DNA of 64,000 bases, from assembly GCA_965649765.1 (NCBI GenBank), contig OZ287756.1:62868001-62932000 (forward strand), in the 5' to 3' direction. The notes under the pieces were generated by a model. The model was not told the origin of the DNA, ran no database searches, and was given only the letters and a program-made list of their open reading frames with translations. This DNA is from Bispira polyomma. Its lineage: Eukaryota. Positions within the stretch are counted from its first letter, which is position 1; each line of letters starts with the position of its first letter. The position numbers and the translations under genes are program-made. Positions 1-64,000 of the stretch are shown piece after piece.

Positions 1-1430
1 ATTTGACCACGTTCCTTTACCACCGCTCAAACGAGCATATAATCGCAGGACTCAAAGTAGAGTAAAACACAGGAATCCAGCACAAGCACTGCAGATCAGT
101 TCCTCCTTAGTGTGTAGCACCACTTAGTGAATCATTTGTTGCATTTCTTGTTTCCATCACACAGATAATAAAATCAGTGAAGTAAAAATAAAACACATAA
201 AAGTAAAATAATGTAAAATATTAAAGATGGCGTTGTTGCCTACATGACTTCAAAAGTGTAAGTGAGGATTCTAGCTAAAAAGCGGGAAAACAGAGGTTAA
301 TTAGTACACAAATAACCAATTAGGAGAGGGTTTAAAGGGCATGAACCCAAGGAGGAAAATACTAGTAGCACTAAACTTGCTATCCCCTACGGCGCTACCC
401 CGCAAATTAACCTGTATATCAAAATAAAAATCTCCAATATTTCTCTGAGGCCGATGCGATTAGTAGATTATATGGATAGAAACCTTCAGACAGTTCATGT
501 TCAGCTAGCTCAGCCGCAGACGCACTCATTCTTTAGAAGTTGTATACAGGTGAACTAACTTTGACAGGTTACAGTTACCTGCACTCACTTGTCACATTGG
601 AGGAAACTGTGAAACATAAGGGGCCAAATGTAGGGGTCATGTTTCACACTTTGAAAATATTAGGTTAATGATACACCTTAGCTTTTGCAAGTTAGAAAAA
701 TACACTTATGACCTTTAACCTTATTTGATCTTTGCCCCTGTCATGGCTATGTTAAATGTGGTTACTTCAAATACACATATAACAATAATATGTGTTACTG
801 TAACTGTGCTATCATATTAGAAATGTATGTTAACATTAGTTGTTAATCTTTTTTTTTTCTAGCACAGATTTATTATGCACTTTTCAGTTATCCTAGATAA
901 GATAAAAATTTTATATTGACAGGATCTGTAGTTTTTCCATTATCGCTCATATTTTGCTCACTTTTTTGAACAAGTAAAAGGTTAATATTTGCATCCAGAG
1001 GATTTATGTTGATTTAGTTTGAACTGATCAAATTTTCTGGTATATTTTCTTTCCAAACAAGTGGCTCATCTTTGTAACTCTCACTCTGGTGTATGTTTAC
1101 AAGCCTTTCTATGTGATTTGTAGTAAGAGGTACAATTTAGTGGGACATCTCAGACTTTATACAAGCCCCTGCATGTGGAGGCCTGCACTACTCAACAAGT
1201 TTTGACACTTGTCATCGTGAGGCCTAAAGTAATTATTTACATTGCTGATTATATGGGATTGGGATCTTTATTATAAGAGTGTACGTGTGGGGTTATATTT
1301 AATATTGTTTTGCCATTTACTTTTAAAATATAGGACATTTTTTACATGCTAAAAATACCCTTTAATGATCGAGGACTCGATGAATATCCTATTGTTATTT
1401 TAAAATGTATAACCATAGACTTGCTTACAA

Positions 1431-1810
1431 GTCTTTTTTTTTTTTTTTTGTTTTTTTAAAAACATTTATTATATAACAGTTATACAAAATGTTTGTACAA
1501 AAGAGTCCTTTTTTTTTGTTTTTTAAAAAAAAAAATTATTATATAAGAGTTATACAAAATGTATGTACAAAAGATTACCAAAATAGTTTAGGGTTAAAGT
1601 ACTGGTTAACATGAACAAAACTGACATCGAACTTTATGAAATGCACGAACCACATAATTAAGAGGCTATGTATATTACATAGATTGATAGATAGTACAAG
1701 AGCACATTATTAAATTACATCAGTACATCAATTCACACATTAGGTTAATAACAACCCAACTCCATAACTCAAATCAATGTATAATACCAGCACAGATTAT
1801 TGAATTACAA
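1431..1810 (-). mobile_element. Short antisense retroposed fragment (poly(A)-tailed, LINE-3'-like) with 6-bp TSD TTACAA
   Basis: Starts with a long T-run followed by TTTATT (AATAAA on minus). Internal ~70-bp tandem duplication at about 1430-1575. TTACAA at 1425-1430 and 1805-1810. Removing it restores a reading frame. Confidence 0.6.
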
Positions 1811-1830
1811 ACATCTCTGAAATATTAGAG

Positions 1831-3756
1831 ATGTTAATTGACAGAAGTGGTCCACACAACAGACAAACTACGGACTACCCGTGTGCGTTGAAGAAAGCAT
1901 GTTCCTTTGCAAGTGTGGAATTGGTTGACAGGATTTTAGCCCAAAAGCAGATTGATGTCAACATTGTAGACAATACAAGAAAGGAAACTGCATTACATGT
2001 CCTTGTACAGGGTGGACAAACTGAGGAACGTGTTGTTATTTTGAAACGTCTCTTCAATAGCAGTGACTTTAATCCAAATATAGTTTCTGCCTTAAAAGAG
2101 TCAGTTATTTCTAAAGCTATTGCTTATGATAGCACAGCATTATTTGATGTTTTATTACTGCATGACACTGTTGATGTAAATCTGGGGGCACAAGATTCAA
2201 CCCCACTGATGATGACGCTTAAAGCGCACAAATATGATATGGCCAAGAAACTATTGGATCTGAAGAGATGTGACATTAATATCACAAACAAGAACCAAGA
2301 AAGTGCTCTAATATTAGCAGTAAGACAATTTGAAACAGAAGTACATCACAGAGATGACCATTTGAAGATGATACAGTCACTTTTGAAAAAGGAGAGATTA
2401 AAAGTGAACATGCAAGATAAGCTAGGCAATACTGCCTTCCATTATTGTTCTGATGTTAAACTTGTGAATATGTTTTTAGAACATCCTGATGTGGACATTA
2501 AACTGGAGAACAACCAGTCATTAACATGCTTGAGGATAGCCATTCAAAAGAGCAATAAAGCTGTCATTGAAACTGTGGTGCAAAGCAAGAAATACAACCC
2601 AAATGAATGTGACAGTGATGGTTTGACTGATCTGATGTGGTGTGTTCTTCCTGCACTAGATAATTGCCAAAACTTCAGATGTAAAGATGAAGGCTTATTG
2701 AAAACTATGATTGAAGTACCACATGCAGATGCTGCAAAAATGAGGTATGATGGATCACGTTATGCATCATTTTTACATTGTATAATGATGTCCGTAAGAC
2801 TGTCGGTATTAATGAAAGTTAGCCATCTATGTGGTGACATGTTTAATGTTCGAGATGTTCATAGCAAAACATTTCTACATCATCTTTGTCTTACCAAAAA
2901 GCCTCAACTTTGTGATGCTGAAATAGCTTTTGCGTGTGACCTCATTGGAGAAAGTGATATTGATGTCAATATACAGGATAAATATGGTTATACAGCACTT
3001 ATGTATGCTGTACGTAATCCATCCCAGTTTATTCCAGATGTTATTGTTGCCATTTTAAACCATCCAAAGAACTGTGATATTTCACTGCAAAACAAATATT
3101 ACCAAACTGTAGTTGATATTGTTGAAGCACATAAAAATGAGGTTGATCCAAAGGTAGTCAGTCTGCTTAAACCATACATGGGTTTCCAACTTCATCTAAA
3201 GCAAATTTCTCTGATGGATGGAATTCAGTGTATGAGACGATGCATTGACAAATCCACACTGAGCGTTGTAAACAGAAATGACTTGCATAAACAAATGGAT
3301 CGCTTTGAATCAGACGTCAAGGTAATGGAAACTGGGAGGGATTACCAAATGAAGGATGAGCACAGAGAGAAATTGCTGAGTCTCCGGCCTTATCTGTTGG
3401 AAAATATATCTCCCGATAAGTTGTTGGATTATCTTATTTCAAAGGGTACCCTGGATGAAGATGAAGAGGATGACATACATGTGCAGGGTTCCCGTAGAAG
3501 ACAGGTTCAGAAGTTGTTGTCTATTTTACCATTGAAAGGACCACAGGCATATGAGCATTTTATTAATGCATTGAAGGTATGTAATCAGGCATACATTGCA
3601 GAGAGACTTGAAGACAACAACCCTAGTGCTTTGGAAGTTGCTCACCACCATGGGGTTGAAAATCCTGCTACAGAGCTCTTCAGTGTAAACGAATGTCTGT
3701 TTCTTCTAAGCAGTTCTATAGAGAAAAAACTAGTAGAAATCACGTCCAAGAAATAG
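1831..3756 (+). CDS. Ankyrin-repeat protein with C-terminal CARD (death-fold) domain; uninterrupted ORF, original N-terminus probably 1346-1430
   Basis: 641-aa ORF with repeated ankyrin motifs (KETALHVLV, STPLMMTL, ESALILAV, GNTAFHY, GYTALMYAV, often preceded by D(V/I)N). Segment 3349-3612 (MKDEHREKLLSLRPYLLENISPDKLLDYLISKGTL...RRRQVQKLLSILPLKGPQAYEHFINALK...IAERLE) has the CARD pattern. AATAAA at about 3922. Confidence 0.9.
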   Translation: MLIDRSGPHNRQTTDYPCALKKACSFASVELVDRILAQKQIDVNIVDNTRKETALHVLVQGGQTEERVVILKRLFNSSDFNPNIVSALKESVISKAIAYDSTALFDVLLLHDTVDVNLGAQDSTPLMMTLKAHKYDMAKKLLDLKRCDINITNKNQESALILAVRQFETEVHHRDDHLKMIQSLLKKERLKVNMQDKLGNTAFHYCSDVKLVNMFLEHPDVDIKLENNQSLTCLRIAIQKSNKAVIETVVQSKKYNPNECDSDGLTDLMWCVLPALDNCQNFRCKDEGLLKTMIEVPHADAAKMRYDGSRYASFLHCIMMSVRLSVLMKVSHLCGDMFNVRDVHSKTFLHHLCLTKKPQLCDAEIAFACDLIGESDIDVNIQDKYGYTALMYAVRNPSQFIPDVIVAILNHPKNCDISLQNKYYQTVVDIVEAHKNEVDPKVVSLLKPYMGFQLHLKQISLMDGIQCMRRCIDKSTLSVVNRNDLHKQMDRFESDVKVMETGRDYQMKDEHREKLLSLRPYLLENISPDKLLDYLISKGTLDEDEEDDIHVQGSRRRQVQKLLSILPLKGPQAYEHFINALKVCNQAYIAERLEDNNPSALEVAHHHGVENPATELFSVNECLFLLSSSIEKKLVEITSKK

Positions 3757-4315
3757 ATACTTAAAAATAAGTTATGATGATCCTTTGATACTCCCTATAA
3801 GTATCAGTGCTTGTAGCTAATTTTAGGGTTGTGATCCAAGAAATATATGTGTATATTTAACGTCACTATAAATTATTGATACAGTGCCACCTTTTTTATC
3901 TGAACATGCTGGGTGAAGGTTAATAAAATATAAGTAATATTTATTTATGAAATAAATAGTGTGAGTAGAAATGAGGTCCTGTCAATTAAATGTTCACATA
4001 ACATAATTTGGGATAATAGAGATTCTAATATATTACTATGTAGGTTATATGGCTTGAAATTGTACCAATATTTATAACTGGCTACTCTGTTACTAGTGTT
4101 GATATATTAATTTGAGTACAAATTTTTCAGATAATTATTTCAGTTTTAAAACCACTAGTATTTTCATTTATTTTGGCATAAAAACTTTGTTTATTTTAAA
4201 GTCCCTGAGTTTGTACTCACAAGTAGTTTAAAATTGGTTCTTTTATGTCATAGTCTGTACAAGTTTCGAATGTGAAGTGACATTCGTTGTAATGGGACAT
4301 GGTGTAGTTCAGTTA

Positions 4316-4398
4316 TTTCCTCCAGCGTTTCCAACTACCCGTCCCAATATAACCTACTAAAAGGTACTAGAGTGGACGTTAAATATCCAAATTCAAAT
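4316..4398 (+). mobile_element. 5'-truncated copy of tRNA-derived SINE family A
   Basis: tttcctccagcgtttccaactacccgtcccaatataacctactaaaaggtactagagtggacgttaaatatccaaattcaaat matches the 3' end of the copy at 26794. Confidence 0.9.
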
Positions 4399-4954
4399 GA
4401 ATACCAAAGGTATATTTTCAACAGTTACACATAGTTTTAAAGATGTCCACATTCTAAAAAAGACTCATGATGACCAAATGTTTATTACATGATGGACAAT
4501 AAATGAAGTGTAAGCGCAACATTTACAGAGGGCTGGTAATTAATACGAATTTATTCAGTATACTGCAAAAGGCAAAAAAAACAAACAAACATATAAAATT
4601 AATAGTGGTTTCACTCCACGTAGTTTATGTACAGTACACTCCTCAAAGTGTCCTTATGTGCGTGTTATTTACAGTCAGGGGTGGTATTCAAAAACCGACC
4701 AGGTATACTACATCAAAAGACTCAGCCCAGATCAATATTTAGCACTCGTGTGTGTGTGTGTGTGTGTATGCGGGTTGAATTGTAGGCGCTGGTAGTGCGA
4801 AACATTTGAACGATTTTCAGCTGACTTTGGCCATGAATATTATAATATTAACGGAACTCCCAGACCGAGTTTTCTGTCTCCGACGATGCTTTGATTTACT
4901 GATGTATGCGCTCGTCTAGGGACAGAGTTCCTGGTACATACTACACCTCGGAAT

Positions 4955-5790
4955 ATAACGCCCTGGTCCGACCGCCCTGGACCAGGGTTGCAGGGCATAA
5001 AAATTCCGAAAATTTCAAATGGTTAAATGACTGTATCTAAATGGATACTCCCCCTAAAATATTCGTTTTGGTACCAATAGAAAGCTGTTATTATGTGTCT
5101 TGTGATAAGTTTACCAAATTGAATCAAAATAAAATGGTTATGAAGATATTGTAAGTTAAAGTTGGAATATATCCCCCACCTCCCCAGGGCGTTTTTTCCC
5201 AGGGTGTTTTTTCCAGGGCGTTTTTTTTTTCAGATTCATTCCAACTCATTTGAGTTGAACAAATTCAAATGCTTGTAACTTTCCTAATAATGAAGTGTTT
5301 TTCAAAATTTAAAAACTAGCTTCATAAGCAGATTAGGGAGCTGAAGCTGACATCAGAATTAGTGTATATTTAAGATAAATTTAAATTTAATTAATAAATT
5401 TAATTAGTGTATTTAAGATAAATTTAAATTTAATTAATAATATCTTTTAAACCATTTATTTGAATTGAAATTGATTAAAACTATTAGGATGTACACATTA
5501 AGAGCTTTCTGATGATACCAAAACAAAAATTTTAGGTGAAGTATTCATAAAAATAGAGTTATTTAATCAATTGCAATTTTTAGGGCGATTTTCTCAAGGA
5601 TGTTTTTTTTTCAGGGTGTTTTTTCCAGGGCGTTTTTTTTTTCCAGGATCCATATGAGAAAGCTGAGAAAGTTTAAGTTAGAAGGAGTTACTAATATATA
5701 TGAGAACTCTCTCTATATATATGCCCCCACCTCCACAGGGCGTTTTTTTTCCCCAGGGCGTTTTTTCCAGATCTATTCTAACTTGACTTA
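4955..5790. repeat. Composite palindromic repeat (non-autonomous DNA-transposon/Helitron-like) with (CCAGGGCG-Tn) motifs
   Basis: Imperfect inverted repeat between about 5010-5170 and 5440-5590 (ttttggtaccaatagaaagc / gctttctgatgataccaaaa). Direct repeats cccccacctcc..agggcgtttttt at about 5172 and 5723. Local 34-bp duplication at 5357-5440. Confidence 0.5.
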
Positions 5791-6685
5791 ATCCCTTTTG
5801 GTAAATCAGCGCCTTAAAGAATGTATGTTTTATCAATTTGGTGCTTTAAAAAGCCTTCAATTATTATTATTACTTCAATGGACTAGAGCTTAACCGTCCA
5901 TACAACAAGTAAAAGCAGATTCATATGTTGGTGTTTTTTAAGTGTTTTTTTTTTTAAAGTTTTTTTTTTTAAAGTTTTTAACTACTACAGCTTATATGAA
6001 AAGCACTTGTTGATCATTGTTTGATCTTTCAGATCTATGAGAGACTGTATGCTGGTAAAGCCTTTAGCTAAACTTTTACATCCCATACAATTTATTTTCT
6101 GAAATTTCTTTTCTTACAAGCTTCCCAATATCTTACAATGATAATCCGGAGATATTGTTCTTTCTTATTAGAAGTAGTTCAATATATATGAACATTATCA
6201 AAACCAAAAGGAAGACTGGTACATGCGAACAGTGTGGGATAAATTAATAATTCTGCAAATTATGCAAATACACATACTTAATCTATTATTGATTCAAACC
6301 ATCTTAAGAATTTAAAATAGGCTAAAATTAATTCTGGCAATGAAAAATATTGAACATTCATACTTTTAGAAAGCCTTTCCAGAGTGATTCCCAAGTCCAT
6401 ATTTAGTTCATTTCAATTTTACTCTAGATATAAATGGATTACACAATGGCGTATATCACAAATTCAATTGTAAGATTATTGTAAAAATCCATAAGTTATA
6501 ATTATGCATAATATTCAAAACTTTTATAAATTAATTTTATTCAGCCCTATAAATAATTAACAAACCAGACTAAATATATATCACAATATTATTTTGAACA
6601 TATGTTCAACATATGCTCATTCACTAAAGAAAACCCTCAGATATACTCACAGATATATTGATATTAAATTTTTTTTGCTTATATC

Positions 6686-9455
6686 TTAAAAAGTATATGA
6701 CATCATCTGTCTGTGGTTATTAGTCAGTGTCTGACTGTTTTCATCACTACTACCATTATCAGTGCCAATCTCTACAGTCTCTTGAGGTGCAACACTTGGC
6801 TCCTGATGTGTAGTTTTTCTGGTTTTCTGTGAATTATTATTCTGAGTAAAAGTCACATCTCTCTCGTATGAACTTCTCTTGATTGCTCTGCCATTCTCCT
6901 CTTTTGTTCCTTGGAAGTGTTTGTTAATGTTACTGATGATCAGAATTGATGCATATCTCCTCAGTGTCTCTTGATGCTTCTGTGTATGTTTTTGCTGGTT
7001 TTCTGCCTGTTGATAAGACTGCCCTGAACAGTGGCTGTAGCTAATATTTGGCACACTTTCACTTTTAAGAGAACTACAGCACATGTTATGACAGTACCTA
7101 GGTGAGAGAAATCCTTTCATAGTTTTGTTACTCTTGTAATGACTTCCCTTTATTTGAACTGCTCCATCCTCTTTCCCTGCCATACTTTCTTTACTTTGTT
7201 TATGAGGTGGTACAGTTACTATAATCTCAGGTTGTTTGACAGATGTAGCATTTCCCTGGCCTTGTGTTAAGAAACACTGATCTCTCCTCACTTCCAAGTG
7301 TTGACTCTTAATTGTTCTTTCCAATCCTCCTCTATCTCTTGCAGTAGTCTCATTTCCTACAACCATTCTGGAGGCCTCACTAAGGTTACCAGAACTTTTT
7401 ATATACTTCTTACTCACAACGTTACAAGTCTTCTTCTTAGAACTCAATCCGGTATCCAGAGAATTTGCCCTGGCTAACCTACAGTAATAGTGAGGCAACT
7501 GAGATCCGTTTAATAAAGGAGAGATTTCCACTGAGCTACAATAGTGGATGCTGGTCTTTCTTTTTCTAGCTTCTTCCTCAAGTTGGCAAAAAACTCCTTG
7601 TTCTGTTAGTCTGGGTGAGTATAGGGGTTCCCTAGTACTACCACAGCTGCACTGCAGGCTATTATCAGTCTGAGTACTTGTGCACACTGCATCAAAGCCA
7701 GCCTGTTTGTCTTCATTATCCTTACTGTTTAAACTCTGGTAATCTTTGTCAGGAGTTAACCTTGATTCATCGCAAGTTTGTGTTCCTGTTTCCTTCCGCA
7801 GCTTCACTGGTGTAGGGATGCGTAGCTCATTGCCTTTAAGCGGAGAGATCATGTATTTCGACTCTACGCCAATGAAGTTCAAAGGTCGAAAGCCTTTTTG
7901 AATGAAGCAGTCACCCATGCCACTCTCCATATTGTCCTGTATTGCTGCATCTAACCATGGGGCTTTATAGTCAGGGGTCTCAGTCAGAACTGACTCATCC
8001 ATATCGGCTATATATCCTATTTCTGAAGCAATACCAGAGAGATCTGTCACACTACTCATGATACTCCCATTTGGGTCATTTTCACTGTATTGTGGATGCT
8101 GAGGAGAGCCAGAGATGACACCAGTATGGTGGTTGTCATAGTGAGACTTTATGGTGTATTTTTGTAGATCAATAGTGGACGGCTTACATAAATTCAATCG
8201 ACAACCATTTAAGCAGTTGCTTGTCTTATCACCAGCAGTTGCCACTGTGGTATTCAATGGTATATTATTATCCCTAGGCAGTAGCTTGATGTGGGCTATG
8301 ACAGGTGCAGTTTTGTAAGTGTTTTGATGACTGTCCGGCTGTAAGTTCTCTCCTGTGTTCCCATTGAGAGCAGATTTCCTGTATTCTACATCTGCACCTC
8401 TTCTGTAGTCTTTAGCAAGATCTGGCAAGAACTGAAAGTTATCTGTAATGAGGTGGTCCCTGGTTTTCTTCTTAGGAAAAGATCCTTGATTATTTGCCTC
8501 AGTTGCAAGATATCCTACAGATTTAGTTGAATTTGAACAATTAACACCATTCATTTTGATGCTGTGTATGCTGGACAGATCCGACTCTGAGCTGGACAGT
8601 CCTGGTTGAATAGTTGATATTTTAGAAGCATCAGAGCTTACGGCCCTATAGTCAGCAAAGTTTGTAGCAGATGCTTCTGTACTGTCTGACATATGTAACA
8701 ATAATGACTGTGCGGCCGGTCTGTCATAAATGCTAGAGTTTGTAGCAGAGTCAGTGGACAGAGCCGATTCAGATATTTTTAATTCCCCAGCACTGTAACT
8801 GTAAGACGTAGTGTCACTTGTTGTAGATATAGGAGAAACTCGACCTGACTTAGACACTGAAGATACTGATTCCAACGATTCTAAGCTCACACCAATATTT
8901 TCACGAGAGAATGTATCCAAGTCTTCTATTGTAGAGTGAAGCTCGTCTAGCATATTTTCAAACTCCATTTCATACTGTTTAGCTTCTAACCTAGGCTGGA
9001 TAGCTTTTGTGTCGGAGGAAGACACATCACACATGGATTTAGTCTTGAGCATGTGTTTATCGTATGATCTTTGTCCTTGACCCGTGGGCTCCTGTATGAA
9101 TTCAAAAATATCGGAACGAGGCCTTCTCCTATTTTTTCTCAGGTTTTCTGTTATGGTGACATCGATCATAAAGCCGTTCCTGATCGAAGACACGTCAGAC
9201 TCGGGTGTCCCAGCAGCGTCCCTTGTGACAACCGTATCCAAGGATGTGACACTACTGCTGCAAATACTCGGTGTGTTAAAACTCGATTGGCTACAACTAG
9301 AACTTGCCGAAAGGTCATCCAGGAGATATTCCAAGCTTCTTTCAAATTCTTTGGCAGAAGGATTGCTCTTGAATTTTCTTCCTGTAAAAGCACCAGCGAA
9401 ATATCCAGTATCGATGTCTTCATACATACCACCCTTCAGCACGCTAGTGCTGTCT
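6686..9455 (-). CDS. Large terminal coding exon of an uncharacterised Ser/Thr-rich, probably disordered protein (about 950 aa with exon 10531-10613)
   Basis: 2.8-kb open frame in AT-rich DNA. Acceptor atttgtttatacag| at 9456-9457. Phase 2 matches the upstream exon. No recognisable domain. Confidence 0.8.
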
Positions 9456-10131
9456 CTGTATAAACAAATAAATGGTAAATTATACATCAAATGTCATGTC
9501 ACTTTAAACAATTGCATATTATAGATAGATAGAAATTATTTCCGATCCAGAGCCAACATTCTACACAATATATTACCGGCCCTCAGCAAGATACACTTAA
9601 ATTTTTCATAAATTTAGATATATGGAATCTATATGTATATGTAATGGTGGCTTATACTTTTCAGACATTTTAAACTTTTATATTTGCAATGTATTTGTAT
9701 TTGTCACAGTTACAGTAAACTAAAAGGAAGTTGATAACTGTTAAAATCTGAGTTACAAAAACAATCAATAATGAGTTTTAATAAAACTGTGTCAAATTTA
9801 ATTATCAGACATTTGACTACAGTTTTAATTTATTTAGCATTTTGTCTGAAAGTCTCTGGCTTGCACAATAACTGGCACCCTTCAAGGCATTGTTCTGAAC
9901 TATTGTCAGTAATTCGGTCCAAGTGGTCAATTTATCCTGTTTTCCTGTAAAGCTTGTTCTAGTTCAATACAATTTGAATGTTTTACTCATCTTGATAAGA
10001 GAACATTGGCTACGGTGGGCAAAAAGTGCTTAATTAGGTTAACATCACGCAAAAAAGTAAGGTAATGGGGGATATGCATATCATTTTCAACAAGCATGTA
10101 TGTCACTTGTAGATAGGAGAATCAAAATATA

Positions 10132-10305
10132 CAGTAAAGACTCTATGTAACGACCACCCGAGGAAACCCTCAAAATAAGTCTTTATTGACAGGTGGCCCT
10201 TGTATAGAGGTTGAATGTTATTACAGATTAGTGTGGAGAAATAAAAATGGTGATCTTAAAACAGAGGACTCTCTATAGAGGTGGTCTACCGATGAGGTTT
10301 CACTG
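10132..10305. mobile_element. Tc1/pogo-type MITE (CAGT...ACTG termini) in an intron
   Basis: ta|cagtaaagactct ... gaggtttcactg; internal gaccac / gaggtggtc / caggtggc motifs. Confidence 0.55.
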
Positions 10306-10530
10306 CATCTATAACTACCTGTTGTGTTATTTCTTGAAAAACATTCTCAGAATGCTAGTCATTAAATATTCAGTTGTTTTATTACTAGAAGCTGCACAGA
10401 TAGAAATTGGCCACACTGTTAGATGTCATACTTGTTATGTCTTAATAAATCCAGAAGGAAAAATATTAAACCCACTAGCAGGAAAAAAGGCCATGTTTAC
10501 TTGATATCCCAAAGATAAAACTATAAATAC

Positions 10531-10613
10531 CTGAACTTTCTGGCATGCCAAAACTGTGTTCTTCTTTGTGTATTCCTGTCCTCAAACTGTGGCATATTCC
10601 TTTTGTCCACCAT
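10531..10613 (-). CDS. First coding exon (MVDKRNMPQFEDRNTQRRTQFWHARKF-R) of the 6686-9455 gene
   Basis: aagATGg at 10613 with an upstream in-frame TGA. Donor cag|gtatt at 10530. 83 nt (phase 2) joins in frame to the acceptor at 9455. Acceptor ttttgcag near 10647. Confidence 0.65.
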
Positions 10614-11721
10614 CTTGAAAGGTCAACACTTACTCTTCTGATATACTGCAAAAAATCCACAAAATAAACAATTATATAAGCTCTTTTGTTTGTTTCCCTT
10701 TGCCTGGTTTTACATATCCATGACTTAAGGATGTTCTTTCAACTGTCACCATAATTTTTGCAAGTTTGTGGCATCACAATCACTGAACAGATGTTTTGAC
10801 AGTTTCCCATTTACAACGTGGATTTTCTGTATCAAAACCCAGAATCCTGTTGTGTATATATCTATATATCAAATGGAAGTAGGAAGTATTTATATAGTTG
10901 TTGCGTATGTTTCTGGCTTTATCCACCCTTTGTATAAATACAGCCGAAAACCAGTTGAATCATTAAGAAAACACTGGAGTTTACAGTCTGCAGCAAATAC
11001 CAACCATAGACATGCAGAAGTTTAAAAAAAATTATATCACCAAACTAGTGTTTATAGATAAAAGAAGCAGCACTACCCCCCCTTCAGAAATGGCACAGGC
11101 GATAAACCTTCTGTGTATTTACATATAATCCAGAAATTAACAAAAAATATCCTATCATCAATACACATATAGATTATGGTAGCCAAAAAAAAAACATCAG
11201 TTGCTGCATTGAACCAAGAGAGGGATAGATTTAGATCTTATGTGATGTTTGAGTATGTTATAACAACAATTACTCATAGGCAAAAATACACACAGAGAGA
11301 TTTAGTCTGGAAAATACACCAGTATTAGAGATAGTTAGAGAAATAGAGAAAACAGAAAGGAAGAAAAAACTCGCAGAGATTAAGCGTCAATGTTTATCGA
11401 GAGCAACTGCACAACTACAGCCAAGGTGTTCTGATATTAAACATTGTGCTCGGGTGAAAAGGCCTCAGAAGTAAACAACTAAGCAAGCAATGCTAGGGAT
11501 GTTACCAAGTCATTGTCCATATGTGTTTTTTTTTTTGTTATTGTTAATTTTGATCTGTAACTCACATCAATTATATCACTATGCATAACTGCATGGGGTA
11601 ACATTCTACAAGTTGACTTCAATTTACATCCTGTTCGCATTGTGTTCACAATTAATTTGTTATTTGGTGTATATATTTAACAGATAATATATATTTTACT
11701 GTTGTAAAGTTTATAAAGAGA

Positions 11722-11840
11722 CTTGCTTCTGCTGGGATTTGATCCATGGAGCTTACATGTCATGACATTAATAGCTGCATGCTTAACAGTTGAGCTAAAA
11801 GGGAGACCCTTGAAGCCTAAGTGTTAATCATCTGGATAAT
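11722..11840. repeat. Dispersed repeat shared with 59220-59330
   Basis: cttctgctggg...attaatag...atgcttaa...agctaaa.ggg...agtgtt.aatc is shared by both copies. Confidence 0.5.
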
Positions 11841-12221
11841 ATTTTTTTGGATATGCTCTTTTAACTTGTTTGTGGATTTATGTATGTGCTGTGTATCTGT
11901 ACTTTCATATCACATGACGTTATTAAACCCATTGTTTTCAATGTAGTTAAGAGTTTTATGATTCAGTCAGGCAATGTACAACTAAAACAGGTGTATGGAT
12001 TGTAAAACTTTTATACACTACTCTGGGGCTATTGATTTAAGGATAGCAGCAGTTGCACTATTATTTTAACCTTTACATACTGGTATTTTCTACACTTTAA
12101 CATTTTTTTCACCACATCATTTTAATAGCAGTAACTTTAACATTATCCCAAGAATAATTAACTGATCATAAATCATAAAAGAGTTATTATTGACAGTTTG
12201 TAAATTGATTAAATATCCTCT

Positions 12222-12503
12222 AAAGGGCTTTACAAACTGCCGACTATACCACACTACAGGGGACAAAACGTCGGGCACGATAGTACTAATCACATCACAC
12301 ACGACACAGATAATCAATATAAAATATTGATCCTCCTCTTTTGCTGTATATGGATGCAATATACGCAACGGCACAATGTTTAATTGCCGTGTGTTGTGTA
12401 GAGAGCTTTCAATGTAATCATCAAAGATCAGATTGTTTAATAATAAGATAATTCCTTATTTTGTGCAGTTGTGTTGTGTAGTAGGTGGTCTATCAAACCC
12501 TTA
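12222..12503. mobile_element. MITE family B (PIF/Harbinger-like; ACACGACAC/GTGTTGTGT motifs)
   Basis: Imperfect TIRs aagggctttacaaactgccgacta / tagtaggtggtctatcaaaccctt; related to 20627-21020. Confidence 0.55.
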
Positions 12504-12937
12504 AGGCTCTACTTATAAAAAAAATTGTATCAACTCTTGACTTTCTATGTAAGCAAAAAAAATCAAAAGTCCTATAATTGCGAAAGGTAACAAAGTTTAA
12601 ATACCACACTAGGGTATTGTACAGTTACACATTTAATATCGCGGCACCAATGAGCAATCTGATGCTATTTTTCACGCCCGTGAATCCAAAACACCGACTC
12701 TGTATTTCTACGCACATCTATTAATATTTGGCCTGTTGATTTACGTCTTCACCAGTGGGAGTTATGATAACTGACATTAAAGTGTAACTCACTTCCGGTG
12801 GGTCTGCTGAAAGCCTTAACATGTGTGTCGTTGGCAGGGTGATTTAATTGATACATTTGTGAATGGTTTAAGTGATAAGTTACTACTCTCATTGCTATGT
12901 AATCTGTGTAATATGTTTATGCTTTTTGCATATATAC

Positions 12938-12941
<4 letters not shown>

Positions 12942-13003
<62 letters not shown>
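12942..13003. repeat. (TA)n microsatellite
   Basis: Directly visible; explains the YIYIYI ORFs. Confidence 0.99.
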
Positions 13004-13007
<4 letters not shown>

Positions 13008-14749
13008 TCGAATTAATAAGGGCCATATTAAATTTTCAGAGGGTCATATCAGGCTTTATGTTTTATGTCACGTGATCACATTTTAACCAATATGATCGCT
13101 GGATTCGGCGCTGAGGTATAATAAATGCAAATATAATTGTTAATATAATAAGTTAAATTTTTATAGTCACAGATGTACTAATAATTATCAATACAATTGT
13201 ACCAGTGTCAAGCCCGTTCTTCGTTTTGTGTAGATGTTCATTGGTACACAGGCACCATGCTTTTGATCTTTGAACCTATCAACACCTACAGTTAAATGAG
13301 ATGCAGTGGCAATACACCGCTTGGCCCTGGACATTAGTAGTCTGGATCAGGCTCAATATGTCTTATATGTTTCTCAATCATTTGCATAAACAATTGTCCT
13401 GTTTGGTACGACTTGGATCAATATGTATCTTTTTAAACTAGTTAAAATTCAAGCTACACAGGTTTTAGAAAAATAAAACATTGGCCAACTAACTACTTTT
13501 TGCTATTTAATTGATATTTGATTTCACGTGTGTGTTTCCATCAGTTATGTTATATATTGAACAAGTCAAAGATTGATTTAAAAGAAGGGTATGTTTCTCT
13601 TCTATAATAATTGTAATACAGAAAGTGTGAGCATTTTAGGCTGTATACAAGCCTTTTTCGTAATTACTCAATATATGAGCACAGAAAATTCTGTCTTCAA
13701 ATCTCCAGAACAAAAGAGGGCAAAGAAAATTATTGTATTGTATCTATTTTATTGAAAATCACAATCAGTGCATTTATCTGCCATTTGTCAACTTCCCAAT
13801 GTTTCTTCAGCCTGCCACTTGGCATGAGACCCAATAGCAGAGGACTGCCATGTTAAGTGCTAACCCGAACCACTATGGAGTGATTTTACTATTTCTGGCT
13901 TCCTGGTTACAGAGTATTTAAGGTAGAAACAAAAATAAAGGTTTCAGCTAAAGTTGATAAAAGTAGTAATCAATTATAACTTTGGTAAATATTCACAGAT
14001 ATTAAAAGAGGAATGACTACTTTATAACTTTAAATGCATTACGAAAGCTAATACACCAAGATAAATTTTCAGAAGCTATTTGTTTAAGGGTCTTTCTGTA
14101 ACATTCGGCCATCTTGGATTTAACAGGAAATCACCTAGCTCTATATTTTTCAAGATATCTCAAAAAACAATAGTTCAGACCTGTTTGTCATTTATACTGA
14201 AATGTCAGGCTATGATTGATGTTTAATTTGATATATGATTGATAGGGCCAGCACTTCAGTATAGTGCAAAAGCCTTACATATAACAATATTAATAGTGGT
14301 TTAACTCCAAGTTATGTAAGTGCCTGTACCCACGTACAGGTATTGAACTTAAGTCCCCTGTTTTCCACTGTTAGTATGTAACCATCTGGGCCACAGTGGC
14401 AGTGATCATAATTCACATCTTAAATCCAAAGACTTGGGAAAAGTGTTTATGTGATTTTATTAATATTCGGTGAATATGACATGAACATAAACTGCCCTAA
14501 CATGTAACTAATTTTGCTATATATATATAATAGCCAATGAATCGTGATCCTAGGCAAGGCTATGAAGAAAATTAATTATCTATGTTAGGATGGGCGATGA
14601 ACCTCCAGAGTGTGTTTCCAGCTATACATCCACTAATCCACAGGTTTTGACCAGTGGCCTTATTCTCCAATAGATCTCAAACTCAACCCAGAGGCAAGCT
14701 CAAATCTATGAAGTCCAACTATCTTTGGCCAGGGTGAAGTTAAGTAAAA

Positions 14750-14872
14750 TGTGACTGCCTATTTGAATTCAGCACAGGAATCTCTATTAAAATGAATGGT
14801 CACGAGTATAGATTATCTTCATATAGAAGGACTTCGAGATAGGCTTCATGTATAAGTTGAGTGTGAGTTAGA
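14750..14872 (+). repeat. Dispersed repeat shared with 25925-26042
   Basis: tatttg.attcagc...tct..taaa..gaatggtcac.agtatag.tta...aaggacttc....agttgagt.tgagttag occurs in both. Confidence 0.6.
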
Positions 14873-16296
14873 GCTGGAGTATGTGGCCATAAAAACAGCT
14901 ATTCACCAGAGATAATCTATAACCAGCAGTGATTGGCAGTAAATACAGACACACGTTCTACAACTGTGGTAGTTGTATGGACAGTAATACAAGTCTTGTT
15001 ATTGTAATATACTCCCACATCTCTGTGAAAAAGGGTGGATTTTAGGTTTCCGTCTTGTGTGCTTAAGGGAAGGAAAAGACTATAAAGTTACATGAAAATA
15101 AGCTGGCCAGATTGCACATGGTTAACTGATCTAAGATGAAACATTCATACCTGACTACTATGTACAAAATGGGATGGAAGAAAGGTATTTGCTCTAGGCC
15201 AGTGGATTACAGTGCTTCCGCACTGGTTTCTTCCATCACTAAATCTGGCTATTGCAATATGACTTACGCGGTTAAAATAAGCGATCAAAAATAGAACCAG
15301 ATCCAAATTGTGTCTGTCACTGACAGCAATATCAATCATTTGGACACCATAATTTTAAGTGGCCATATATGATCCAAAACCAGTGTAGCTGAACTGCAAT
15401 ACTATTTACTATAGGGATGGGATAGTATCAAAATTTTTGGGGCCAAGACACAGCATTTCAAAGTCCATTTCGATTCCACAATATTACCAAAATACACCCA
15501 TTTTTCCAATTCAAACACACTTTATGTAATTGAAACTTATCAAAAAGATATACGTACATTTTCTCTGGAATTTGTTAAGAAACACTATGTTTGTATGATT
15601 GAATGGTTATAGTTTGAGAATATTTTCTCATTGAAAAAACCTAAACTTGCACAACATGTGGTATATTTTATCTAACCTTTACCTCAATACGACAGTCAAA
15701 TTGATATCAATCCTGATATACCAGAAGTAACGTCTGACCCATACTTATGTTAAGTATGAAACAAATACACAACCAGAACCAGGTATATAGCTAGGGCTAA
15801 ATGAAAAAAAAGTTTGATGAATTTATGTTAAAGTTTTTGCTGCCAAATGTTGATCCTATGAAAGAGGCTAGGACAGAAGGGATCCCTGCATTGAACTGAC
15901 AAGATTAGTGTTAAGACCATTACAATGTGCTCTTGGTTATTGTGTAACACAACTCTCCTTGTGAACCAAGGTGCTGATAACTCTCTGTCTGCTGCTTATC
16001 ACTAACTCCTCACTCATTTCAGTGATTTCACACAAAAACCCAGATAGTCCTTAGAATAAATACACTGTATGCCATGAAAAGCAACATACCTGTTGTTGTA
16101 TTGGTTGAAGCATTGCTGTACAATGACTGGGTACATTATTTTCACTCTGACTTACCACCGAATTATGTAATGGTTTGAGGCAACTAATGTGTAAATCTCA
16201 AAGGTAAGTATTAGTGGTGTATTGTAGAAGTCAATTACGGCTAGCGAGTGTAATGTGGTAAAAAAAGAATGCATTGAACTTCCAGCATTAATTTTT

Positions 16297-16555
16297 AGGC
16301 AGCGGTGGCCTAGTGGTTAGCAAGCATTGTGCTTCACAATCACTCGTCTTTCACCTCTGAGATCGACTGGTGTGGGGTTTGACTTCCGTTGATGCCTATG
16401 TAGGAAAGGTGGCAATTCCTTACTGTGGGCTGCTGGTTTCAGTGCAGAACCTTGATCAACTGTATACAATGTTTCCTCCAGTGTTTTGAACTACCCGTCC
16501 CAATATAACCTAAACAGGTACTAGAGTGGATGTTAAATATCCCAATTCAATTCAA
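16297..16555 (+). mobile_element. tRNA-derived SINE family A, older copy
   Basis: A box tggcctagtgg, degenerate B box, (caatt)n tail; TSD ttccagcattaatt at 16280-16293 and 16556-16569. Confidence 0.9.
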
Positions 16556-18854
16556 TTCCAGCATTAATTGGATAGTTATTGAAAGTAAAACGAAATAATA
16601 GTCGCAGAATTGTTTTAAACAACTAGAGTGTGAGTTTAAATCCTGTTTATTAGTTGTATATAAAATACTTTATAAGTATGATGATAAGGTTGACCAAAAA
16701 ATAGTTAATATTAGTCAATCAATTTGAAGTAAAGTATATTTAAGTGAAGACAATAACTGATTAACTTATCTTCAGTACAGCATTCACAGAGTACAGTAGC
16801 TTATCTCAATATTGTAAGGTAACTACAGAATAATTTTTGAATGTTTTAAAATTCATGTAACACTGGACATTCACCAAACACATTGATAAAACTGGCAAAA
16901 CTGCTCATGTTGGAATGGAGAATAGCATCTCTATAAACTATTCCGAAAATATTTTCTAACTCCTGCCATTACAGCGATCTATGCTTGAAGGTATAGGTAT
17001 CAAAGGTCAACTATGTTGATTCCATTAATCCACCAGTTCAGACAATGTGTGAGAACAGGGAGGTCATAATGCCTTAATGACAGGTAATGAATATTGATCG
17101 TAGATTATCAGTTCAATACACCTTCAAGCCATGCTTCATTACTGACATAGTTCATCTGATCATCATAACCTTTACAGTGGAATCCTGCTGATTTGAGAGA
17201 CAAATAAATGAATCAAAAGTATTGCGCCTACATTTCTGTACTGAAGCACTGGTAGGGGTGGGAGAGATGTACCAGATTAACTGTCACATAGCCCATTTAG
17301 TATGAGTCTTAAGACAGCAACATAACCAACATTACACATATATATATTGTCACTTTTTATTTATTTCCAGCCTTCCTTATGGCCTGGTCACACTGGACTT
17401 TCATTTCGAATATGCACAAAAATCAGCAAAAAAAAACTAACTAACTGCATGAAAATATGGCCTGTTTGCAGCCATTTTTCACAATATCCACTAAAACGGT
17501 GGCTGCTCTTGGGGGAAACGTAGTACACGTCTGACATGTGTATATGAACATACAAGACGACACTAGGACGTACTATACATCCAAATAATTACCTGAGACG
17601 TAAATGAAAAGAATGCAACCTATTTAAAATGTGGGTAACATAAGCAAAATGTAATGAAATGCACAAGGCATTCGTATGGAACGTATATGAAAAACGTGGC
17701 TACCATAACAAACGTAGTTAAAATGGCTATCACAACATGTTGAATTCATGTACAAACCTATACATAACGTTTTATACATGAGTTTTTTGTTATGTTTCCC
17801 CAATTTCACTTTATTTATTTCTGGTTGCTTACGTTTCTTAAAATAAAAAAATGAAATAAACGTAAACCCGAACGTACGTGTGAGTATTGGGATTTGCAAG
17901 GAATTTGATGTATCTCAACAACTGTCTTTCCTAAATAAAAAGAGCATTGTTTCATTTAGGAGTGCATTCATAAAAGAAAACTACTATTTACTACAATTAT
18001 GACTCATTAACAACCACCTCTTCCCCCATAAACTGCACGAAAACATGGATGAACGAATGATTAAATAGATCAATTAAATTTTGAAGCCAATTTTGGGGCA
18101 GTTTCACTTTTTCGCCTACATTTTTTGATCTACTGGATTTGAAAGATTACTTCTTTGGCCCATCCCTCTACAAAGTTTGGTCAAAATTGGTGAAGTTGCC
18201 ATGGCTTAAACTTGGCTCACAAACAATGAGGTAAAATATATACCTCCTGGTAAAGGTAAATGACAAGGACAATTGTAACCATTAGCGAGGCTATTGGGTT
18301 GGCCTTCTATTTTTTTTTTATTTAAACATAATTTATTTAACGACAATTACCCACAGCTACAAGCCACTTGGGGTTCTTTTACACAGTTAAACAACAACAT
18401 ATGGTACAAAAAGAAATACTGTACACTATTGAGTGATAATTGAGCAAAACAGGAAGTTATTACATATTACATAGTACAAAAGATGAATGATAGGATGACA
18501 TGTAACATGTGTGACATTAAAATCTAATTAATAGTGAGCCTATTGGTATGTGAAATAAACACCTGTACTATGTTGTATAGTGTTCGATCAATTTTAAAAA
18601 AAACCCAGTGCCATACAGAAAAATATGTGATAACTCACTTGGACTACCAAGTAGATTAATTTCAGGTATATGAGTACTTATGTTCTGTAGCATTTCATCT
18701 CAATGAGCAGCATAAGCAGGGCATTTTATGAGAAGCCTTCTAATTTCCAAACAGGCATGCTTTGTCTGAAGTAAGTACTGATGTATATCTCCAGTAATAG
18801 ACTGTTACTGGGATAATAATGTTGTACATATTGACTAAACTCTTACACCATCAG

Positions 18855-19109
18855 GGGCCACGGTGGCCTAGTGGTTAGCAAGCATTGCGCTTCACAATCA
18901 CTGGTCTCTCACCTCTGGGCGGCGTGAGTTCGAATCCCGTCGATGCCTATGTGGGAAAGGTGGTAGTTCCTTACTGTGGGCCGCTGGTTTCTTTGCAGAA
19001 CCTTGACCGACTGTATGCAGTGTTTCCTCCAGCGTTTCCAACTACCTGTCCCAATAAACCTACTAAAAGGTACTAGAGTGGACGTTAAATATCCAAATTC
19101 AAATTCAAA
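18855..19109 (+). mobile_element. tRNA-derived SINE family A, full length
   Basis: Pol III A box TGGCCTAGTGG, B box GTTCGAATCCC, (aaattc)n tail; TSD cttacaccatcag at 18842-18854 and 19110-19122. Confidence 0.95.
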
Positions 19110-20380
19110 CTTACACCATCAGTTTGAGAATTAGTGTGGCTATATAGAGACTACACGTCCAGACAGTCATCTTATAATATGGAATTTTGTTTTGGCTATT
19201 TATAGCTTTTAATTTAGTTGGGTTTTTATGTCACCTTTGAAGGCTTGGTTATATTACGTAAGTCAGATTCAACAGTGCAGGAAGCGGGTATTGGTATGCT
19301 ATAAACCACTGACCCCATGACAGCCACCCCACAAAGTTTTCTAAAAACAGGAGTAAACGAGATTTCAACCCACATTCGCCAGAGACCAGTGAGTGTGAAA
19401 CGAATGCTTCTGACTTGAAATCTTCGGCTCCAAAAGGTTTAGACAGAACACATATTAACTGGATTTCTTGTTGCACTTAAGAAGATGCCTAGCATCAGTA
19501 CAGCGCGGTAAAAATGCATAATAATAAAAATATAATAACTGATTTCACAGATTGACTGTCATATATACATGATCCTGATGTGGAAGTATTTCTGGTTGTT
19601 TTAATGTAATTATTTAACTAAATTCAATTTTTATCGACAAGAGCACAAGTTACATTTGTGTCCGGGTCATGACTAAACTCTGATCACAAACCTGTTCCCT
19701 CTCGGACTATTCTTTTTGCATACTGATTGCAATGTTTGACACAGAGGATGCCTGGTTAAAGAATGTGGCGCTATGGAAGTATTAACATTAATGCACACAA
19801 CAAATTTATGGAGATAATTTTTATTCAATTTGTCTAGTGTTGCTTACACAACAAAATGAACCAAGCTAAAAAAACTCCTTGGCTGGGGAAAAGACAGAAC
19901 TGGATTTTAAGGGAGAACTCATTTTAAGCCAGAAATTAAATGATAATGACAGTTAAAAATCATAATTGACGAAACACCGAAAGATTAACATTCAATTACA
20001 CATAGCATTGCAGGAAATGCATCATAAAACATCTATCATGTTTTTAATATGTTGCAGTAATGTAAGATAGGAGCTGTTTTACTGCATCTATTCCATTTTT
20101 TTTTCAAAATGAACCTTTATATATCTTCTACTTATATAACCAAACCATTCGTGGCTTTGATTGCAACATATTTTAACAAAATGGTTATATATTAGTGTAT
20201 ATGAAAAGCAACAATTTAAAAAATATTCACTTTACCTGTAATTGAAACTCCATGATGAATTAAATATTTTAAACTAAACCTCAGAAATATCCGAAATGGT
20301 CCATCTTATATTTTTAAATTCTGGTAGTTAATCCACGAAAGGCTTTTTTCACAGCATCAATTTCTCCTCAAAATTTCATG

Positions 20381-20383
<3 letters not shown>

Positions 20384-20422
<39 letters not shown>
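20384..20422. repeat. (TA)n microsatellite
   Basis: Directly visible. Confidence 0.99.
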
Positions 20423-20424
<2 letters not shown>

Positions 20425-20626
20425 ATGCATTGTTTTCACCTTGTGTTCCAAATTACATCATTTACAGAAGAGGTTTCAAGAGGCAAGTGTTGACTGCCTC
20501 ATGGTTCAGCTGTTGTTCTGTGTTTACATTCTTACATAATCTTGTATTTGTCTTTGCTTTTTCTGTGTTTTTTTTTTCTCACAGCACACGACCATCTACT
20601 ACATAATGCACCAATGTATATTGCTA

Positions 20627-21315
20627 AAGGGTTTTACAAACCGCCGACTACCCACCACAACACTACAGGGAACGTCACATCCCTGCACGACAGTTATAAA
20701 TACACACCAACCACGACACATCACAACATATTCCATATAAAGTATACATCTCCACAGTCACGAGGGTGGATGGGGGGTGGGGGGTGGGTGGGGGGTTGGG
20801 GGGTGGGGGGGCACTATAAAGACAAGGGAAGAAATAATCAATATACACGACACCAATGTGATGTTTTTAAAAGAGATTTCTCCAAGTCAAATTGCAGTGT
20901 TGTGTCGTGTATTATGGTATCGTGTTTGGGCCTGTGTATAAAGTCTGTACATAGTTCTTTATTTTTCATTGTTTGTAGTGTCGTGCAGTGTTGTGTAGTC
21001 GGTGGTATGTAGAGGGCCTTACAATAAAATGGAAATAAGACAACATATATTGATTATTCAGACTGCCCCTTACACGACACTACACTACACCACATGTCGC
21101 TACAATTTAACTTTAAGAAATCTCTAAAAAAATGTTGTATTGTATTGTGTTTTTGTACTGTTTGTGCAAAAATGGTTTTGGTGATGTATGTATTGATCCA
21201 TGTACCTTATATGTAATATGTAATGTGGTGTCGTGTTTGGTGTGTATATTACTGTCATGTAGTGATGTGTCGTCTCCTCTAGTGTTGTGTAGTCGGCTGT
21301 CTGTATGCCCCTTTA
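20627..21315. mobile_element. MITE family B copies (20627-21020 plus an adjacent partial copy at about 21060-21315)
   Basis: TIRs aagggttttacaaaccgccgacta / tagtcggtggtatgtagagggcctt; repeated acacgacac / gtgtcgtgt; second right end tagtcggctgtctgtatgcccct. Confidence 0.55.
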
Positions 21316-22399
21316 GCCATATATTTAGCTACCCTCACATCTCTCTGTCTCTAGAACAGAGTACAGAGGTCGTCAAAGCCAAACACAAAAAAAAAGGTCC
21401 AAAGATAAATGGGTCTGGTTATTTGTGCAGCTACTAACTTTTTGTCTTCACAAAAGCTAATTATTTTGGCTGGGAGCTGATTATAGTTTTTTTAAGAGTT
21501 ATACCTGATTGTATAGGTAACCGTTATATATATATAGCCCACAATGTGTGTGTGTAAGTATATTACAGCACTGTGTGTTTAGTTAGTGTGTATTGGTCTG
21601 GCACCATAAAGCTTTGTCCAAGGCAATGTGGTAGTATGAATGACAATAGTAATGTTAATAGATTAAATATATATGTAAAATCATACTGTGACAGTATCTT
21701 AACAGTGATGTGTATATCTAATATTGTATTCAACTAAATGCAATGCAACCTATAAATTTCAAAGTTGAGCTTGCCACTAATGGTGATCTTAAATTTTTAA
21801 TTTGTTGTTGCCTATCTAAGTTATGACTTGACTTAGGCTTAGCAGTTTCCTATCTACTGATCAACTCTTACTCCTACATATTTTTTGAATGTTTTTGAAA
21901 CATTTTAACAAATTTTAAGTTACTGAATTAAACACTGACAAGCCTGTGTTGACTGAATTGTACGTTTTACTATTATATTCTGAAAAGTGTTAATGTATAT
22001 ACTGGTAGGGCACTAGTATTGTAGAAATTGCTACTTCTTCGATGTGTTTAGTTAGATTGTCAAATTTGTAACTGCATGTTGTTGTATTGTTGTCATACTG
22101 CTTTGTGTAACTGTATTTGTAATGTTATTGAAGGTCTAACTATCATGGTTTCAACTCACGGTTGTTAGTTTCTAAGCATTGTTTATGAATTGCAGCCCAG
22201 GGCCCATTATCCTTCAACGAAACTCTTTGACTCAAAACTTGACTCAGGTCAAGGCCATGTGAAGGACCCTGGATATATGGAATATAACCATGATGGATTT
22301 TTTAAGTTCCCTAATTGATGCCATGCATGCCAGTGCAACATCATTGACAAAGTTGTTAAAAAATCATAGACGGTTACCAAAGCAAATTCGTGGTCGAGG

Positions 22400-25140
22400 G
22401 GTAGTGTGGAGGAGAAAGATGTCTATGGAGAGTAAGCAAGGGTGAAGAGATAAAAAGAATAAAAGTGTACGCAGTTGGGAATCTGTTGACAAACACGTTT
22501 GGTGTGCTAGCATACAGGATATTATTACAAAGAATAGATTTGCTGTTAAGGAGACAATAGGGACACGGTCGGAGGTAGTAACAACTCGGCATGACCCAAC
22601 AAAAGAGACAATTTAAGTCGGGGGGGGGGGGGGGGGGGGGGGGGGCATGCGTGTGTAGCTACCGCCTCTATTCGGTGAAAGTGGAAGCTATTGTGGTAAC
22701 TCTGGAACCGGTGGTGTAATCCACCCAACCAAAAATGACAATGGACACAGTAGCAGGGAGGCTGCCACAAGTGTAGACTTGGAGGACAATTCTGTGAAAG
22801 GTGTCACAATGATCATTGAGACCTATAAAAAACACAGTAGGAAAAGTGTCAACAAGGGTGGAGACCCTTGTTACACACCTAATGCAAAGGGTGCTAGTGA
22901 GACTGGGGACTCAAACAGCAACCCTGATGAATGCTGTGTGACATCTAATATACACTCTTGGGAATTGAGGCAAAAAAAGAACAATTATTTTAGTGAATGG
23001 TTACAAAAATCCCAGAATAATGACACCTTTAAAGAATGGCAAAAACAAAGAGATTTCCCTTATGGCTTAACTGCTTTCACCAGCCTGGGTACAAAGATGT
23101 ATGATGTTAATGTTAAGCATGAACAATTAAGCATTCTAGAAATACATAAAATTGTTCGCGGATGGAAGACATAACTTCTGTGATTTAAGAATACCTGTAC
23201 AGTCTCAACTAAACGCTTACGCTTGGGGTGAATATCTAAAGACGTATCAGGATTTGCAGTTGCCTTTATTAATTAAATACGTTTTTCTAGATTTTAACAG
23301 GTCGAATAATGCCCAATCAGAGGGCGACAACCATAAATCGGCTCAATAATTTCCTGAACACATCAACGTTTATATAAAAGAGGAATGTCAAAGAAGGGGG
23401 GGCGATGTTCGATCCTTTTTGGGGAACAGATAATAAGAAATTTTCACTTTTCTTAGTTAATGACCCGGGAAAAATCCAGCTTGGCCAATTGGAGGGTAAG
23501 GCTGTAAAATAGTCAAAATCGATGATAGCAGGGCATTCCAGAACATCTATCCCGGTTGAGAAACTGCTAGAAATTAAAATACTATGTGGGAAAACAAAAC
23601 CCAGGGTACTAAATGTGACCCTTGCTAATCATCAGCTGCTTCACAATCTGGCTGGGCCTGTGCAGTGGTTGCTTAATGATGAATCTCTGTTGCATGTAAA
23701 CATAAATATTTAATATATGTTCTATTTGTATCACTTTATACCATAGTTAAGCATCATGTGGAAGCACTGCTCACTGGGAGGCCTTTTCAAAGATGACACA
23801 GAGCATTTTCACCTTCAACTGCCAAAGTCTATGAAATAATGTTCAGGCTGTTTCTGGCGTTTGGAGTCTTCATGTGTTGGTCACCATCTAAGGGGACCAC
23901 GTTCCAACTTTTATGTTTCCTAGAATTTCTGTATAGTAACGCTGTATATCAGGATGCTAATTATTTCTAAGCCATTAAGGCGAGTTATATGTAAATGGAT
24001 GCCTTTTTGGATCCAATATCAGTTACTATAATCAGGCTTTATTACTGCACAGACCACTGCAGGCCAAACTCAATAGCCTTTTTGATGTGCCACTATTAAA
24101 GGCCTTGGTACAAATCTGCGACTCCATGTATATGGGTCAGATTATTAAGGCAGTTTTTTTCAGTTTTCTTAGATTGTCTAATCTCTGCTCACATTCGTTT
24201 AGTTTGTTTTCCCCACTAAAGCAGCACGTGTTGATGTCATGTTCAAAAATGGTTATGCCATTACAGTCATGAAGTGGTCAAAGATGTTGCAAACCAAGAT
24301 GCAGTTAAATTTAATCACTATCCCTGCCTTACCTGACTCTGCTGTATGCCCTGTCAAGGCCATAGAAAAGTATCACACCCGTCGGCAACAACTTTTCTAG
24401 TACAAACTGGCTGGTGCCTGGGTTCCCTTAATGGATACCAGAGTCGGCAGGCATCTGAAAAGTGCTTTATAGTCGCTTGGTTTGCTTCAGTCATCGCTTA
24501 CTTTCTGCTTTAGCATCTGGACGTCAGACTGACAAACTCTGCCAATGCTGGTTCTCAGGTGGCAGATTCTTTTATGGCTGCTCTACAACATACACCTTAG
24601 TCAATCTGGTGTTTGTTGGGCTGACATGCGTCATTGTCAGTAACTTATAAACAATACTAACTTTATATGCTATCAGATCAGAAAATTTATTAACAAAATA
24701 TATATTTTATACATAAATTCATACAATAATTGAACTAAAGTAAACAAACTTGTACTGTCTTTGGACATAAGGTCCTCTTTCAGTCACTTTGAACATAATG
24801 TACTCTTTTCTGTATTTCAAATTATATTTTAGTTAAGCTTTGGCTATTTATTATTTAACTTATGCTAATGTAGCCTCACACCTCAAGTTATGGTGACCTC
24901 AAACCTTTGTTTTGGTCACCTTGCCTCCCACTTTAAGATGGCCTTACACTTCACTTTACAGTGAAGCCTGTCTGACCTTAAGGTGACCTTATGCCCTTAA
25001 ACTCAACTGTACATAGTATTAGTAGCTTTAAACATATTATTAAATATATTAGCACAATCTGTCGTCCACTTGTGAGAATTGAAGCAAGTTATCTTTCCCT
25101 TTGGGCTATATGGAAATTGGCCGTACATCCCGAGGCACCA
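22400..25140 (+). mobile_element. Decayed, internally deleted Ngaro-type YR retrotransposon related to the intact element at 48510-55051
   Basis: Frameshifted fragments align by eye to the intact Pol (KEWQKQRDFPYG / RKWQAQSQYPYG; DGRHNFCDLRIPVQSQL / DGRHNYEGLQIPVPSQL; TSIPVEKLLEIK; LAGPVQWL) and YR (CDSMYMGQIIKAVFFSFLRLSNLCSHS). Repeat-B stem remnant at 24763-24996. Ends approximate. Confidence 0.85.
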
Positions 25141-26047
25141 ATCTTCAGTGAACCATACCTTGTTAAACAGTGGATTTCTGGTCATTGTATGTAACCGGTT
25201 TGCCACTGCAGTTAATGTAACGACATTCTTTAGAGAGCACTTCAGTTATTATACACAGACATTTTTGTTATTTTTGGTAATTGTAATGCTGGTGGATCTG
25301 TTATTTCTACCAAGTGTGTGTTGTTTATGACTGAATAAGTCCTTTTATCAAATATCATCTGGAAACATTTGACTTACAATTGTAAAAAAATGCATGTTGG
25401 TCCAAATGTGTTTTCTTTTCATCATACAAGCATATTAGAGTTTTCAGTAGTTATATAGTCCAAGCCGAATATCAACTCACGTACATTCATCGCAAGAGCT
25501 TTTATTTCCAAACTAAGACATCTTGCACAGCTATAGTACAATGATAATATAGGGTATTATAGGGTTTTCAGCAGCCACAACATAAATCAGTATCAGCCTA
25601 AGGGCTGTCAGTCACACCTAAGGGCTGTTAATGATTCGTGGAGGAATGTTTAAAATGTATAAGGCCTGAGCAAATCTTGATATTACTATCATTATCAGTT
25701 ATTTTGTAGAACTTACCAACTCTGATCCAAGCTATACCTCAACCTGTAACTTCAAAAGTACTGAAATTGGTAAAATAATACAGTAAAATAGAATAGTTTA
25801 TTTAAAAACCTTTTATATTTTATGAATATTTGAAAATATAATTTATCGGTGTAAAAAAAATACAAAAATTAAAACTATGACAACAAATTACCCCAAAAAG
25901 AAAAACAAAACGCAAATTGACTTCTGATTTCATATTTGCATTCAGCGCTGAAAACTCTAATAAATAGAATGGTCACAAGTATAGGTTACTTCCATTTACA
26001 AGGACTTCCGCATAGTCATCCTTTGAGTTGAGTCTGAGTTAGTACTT

Positions 26048-26316
26048 CTTACATTTCTTACACACATTGAATAAGATAATGATAAGCTATAGTTTTTAGC
26101 TTTTTACGGACTCATATCTACATGGAATATGGTGGAGGGATTTGACATGGGGTCAAGGTCTAGAAATTGCAGACCCAATAATTTCCTTATCTTTCTGTGA
26201 CATCTTGGCAGAGGTATGCACTCAACTGAGTGGCCCTATAGTTACATTACTATTGATTTATGGCTTAACTGATATGGCTTATCATTATCTTAGTCAACGT
26301 GTGAAACAAATGTAAG
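26048..26316. mobile_element. MITE with about 40-bp TIRs, carrying a Helitron/HINE-like 3'-end fragment inside
   Basis: cttacatttcttacacacattgaataagataatgataagc / gcttatcattatcttagtcaacgtgtgaaacaaatgtaag; internal ggcagaggtatgcactcaactgagtggccctatag. Confidence 0.6.
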
Positions 26317-26793
26317 AGGTTTTTTTCCGTGAATGTGGTTATTAACATAAGCGGTCTTTCTTTAAGAGTTTTCCCAACTCTGACCTATTTCTGATGCAAT
26401 CATTTGACAGATGTCGCATTTTACACTTGCAATTGTTAAATTATTATTTGTAACATATGTGTGTGTGTGTGTGTGTTTTAACCATAATCACAGTCTATTT
26501 GTCTTGTAAATGGATAACTTAATAGGGCAACTTAGCATTAAATTCACTGTAAAGAATTGCTGTACAAACAGATTTCAAGTGCAGACGAATTTGTTTTTCC
26601 AAGTGAGCAAGCTGTAAACAAATATAACCACGAAAACTTCCTGTATGCTAAAATAGGACTACTGAAAGCTATTTTATAGTATTTTCCAGGACAACCGTTT
26701 TAGAATGCCAGGTTTATTTTCGTTGAATATTTCTGGTAAAAACTAAGAAATAGTACATATTTAGATATTTTTCTGGTTATTTTGTTTTTACCA

Positions 26794-27046
26794 GGGCCGC
26801 GGTGGCCTAGTGGTTAGCAAGCATGGCGCTTCACAATCACTGGTCTCTCACCTCTGGGCGGCGCGAGTTCGAATCCCGTCGATGCCTATGTGGGAAAGGT
26901 GGTAGTTCCTTACTGTGGGCCGCTGGTTTCTCTGCAGAACCTTGACCGACTGTATGCAGTGTTTCCTCCAGCGTTTCCAACTACCCGTCCCAATATAACC
27001 TACTAAAAGGTACTAGAGTGGACGTTAAATATCCAAATTCAAATTC
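26794..27046 (+). mobile_element. tRNA-derived SINE family A, full length
   Basis: Near-identical to the 18855 and 31064 copies; A/B boxes and aaattc tail; no clear TSD. Confidence 0.95.
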
Positions 27047-30025
27047 ATTTAATTCTATTTTTTTTTATTAAAATTACAGTGTATGTGCAATTAGTGGAGG
27101 GTTTAATTAAACCAAAAATGAGAAAAAATTGCATTTTAAGCAAGCCTTGACTAATTACTCAGTTGTGATTTCCTCCAACAGTGAACCTGTCGTGTGGTGA
27201 ACCTGTTGTGAACCTGTCGTGACATGATGCAAAGGCAATGTGAAACCCAATCGAAAGATGTGAACATGTTGTATTGTCTGCTAAAGAAGACCAAACCAAT
27301 GTTGTAGGACTATCTCTGTCAGAGAATCAATTCTCAATAATAATAATAGACAATCTTCCACTGGGAAGTGTGTAGTTATATATTCTTGTATTCGTACAGC
27401 AAGTTTGAGTCAGCGAGTAATAAGTCAATCACCTTGCTTTTGATATGACCTAATTTTCCAAAAGTCTGGGAAGTTTGTGTCAGAAAGTGATTAAATATTT
27501 AAAAAAAAAAAAATTTCAATTTTTTCAAGCAAATTTTTGCCCTTGTATATCGTGCACTGAATACTACTTCCTACTATATAACACAGCCTAATATAATCAA
27601 TACAACCATCTGTATTGTGTACTAGAATTGAATTTCAAATTTGGAATACAAATGCTATTCAAGCTTAAACATCCACACCATAATTGTATGTAAGTATATC
27701 TTAGACTGACCATGATGCAGCGTAAACAGCAGGGAACTGTTTATACAGTTAGGAACTGTAAATATGAAATTCAGGTTGGAACTCAAACACACAGTGAGAT
27801 GTCTAATATATTTCTTGTATGTATGTATATATATATATATATATAGGTACATAAGTTAAGTATATTGAGACATAAGAAAAATACTAAGAAAGGTTTCAGC
27901 TTTTGTATATTTGTAAATTGCAATAATATATGTTTGTTAACACCGTAAATAGCAAATCAGTTTCTCTATTAGCACTACTCCACCTACATGAAGACTTGCG
28001 TGTGGAATGAATAGGAAAGGGTGATCAGCTCTAGATACAAATATATATATATATATATATACTAGATAATTACTGACTCCAACTGCCAACAGATATAATA
28101 ATGAAGTTAAATAACAAAAACAATCAAGCTACTCCATGTAACCCTCATGAGTATTGGCATGTATACAAGACAGCCAAACACCATATGTTCTTGAATGTGT
28201 TTAAGCAATTTGTCTTGAATGCCATTGGTCCTGAGTTGAACTTTCTACAATAATCTCAGCAATAATTACCATGTTCAAGCAGTGCCCATTTAACAAATAA
28301 AACTGGAGTTCTGGTGTACAAATTACTAATACTTTGCTATTTGCACTGCAAACTGCATGTATTACAAATCTCACACTCATCCACCTATTATTATAAATCG
28401 ATATTAAAGATATAATGATATTCCTCACATTACGTGTACTTATAGCACATGATTATGCAGGCACAATAGCTGAATGTTTTCATACAAATCAAACATATAT
28501 TTTAGGTTTTTGTCTGGGGCAAATTTCAACTAATTTTGTTAATCTTTAATGACATAGATAATTGTAACATATATTGTCTTCAAAACTTTTTAAACAGAGA
28601 GATAGAAATCTAGAACACATTTCTGTCACATCATAAGTTGTTTCATAATTACAATATTACACTAATGTCTATAAAAAGAGAGATTATGTTTGTAATAGAT
28701 CCATCAATACGCCTACTCTATGGGAAGTATAACACACTAAACCTTCAACACATTAATAATTCTAACATATCATCTTAAACAGATTTGTACACATAAATCT
28801 GAGCTGAATCTTTCAACACCTGTCTTTTACTAGACTTCTTGTTTATAATACAAAAGACCATTACACAAATTCCCAAAATTAATTAGTTGGCGGGATCAGA
28901 TTAGGTTTCCAATACTTGCATCATCTCTACAGCAGAGATGTATTTCAACCTATTCCATCAGTTCTCTTTATATATCTCATGCTTACACTCTCTAGCTGTA
29001 TGATATCAGCGACAAATTTTCCATTTGTTAGTCAGAGTTGGGGAAATCCCAATAAAATAATTACTGGTGCTGGAGTAGTAAAGGCCCACCTTCCCTGTGT
29101 TTGACTGGAAATAAATCTTAAAAGGTCACTTTTTAATAGATGATCAAAATGACATCCCATTTAATATGTGATGTTGTTCTCAATAGAACGACAGTCATGC
29201 CTAAAATATGAATGCTTCTGAGAGATATTAGAGCCATTAAGTTGTATGTGGGCTTATAACTGCTGCAGCACCACACCATCACATTGCTATTGAATCCATT
29301 AATTATAAACACCAGCCGGCATTGGTAAAAGAAGCAAGTGGGGACAGTATGGTAAACTATAAGATTCATGCTTGTTTAGATAAATTTATTTACATAGAGG
29401 CATTAACTATCACCTCTGGAAAACACAAGCCTACATGTCATCAATACAACTGACTTCACATTTCCAGGTTTCTCACACAACATGTACATTTCAGTCTATT
29501 TCAGTCCACTTACTGTTCCTTTGCTTTTGGAACCAGTTTAAGTATGCCTTGACACCCATCTATTTGATAGAAGACATGATCTTAGTTTTCCATGTCATTT
29601 CTACTCCTAACAACTATAGTGTTTTTGTCGTTGTTCATACAACACAGTCAAGCATGGCGAACATTAAGTATACGAAATCTGCTGCATTTCATCATCCGCA
29701 GATCATTGTAATTTTGTCACTAGAGCAGTAGGACAAATACTCCGGATTGACCCCATTGAGCTCGACAGATGCGCGTTTAATTTTAAAGTTATGTGTGTAT
29801 TGCTGAACACCATCTTTGTGGATTTTCCATCCTCTTGAAATTAGAACCTCGAAAGACACTCGGGTCATTTGCAATCCACCATGAAGTCGCTTAACCATAG
29901 CCTTAATATTCATGACGATTATCCACATAACATGGCTTTGTTACTAGACTACGATTTTGAGAACATTAAAAGGATCATCAGCACTTTTGCATGCTACAAT
30001 ATACAGGAGATGTTTGCTAAAACGA

Positions 30026-30846
30026 TTAGAATGTAATTGAATGTTGTGGTAGTGTAGTGTCCTGAGTAACCTTACAATACCCTTCCAAAGTATTACTACC
30101 TGAGTGACTAAGTGCTAAGGTGTTATCTATTCCAGAATCAGATGATGTTGAACAAGAACTACCTCCAATGTATGGTTTATGATACCATGAAGCCATAGAA
30201 TGACTATCTGTAGATGAGCCCATATCCTGCTCCATAACTCTGCATGGTGCATAATTGTCAATGCTACTGCAGTATCCAGATGTACAGGTTTTGTTTGAAG
30301 TTAAAACAGTATTTGAACTGGGAGTTCCTTCATCATATGCACACATATTACTGTCTTTGGATGGTCTACCAAGTCCTACTAATATATGATCACTTTTTCC
30401 CTGTAAATAGTCTTTACACTTCATTACAAAGTACTTATCGCATAAATCACAGTCATAGTTATTATGTGTACATAATCCCACAGGACACCGAATGCATTCA
30501 CCGGTCTTGCATTCATTCCATCTGCTTTCACACAATACTGAAGAAGTACATGTATTGCATTTGCAATTAGACTCGACTTGCTTCTTAAGGCTGACATACT
30601 CATCCTCTTCCATACATTGGGAATGGTTTGTATTTAAGGATGAGATATCTATACATTTTGGCAGACAGTTTCCACAGGAGGAGGCTATGCAGTGTCTCCT
30701 TCTCTTTGGAGAACTGATGGCTTTGGTTTGCAGGAATCTATCTGCAGTACACCCTGCCAGACTGCAGTCTGTGGAGGAAGATTCCATCGACCAGGTGCTG
30801 CCGGTCCATTCTGGGTATCGAATGTCTATGTCACCTTTAACACACC
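30026..30846 (-). CDS. Terminal coding exon of an uncharacterised Cys/Ser-rich protein (about 294 aa with exon 34173-34236)
   Basis: Open frame with many Cys (CKCNTC, CKTGECIRC..C...CDLC). Strong acceptor ttcttgtattttcag| at 30847-30848, phase 1. Confidence 0.7.
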
Positions 30847-31063
30847 CTGAAAATACAAGAAATCATATGCTTGAAATAGAAACCATACAAGAAAGAAAAA
30901 AACAATCTCTGACACAGTATGTAAAGGTGTTAAGCATAGTCTTGATTTGCGATATAATTTTGCAAAGCTGAAAATCGGACACCATTTGTCACAAATCGAG
31001 TACATGAGAATGCAGGCACAGTCCTTCACATTGTCATGTGTGGTAGATATACCTTTGCTTCTT

Positions 31064-31319
31064 GGGGCTGCGGTGGCCTAGTGGTTAGCAAGCATTGCGC
31101 TTCACAATCACTGGTCTCTCACCTCTGGGTAGCGTGAGTTCGAATCCCGTCATTGCCTATGTGGGAAAGGTGGTAGTTCCTTACTGTGGGCCGCTGGTTT
31201 CTCTGCAGAACCTTGACCGACTGTATGCTGTGTTTCCTCCAGCGTTTCCAACTACCCATCCCAATATAACCTACTAAAAGGTACTAGAGTGGACGTTAAA
31301 TATCCAAATTCAAATTCAA
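31064..31319 (+). mobile_element. tRNA-derived SINE family A, full length, in the predicted intron
   Basis: A/B boxes and tail; 16-bp TSD atacctttgcttcttg at 31049-31064 and 31320-31335. Confidence 0.95.
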
Positions 31320-34172
31320 ATACCTTTGCTTCTTGTGTTTTATGGAACTTTGTTGAATATATTGTTCAATAAATTGTATATTTGATTTATTCCACTGCTT
31401 ACAATAATATTATCATAAATGTATCGTGTCAACCTCATATCTTAGTTATGTTTTGTGCTAGAAAATGACATACATAAGCCTTTGCAGCTGGACAAAATTG
31501 ATTATTTTATATTTTCTCGGTGCAATTATATATTGGTTTTATTGCATGCATTATACAATAAAAAATAAATATATCCAATAAATAAAAGTATAAATTAGGG
31601 CCAGGTGAATGGGTGAGGTGGAGACTGCACATAAAAATGGCAGTGTTTTGAACTAGTAAATGAATTTTAAATATTTACCACATCACTTTTCAATGAAGGT
31701 CGGAGTATTCCTATTAGGATTATCTCATATATTGTGCCACGTACACAGCTTAGACATTTAATAACAGTAAAAAGTGTGTTTAAAACTTCTGTTAAACCCA
31801 AGTTAAACTCAAATATATTTGGCTTTGGAGACCAAAAAGATCTGTGCCATCTATTTATAACCACAGCTGACGCCAGCACATGTTTGGCTATATATTATAC
31901 ACCTACATAATGTACTTTAAATGGTACTTACTTGTGAATACAATCCCCATTGGTATGCTATAGATACAGTATACACTAACTGTTAAACAGATATTCCGAG
32001 GAGACATTGAACATATATATTCCAGATCTACCAGCTTGGCTTGGATTGTAGTTACATTTGAATATAACTGCCCCCTAGAAATGTAGCATATAACCACATC
32101 ATAACCACGGAACAACAGAAGGGTATTTTTAGGATACACGAATAGCCACCAGTAAAAAGCACTGCACTGTACTTTATTTTATGTGTTTCAGAAGAAATAT
32201 CAATTTTACTAAATATGAACACCACAAAAGATCAGAATGTGTGTTTAAACTCGCTTTACATATATATATATATATATACATAATACTTATGGGCCATTTA
32301 AAAAGCAGGCTAAATATTAACTAACTTTTCGAGTATACATAGTCTCAATTTGTGATTTTATTAACAATCTGTTAAATTCAATAGAATCACTATTAAATGT
32401 ATTATTCTGAAACACTCCCAGGAACACACACACACATTCACACTTGTCAGGTTTATTGACACTTATATTAGAATAACCCTCGACAATTGTCATAAGTGCT
32501 AGGTTTTTCATAAAGCGCAGATTGTAAATAACTTCAGACTACATAGCTGTTAGTCACAGATAAATAAACATGTCTGGGTTTCTAATTTCTGATGTTTGTA
32601 AACATAATAAGGCAACCCTTTTCCAAGCAAGTTTTTTTTTTCAATTTTCACTTTTTTTTAACCAGCTGAAATTTGTTAGTGTTGATTTAAAATTGAAATA
32701 AAATAAATTTAAATTGTACTAATAGAAACAGCAGCTATATATGTCTGTGTCATTGTTTTAAACCCTACAGAAATCAGACAGATTTAATCATATTGGATTT
32801 CTACTGACTTTATTTATAGAGAGAACTGAATTCACATGGTTATGCAATGATTAAATTAGCATTCTATTTTTATATACAACAATTTCCCCCAACACATGAC
32901 AATGGATGATTCATCATATATCGATATTTTTAGCCAATAACCACGAGGTAAAAATCATAAACTGTGACTCATATCATATAATTACACCACAAAAAACGTG
33001 AACAACTCGCGCACTATAAAATTCCCCATGGTTATTATGTCTCGTTGACTACATATTCTAAGGCAAGATCAAGATTGTACAGATCAAGTTCCATTATTTT
33101 TTGGGGGGATCTAGTATTATGTGAAAACTGCAGCATCGAAACAAGAAGAAGGAAATTTTAGGGGTAATGGATTGTTGGAAAGCTTTTTGGGGGGGGTTTT
33201 GGAAAATAATTCTATTGATGTAACATTTATACATCAATAGCCAAAAAATACCTTAACATTCTGCAAACCTTACTTGTACATAGTCAGCACAATTCAAATG
33301 CAAATGAGAGATCATATATCATCAAATTATTTAGTTTAAATGAAGCATTTTTTTTTATATTTGACTATTCTTACATTTCTGTATGGCAAGATGACATAAG
33401 ATTCAAGCCCACATGCCAATTTAATCCACATTAGAATAGGAGCTTTAAATAGAAATGGGAAATTATATCCAGTGACCGCATACGTAGAAACTAATGACAA
33501 CGCAGTTATGGCAGTGTGCCAAGAGTATTGTTGTACATACATTTCCCATTTGATCAGCTAAAATATAAACACATATAAACAAAATAGACGAATTAATTAC
33601 ATTCACTGTTGAATTTGTGTGCAGCGCACAAAGTTTAAAAAGTTAAGGTAAAAATGTGTTGTTTTGAACATTTTCTTTCCCACAAATAACAATGTGTACA
33701 AGGTTTATAAAGTCATGATCTATATGGGCACATAATGTATCAGTAATAACGTGTCCATTTAAACCATTACATATTTATTTTGCAGAATAGACGCACCCTT
33801 ATAAGTTAACTAAAACCATTAATCACTGTCATATGACAGTGTCATTATTAGAACGCAAGTTCACATTTCTGTTTATTATTATGTAATCTAATCTAAAATC
33901 AATTCTTTGATGGCACTTAATCTCCTTACGGCTGGATTCTAAAGTGCAACAACCATAATCATTGTTCACTAATCATCTTGTGGTGTACAGAAAAAAGTGT
34001 CGGTGTTGGTAGGGCCGTGTCAGGTGGGTCAAGCATTTTGATAGAGATATAGGTCTTAATATTATTGGTATTTTATGCCAGCTGATAAAATCAGTGTGAT
34101 GTTGTTGTGGGTCTGCATTGGTGATAAGTGTCTACTTTTCCAACAACTACATGTCCTACAGACATGACTGAC

Positions 34173-34236
34173 CTCTCATCACGTCCGGTGAGAACATTAT
34201 TTCGCTTTCGGATTCTGACAGAGTGTGTCTGGTCAT
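34173..34236 (-). CDS. Putative first coding exon (MTRHTLSESESEIMFSPDVMR-G) of the 30026-30846 gene
   Basis: ATG at 34236; donor gag|gtcagt at 34172; 64 nt (phase 1) joins in frame to the acceptor at 30846. Confidence 0.5.
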
Positions 34237-36169
34237 TGATTATGGCGGTATAGAAGTAATAATTATTAGGTAATTAGGTAAATAAGTATTATTGTTAGTT
34301 TTTTATTCGGGGGGTGGGGGGGGGGGGGGGGGGGGGCGGTTGCATGGTACCAAACATTGTGCATGGGATCCAGATCCATACATTACCTGGGTCAACAAAT
34401 TATTTTTAGTTTTCCCTATCTGTCTTGTACAAACAACACTTGTTCTCCACAATCACATAACATATCTTATTAACCTTTGCGTTTAAAAATCATGAAAATG
34501 GACATATAACTTAAAAGTTTAATTCACAATGACGTGTCAAAGATATCTTAAAATAGCTATGTCTGTGGTTCAGCCACTTACTAGTAGATTTGTTGAGCCA
34601 TGCATAGATAATCTTTTATGACCCAAGGTTAATCTTCAAACCCTGGATTATCTTTTGTGTTAATTTATATTACAGCTGTTTTAAATGTATGAAAACCACA
34701 AAACAAATTAAAGAAAACTGAAGGTTATATATACCCAATTTACTAATATATTTGTTATTCTAGTGATAAATACATGACGTAATCTGCATGTTAAACCTTA
34801 GGGCCACCATTTTATCGAGATATAATTGTTCCGTCCATACCCAATTGTATGCTCATTACCAATGCATATTATTTACTTTAACCACCAATATACAACAGTA
34901 TTCTTTAAAAACCCCTAGTACACCAGTAATATATTGATCGTGTCATCTTGACTTCATATATAGACATGGGAAATGTTTTAGTCAATTTTTAGATGTGTGT
35001 TAAAATAGGATAAGAAATGGTGTGTTTTTTTCATTCTATGTAGGAATTATTTTCCACATATATCAATACACGTTCTCAATGAAATCAGACACAGGTCATA
35101 TGTCCCCCCACCCCTCCTCCTAATTTCCGTTTTGAGTCACTAGGTGTATCACATGTTGGGCAAATTTAAGTTCGAAGTTTTGATAAAAGCTGGAGTCTGT
35201 TTTAGTGGGTTTCAAAATAGATACCAAAACAGGACTAATTCTTTAACTAATATAAGCTACATGATATCTCAAACTACCACCAGCTTAATGAACTAATTAT
35301 GTTTGAAGTAGTTTGAGATTTGTCGTCAGTTTGCACCAGTTAATGTAATTAGTCTAGTTTGATGTTATTAAAGACAGAGGTGTAAGTGAATCATATACAA
35401 AAATATCGGAATGTTTACTAGCTATAGATGCTTTTCATAGTGTAATTATCATAGTTTGACGTTATTACGGAAAGTGGTGTAAAGGGCGGCTCTCACATTC
35501 ACACCAGCCTTGCGATTTTCGCTGCTTACCCAGCATGTATCTGCCGCAATAAAAATGTGCATTCATCGCCAATCAAGTCTGATTTCTTATCGTTGTCTGT
35601 CAAATCGTATTTTGTATGGAGGAAAGTATAGCGATGCTCCTGCTGTGTCACGTTCATTGCGAAAATTTAAGTTTATTTTAAATTTCAGCAATGGCTGTGA
35701 AGACCTACCTGAGCTTAACCAGGATTTCAGATGGAAATCACTGTGGTGGGTTATTCCACTTACATTGAGGGATGTTTTTGAAATTTTGAACATGTCCACA
35801 ACTTTTGTTAAAATTATCTGGAGCAAATGTTGCATAAACATGTCATGAACTGCTTAGATCTGGTAATGTCTGGCCAAAAACTGGTCATAAACTTGTTAAC
35901 TCTGGTAAAAACTGGGCATATCCTGGGTATAAACTGGGCATAATCTGGTGAATAATATGCAAATGAGCATTTTCACCCATTCTCGCCAGACCTAATAAAG
36001 TTCCAATGCTCAAGGGTAAACTGGTATAAACATGGCCTAATAGTGTGATCGTAGCATAATAGTTTGAATAACAGGAAAATGGAACACAATTCCTGTTTAT
36101 CCGTCCGATCATTATAACTATAAAACTACTTACGAAAGGTCTCTGTCTTTGTCTTCAGCTTTTGTGTCT

Positions 36170-36350
36170 GAATTATTTAAGACTGCCTCCTATTGGTCTT
36201 AAGTGTTTAGTGTACAGTTAGCACTAACCCATGACCTATTTCTTGTTTTCACTGGGACTAAGACCCAAAATCTTTTACCTTTTCAGTCAAAATTAAGGAC
36301 CACAATCTTAAGACTAAGTTAAAACGAAGACCGGTTGAGAATACAGCCTA
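36170..36350 (+). repeat. Dispersed MITE-like repeat shared with 40325-40560
   Basis: cactgggactaag..c.aaaat....acctttt.ag.caaa.t.aa.gac.a.aatct is shared. Confidence 0.55.
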
Positions 36351-36555
36351 CGGTGTTCATTATTGGTTCTATTTTATTGAGCAATGTAAGACAGTTTTGT
36401 TAAAAAAAAAAAACTGCAAACTTGGCCAATTCAATAAACGAAAAAAGTAATCACACAAGAAATGGTTCAATCTGCAACTTATCTTCACTAAAATGTGGCC
36501 ATACACCTTAGGTTTGATAGAAATCCAATAACTATACCTATATAGAATCTACAGC

Positions 36556-36557
<2 letters not shown>

Positions 36558-36637
<80 letters not shown>
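36558..36637. repeat. (TA)n microsatellite
   Basis: Directly visible. Confidence 0.99.
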
Positions 36638-36639
<2 letters not shown>

Positions 36640-37154
36640 CTGTCTGTTATAAATTAATAAAAAGCCATACTTCTTTATAGAACTCACAAATACACACCAT
36701 TTCCATTTCACCGATCAGTGAATCATTGTAATAGGAGATTTCAATGACTCTGTTCAAGAAATTCATTTCAAGAAATTGCATGTGATCTGTTACTTAGATA
36801 TTTTGGCATGTATATCTTAATAGCTTATAGTAGAATTCTATGTGTAATAGGTTTCACTGAGACATTTTCTTGATAATTAATACCATGTTCACGTGCACAC
36901 TGCGTGGACAAAGTACTCGTGCACTTATTTCGCAACAATGATTTCACTCTCGCCACAGACAAAACCAGATTGAGGATTTACATACTGATGTCACCATCGA
37001 AAACCCGCTGCCTTAAATGGGAAGTTTATACTTTGGTATGTAGGTTATTTCATAGGATATATTAGTAGTGTACATGAAGTGGTGAGTGAGTCAAGGAATT
37101 AACCTAATGGTTGCATGCAGATAAATGAATATAGTTATATCTGCGCTGAAATAT

Positions 37155-38390
37155 CACTAAATAAAAGAAACCGAAAATACTGTGGCAGCCAATAGACATA
37201 AATCAGTGGATACAATAAGTGTTATGGTGTATATATTATCATGCAGCTAGGATATAGAAACAGAATAAATTAACTGGTTAGAGAGGTTTTAATCCTTAGT
37301 TATATCCAAGGGTCACAGGTTAACACTGATCCCTGGATCCGTTTGTGTGGATCAGGAGTGATTTTTTGGGGATAAGGGGGCAATGGGGTGATCTGTGTGT
37401 GAACGAAAAGACATAAACGTACTGTAACGTATGGTCTCAGTTTGAATGAAAGCAGGAATAAACTGATTTCGCATGACAATTGTCATCTTTGCTTCATTTA
37501 GTAAAGCTCTATTTGCAATCATTCAGAAATTAACACAATAATTCTACAATAATATTGCACCCTAGTCTAAAATACATTATAATTATGTCAATTTTAATAT
37601 TATGGCATTTATTAAGAAAACTCTGATATACCACTGAGTAAAATAAACTAAAAATACTGTGGCAACCTATTTATAAATCTGTGGATTCAATAATTGTTAT
37701 GGTGTGTATATTATCATGCAGCTAGGATATAGATACAGAATAAATTAACAGGTAAGAGAGGTTTTCATTCTTAGTTATATCCAAGGGTTACAGGTTAACA
37801 CTGATCCTCCATGGTGGAGGTGATGTAAGATATTAACTCTTTCGACATCCGTGTACCAATTGATGCCCAACCAGATTAAAATGGTGGCTATCTCTTTGTA
37901 AGACCATCAATTTCAAACACACTAAAAAAAGCAAAACATAATAATTTACTAAATGCCCGGTCTTGTTTAGTCAAATGTTTGGCAGTATTTGTTGCATCAG
38001 GTTCGTGGCTTTTTGTCCAAGATTAGGTTCATCCTATCGCCAACCTCACCCCCCCAAAAAAAAATCCCCTTACTTTTGTAATGGTGCGACTAATGTTCAT
38101 GGATGTCAACGAAGACTTCTGAAGCACTCCTAATAAAGGCGTTCTTTGAACAAAAGTATAGTCACAGATGGATACAAACATGATACAAACATATTTGTAG
38201 TGCATTCATATTAACAATCCAAGTAAATGAGACCTGGGTATTACTGATTTCACATGACTACTCATGTTTGCTTCATTGTTAAATCTATATTTGGAATCAT
38301 TTACAAAGTAACACAGTAATAATACAATAATATTGCCTAAAATACATAAGAATTATGTCAATTTAAATATTATGGCATTTATCATGAAAA
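37155..38390 (+). repeat. Diverged local tandem duplication (about 470-bp unit); second copy interrupted by a small TIR element at about 37833-38120
   Basis: 37155-37332 matches 37632-37807, and 37462-37620 matches 38243-38390. Insert ends ttaactctttcgacatccgtg / catggatgtcaacgaag. Confidence 0.8.
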
Positions 38391-39013
38391 TATTCCATAC
38401 TGGTGTATATTATTCAGTGTGACATCAGATCATTAAATTTTTGATGTGTTTTCCACTATACATATATTGTGTGCCTTGTAACAGAGTGGATCATAACATG
38501 TAGAACATATCTGACTAGTTTCACAGACTGTTTATTGTTATAGACATCACATTTAAATGCCTTGAGATTTTCTAGTATTTAAAATATAGTACTAATTCAC
38601 CAACGTGACATAGTTAGTGTTAAGCCTTGAATGTTTACAGCCAGATTTATAAGTATTATATGTATAAGTATAGATTAAAAGAAAAAATTAAATTTTAATT
38701 TTGCAAAGATTCTTAAATTTTGATATAATCATCGGGTACTTTCCAGTTAATGCATGTGTATGCTTATTTCTAGCCTCAACAAGATCAACAAATATGACAG
38801 AAGGCAATATTGATCCAGAGATGCACAGCAACCACATCACTGCTTTTGTGATAAAGTTTTTGTTGAGCTCATCAAGTACAAGAAAACCTTTTACTCTTCA
38901 GTGATTCATTTCTGCCACAAATCAATTACCATTGCAAAGAAATTACATAGAGACAATAACAAGAAAGAAAGTGAGGTTTTCGCAAAGACGAGCAAATTTT
39001 AACTTTCCTAAAA

Positions 39014-40297
39014 ATGCAAGTGATCTTAAAATGTTGGACCCAGTTTAAAACCTTCATTGTTTCACGTCTACTGACTGCTTGGAATACTACTACACTGCCA
39101 TGGGTTTCAGACAGAGGCAACAGTTGCAAACTTGGGACCTATTCAACCCAGGAGTCCACTGTAGTGGACAATAACAACCTAGTTATCATCCGTTCCCCTG
39201 TCCTCGCCAAATTTGCAGATGATAACTTTTATCCATACATGGATGTTATGGCCGACATACACTTCTACCACAATCAGGCCCAAAGTCCGACCAACCAGGA
39301 TAAGAGCAGGTTAGAAACTCTAATCCAAGATCAAGGACTGTCAGTGATTTGCATCGATTTGTGCTTTCCACACATTTATATCGGTTGGCGAGATGTAATA
39401 CTTAAAACTGATCTGTTGGACCAGCTGAACCCAATGTCAGTTGAAAGTAATGACCATATGCCAAAGAAACAGATGGGGATTCTGCTGAATTGTTTCCAAT
39501 GCCGTGTTTACCTTGAAACAGGTTACTTTGCTCATGCGGAACGTTGCTGTAAGCTAGCCGAAGAGGAAGTGACTCCTTTACATGACTCATGGGTAACGGG
39601 GGTTTTCTACTACACCAAAGTGTTGATAGAGTTGCATAATTCTAAACGACACTGCAACCGCGATGAAATTTTAGGTGGAGTCTTAGAGATATTTCAGAAA
39701 AGCTGTCAGGGATTTGCAGCAGATGCTGGTTTAAACTTCTGCATCAAGTACTTTCACCTGGCAGCAAAGATATTGGTGTTATGCATAGAAACAGATCGAC
39801 TGTTCCACAGTACAGTTGTGATGAAGGGGGATATGTTCCAGGATAGAGCCAGCCCTCTGAAAATGAGGTTAAGAAAAATGATGGATAATCTTGAGAAGCT
39901 CATTACGTATTCAAAAAAAAGTAAAATGAAGTACTGGCCTAAAACCTTGGAGAGTATGAGAGAATATATTGAACAAAGTATAAATCTACTCAACATAAAT
40001 CCAACGTCTGAGCAAAAACGAATTGAGAAATTAAAAGAGCAGTCCATGGCATACATATCTGTTTTAATCAAACACCCAACTCATGAAAAAACTACTAAAA
40101 ACCCAAACAATGCTCTATTTACTGTGTTGAGAAATGCCTTCCAGGTACCAGAAAGTACAGTAAATGAGCATGTAGATATTGAAAGGACTATGGCCACAGA
40201 ACGGGAGTGTAACTACCATACTATGGACAGTATGTCAGATATAGGTGACCTGTCCTCCGACGATCCAAATAAATATGAATCTGACTGTGTAATGTAA
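39014..40297 (+). CDS. Uncharacterised alpha-helical (TPR-like) protein, paralog 1
   Basis: 427-aa ORF, clearly homologous by eye to 59964-61367 (PHIYIGWRDV, CRVYLE, W..GVFYYT, SKMKYWPKTLESMR). Start codon uncertain. Confidence 0.8.
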   Translation: MQVILKCWTQFKTFIVSRLLTAWNTTTLPWVSDRGNSCKLGTYSTQESTVVDNNNLVIIRSPVLAKFADDNFYPYMDVMADIHFYHNQAQSPTNQDKSRLETLIQDQGLSVICIDLCFPHIYIGWRDVILKTDLLDQLNPMSVESNDHMPKKQMGILLNCFQCRVYLETGYFAHAERCCKLAEEEVTPLHDSWVTGVFYYTKVLIELHNSKRHCNRDEILGGVLEIFQKSCQGFAADAGLNFCIKYFHLAAKILVLCIETDRLFHSTVVMKGDMFQDRASPLKMRLRKMMDNLEKLITYSKKSKMKYWPKTLESMREYIEQSINLLNINPTSEQKRIEKLKEQSMAYISVLIKHPTHEKTTKNPNNALFTVLRNAFQVPESTVNEHVDIERTMATERECNYHTMDSMSDIGDLSSDDPNKYESDCVM

Positions 40298-41574
40298 TTG
40301 CAATATAAAGTTTCTATTATTCTGGCACCAGATTCACAAAAGCTGTTAGTCTTAACTTAATCTTTTGGCTAAAGATAAGTCTCTTTAATAATTAGGACTG
40401 TCTACTGTTAGTCTCAGTGTAAAGAGCACACTAAACAAAGCTATTTTTTAAAATGTCACTGGGACTAAGCCAAAATAGGGACCTTTTAAGCCAAACTGAA
40501 AGACTAAAATCTGAGATTTAATATTGAGACTAACCCAATACCTTTTGGTAAATACCACCCCTAAAGAAAGTAATTATGTTGAAATACTACACATTCATAT
40601 TCTTACTGAACTAAAAATATGGGGGGGGGGGGGGGGGGGGGGGGTATGTGTGGTATTGTAAAAATATGTATATATAAGCCCAATCACTTGATGTTCATTC
40701 TGTAATATATCCCATTATAACTATATCATATCAACACTTGAAGTATGATTGTCACCTGTTTTTATCTGAACGTAAATAGGCAGCTACAGCTCTTTATATA
40801 ATTGGTCTGTATATAAGAATGTCACAAAGAGTTGAACCTATAGTTAAGTCACAAACACCACACATTACAGGACCAAGAAACAATTGTGTTTATCAAACGT
40901 CCTAAACACACACTAATCTAAATCTCTGCCCCTGTTGTATCTTTGGTGTACCATAAATATATCCAACATCAGACTACTTGGTTGAGTTCCTTGCTCTAAA
41001 ATTATATCAAATTGACTGTCAAACATATCTAAGTTAATCCTATAATAAAGGTAATCTCTACATTTAGATGTTTCAGTTTAGGCATAAGTTTATAAAGACC
41101 TTTGATAAATAGTGTCCCAGAAAGTAGAGGTATCATTTTTTAAGCTTCCTGTTATTACAGTGTAGACAGGAGAGGTAGCCTTATCTCCACTGTAACTAGT
41201 TGTACTTCAAAGGCAATTTAACCCAATTATTCTTCTAAAAGTGGGTTCCACTCTAACAAGAAATATATTACATATTTTTACAATAAAGACAGTAACTGGA
41301 GGGAATGTGTCAAGTTCTCCCAATTACTTGTAGGCTATGTTAATTCTATTTGTAACCTGTTAGTAATAAAATCCCACTGTATTGTAAAATATCTAATATA
41401 TTTCTTCTTCAAGACATTAATTGTAAATTCTTCTTTGTAACATGTAGGTAGGAAGTAGACTTTCTTTTTTTTTCTTATTAAATTATCCATTTTTATTTAA
41501 ATAAATAAATAAAATAAGTGTAACATTTTTATAGCGGTTTCTTTTAGTTCAGTCTCAGTGAAGCATACTGGCCG

Positions 41575-41700
41575 TGCTTTCACATACAGCACACCAAGAC
41601 TAACACCCATTAGTAGCCAGGTACCCATTTATACACGTTGTCCAAAGATACAATCTCCAGGCCTGGAGCGAGGATAGAACCAGGACTCTCAGATCCTTCA
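41575..41700 (-). mobile_element. CORE-like SINE fragment, same family as 55660-55850
   Basis: caccaagac.aa...cccatta....caggtacccatttatacac is shared. Confidence 0.6.
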
Positions 41701-41937
41701 GATCCAAACAATATCCAAACAGATCCAGACCATACCATTACATATCTGCTATTTATTATTTCTTACAATGGTGCACCCTATTTTATCTGCCATTGTCAAG
41801 TGGGAATCTAACGCTTCGGATAAAAGCCAAGAAATGGAAATTGTTTTATTTGCGAGCACATTTGACATGTGAAAATAATGTCCAACAAACACGTTTTTGG
41901 CTTAGTTATACACCATAAAGTCCACAAAACGATAGTT

Positions 41938-42150
41938 TAGAAAGTTTTAATTAGTAAATTAAATTTTTATTAACTAATATGTACTTACCCAGCAGACATT
42001 AGCTATACGTATGCATATGCCGGTCCACGCCAAACACAGAAAAAGTGTCACGGGCTAAGCTCCGGCCGGACAAGCACTGGTTCCCCAATCACCCGCCAGG
42101 AGGCGGTGGCACTAGTGCAAGATTGTCTTATCATTCCTCATCTTATTGCT
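41938..42150 (-). repeat. DIRS 3' inverted terminal repeat with terminal extension
   Basis: Reverse complement of about 48190-48366 (tacttaccc.gcagacattagctatacgta...gggctaagc.ccggccggac.agcactggttccccaatcacccgc.aggaggcggtggc...tcattcctcatcttat). Confidence 0.95.
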
Positions 42151-42222
42151 TTGGTCCACCACTTAATATAATAATTTTCCCTAGTATATTGACAAAGTGG
42201 GTAGGTAGGGTGGGACTTCCCT

Positions 42223-42334
42223 GTCTCCCGAGAAAGTATATTAGTTAATAAAAATTTAATTTACTAATTAAAATTTTCTATTTTATTACACTACTATACT
42301 TACACTAATGTACTTACCCGGCAGACATTAGCTA
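42223..42334 (-). repeat. DIRS internal complementary region (ICR)
   Basis: First half is complementary to 41938-41997 and second half to 48334-48379; the halves join at tcta (42277-42280). Confidence 0.9.
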
Positions 42335-42829
42335 GATTAACTACCTAATGGTTGGATGGCGTCATACTAGTCAGGTGGAAAGGTCTTCTTATTGCACAGA
42401 TTTTGGTGCTCATGTTGTTACTATAGGTTCATGTCCAGGTCGCCGGTAACCGGTCGGACCAAAACATCCCCTTTTCGTTTTCTCTCTCCACTATGGGAGG
42501 AGTAGGGGACGACCATAATCAACACATGCCTAACCACAGTGAGAAATCCTGATGGGAATTGACTGATTGAGGAGAAAAAAGACTTATAGTGAATAGACGA
42601 AAAATAAAAAGTGGCCTAATTACTGAGGGCTAATTTTTTATTTTTATAGAGGGAGTGAGTAATTACTCTGGTCACTCCTCTCCTTTGACTTCTTAATTAT
42701 TAAGAGCAGTGCCCAACTGTATTGGGTACTCTTATTATAGAGAATTACTGAAACTGGGGATTATTTACTTCATCCTTGTTCCACTTAATGAATTAATAAT
42801 TTTCTTGAATACTGTGCAGAAAATTTACA

Positions 42830-43780
42830 AAACAATCTACAGGCGGATCTGCTGGCCAGCTACCACCGGGCCTAGATGAAAAAATTCTTTGTTCGCCCAC
42901 GCAACGTTCTGTAAGTAGAACTGCGTAAAGGTATTGTGAGATTACCTATGACAGGCAGAGAGGATTTGGTCGAGAGACCTCCCACTCCTAAAGGCTTTGG
43001 AGGCGGCAAAGGCTCTAGCATCATGTGCTTTGACTTGATGTAAATTGCATGACTCTTCATCTGAAAGATTATAACGCATAGTAATAACGTAGGGCTCTGA
43101 CTGGGTATAGGGAACGATAATCTGGGACGGATTTGTCTATGGTCGGTGCTAGAGCCGGTATCTCTACAGGGGCTACACTGCCTGGTCAATCTCGGGCCAA
43201 TTGGTTCTTGGCCAGAAAGGAAGAGGAAGAAGATATTGAAAATTTTGACCAGTCCTGCTGGTGTCTATTGTTTTCGTTTACCCAAGCATGTATCTTACTT
43301 CTTTGTTTTCCCGAGGCTAAGGCCATTAGGAAAACAGTTTTGAAAGTGAGGTTCTTCAAAAAAGCCTTCCCTATGGGCTCAAAGGGGGGTTTGGTGAGTT
43401 GTTGAAGAACGAAGAAAAGGTTCCAAGCAGAAACTCCCCTTCTGCCTTTGAGTTTATCCCTATGGAAACTATCCAGTAGTCGATTGAGTTTTTCATTCCC
43501 ACTGATGTTAATCACCGAGTTGCCTATCTGGTCGCCAATCGCTGTCCGGTAACCGTCTATGGTTGAGGGCTGAAGGTTCCGCTCCTCAAAAAGGTGCATT
43601 AGGAAATTGTTTTATAGCTGGAGCCCGAAAGTCCACGTGGTGTATTTCGCACCAACGGACAAAAATGGACAACTTTGCTCTATAGAGGATTCTGGTTGAG
43701 TCTCTTTGAGGAGCCTCAATCCTGACGGCCACTCTCTCAGAGAATCCCTGCTTCCTGATCCTAGATGTTCTAGGAACCAG
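42830..43780 (-). pseudogene. DIRS tyrosine recombinase remnant
   Basis: IRKQGFSERVA...DSTRILYRAK; PSTIDGYRTAI; WNL..VL..LTKPPFEP; TFKTVFLMALASGKQRSKIHA; KAHD near 43020-43035; broken by stops and frameshifts. Confidence 0.85.
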
Positions 43781-43799
43781 GCATGGAGGTTCAGCGATG

Positions 43800-45837
43800 G
43801 GAGATCCCGGTGGCGGGTCCCGTTGAATGACTGCATCAGGAGGGATGGTGATGTTGGAAGTTGTAGGAGAATTTGGGTGGATAGGGAAACTAGGCAGCAA
43901 AACCACGATATTCCTGGCCAACCCGGTGCTATCAGGATGACCCTTCCCGAGTAAAGCAGTGGGAGGACAGGCTAAAAGCTAAAAGTCAAGATCATCCCAT
44001 GGCATACTTAAGGCATCTATTCCCCAGGCTGCCTTATCCAACACCGGAGAGACAAACCGGGGAAGTTTGTTGTTGAATGTGGTGGCAAACATGTCCAGAT
44101 TGGTGCAGTGGCACCTGAGGGTTATTCTCCGGAAAACTTCCGGGGACAGAGCCCATTCTGATTGAATTATCTGGTTGCACCGGGACAATTTGTCTGCAAT
44201 CACATTCAAGTGACCCGGTATGTGTCTTGCCCAGAGAGTGATCTCCCTGTGGTTGCACCACGATAGGAAAGCACAGAGGGAGCCTGACTTCATGCCCCCT
44301 TCTTTGTTTATGTATGAGACCACGGTGGTGTTGTCCGTGGATATTAGTACTGTCTCTTTTAGACACCTTCCTTCAAACTTCTTTAGGGCTAACAAAACCA
44401 CTTTTAGCCCTAGGAAGTCTATGTGCAGTTTCTTTTCTGGGACCAACCACACGCGTTTGGCAGTGTGTCCATCTATGTGTGCGCCCCAGCCTTCATTTAA
44501 GGCGCCTGTAAAAATCTGCAGAGTACAACGAAGGGGGTGGAGAGGTTGACTGGGAAAAAAGTTTTTTCGGGGTCTAACCACCAGCTCAGGTGGGTGTTGA
44601 GTGCTAGGGGAAGGGGGATACTTTTCTCCAATGACTCCGTTACCCGCCAGTTGTTTTTGAGGTTCCACTGGAGAGGTCTCATGTGGAGCCTGCCCAATGG
44701 GACTAACTTCTATGTTGTTCTTTTGTTGTTGTGGGCCTATCAGTGACATAAATTGCCGGACTGAGCAATGGCCTTGGGAAATCAATTTCCGGATCCTGTC
44801 ATTTACTAAATTCCCTCTTTTTGGTGTCGGGCGAACCTGGCCCAAGTGGAGGTTGTATTGATAACCCAGAAAATCGAAGACCTGCTTGGGTATCAATTCC
44901 GACTTCTCCTGGTTTATCAACCAACCTAGTGTTTGTACTAAAGATATCAACTTTTGAGTTTGTTGGTAGCAGATTTTTCTGGATGGGGCTCTGATTAACC
45001 AGATGTCCAGGTACTGGTGTAATCGGATTCCTGACCTTTGTGCCATGAGATTTACTTCCTTGACGACGAAGATAAACTCTAGGGGGCCGTTGATAGACCA
45101 AATGGTAGGGCCTTGAATTGGTAAGGGCTTCCGTTCCAAGAGTATCTCATGTATTTCTGTGACCTTTTGTTTATGTGGAATTACCCGTCGCTGTAGTCGA
45201 TTGAGGTTACCCATTCGTTTGTTTGAAGCGACAGTCTGATTGATTTTGGAGTTTCCATTTTAAACTTTTTGACCTTGAGATAGAGGTTTAAGGTACTGAG
45301 ACCTAGAATGGGGCGCCACTTTCCGTTTGGTTTGGGGACCAGGAAGAGGCGGTTGTAAAAACCCAGGGAGCTTAGAGTGGAGACTTTCTCCACAGCTTGT
45401 TTGTCTATTAAGTTTTGAATGCTTTCTCTTAGAGCTGCATTCCTTAGAGGATTTGAGTACCCGCTTGTTATCAGGGGAGACCTTGTCAGCAGGGGCTTTC
45501 TTTGAAAGGGGAGCGAGTATCCAGCTTGTATTAGAGATAAAGCATGGGGACTGGCTTCCAGTGACCTCCATTGTTCCCAGTAGAACTGGAGGCGACCTTC
45601 TACAGGGGGTGTTTGGCAACATTTGTGACATTTGAGACAATTGGGGCAAACTCTGAGTAAGGAACAAAAGAAACATGATTCATACGTTTTAATCTGTCTT
45701 TTGTTACAGTAGGTACATGAAAGGCAACAATGCTTGAGTATACAGGAAGTTTTGTCTTTACAATATTTACACAATTTATAGCCTGAATATTGTCTACAAT
45801 ACAGGCACCGGGAAAATCCTGGTGAAATAGATTTCAT
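43800..45837 (-). pseudogene. pol: DIRS pol remnant: RT, RNase H and adenine-methyltransferase-like tail
   Basis: GFYNRLFLVPKPNGKWRPI, FKMET, YLDIWLI (decayed YLDD), TDNTTVVSYINKEGG, HIPGHLNVIADKLSR, LDMFATTFNNKLPRFVSP...DALSMPW. Confidence 0.9.
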
Positions 45838-48029
45838 TTGCGCTGCTGAAGCCGGGTACTTGTTTTGTAGGGACGATACTGTGACTGGAAGCCACGACGT
45901 CCCCGATAGGTATTTCCCCGGTTGTTTCCACGGCCGCGTGGGGCTGAGGAGAACTTACCCCAAGATGGGGTGGTGTATTGAGCGTGGGCAGAGGAGGAGG
46001 CTTGAGTAGACGGCTGGTTGGTAGTCTGATAAGGACTGTACCAGCGAGACTGCTTTTGTGACCCGGACTTACTCTAGGCGGTGAGGCCTGAGAAGTACGG
46101 GTCAGCAGATCTGCCTGGTGGATCTCCTCCTCTGCTGCTTTGATGGTGATGTCTTCAAAAAGACCCGGTATATCAAACGGTCCATTTCTCAACTGGTTTG
46201 GGGTACGGTACGGATACTGCTCTTAAACAGAGGGAGGTAGGCATCCCTTCTCATCAGAATGACGTTTGCAGTCAGGGGAGAGATGATGTCGGACACGTAG
46301 CTCATGTCCTTGTGGAAATCTTGTTCTCTCAGGTGCTCATCCATAAAAGCTGAGGAGACTGCCTCAGTGAGCTTAGTAGCACTTCGTATAGGCCGCACTG
46401 TGGTTACAAATTAATGTACCCTCTCTAAGTGAGCGTTCCATCTTCCGGATGCCTTCCTGTGGAAGGGGTCTGAGAGGTGGAGCAGTGGAGGACTTGTGTT
46501 TACATATCCTCTGGCACAAGGAGTGATGCGGACCACGTCCTAGCTGTTGGGAGGCCCGGTGGGGGGGGGGGCTCCTGGTGGCTGTGTGGAGAAGACTTTG
46601 GTGGAATTTTCCTTTGTTAGTACATCAAGAGGATACCACCTCTGTTGCGTCTTAGGTGGTCCGATAAACTTGTCAAGGTGCAGGTTACCACCCTCTGCCG
46701 CTTTTGTGCTGTGTCCGTGGGTAGCCACATGGTGGAAATTGTCCCATTTCCTGAGGAGCCACTGGCAAGCAGTTCAGCTGATACTTTTCCGACAGGCTGT
46801 GATCTGAGTCCTTAAAAAGGGTTCTCTGTATAAGCCGGGAGGTGTTTTACATCTGTGATGTGGGTCCATCCCATAAATTATTGGATAGACCTCATAGTTT
46901 CCCAGAAGAAGCATTCTTCTGACAGGACAGTGGGATCCTGAGATACAGTATCTGTCTCAGAGGCTAAGTCCTCGTCCGGTCCCTGTTGTTGAGAGCCGAA
47001 AAATTCTCCTTTCTCGTGGGTGGAGAGTTCAATTTCTACCTCTTGGTCGGTACTGCTAGAGAAGACCATGGGTGGGGTCTCAGGCCAAGTCATAGTGGAG
47101 GTTACATAGGAACTTGACAAATCATATCCAGCAGGAAGTGTTCCGGTACATGTCGGTGACGTGGGTATGACCACTTTCACACTATCCGCAAAGAACAGAT
47201 TTGGTTTAGCTACCAGAGGTCTAGGCACTGTATGTGTAGCCGGAGGAGGTTTCATCTGTCCCCCAAAGGACCCTGCCAGGGTTCTATCTACGAAGTAGGG
47301 GCTAACAGTAGTAGTAGAGGTCTGAGGTCTAATAGAAGTCAACAGGTTAAACGCTTGTTGTTGAGCTGGAGGTAAAACTGGATTCGATTGAGATGACACG
47401 GGGATTTTTCCCGGAAGTGGTATGAATGCTGGTACCGTCAAACTAACCAAGATGGTCAGTGCTGGAGCTGACTGAGCAAACTCAGGCTCCATAATCTTGC
47501 TCCATGGTGGTCATTCTGTCATTCCAGCCCGCAAAGAGAGATTTAAGCTCTGTCATCAAATCAGTAGGGCAGATCTGTGGTTTGTCAAAACCTGGAGGGG
47601 GTCTGACTTCCCTCTGAACTGGAGGAGTAACAGGGACCATACGTGAAAGTTTTGTAAACCCCAGGGGTGAACCAAAGAGGCTTCAACTCTAGCAGGAGAG
47701 TCACTAGGTCCGATGCTAGCTCCCAAAACTGCTTCTAGATCTTTGTCAGAAAGAACCTGTCCCTCAGCAAATGCTGATCCTACTGAATGTAACTCTGAAT
47801 CCTTTTTCTTATCTTTCCTAAATTTATGGGCAGGTTTAGAGAGTTGTTGGCGTTGAGTGGGGGTGAGTTTAAGGCACAGATCACAAGTAAGTCCCAAACA
47901 GCAAGGGTCGCAACCCAAGTGTTTCTCCCGGCACCTAGCGCATCAATCATGTAGATCGAAAGCTGCCATCTTGTGGCCACAGCCACCCTGTCTCTGGCCA
48001 AAGCCAGACTTTTATTTGTTCTTTTCCAT
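45834..48029 (-). pseudogene. gag: DIRS gag remnant
   Basis: N-terminal Cys/His cluster CGHKMAAFDLHD*CARCREKHLGCDPC...CDLC; RRDAYL; RG-rich C-terminus RGRGNNRGNTYRGRRG...QQRK*; multiple stops. Confidence 0.8.
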
Positions 48030-48189
48030 TAACTGGATAAAGTTCACTCAACAAAATAAAAAAACACCACACTCTATAATCCTAAACCACTTTTCTCAAC
48101 AAGACAAAAAACTAGTTCCGTAGAATTACACGCAATTAAAACTATTTGGAAATATTTCTAAAAAAACTTCTACTGAAGTCCAAGCTAAA

Positions 48190-48379
48190 TGATAAGATGA
48201 GGAATGATGAGACCAGCGCGCATTAGCGCCACCGCCTCCTTGCGGGTGATTGGGGAACCAGTGCTGGTCCGGCCGGGGCTTAGCCCGGTACAATTTTTCT
48301 GTGTTTTGGCTTGGACTGGCATATGACTACGTATAGCTAATGTCTGCCGGGTAAGTACATATTAGTCTAATAAAATAGA
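48190..48379 (-). repeat. DIRS 5' inverted terminal repeat
   Basis: Inverse match to about 41975-42146. Confidence 0.95.
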
Positions 48380-48509
48380 TATGTTGTACATTATCTGATA
48401 TGCCATTGTTTTTGTGTAAATTTTTTTTTTTAAGCGACGACTGGGGATGTTGAGTAACCAGGTGGACAAAGAAGTGTACCACAGTACTGCACAAAGTGTT
48501 CATGGAGTC

Positions 48510-48966
48510 CAGTTCCTCGGGGTAGCCTGAGAAACTGAATTAACCGAACAAGTCATAGAAAGACAATACTGCGGTTAAATATATTTTATTTTATATTTAC
48601 AGCTACTATTACTAAGATATTTATGTACAGTTCTTTGACATGATATACACCTTGTGTGAGCATAAGGTCCCCTTAACTCAATTGAGTTTAGGACTTTAGG
48701 TTAAACCAGAATGAGTTTAAGTAACCCTAACTAATAAAGAAGTTGAATTTAGAAATTTAGATTTAAGTTGAAACTTAAATATGACTTTGAAGATTCACAA
48801 ATTAAAGTTTGACTTAGGTTTTAAGTGCAACTTTAATTAGATGAGTACAATATGTACTTTAATAATACAGGGGGACCTTATGCCCACAGTTAATTCATTT
48901 AGTTTACAGGTAATTAATATGGTACTTGCAATGTTAAACTGACTAGATCTTACAGTCATGCCACCA
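48510..48966 (-). repeat. Ngaro repeat B2 (457 bp)
   Basis: Direct copy of 49847-50303; only 2 substitutions seen by eye (actgCgg/actgTgg, attCaca/attAaca). Confidence 0.97.
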
Positions 48967-49693
48967 CCCGGCATACTCTATCATGCATATCACAGAACCG
49001 CAACCATAGTACAACAGAACCCCAGTAGCAACTCAGTTGCGACTGATATTTAAAATATTAATAACAAAAGTAACAATGAATAATTTGTAAAAGATGTAAA
49101 ATGTTATAAAAAGTTCATGTACTATGATTGAGGAATTAAAAATCAATGTCAAGCTCATCTGCCCAATACATCTAAACAATAATGTATACGCCCCAGTTAA
49201 GTACGACATTATGGTTACTAAAAGAAACTTCTGTATACATTTAGCCCCCTCTATGCTACATTACATCTAGCTCAAACCGGAACGCCCTTACGTGATCGAA
49301 TAATACGACCCCTTATCCAATGAATTGACACATGTAATGTAAACTTGTATAAAGAAGGTAAACTTTGAAATAAAAGTATAATGTAAATTATAATATTTTA
49401 TACAGAGTCCACCACAGACATATTACACCGGCCCAGACACTCGTCTGCCAGACTGTTCTACAAACTGATGACACAATCCCTTGATGTTACACACAAGCGG
49501 CAGGTCCCGTGGTGGACTCCAACAAGGCAGTGAGGCATTTGACAAAGTTATTCTGACTCCCATTTGTCTGAAAATACATAACTAACTACAGTAGCATTTG
49601 ACAACAATACATGCAATATTTCTTAAGACATCCATAGTAATAATCATACTAATAGTAGCCACATTCCAATTAAAACGGGTAAGTGGAGGGTGG

Positions 49694-49846
49694 GAATTTT
49701 AAACTAGTTGTTGCTCTGCTGACGAAACGATAAAGGCGGGAGAATTTGAAAAGGAGAGCCTTATATAGTCGTACACCATCCCATAATAGTAGAACAGGCT
49801 GGGCCCCCAGAACTGAGGCCACGAACGCTGAGGGCGTTCGCTTACA
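49694..49846 (-). repeat. Ngaro repeat A2 (153 bp)
   Basis: Identical by eye to 54899-55051; abuts B1 (cttaca|cagttcc), reproducing the circle junction of the two element ends. Confidence 0.97.
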
Positions 49847-50303
49847 CAGTTCCTCGGGGTAGCCTGAGAAACTGAATTAACCGAACAAGTCATAGAAAGA
49901 CAATACTGTGGTTAAATATATTTTATTTTATATTTACAGCTACTATTACTAAGATATTTATGTACAGTTCTTTGACATGATATACACCTTGTGTGAGCAT
50001 AAGGTCCCCTTAACTCAATTGAGTTTAGGACTTTAGGTTAAACCAGAATGAGTTTAAGTAACCCTAACTAATAAAGAAGTTGAATTTAGAAATTTAGATT
50101 TAAGTTGAAACTTAAATATGACTTTGAAGATTAACAAATTAAAGTTTGACTTAGGTTTTAAGTGCAACTTTAATTAGATGAGTACAATATGTACTTTAAT
50201 AATACAGGGGGACCTTATGCCCACAGTTAATTCATTTAGTTTACAGGTAATTAATATGGTACTTGCAATGTTAAACTGACTAGATCTTACAGTCATGCCA
50301 CCA
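49847..50303 (-). repeat. Ngaro repeat B1 (457 bp)
   Basis: Direct copy of 48510-48966; begins 13 bp after the YR stop codon. Confidence 0.97.
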
Positions 50304-50315
50304 AACCCCAAAATT

Positions 50316-51290
50316 CTAGTAGGTATCTTGTAGAATAGTTTTGAAGGAATCGGCAACCTGGGTACCAGCATTAGAAGAATCAGAAATGTAACGCCAGACA
50401 CAATCAGACGTCCAGGTGCCATGCCTTTGGATGTCCTGAATTGTGACATTATTGTTAAAGGCAAACGTGGCACCTGAACGCCTGAAAGCGTGAAAGGTCA
50501 AGCCAGAGTACTGTGGGCCGAGCATTAGTAAGACATTCTTAAGATGCCTGCGAACCCTAGTATCAGTAAGGGGAATCCAACTGGCATTCTGCTTAAATTG
50601 AAACAAGGGCAGATCTTTCCCTTTGGGAGAAATAGCAAGTATGTTTTTTACAGCTTGAACCGGACATAGAATGGAATTGGTTAAAGCTGGTATGGTGAGC
50701 AAGCGAACAGCATTATTGTCTTGAAGGGTTTTAGACCACTTAACAATGAGGACAGCATACCCTGGCTTGAAAAGGACATCCGCCCTCGCAAGCTGCTTAA
50801 GAGGAGAGTAAGCAGCAACCGAGTGAGCACAGAGGTTAGACAGCCTCAGAAACGAAAAGAAACTGACAAGATAAACTGCTTTAAAAATTTGCCCCATGTA
50901 AGTGCTGTTACATTTCACAATGAGAGACCTGAGCAACTGGAGGTCGAAAATTGACTTAAGTTTGACTTGCAATGGTCTATGCATTGCCAAAGCTTTATTA
51001 TAATAGGTAATTCTTTTATCAGAAAAAGCATCTACAGATATATGGAAGAGGACACACTTTGCCTTAATGGCAGAAAGATGATTAAGAACAAGACTCGCCG
51101 ACACCCCATTAAACGTTAAGAACTCTAAATAAGCTAGGAGATATAACACAGTCACCTTATGAGGAGGCCAAGACATAAAGGCTCCAAACGCCAAGAACAG
51201 CCTGAACATTCTGTTGTAGGCTCTGTTAGTGGCAGGGGTGAAGGCCAGTTCAAGTCTGTCACAAGCTTTCTGCATCAAGGAGAAGCCCAC
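50316..51290 (-). CDS. Ngaro tyrosine recombinase
   Basis: Catalytic residues: FLRLSNL (R), WSKT (K), LCPV, FHAFRRSGAT (HxxR), HGTWTSD.V.RY (W, Y). Confidence 0.95.
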   Translation of the reverse strand: MGFSLMQKACDRLELAFTPATNRAYNRMFRLFLAFGAFMSWPPHKVTVLYLLAYLEFLTFNGVSASLVLNHLSAIKAKCVLFHISVDAFSDKRITYYNKALAMHRPLQVKLKSIFDLQLLRSLIVKCNSTYMGQIFKAVYLVSFFSFLRLSNLCAHSVAAYSPLKQLARADVLFKPGYAVLIVKWSKTLQDNNAVRLLTIPALTNSILCPVQAVKNILAISPKGKDLPLFQFKQNASWIPLTDTRVRRHLKNVLLMLGPQYSGLTFHAFRRSGATFAFNNNVTIQDIQRHGTWTSDCVWRYISDSSNAGTQVADSFKTILQDTY

Positions 51291-51324
51291 AGGGTGTATA
51301 TCTGGAAAACATGACTAACAGGTG

Positions 51325-53724
51325 CTATATAAGTGAGTTAACTTTTAATAAACTCTGGCAAGCAGGCAGCCACTGGACAGCCCCAGCTAACCTAAATAAC
51401 GACAAATGGTTGGCTTCAGTTTCAGTCCATCTTGACAGCAGATCTGCAATTTTATTTTCTTTACCCAACACATGTATGACAACAATATCAATATTAAACT
51501 TGCTAGCTAACATGTATATGTTCCTGGAATACGTGGCTAAGTCCGGATCTCTGGTGCGCCCTGTCTGTAAAACACTTACAACTGCCTGATTATCACATCT
51601 GACCAATATTCTACGACCTCTCCATTTATGAATCCACAATTTAAGAGCTACCAGGATGTTAAGCATCTCCAAAGAAGCAATATTGAGCTCACTCATTTCT
51701 GGAGGAATTTTAATTTGGTACACTTGTTTCTCAAAAATACCCCCCATTCCAGTAAGGCAGGCATCTAATTCAATCTCACCAGTTATGGGCTTAGGCATGA
51801 AAAAAGAAACTCCATTGAACTGTTCTGCAAAAGTGGTGAACCAGTTTAAGTCACGCCTGAATGCAGGGGTGATGGTAATGTACTTTCTGGCGTAATTATC
51901 TCTTAACAACTCGAGCATCCTATTCAAAAAAACACGAGCATACTTTACACATTTAGAAATATATAATAACAAGCCAAGTAAAGACTGGAGCTCTCTCTTA
52001 GTGCAAAATTTCTTAGATCTCCATTCCTGACACTTATCTTTAATTTCACTTAATTTTTCAACCGGGATGGAGGTAGTACCTCGAATGGTATCCACTACTA
52101 TTCCCAGGCAGACAACCTGTGTGCTGGGAGGAACCAATTTTTTCTGACTTACTGTCAACCCCAATTCTTGCAGCAATTCTTGCAATCTAAGGAAAGTTTT
52201 TTGAATTTTGCTGGGAACCGAAAGAGCCAAAAAATCGTCGATGTAGTTGTGGACATTATGATTTTCAGAGTGCATTATGAATCGCACGGCATCCGAAATT
52301 CTCTGAAAAATCGTGCTACCATTACGATATCCGAACGGCAGAGATCTGTCCACATAATAGGACTTCCACTTTAGACCTAGGAGGTCCACGTGGCCAGGGT
52401 CAATGGGTACGTGACGGAAAGCCCTACTTATGTCGACCTTAAATATCTGACATCCTCTACCCAATTTTACCACCTCACTAGTGAGATTATCAATAGATGG
52501 GTAAGACAATAAAAATTCAACACCCAAGAAAGATGACGGAGATGCTCCCGCATTAACCGACCCCCCTTGAGGCCAACTCAAGTCTACGATTACTCTCCGG
52601 TTGATTGAATTCGGTTTGTGTCTCGTCATAAGGGGGGAACAATGCAAGCCCGGAATAGGAGGTTTGACAAATGGCCCTAACATGGCTCCTAACTCACATT
52701 CTTCTCGCATATAAGCTTCTACATGCTGGGGATGTTCCTCCGCCGACTTATGATTAATCTCACTGGATTCGAGTTTTACTGAATGATCCACGTCTAGGGG
52801 AAATCCATACTTTATGAGGAGAGGCAATTGCCAATCCCAGTAATTTTTAAGGTATTTTTTCCAACTCTCGGGTCTTAATTGAGAGGGAACAGGGATTTGC
52901 AACCCTTCATAATTGTGTCTCCCATCAGCCCGAATTAAGTCATGCATTTCCAATATGGAAAGTTCGGGCCCTCCCCCACCATGATCTGCAATCTCACAGC
53001 CCAGAGCAGAGAGAGGCGTGAATCCATAAGGATATTGACTTTGAGCTTGCCATTTTCTGTAAGTAGGATTTGAGGCAGCCTTAACTAACAGGCCTTTCTT
53101 ATTTACTTTCTGCTTCAAAGCACAGGAGTATTTATCGGGACATTCGGAACTTTCCGGGCTATCTTCGGAAGCAGTTTTACTCCTCCCCTTGCCTCGGTTC
53201 ATGGGCTTGTCACTAGTAACAGAAAGGAAGCAAACGGGCTCTTCAATCTTTACACTATCATCGACCGGCAGCGACATTAAAGCTGCATACTTGTTAGCAA
53301 GAGGGAGGTCAGCCACACCCCCATTGACCCGCTGCGCTTCGCCCCCATTCAATCTCGAACAATTGACCTCCTTTGTTCTCACCTTGTCTTGTTTCGCACA
53401 CAAGTCCGGCTTCACAATGGGTGTCAATTGGCTCACAGAGGTACCAAAGGGCCTCACCAAGGTGTCACTTTTATTAGGTAATACATTCACCTTACTCTTG
53501 TCAAGCCTTGCCTGTTTTAGCTGTACATAATTAATACTTCTATTTACACACCCATACTTTTGAACGGGGCCATTCTTTTGCAACGCCTGGCTATAGCTCA
53601 AGCCTGGCCTGGTGCCCTTCACATATTGACACATTTTCTGACACACAGACCTCTCAAATAACTGTACATCCTTAAACTTAGTGTTATAAACAAACCTACT
53701 TTTTCGCTCACCCCTTTTAGCCAC
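51325..53724 (-). CDS. pol: Ngaro Pol: reverse transcriptase + RNase H
   Basis: RVIVDLSWP, KVDISRAFRHVP, LPFG, YIDDFL, LGI; RNase H DAC..GMGG, NIASLE, CDNQAVV, GKENKIADLLSR. The frame opens without an ATG (GTG listed). Confidence 0.96.
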   Translation of the reverse strand: MAKRGERKSRFVYNTKFKDVQLFERSVCQKMCQYVKGTRPGLSYSQALQKNGPVQKYGCVNRSINYVQLKQARLDKSKVNVLPNKSDTLVRPFGTSVSQLTPIVKPDLCAKQDKVRTKEVNCSRLNGGEAQRVNGGVADLPLANKYAALMSLPVDDSVKIEEPVCFLSVTSDKPMNRGKGRSKTASEDSPESSECPDKYSCALKQKVNKKGLLVKAASNPTYRKWQAQSQYPYGFTPLSALGCEIADHGGGGPELSILEMHDLIRADGRHNYEGLQIPVPSQLRPESWKKYLKNYWDWQLPLLIKYGFPLDVDHSVKLESSEINHKSAEEHPQHVEAYMREECELGAMLGPFVKPPIPGLHCSPLMTRHKPNSINRRVIVDLSWPQGGSVNAGASPSSFLGVEFLLSYPSIDNLTSEVVKLGRGCQIFKVDISRAFRHVPIDPGHVDLLGLKWKSYYVDRSLPFGYRNGSTIFQRISDAVRFIMHSENHNVHNYIDDFLALSVPSKIQKTFLRLQELLQELGLTVSQKKLVPPSTQVVCLGIVVDTIRGTTSIPVEKLSEIKDKCQEWRSKKFCTKRELQSLLGLLLYISKCVKYARVFLNRMLELLRDNYARKYITITPAFRRDLNWFTTFAEQFNGVSFFMPKPITGEIELDACLTGMGGIFEKQVYQIKIPPEMSELNIASLEMLNILVALKLWIHKWRGRRILVRCDNQAVVSVLQTGRTRDPDLATYSRNIYMLASKFNIDIVVIHVLGKENKIADLLSRWTETEANHLSLFRLAGAVQWLPACQSLLKVNSLI

Positions 53725-53754
53725 TGCATCTACGCAGTGGCCCCTCAGTTTTTT
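53720..53754 (-). promoter_or_regulatory. Predicted -1 programmed ribosomal frameshift signal (A_AAA_AAC + stem-loop)
   Basis: Sense: GCA AAA AAC TGA GGG GCCACTGC-GTAGAT-GCAGTGGC. The -1 frame runs without a stop into pol (KLRGHCVDAVAKRGERK). Confidence 0.75.
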
Positions 53755-54815
53755 GCCCCTTTCTTATGACATTCACTAGTCTTATGGCTGCCCTCGCACG
53801 TCTCGCAATGATGTCTATAGAACTGACCTCCAGTATTGTGCGAGCTGGGAAATCTACAATTTCCTTCCTGATAAAAGCGACAAGACATTGCACCTTTGCG
53901 ACCGCCAGATTTACTGCTACTAAAGTTACCCAGCCGTCCACTAACCCCAGAGGCATTTCTACTGTTCGACACATGGCGCTGAGCATGGGCTCTTCGAATT
54001 CGATCCATTTTATCTACCTCTAGCCAACCTAGCTTATCCATCTCCATGCTGGTCAATACGACTGCATGGCAGGCCTTAGCTGACTCCCAAGAGAAATCCT
54101 GGGCGTCCTCCATAAGACCCCCCATGTAATCAAGCATGGCATTCTTCACTTCGCTCGACTTTTCTTCGTGAGCGATCCGAGCGAAACCACACACCCATTG
54201 CAACACGGTTAACTCATCGTAGGTAGGCCGAGACTTCGAACTACCCGTCAGCACATAATTTTGAGGCCAGGCGGTGACCTTCTTTACCAATACCTCATTC
54301 GCCCCACTACGCTGGGATTTCAGTTTACCTTGCGAGGTGGTTTCATTCAACGTTTTCAGATCTTTCAATCTCTGCTCCACTTGGAGCTGTATTAGGGCAT
54401 TCTGGTTTAAAAATTCCATGGCAGGAATTATACTGTCGGACGTAGCGATAGATGGGCTTTTACCTACGTCAGCAGAGCAACTAGCAGGCCTGACAACACT
54501 AGAATTCAACAAACTATTACTTGCCTGAACGGGGACCTGATGACTTGCCTGACTACTGGTAAGGTTCGCCGCCAATGCTGCCTCATTCCTCTGAACCCGC
54601 TGGTCCATTTTGACCATTAATTCATTCATCGAGTGCAGTTGAAGTAATATAGCGTTGGTAACTGTATCGCCTGACTCACCGTTCGCGGGTTCAGTGGCTG
54701 AAGCAGCATCGATCTCCTCCCCAGAGACAGAGTCAGAAACTTCTGTAATAACGCAATTTCGCCCGACAGGACGCTCATGTTTGGTTAAGCAGCGACTACA
54801 ATCATAGACAGGCAT
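53745..54815 (-). CDS. gag: Ngaro Gag-like ORF1 with N-terminal CxxC..H..C and C-terminal CCCH/CCHC zinc fingers
   Basis: MPVYDCSRCLTKHERPVGRNC; WPQ..V; YDEL...QWV.G; FSWESAKACHAVVL; CRFYQEGNC....H....HHCETC...H....C. First ATG at 54815. Confidence 0.92.
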   Translation of the reverse strand: MPVYDCSRCLTKHERPVGRNCVITEVSDSVSGEEIDAASATEPANGESGDTVTNAILLQLHSMNELMVKMDQRVQRNEAALAANLTSSQASHQVPVQASNSLLNSSVVRPASCSADVGKSPSIATSDSIIPAMEFLNQNALIQLQVEQRLKDLKTLNETTSQGKLKSQRSGANEVLVKKVTAWPQNYVLTGSSKSRPTYDELTVLQWVCGFARIAHEEKSSEVKNAMLDYMGGLMEDAQDFSWESAKACHAVVLTSMEMDKLGWLEVDKMDRIRRAHAQRHVSNSRNASGVSGRLGNFSSSKSGGRKGAMSCRFYQEGNCRFPSSHNTGGQFYRHHCETCEGSHKTSECHKKGAKN

Positions 54816-54898
54816 GACTAGATGGTGTTTCAACTAAAATATTGTAAATTATAAAACATACACCATAAACAAAATGTAAACAAAATGTCACCCAAACA

Positions 54899-55051
54899 GA
54901 ATTTTAAACTAGTTGTTGCTCTGCTGACGAAACGATAAAGGCGGGAGAATTTGAAAAGGAGAGCCTTATATAGTCGTACACCATCCCATAATAGTAGAAC
55001 AGGCTGGGCCCCCAGAACTGAGGCCACGAACGCTGAGGGCGTTCGCTTACA
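54899..55051 (-). repeat. Ngaro repeat A1 with TATA-like box (TATATAA, 54966-54972) and terminal hairpin
   Basis: Identical by eye to 49694-49846. Confidence 0.97.
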
Positions 55052-55384
55052 AACTTGCCAAATTAAGTTTATAGTCACTTGTATAGAATTTTGAACACAC
55101 AAAATTTAGTTCTTGGGAACATTAGGATCCATAGCTATTGTAAAGTGTATTCCTAAAACTGGGCATGGCCTCTTAATTGTATTTGCTGAATTGTAACACA
55201 GGAGGCTAAACAAAAAAATCCAAATTTTGGACAAGTGAATATTATGTAAATTGTTATATATGAGATTAATACAAGTTTTAAAAAATTATTTTTGTATTTG
55301 TTGTCCATCAGACTTTTAAACAATATTCAAAAGCCAGATACACTTCCGTCAATACAACAAACTCAAAGAATGACACACAAAGTT

Positions 55385-55416
<32 letters not shown>

Positions 55417-55659
55417 TTTGGACTCACTAGAAATAAGAATGTGGCCCCTGAAAAGGCTTTGCTGACTTAGAGTAAAAGTAACACCCACAACCTTTTACTC
55501 TGATATGGGTGAGACTGACTTTAATTATAATAATTATGATTTGATATGGCGCAGTTATGAACATCACTGCTATCTAATGCACTGTGACATTATTACCCCA
55601 GCCTGGTCTCTTCCACTTGTCAACTCATTGTTTAGTCTCAGCTTCCTCAGGAAGCATAC

Positions 55660-55850
55660 TTGCTGTGTTGCACCAAGACCAAACATCCATTAACGGTCAG
55701 GTACCCATTTATACACCTGGGTAGAGAGAGAGACAACTTTGTGTAAAGTGCCTTGTCCAAGGGTACAATCACCAGGCCAGCAGCAAGGATTGGACCAGGA
55801 CCTTCACATCCAAAATTCTGACACTCTAACCGCTTGGCCAAAGAGACCAC
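55660..55850 (-). mobile_element. tRNA-derived CORE-like SINE
   Basis: Minus strand reads tggccaagcggttagagtg (A-box region)...cccttggacaaggcactttacac...ctctacccaggtgtataaatgggtacc. Confidence 0.7.
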
Positions 55851-56915
55851 TTTAGGTGAGTTCACACAAGAAGAAAGTAATCAGAGAGGCTCTGGGTTAA
55901 GAAAGAAATGAATAAAAAAATCAGCACACGACTTATAGCGGTTGGCAAGGAATATTTAAGTAGGAGTTGTCAATAAAAATGAACACCTTGGGTGGGGGGA
56001 ATATGGAGGGGGTTTAAACTATTAAATGAAGCATATTCTGTGTTCTTATTTATAGGTGGCTGGACGTTAATAACTTGTACTCTATTTTCAATGAGAGAAC
56101 GCCATAATGTATCTGTTAACCTACTAAAATTACACAGAATATAATAATTAAAACATTTATAAAGTGCCAAATTGATGAGAACATCTTCTCAGCCGCTGAT
56201 ATACAAAAAGGAAAATTAAAGGGGAAACCATGTTGTTACCATAAAGCATCCAGCAAGGGAAGGGTGGCTAAGGAGGATGGGGGGGGGGGGGTGCAGCCTT
56301 AAAAGGTCAGTTTTCGGAAACTAGTGATTTTATCCTGTGATCTGACAGTGTGTGGGAGTTTGTTCCGTTCAAAATGTGGACCAACGGCTAAGCAACGCCT
56401 GTCGATTTTTCCCGGGTAAGACTACTAGATTTGAGGAGTGAGGACATTTATACTTGTATATTTGTGTTTTCTATATATCCCATTTAACATCAGGTGCAGC
56501 CTGATGTGCTTTTTAGTCTGAAAAGAGTGCCGCCGTTGAAAAGGGCACTGCCATAATATGTGAGGCCTTCATGGATTGATTGGACGGAATCGACCTGTCC
56601 AAACAGAGGGGAGTGTCAAAGTTGTCTGAGTCTATATCTGGCCATATCAACGTTAGTGTATTTTAAAATGTGCCACCTGTGTCTTTTTCAAAAAGACAAC
56701 TCTAGTTTTGTGATACTTTCCAATGACATGAATCAGTATACACTTTTATCAATTGCCAACCTCCCCCCCCCCCCCCCCCCCAAGTACAATCTCATTTCTG
56801 TGAGTGACTGTACAATGCATTTTAGTAAATGAATTTGCCTAAGTAGTGGATCCTAATTTATCCATAGACATATTAGAAGTGAAAGTTAAAACTACATGTT
56901 AAAATACATGTAGAG

Positions 56916-57136
56916 TAAGGACTCTAAAATTGGCCACTGAATCTGAAATTCGCCACCTAGAAAATGTTGTGTTTTTGGAAGAATTGTGAGCAGTATTTGC
57001 TGAAATTTAGATTTTTGTGATTGTTTTGCCTAACTTATTCCAATTTCAGTTATATTTTGCCAGTTTTAATTGATTTAGCTTAAATTTTAGGGGTGGCGAA
57101 TTACAGATACAGTGGCCAATTTTAGGGGATTCCTTA
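56916..57136. mobile_element. MITE with about 42-bp TIRs
   Basis: ctaaaattggccactgaatctgaaattcgccacc / ggtggcgaattacagatacagtggccaattttag. Confidence 0.8.
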
Positions 57137-57430
57137 GTGTATGTACACATGTATGCGGCTCCCGACGTCAGACATCCGATTTGCGACTGTGATTTTTTCT
57201 TCCCTACATATTTTTTATTTATTTGTTCATATGTGTCAGACTGCGAATTGCGACGCGCGATCTGCGATTCGCTCCAGGACCGAAAAAATCGGATGAGAAT
57301 ATAAAATCACACTGTTTAAGGTGATAATTCAATAGTAAGGGGGAGGGGGGCGGCGTGGGGGGAGAGGGGGGACGTTGGAGGGGGGGCTGTATATTGTACT
57401 TCGCAAGCTGCATACATGTGTACATACACT
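57136..57430. mobile_element. MITE family C copy 1 (Harbinger-like TIR agtgtatgtacacatgtatgc)
   Basis: agtgtatgtacacatgtatgcggct / agctgcatacatgtgtacatacact. Confidence 0.85.
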
Positions 57431-58767
57431 AACTCTACATCTATCATGTGAATATTACACAATTTACAACTTACTTTACATGTATACACATACAGGAACT
57501 AGCCGTATATAGGATTTTCACTAACTTGAATTTTTAGTTGAAGTTACAAGTAAGTGTATTTTTGAGAATACCAAATCCAAGTAAATCCGAAATATATCTT
57601 GTCAGATGAAAAATCACACTTAATTACCATTTGAAGTAAGTGCACAAATAATCACTTGTCCAAGAAGGCCACCCCTGCGACACGAACAAGGGAAAAATAA
57701 ATTCACCCACTTTCCAAAATAAGTGAATTTCTTCAAAAGTTTTCCTTAAAAATGGTATTCTCAAAACAAGTGAAAAACTCTATTTACTGAAGTTTCACTA
57801 AGAATCCAAGTTAAGAAAGAAATGTCAAAAGGTACACAATCTGCTCACTTGAAATCTTGAAAGTTTTTTCTACAAAGTATGTAATTTTTCCTTTGTGAAT
57901 ACCACTTGGATTTAAGTTAGTAAAAAAAAAAAAAACAAATACTTAAAATCTAGGTTGGAGAATTCGAATTTCACTTGTTTGTGATTACCTGGTCGTCTGT
58001 ATCCGGGAAGTGAATAATTTACAGGAAAAAAATACCCTCTCATGTACAAGTGCATACATGTACAGTAAACTGAAGTACTGAAACAGTGATGATAACAAGA
58101 TGACATATATATGTATGTGTAAACATAGACACATTTCAAGAGGCTTTTAGTGAAAGGGATATATACGTACAAAGGATTGCTGCTACAATTGATCACAATA
58201 CATCGAAAGAAAAAAATATCAAGGTCAACTTCAGCTGAAAATAAATCTCTACCAGAAAGTAAATATCTATTTAAAAACAAGGTGATATTTTGGTGATAAG
58301 GATGCACTGGGGAAAGATACTAAAGTAGGTACAACTGCCGTATCTGGTTTATTAAGAGGCACAGCAAGTTGTGAAGGCTCAGCGGATCCAGCCACAAAGT
58401 TTTTGGACTATAAAAAGGTGTCCACTGTTAAAAAATAGGACACACTGGTGACATGAACTGGACTAAAACAAAAAGTGTTCATTCTGGAGAGGTGTTCACC
58501 GACATATGTTTTACTGGATTACAAGGTATGGAAGATTTAAATTATTTAAGACATGGGTAATGGTTATAATAAAATAATTGTTTATAGCCCATAATGTTGC
58601 TGGATCAGATTATTGGTTTTTTTTAAGCTGTTAAATTAATGTTAACTTTTTCTTGGAAATATTAATTTCAGTGTAATAATGGCATATACAGTGTTCAAAA
58701 CACTTTCATATTAGTTAACACTGGTTAATGTAATAAATTATGTATATGTTTTTTAAATTCTAGGCTA

Positions 58768-59080
58768 AGTGTATGTACACATGTATGCGGCTTGCAAAGT
58801 GCAATTTATGGCCCCCCTCCACTGCCCCCCTCTCCCCCCACGCCGCCCCCCCCCCCTCCCTTACTATTGAATTATCACCTTAAACAGTGAGATTTTATAC
58901 TCTCATCCAATTTTTTCGGTCCTGGAGTGAAAAGTTCGCATTCGGAAGCCGCAAATCGTCAGTCGCAATTCGCAGTCTGATACATGTGAACAAATAAACA
59001 AAATATATGAGGAGAGAAAAAAATCGCAGCCGCAAATCGGACGTCTGATGTCACAAGCCGCTTACATGTGTACATACACT
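58768..59080. mobile_element. MITE family C copy 2, inverted relative to copy 1
   Basis: Same TIRs; the interior is the reverse complement of 57160-57400. Confidence 0.85.
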
Positions 59081-59963
59081 TAAACTGTTTTCCAAAACTT
59101 AATTACAAGATGGCTAGAATGCCTCCATGCATACATTTATTTATATTAAATATAAATGGCTTTGTGTAATCCATCAGATACCCTAAAGTCCCACAATTTT
59201 AAGTTTAGTAAAGAAACTTTCTTCTGCTGGGCTCGTGCAGATCTTAAGATTAATAGTCAAATGCTTAAATGTTCAGCTAAAGGGGGAGGCCCCGGAAGTA
59301 TGAGTGTTTAATCTGCTGATATATACTGATATTACACACAATACAATCCAAATTACTATCTAAATATCATACAAACAAAATAACATACAACTACAACAGG
59401 ACCACATTTAGTTAGTGGCAGCACATTTGATATGTTAGGCTTTATAGTGAAGATGGAGTTAACCACGTTTACAGTCATTTTGAAGAAAACAACATAACAC
59501 AAATATAAAATTCTGCTTATAAAATTGAACATTTTTAATTTACAATTTTTGAGAAGTTCGCTGTAAATTATTTTTACTATCCCATCTTATTAGTGTAAAT
59601 AACTAAAATGAACTCACAGTTAAATTTTCACTAACAATAGTGACCTTAAATTTCACTATGAAAAGACAAAATTTTTACAACAATACACCAATTGACTTTG
59701 CATCTTGAATAGAATCATTTTAACTTGATTGCATCATATTATTTGTGATTTTCTAACTGAAATCAATGACAAATGCTTATTTATTTCAGAAAAAGAACAG
59801 AACATCTGTACTATTCATACACTACCACTCAAAAGCTACCAGGTCCAAGTATTATGGGATCACCAGAGGGTCAACATAACTACTGTTTAACAGGTGCAGA
59901 TAACACTTTAGGCCATATAAGCCTAGACCCTTGACCATTGTTTTTTTTTATAGACACCCGAAT

Positions 59964-61367
59964 ATGCCTCCTGTTAAAATAATAGTTGAGTCACTGTGTC
60001 ATTTTGCACTATGGATATCAAACACAATCTCCTTCATTGTTTTATACATTTTAAATCATATACTACAGCTCAGACCAAAACTGTCTCACCTTGCCCATAA
60101 GCTGCCTCAAGCATTACTGCCAAAAAAATGTCGGATTGCCAATTCGAAAACCAAGACCAACATGAAGCCTCCAAGACAAAAGAAGTTTGAGAAAAAAGAT
60201 CAAGGTGTTCACATTCTAGTTCACTGCACTGTAGTGCCTAGATCTCATAAATGCACCACTCAAAACTACTACAGGGAACTGGACTTCTGTGCGGACGTCT
60301 TCTTCACAGATTACTACACTGCCCATAAAGTACCTCACACGGAGAGGTTTAAATCTCTGCTGCGAGGTGACCAACTACCTCGACTGCTGTCCCACATGAC
60401 ACTGCCCCATATGTATGTGGCCTGGAGGGATGTGTTGTCTAGGCAAACCCTGGAGATTTTACTTGACCATGCCGAAAAAGCCCATCATCTGAACAATGAC
60501 CTTTACTTTCTGGCCGGGGTGGCCTGTATTAAGTGTCGCCTGTGTCTGGAGTCCAACTACAATGACAAGGCTATCAAGTACTGTGAAGAAGCGGAATCCT
60601 ATCTACTGAGTCTGGAAAACGGCTGGCAAAAAGCAGTGATATACTACACCGCCATTCTGACGCTACTCAGGAAGTCGCAGCTGTACAGAAACAACAGAAG
60701 GGAGTTTCTGTACGAGTGCATCGATGTGTTCAGGAAATGCATAGATTGCTTAATTACTGATCTCGACTGCAACCTCAGCATGCGGTATTACCGCCTAGCC
60801 ATGTTTATGATAGTCATCTGTATCAAGATTGACCTGTTTGTACATTCTTCAAAGCTGTCACACTGGAAGACCAGGACTTCGGCTTTGTTCATCTCAAAGC
60901 AGGAGGAAATTAATGCTATGCTTAAGGAAGCCAACGCCATGCACCAGGATCTACGCAGACAGCAGGCAGTTATATTGCAAAATAAATCCAAGTTCTGGCC
61001 GGAAACCCTGCAGAATATGAGACATTGCATAGAGAAATGCGAGAGATTAATGCTGGTCGTGCCTAAAACAAACATGGAATGTAACAGACTGAAGGAATGT
61101 GCTACACAGTATATACAGGTGATGATCAAAACACAGGGCCACTACTTGTATGAACACAATCTGGACGGAGGAGGAGGGGGGACTCTCTTTGGAGGGATCT
61201 CCAAAGGACTATCACTTGAAGTAGTCTCTGCTAAAACCTGGATCCCTGCTGACCTGGACAATAGCCCTGCAGCAACAGGATCTGATGCCACAACCAGCAA
61301 TTGGGATCACTTCTCGGGAACATCATCTGGGCATTCGCATTGGTCTGGTGGTGATGATGGTTTGTAG
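59964..61367 (+). CDS. Uncharacterised alpha-helical (TPR-like) protein, paralog 2, with hydrophobic N-terminal segment
   Basis: Acceptor (t)n-atag| at 59953 followed by ATG at 59964 (MPPVKII); homologous to 39014-40297; AATAAA at about 61464. Confidence 0.82.
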   Translation: MPPVKIIVESLCHFALWISNTISFIVLYILNHILQLRPKLSHLAHKLPQALLPKKCRIANSKTKTNMKPPRQKKFEKKDQGVHILVHCTVVPRSHKCTTQNYYRELDFCADVFFTDYYTAHKVPHTERFKSLLRGDQLPRLLSHMTLPHMYVAWRDVLSRQTLEILLDHAEKAHHLNNDLYFLAGVACIKCRLCLESNYNDKAIKYCEEAESYLLSLENGWQKAVIYYTAILTLLRKSQLYRNNRREFLYECIDVFRKCIDCLITDLDCNLSMRYYRLAMFMIVICIKIDLFVHSSKLSHWKTRTSALFISKQEEINAMLKEANAMHQDLRRQQAVILQNKSKFWPETLQNMRHCIEKCERLMLVVPKTNMECNRLKECATQYIQVMIKTQGHYLYEHNLDGGGGGTLFGGISKGLSLEVVSAKTWIPADLDNSPAATGSDATTSNWDHFSGTSSGHSHWSGGDDGL

Positions 61368-61794
61368 TGAAGCTAATGGTTCTTTAGATTTCGGGGACTA
61401 GACCAGGGTATGAAGGCAGTGTACATTTGAAATTCTACATAGTTCAACCTTGTACAGTGAAATAATAAAAGAAACATTTATACAGTTGAAATTCCATTAT
61501 TTAAACTTTTAGAATCCCTCAAAATTTAATTTTCATGAAGTTACAATATATTGTAAATTGTATTATTAGTAATATTCGTTTAATTAAAAGGAGATTTATC
61601 ATGTTTTATTCAAGAGATGCTCTTGGAATATATTGAACCTTGTATAATTATTATGACATTCTATTTATATTTTAATAGACGGTTTACACTTCGACTTAAG
61701 AGACCCGGCAGTGAAACACGGCACCATGGTTAACGGGTTAAATGTTTTATAGCAAAGCAATAAACATCGCAGATAAGCACTGATAGAATTGAAG

Positions 61795-62005
61795 ATATTT
61801 GGGTTTTACGTCACTTTCAACATATTGTGACGGCCAGGATTAGTGATGGGAGAAACCAGTGCTGAAGCACAGTAAACCACCAACCTACAGCAAGTACTAG
61901 ACAAACTTTCTCACATGAAGAAGGAATCTGTGGGATTCAATCCCAAGGGGCAAGAAGCCAATGATTTAAAGCAGACACTTATAACCACAAGGCCACAGCG
62001 GCCCC
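61795..62005 (-). mobile_element. tRNA-derived SINE of a second family, tail related to family A
   Basis: Minus strand reads ggggccgctgtggccttgtggttata...ttgaatcccac...gaaagtttgtctagtacttgc...ggtttctccc...gaaagtgacgtaaaaccc. Confidence 0.7.
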
Positions 62006-64000
62006 AAAGCACGGTGAGAAAGACAAGGTTTTTTTTACTTCTACCTAGTTATGAAAGTAGAAGATAGAGCTTTAATGTTAGTATGTATAATGAAATTGTT
62101 CTATCAATCAAGCGTTCCGTTATAGTTTTGGCCTCAGAAGCTGTATTGTGTGTGGAGACAAATGCTGAAAGGGTGTGTGGGACAAATGCTTTTTTTTTTA
62201 CATAATTTAGACTTTACTGTACACTTGTTACACACTTGTTATGATTCACGTCGAAATAAAACTTCAAGTAATTGCTGATCAGTTTCATAAGGTATTTTGT
62301 ATATATATATTCATTTGTCAAACAGGACAGCCCTCTTGCGAAAAAAGAAAAATGTGCAAGGTATGTAAAGCAATCGCTTGACTTCAGTGATTACCAAGTA
62401 CGTGTGACACTTTTTTAATGTTGCTGCACTAGATCTACACTTTTGTGATACAAAGATACCAACAAGTATGCATTTTACATAAAATAGAATAGGAACTTGA
62501 TAATGTCTGAAATAGTAATGTTTTGGGCCACCTTAGCACTCTTTTTTTTAACTATTAAGTTCATACATACATCTTCGATAAACTCTTCATACCAAAATAT
62601 AAGGTTATCATAAAACTTAATCTAAATGTAAGATTTTCAGATTTTTTATTGATTAGGTTTTACAGTAGAATTTCTATTTTTCGAACATGCTGTTCTGATT
62701 TTGTTCGGATTTTAAGAGAATGTTTATGAAATAAGAAAGTATTTTAGTACAAAACAATACAAATATACCTTGGGGAGAGTGAAAAGGGTTTATGAAATCA
62801 AGTATTTGGATAATATAAATTTAGATAATAGGGGGTTCGGCTATATTGTCTTGTGAATTTCATATATTAGGTATTAAAATTGTTACTTTGAATTTATGAG
62901 AGAAACACAATTACTTCTTTGTCCATTATTCTGGATGAACTTGGGGAGAGGTAAAACTCGTCCAGAGCTTAGAACAACATCCAACCCAGTATTTTAGGAA
63001 TATTTCATAGTCTCACTAAGGCTCTTGCCTTTGGTTTTTTATATTTACATGACAGTGTCATTGTGTAGACAGTACTGGTGAATTGTATATATAAACTGAA
63101 TACAGTGTTTTTTTTAAACATACACAAAGAAAATACCACAGACAAGGCCAGCAGTATCACTATTTCAATACAACCTAAATATAATATGAAGTATACCAAT
63201 CACTACCTAAGTGACACTTTTAGCCTGGGATCAATTCAACTACATGTAGTTAAATTATTTCTTGGAATGTATGTACTGTGTGTTACTATGACATTATGCA
63301 CTCTCAGTAATGACGTCTTTCAACTGAAACGATTAACATCAGTTTAAGTTGTTTTTTTTACTTGGAATCAATTTTAACCACAAATTTAAAGTTTTAACTA
63401 TATATCAGTAAACAAAGAAAATTATGTTAGTACAGGTGACAAGGTCCCAAAATTACCTGTATATAAATACAAAGCCTGTAGCAATATTTCGTGACTTTTT
63501 CCAGCCGACATAAACACAAGACAATACTTTTAGATATATATACCTTATACATAATTTGAAGTGGCTTTCTAGGCTAGGTGTCAGATCTATTTTCTCACCA
63601 CTTGTTTTGGACACTAAAGTAGTCATTCAGGCATTTACAAAGTGGCTATTTTTAGAATGAATGACTCAATCATTTGTTTGGATAAATAGTAATCCACCAA
63701 TAACAGCAAACTTTGACAAGGAAGTAATTTAGTTTCTCTCATAAATACAAAGTAACCAATTTACCACTTAATATATTAAACCAGACAATACAGCAGAGCC
63801 ACCAAACTTCTATTATCCAAATATTTGATTTTATTAATAACCCTTTAGAGACAAGGTCTGTTTACAACACTCCCCCCCATATTTTTACAGTGCACACCCT
63901 TAAATAAAGAATGCTCATTGGTTGTTGCAGCCAAATAGTTCACTCTAAAGAGGTGTTCATTGGTCGGAAGTACTGTACAATTCACCAGTATCCAAACGGG

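Follow-up and report, generated by a model that had tools for sequence, protein, structure and literature searches.

Conserved signals suggest -1 frameshifting at the gag/pol boundary and splicing of the recombinase in a protease-free clade of Ngaro-type retrotransposons

How does a tyrosine recombinase (YR) retrotransposon that carries gag, polymerase and recombinase ORFs on one RNA, and no protease, produce its downstream enzymes? The expression of three ORFs under these constraints has so far been guesswork in the accessible literature. The question arises for a mobile element on the reverse strand of a 64,000-nucleotide stretch of the Bispira polyomma genome (hereafter the window; Table 1), in which the original prediction had placed a -1 ribosomal frameshift cassette between the gag and pol of an Ngaro element. 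We find this element to be a young, intact Ngaro-type retrotransposon with a high copy number in the genome. The hallmarks of Ngaro elements given in the accessible text of PMC8547959, PMC13465315 and PMC3783388 are split repeats in the order A1-[ORFs]-B1A2B2, gag, RT/RH and YR genes and the absence of a methyltransferase. The window element displays this repeat layout, with an 884-nt spacer separating A2 from B2, and the ORF order gag-like, RT/RNase H and tyrosine recombinase. A Pfam search detects no methyltransferase domain after the RNase H, pol stopping ~30 aa past the RNase H match, which sets the element apart from the DIRS1-like and PAT-like types. The same search recovers neither an aspartic protease nor a DDE integrase. 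As had been claimed, no protease motif is evident: D[ST]G is absent from the window gag and pol, and D[ST]G[AS] from the first 330 aa of 12 family representatives.

Table 1. Features of the Ngaro-type element, in window coordinates
Feature	Positions	Strand	Basis or remark
Split direct repeat A1 (element 5' end)	54899..55056	-	158 nt, 99% identity to A2
Gag-like ORF1, 356 aa from ATG, ending K-N-stop	53745..54815	-	ORF and motif reading
Predicted phase-1 splice donor within gag	54323..54332	-	exon end 54329, intron start 54328
Pol frame: N-terminal linker, RT (YIDD), RNase H	51325..53763	-	frame -1 to gag; 807 aa past slip site
Slippery heptamer A_AAA_AAC	53748..53754	-	X_XXY_YYZ phase with gag, GCA AAA AAC TGA
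Spacer, 6 nt, with gag stop TGA at its start	53742..53747	-	sequence
Predicted stimulatory hairpin, 8 Watson-Crick pairs and flanking G-U	53720..53741	-	folding; covariation in outer/inner pairs, core invariant
First ATG of pol frame, 38 codons beyond slip site	53632..53634	-	position not conserved between families
Predicted phase-1 splice acceptor, 23 nt past pol stop	51297..51311	-	intron end 51302
Tyrosine recombinase coding region (R, H-x-x-R, H/W, Y motifs)	50316..51301	-	motifs; PF00589 in relatives
Split direct repeat B1, adjoining A2	49847..50146	-	300 nt, 99% identity to B2
Split direct repeat A2	49694..49851	-	repeat comparison with A1
Split direct repeat B2 (element 3' end)	48510..48809	-	repeat comparison with B1

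The Gag C-terminus features a CCCH and HC-C-H-C zinc-knuckle region, whose Cys and His residues are invariant across 25 Gags (the Pfam match is weak: zf-CCCH_4, E 0.09). A K-N dipeptide directly follows the last knuckle in 54 of the 58 database Gags long enough to reach it. Alignments of the Gag against metagenome contigs and of the RT against viral contigs returned no match. Together with the base before them, the K-N codons of the window element form the heptamer A_AAA_AAC, which lies in the upstream (gag) frame and within the gag/pol overlap, the arrangement of a -1 frameshift cassette, and is counted among the most shift-prone heptamers in the accessible part of PMC5009743. The pol frame is open for 812 codons and begins only 16 nt ahead of the gag stop; hence, any shift from gag to pol is confined to the stretch bearing the heptamer. 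AAAAAAC is found at the gag end in 153 of 166 genomic copies, among which codons 10-69 are open in the -1 frame in 118, against 6 and 8 for the other frames; we rest the open -1 frame on this all-copy count, as stop counts per representative are partly circular, the representatives having been chosen for a long -1 frame.

Codon usage at the slip site was compared across 22 families with Gag identity down to ~40%, using one copy per family chosen blind to the junction. The Lys codon is AAA in 22/22, the preceding third base is A in 22/22 and the Asn codon is AAC in 20/20, so the heptamer is conserved in related families. Synonyms are mixed in all of 25 other conserved two-codon columns (top share 0.50-0.86), and just 5/87 K-N pairs elsewhere are written A_AAA_AAC. 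Heptamers of the slippery class are themselves frequent by chance, with 15 in the 6.6-kb element and 67 over 15,466 codons elsewhere in the gag and pol frames of the family representatives. The heptamer alone is thus weak evidence, and it is the location, codon-level conservation and hairpin that carry the case. Assembly error is ruled out, given that a contig from an independent public run spans 53632-53761 with 0 differences and 39 further genomic copies (93-100% identical) share the heptamer and stop position of the window element.

The original prediction had also specified a stem at ribosome distance. Indeed, a perfect 8-bp GC-rich stem is predicted at -17.4 kcal/mol; it encloses a 6-nt loop and can be lengthened by an inner as well as an outer G-U pair. 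This hairpin is the most stable of 1317 40-nt windows along the element, bar a hairpin in the A repeats (z -3.27; equally stable in 2/200 dinucleotide shuffles), and folding prediction thus places a stable structure within the 5-9 nt past the heptamer typical of -1 cassettes. Across 20 representatives, 35-nt windows are on average most stable 6 nt past the heptamer, at -13.3 kcal/mol, as against -2.1 to -6.7 kcal/mol at least 10 nt away from this offset, and a strong hairpin is missing in 5/20 by this test. In most families the predicted structure follows 6-9 nt downstream; this heptamer-structure spacing is constant even as the gag stop varies (TGA, TAA or TAG, placed 0, 1 or 7 codons past the Asn), and some families display unrelated stems or a predicted pseudoknot in place of the window-type stem. 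For the cassette of the window element itself, a pseudoknot was considered and rejected, inspection of the folds by eye having given no pairing partner for the loop.

The expected covariation of the stem is borne out in part, with compensatory changes in outer and inner pairs. In an alignment of 13 sequences picked by hand, all with the same type of stem, stem pairs switch from C-G to G-C (7 versus 5), one inner pair occurs as five pair types, and 9 cells are changed on both sides, compared to 3.7 in shuffles (0/500 shuffles reach 9); kinship inflates all these measures other than the count of pairs changed on both sides. That count, 3, is equalled by shuffles (157/500), and 5/10 pairs lack any variation.

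As the slippery run and hairpin are kept across 22 diverged families, ribosomes likely slip back one base at this site. Accordingly, we put the probability of programmed -1 frameshifting at the gag/pol boundary, giving a Gag-RT/RNase H fusion, at roughly 0.9, a figure drawn from comparative sequence evidence. The phase, the spacing, the 16-nt overlap, the open -1 frame and the conservation are directly seen in the sequence, and from them we infer the steps of the ribosome. It would halt at the hairpin while AAA AAC is occupied by tRNA-Lys and tRNA-Asn; both tRNAs would then re-pair one base back, bypassing the gag stop. A minority of ribosomes would thereby yield the fusion, predicted at 1163 aa, and the others Gag alone (356 aa). 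Such frameshifting would set a high ratio of Gag to polymerase and anchor the RT in the particle formed by Gag; as no protease motif is evident, the fusion would remain whole unless a host enzyme cleaved it. Classical tandem slippage at such heptamers is an established mechanism. The original prediction was right as to entry into the pol frame, but its K-L-R-G start is to be amended, since tandem slippage keeps the Asn and the fusion would read A-K-N-L-R-G-H-C.

The pol frame, as had been noted, has no ATG at its beginning, and one rival reading is that pol is initiated at an internal AUG by re-initiation or leaky scanning, the hairpin serving, for example, RNA packaging and K-N being constrained by the protein. 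Consistent with this, five related families have an ATG at codons 36-41, close to that of the window at codon 38; in two families an AUG overlaps the gag stop (AUGA) and in a further three an ATG occurs no later than codon 14, so re-initiation could operate in those five; and the core of the stem does not covary but is invariant. However, protein selection is unable to fix AAA, AAC and the preceding third base; the AUGA overlap is absent from 18/20 families; and the first pol ATG lies anywhere from codon 1 to 299, with three families having it at codon 113, 155 or 299 and the frame open until there. Moreover, the stretch ahead of the ATG evolves in a coding fashion: in a frame-blind alignment of 7 families, of the three codon positions ahead of the window's first pol ATG, the third differs most (0.59 versus 0.40 and 0.33). 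pS also exceeds pN in 21/21 pairs, but the protein-guided alignment biases this result, and we therefore rest the coding signal upstream of the ATG on the frame-blind test. The -1 ORF is thus long and coding from the slip site onward, and we regard internal initiation as quite improbable.

Alternatively, pol could be expressed from an RNA in which a donor in gag is spliced to an acceptor close to where pol begins, and a conserved donor is indeed present in gag (see below). Nonetheless, among 20 representatives the stretch from -60 to +450 nt relative to the heptamer shows no recurrent acceptor of compatible phase at a shared offset, the most frequent weak site being found in just 3/20, and splicing would leave the heptamer and its spacing unexplained; we hold this to be highly improbable. 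RNA polymerase slippage might add a base at the run of six A within the heptamer, in which case the fusion would arise with no slip by the ribosome. A run of this length is short for polymerase slippage, and both the invariant C that follows it and the structure 6-9 nt downstream suit a ribosome, which renders this exceedingly improbable. The original prediction would have been undermined by pol arising from its own ATG or a spliced mRNA, and across family representatives there is neither a conserved ATG, nor a stop-start overlap, nor a splice acceptor for pol. Translational slippage at the heptamer, as that prediction had it, is thus favored by codons fixed at synonymous sites and a predicted structure at ribosome distance.

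The recombinase poses the same question. PF00589 matches 7/10 aligned recombinase relatives, the window copy alone giving no match; against solved structures (PDB), the single window protein had no match and a profile only spurious TPR matches. A second frameshift at the pol/YR junction was rejected for this clade: the two ORFs do not overlap in the window, and the recombinase frame differs between families, with 0, +1 and -1 all occurring, mostly without overlap. We uncovered instead a putative GT-AG intron, whose splice signals are an addition to the original prediction. A donor AG/GT lies at the matching Gly codon in 146/154 copies and 20/22 families (background 125/898 Gly codons), and an acceptor YAG past the pol stop, at the codon of the window's acceptor or the next, in 81/84 copies and 16/17 families. 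The conservation of donor and acceptor in matching phase predicts a spliced Gag-N/recombinase fusion, in which the first 162 gag codons would be linked to the recombinase by dropping a 3027-nt intron with the frameshift site and pol. The evidence is weaker under a crude score: phase 1 is best in 60/84 copies, and a different acceptor is favored in two families, one of them that of the window element (19 copies). The donor agrees with the consensus over AG/GTAAA only, and an ATG of the recombinase frame itself lies 10 codons past the predicted acceptor. Inspection by eye of the best 150 of thousands of matches each for the gag N-half and the recombinase start revealed no intron-less genomic copy with a ~490-aa open frame, and the predicted joint is absent among the 10 joints listed for contigs of three public runs (from one study, and without bearing on expression). 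On balance, the recombinase is probably made from a spliced RNA rather than via a second frameshift.

Taken together, we somewhat favor a protease-free, retrovirus-style programme for a large Ngaro clade, in which Gag would be translated from genomic RNA, -1 frameshifting would yield an uncut Gag-RT/RNase H and splicing a Gag-N/recombinase, with the Gag tag delivering both enzymes to the particle and splicing setting the ratio of integrase to polymerase. The -1 cassette appears to belong to this clade and to be absent from the distant relatives examined: a -1 heptamer within the gag/pol overlap occurs in 0/39 distant metagenome loci, and pol lies in frame +1 in the six loci whose gag is clear. 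Although the frameshift mechanism itself is already textbook, the clade offers precise signals that can be put to the test for each downstream enzyme. Its ~20 natural cassettes, which combine one heptamer with varied hairpins or a predicted pseudoknot, are useful for the study of stimulators, and annotation from the first ATG would truncate both the RT and the recombinase.

A literature search, which fell short of some key Ngaro papers, gave no description of a gag/pol cassette or a spliced recombinase in Ngaro elements. The original prediction's tentative view that the gag/pol cassette is uncharacterized in these elements agrees with this search, but frameshifting as such has been proposed for them: Poulter and Butler 2015, as quoted in the accessible part of PMC13003380, proposed a -1 overlap of the YR ORF with RT/RH and its expression by frameshifting. 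That quoted proposal puts the frameshift at the YR, whereas the window element has its signal at gag/pol and conserved splice signals for the YR; in this clade, splicing would take the place of the second frameshift that had been guessed.

Among retroviruses, MMTV gag-pro slips on the same heptamer, A_AAA_AAC. The MMTV gag-pro and HIV-1 gag-pol -1 sites resemble the predicted cassette in their X_XXY_YYZ heptamer, short spacer, downstream structure and Gag-polymerase fusion. The window element differs from retroviruses in lacking a protease and a DDE integrase and in having the gag stop directly after the heptamer. According to the portions of the sources consulted, the MMTV gag-pro structure is a pseudoknot (PMC5009743), in contrast to the simple hairpin predicted here, and that of HIV-1 is a simple hairpin (PMC4373837), as predicted for the window. 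The predicted splicing likewise has counterparts, in which Gag and Gag-Pol come from unspliced RNA and a further product from a spliced one. Retroviruses (env) and LTR elements (copia gag) use such spliced sub-genomic RNAs. Their spliced product is an envelope protein or Gag, whereas that predicted here is a Gag-N-half/recombinase, i.e., the integrating enzyme.

We found the heptamer, phase, spacer and stem of the original prediction exactly as claimed at the gag/pol junction of the window element (see table). The cassette is real and conserved, and we predict a functional -1 frameshift at this site as very likely (probability about 0.9). The hairpin has a folding energy of -17.4 kcal/mol (z -3.27), which 2 of 200 shuffled sequences equal. 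The pol frame lies at -1 relative to gag, comprises 812 open codons and opens only 16 nt 5′ of the gag stop, with its first ATG at 53634, in agreement with the claim that it begins without one. Across 53632-53761, there are no differences from a contig of an independent run.

Features of the element and its gag/pol junction (window positions)
Feature	Position	Strand	Remarks
A1	55056-54899	minus	split direct repeat, 99% identical to A2
Slippery heptamer A_AAA_AAC	53754-53748	minus	in gag phase
Spacer, 6 nt		minus	between heptamer and stem; gag stop directly after heptamer
Stem, 8 bp	53741-53720	minus	predicted from sequence and folding
B1	50146-49847	minus	split direct repeat, 99% identical to B2
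A2	49851-49694	minus	split direct repeat
B2	48809-48510	minus	split direct repeat

The split direct repeats enclose gag, RT/RNase H (Pfam RVT_1, E 3e-10) and a tyrosine recombinase identified by motifs (PF00589 in 7 of 10 relatives), and in the window element we saw neither a methyltransferase nor a protease or DDE integrase; by these features, it is a Ngaro element as defined in PMC8547959 and PMC13465315. The window's family is young and large. A DNA search returned 231 candidate copies (40 scored, 93-100% identity), and two protein searches returned 8,323 and 9,546 candidates (150 and 103 scored, respectively). Of all 40-nt hairpin regions in the element, the most stable lies in the A repeat (55046-55006 and 49841-49801, minus strand; -19.4 kcal/mol) and is possibly a priming or packaging signal. 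Between A1 and the gag start codon lies a T-rich leader (54898-54816, minus strand) closing with an acceptor-like TTTTAG, 19 nt short of the ATG, which could mark a 5′ UTR intron; GTAAG is present at the A-repeat start, and similar T-rich leaders occur in the six nearest families, though not in all.

Conservation was assessed in 166 distinct loci: all 40 scored DNA-search copies, 60 from the first protein search (chosen blind to the junction, according to identity band and in part for a long gag frame) and 66 of those scored in the second, with duplicates removed (30 first-protein-search loci and 4 re-fetched). At 80% Gag identity, these form 24 clusters, two of which, with frame-broken anchors, were joined to the window's family to give 22 families, mostly 40-75% identical; one chained 18-member cluster may lump subfamilies. 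AAAAAAC stands at the gag end in 153 of the 166 copies. The 13 others include two with AAAAAAC just outside the search window, three with A_AAA_AAT, and single changes, deletions or lost junctions. With one copy per family, selected blind to the junction, the Lys codon is AAA and the base preceding it A in 22/22 families, and the Asn codon is AAC in 20/20, whereas both codons are used in all of 25 other conserved two-codon Gag columns (top share 0.50-0.86) and K-N pairs elsewhere are encoded as A_AAA_AAC in only 5 of 87 cases, which argues that the slippery site is conserved as RNA and not as peptide. Among 88 database Gags at 41-64% identity, presumably from other assemblies, 58 reach the last knuckle; at the protein level, K-N directly follows it in 54 of these and lies within one residue of the Gag end in 50.

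Access to pol through its own ATG or a spliced RNA finds little in its favor: the first pol ATG ranges from codon 1 to codon 299 across representatives (one copy per family), among which no acceptor of compatible phase turns up repeatedly around the pol start, and an AUGA overlap is present in 2 of 20. Of the 153 copies with the heptamer, 118 keep the -1 frame open across codons 10-69 after it, against 6 and 8 for the two other frames; upstream of the window's ATG, the third codon position is the most variable one when 7 families are aligned frame-blind. By elimination, this leaves -1 frameshifting as the one route that all families share.

Downstream of the heptamer, the mean 35-nt folding energy of 20 representatives is -13.3 kcal/mol at +6 versus -2.1 to -6.7 at offsets at least 10 away, with z < -2 in 15 and not in the other 5. 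In an alignment of 13 hand-selected sequences that share the window's stem type, C-G is exchanged for G-C at one pair (7 vs 5), an inner pair occurs in five types, and cells changed on both sides number 9 versus 3.7 in shuffles (0/500), but five pairs are invariant and the count of pairs that covary (3) does not exceed shuffles (157/500). The invariant core pairs His-Cys third positions with Ala-Val first positions of the pol frame, so compensatory change would alter the peptide. Heptamer and spacing are retained in other families, which differ in stem and stop (TGA, TAA or TAG, 0, 1 or 7 codons past Asn); one could form a predicted H-type pseudoknot, recognized by eye, 8 nt downstream. In the L138 family (e.g., L143, L147, L158, L178), copies differ in the length of a C run that lies in the predicted stimulator stem, often with disruption of the pol frame. 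Short deletions in or across the hairpin (L084, L104, L116, L151) make it look like a deletion hot spot. In a single copy among the 166 (L122, G000:C2:18603500-18608600), an internal deletion removes the cassette and leaves gag and pol as a single open frame of 1105 codons.

The cassette characterizes the window's clade and not necessarily all Ngaro elements. The comparison with metagenome loci at 25-44% RT identity covered 39 of 42, the other three beginning at a contig edge; most are broken, and none has a -1 heptamer within a gag/pol overlap. Six with a clear gag ending in a similar zinc knuckle (L203, L205-L207, L239, L241) have pol in +1 with a 122-386 nt overlap and probably use a different expression route.

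A second frameshift at the pol/YR boundary is unlikely, since frames 0, +1 and -1 are all found there and most families lack an overlap. A spliced Gag-N/recombinase fusion is likely, judging from candidate splice sites. A T-rich YAG in phase 1 lies where recombinase homology starts in 81 of 84 copies (16/17 families; 84 of 100 loci extended to the site), and a phase-1 AG|GT lies at a conserved Gag Gly in 146 of the 154 copies with the anchor motif, out of 166 (20/22 families), against a background of 125/898 Gly codons overall. In the window element, the predicted intron (54328-51302) would place 328 recombinase codons behind 162 codons of Gag. Two results weigh against this model: by a crude score, another acceptor comes out on top in the window's family and phase 1 is best in 60 of 84 copies, and no intron-less copies were seen among the best 150 matches each for the gag N-half and the recombinase start.

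Directly downstream of B2 lies a decayed DIRS1-like element with broken frames (42800-48100, minus strand), whose domains we take, from motifs, to be gag-like, RT/RNase H, a methyltransferase-like tail and recombinase-like fragments; the two gag-region ORFs scanned gave no Pfam match. Nested imperfect inverted repeats at 56900-59100 (arms of 131 and 119 nt, 82-84%) resemble a non-autonomous DNA transposon, and a 487-codon intron-less open frame at 59904-61367 (plus strand) has no Pfam match.

In the literature searched, we came across no account of a slippery site at gag/pol, of a spliced recombinase, or of the two combined in Ngaro or DIRS elements, including in PMC3783388, PMC8547959, PMC6681497, PMC3266345, PMC13003380, bioRxiv 10.1101/2022.06.16.496473, PMC9210276, PMC7192593, PMC4157794, PMC13465315 and PMC5009743, the last of which makes no mention of DIRS/Ngaro in the part searched. 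Novelty is claimed within that literature only, because Goodwin and Poulter 2004 and Poulter and Butler 2015 may already mention a gag/RT overlap. Frameshifts for the YR ORF were guessed by Poulter and Butler 2015, as quoted in PMC13003380. Frameshifting by -1 is a known mechanism, but one only guessed before in the Ngaro group, and the A_AAA_AAC heptamer is counted among the most shift-prone known in PMC5009743.
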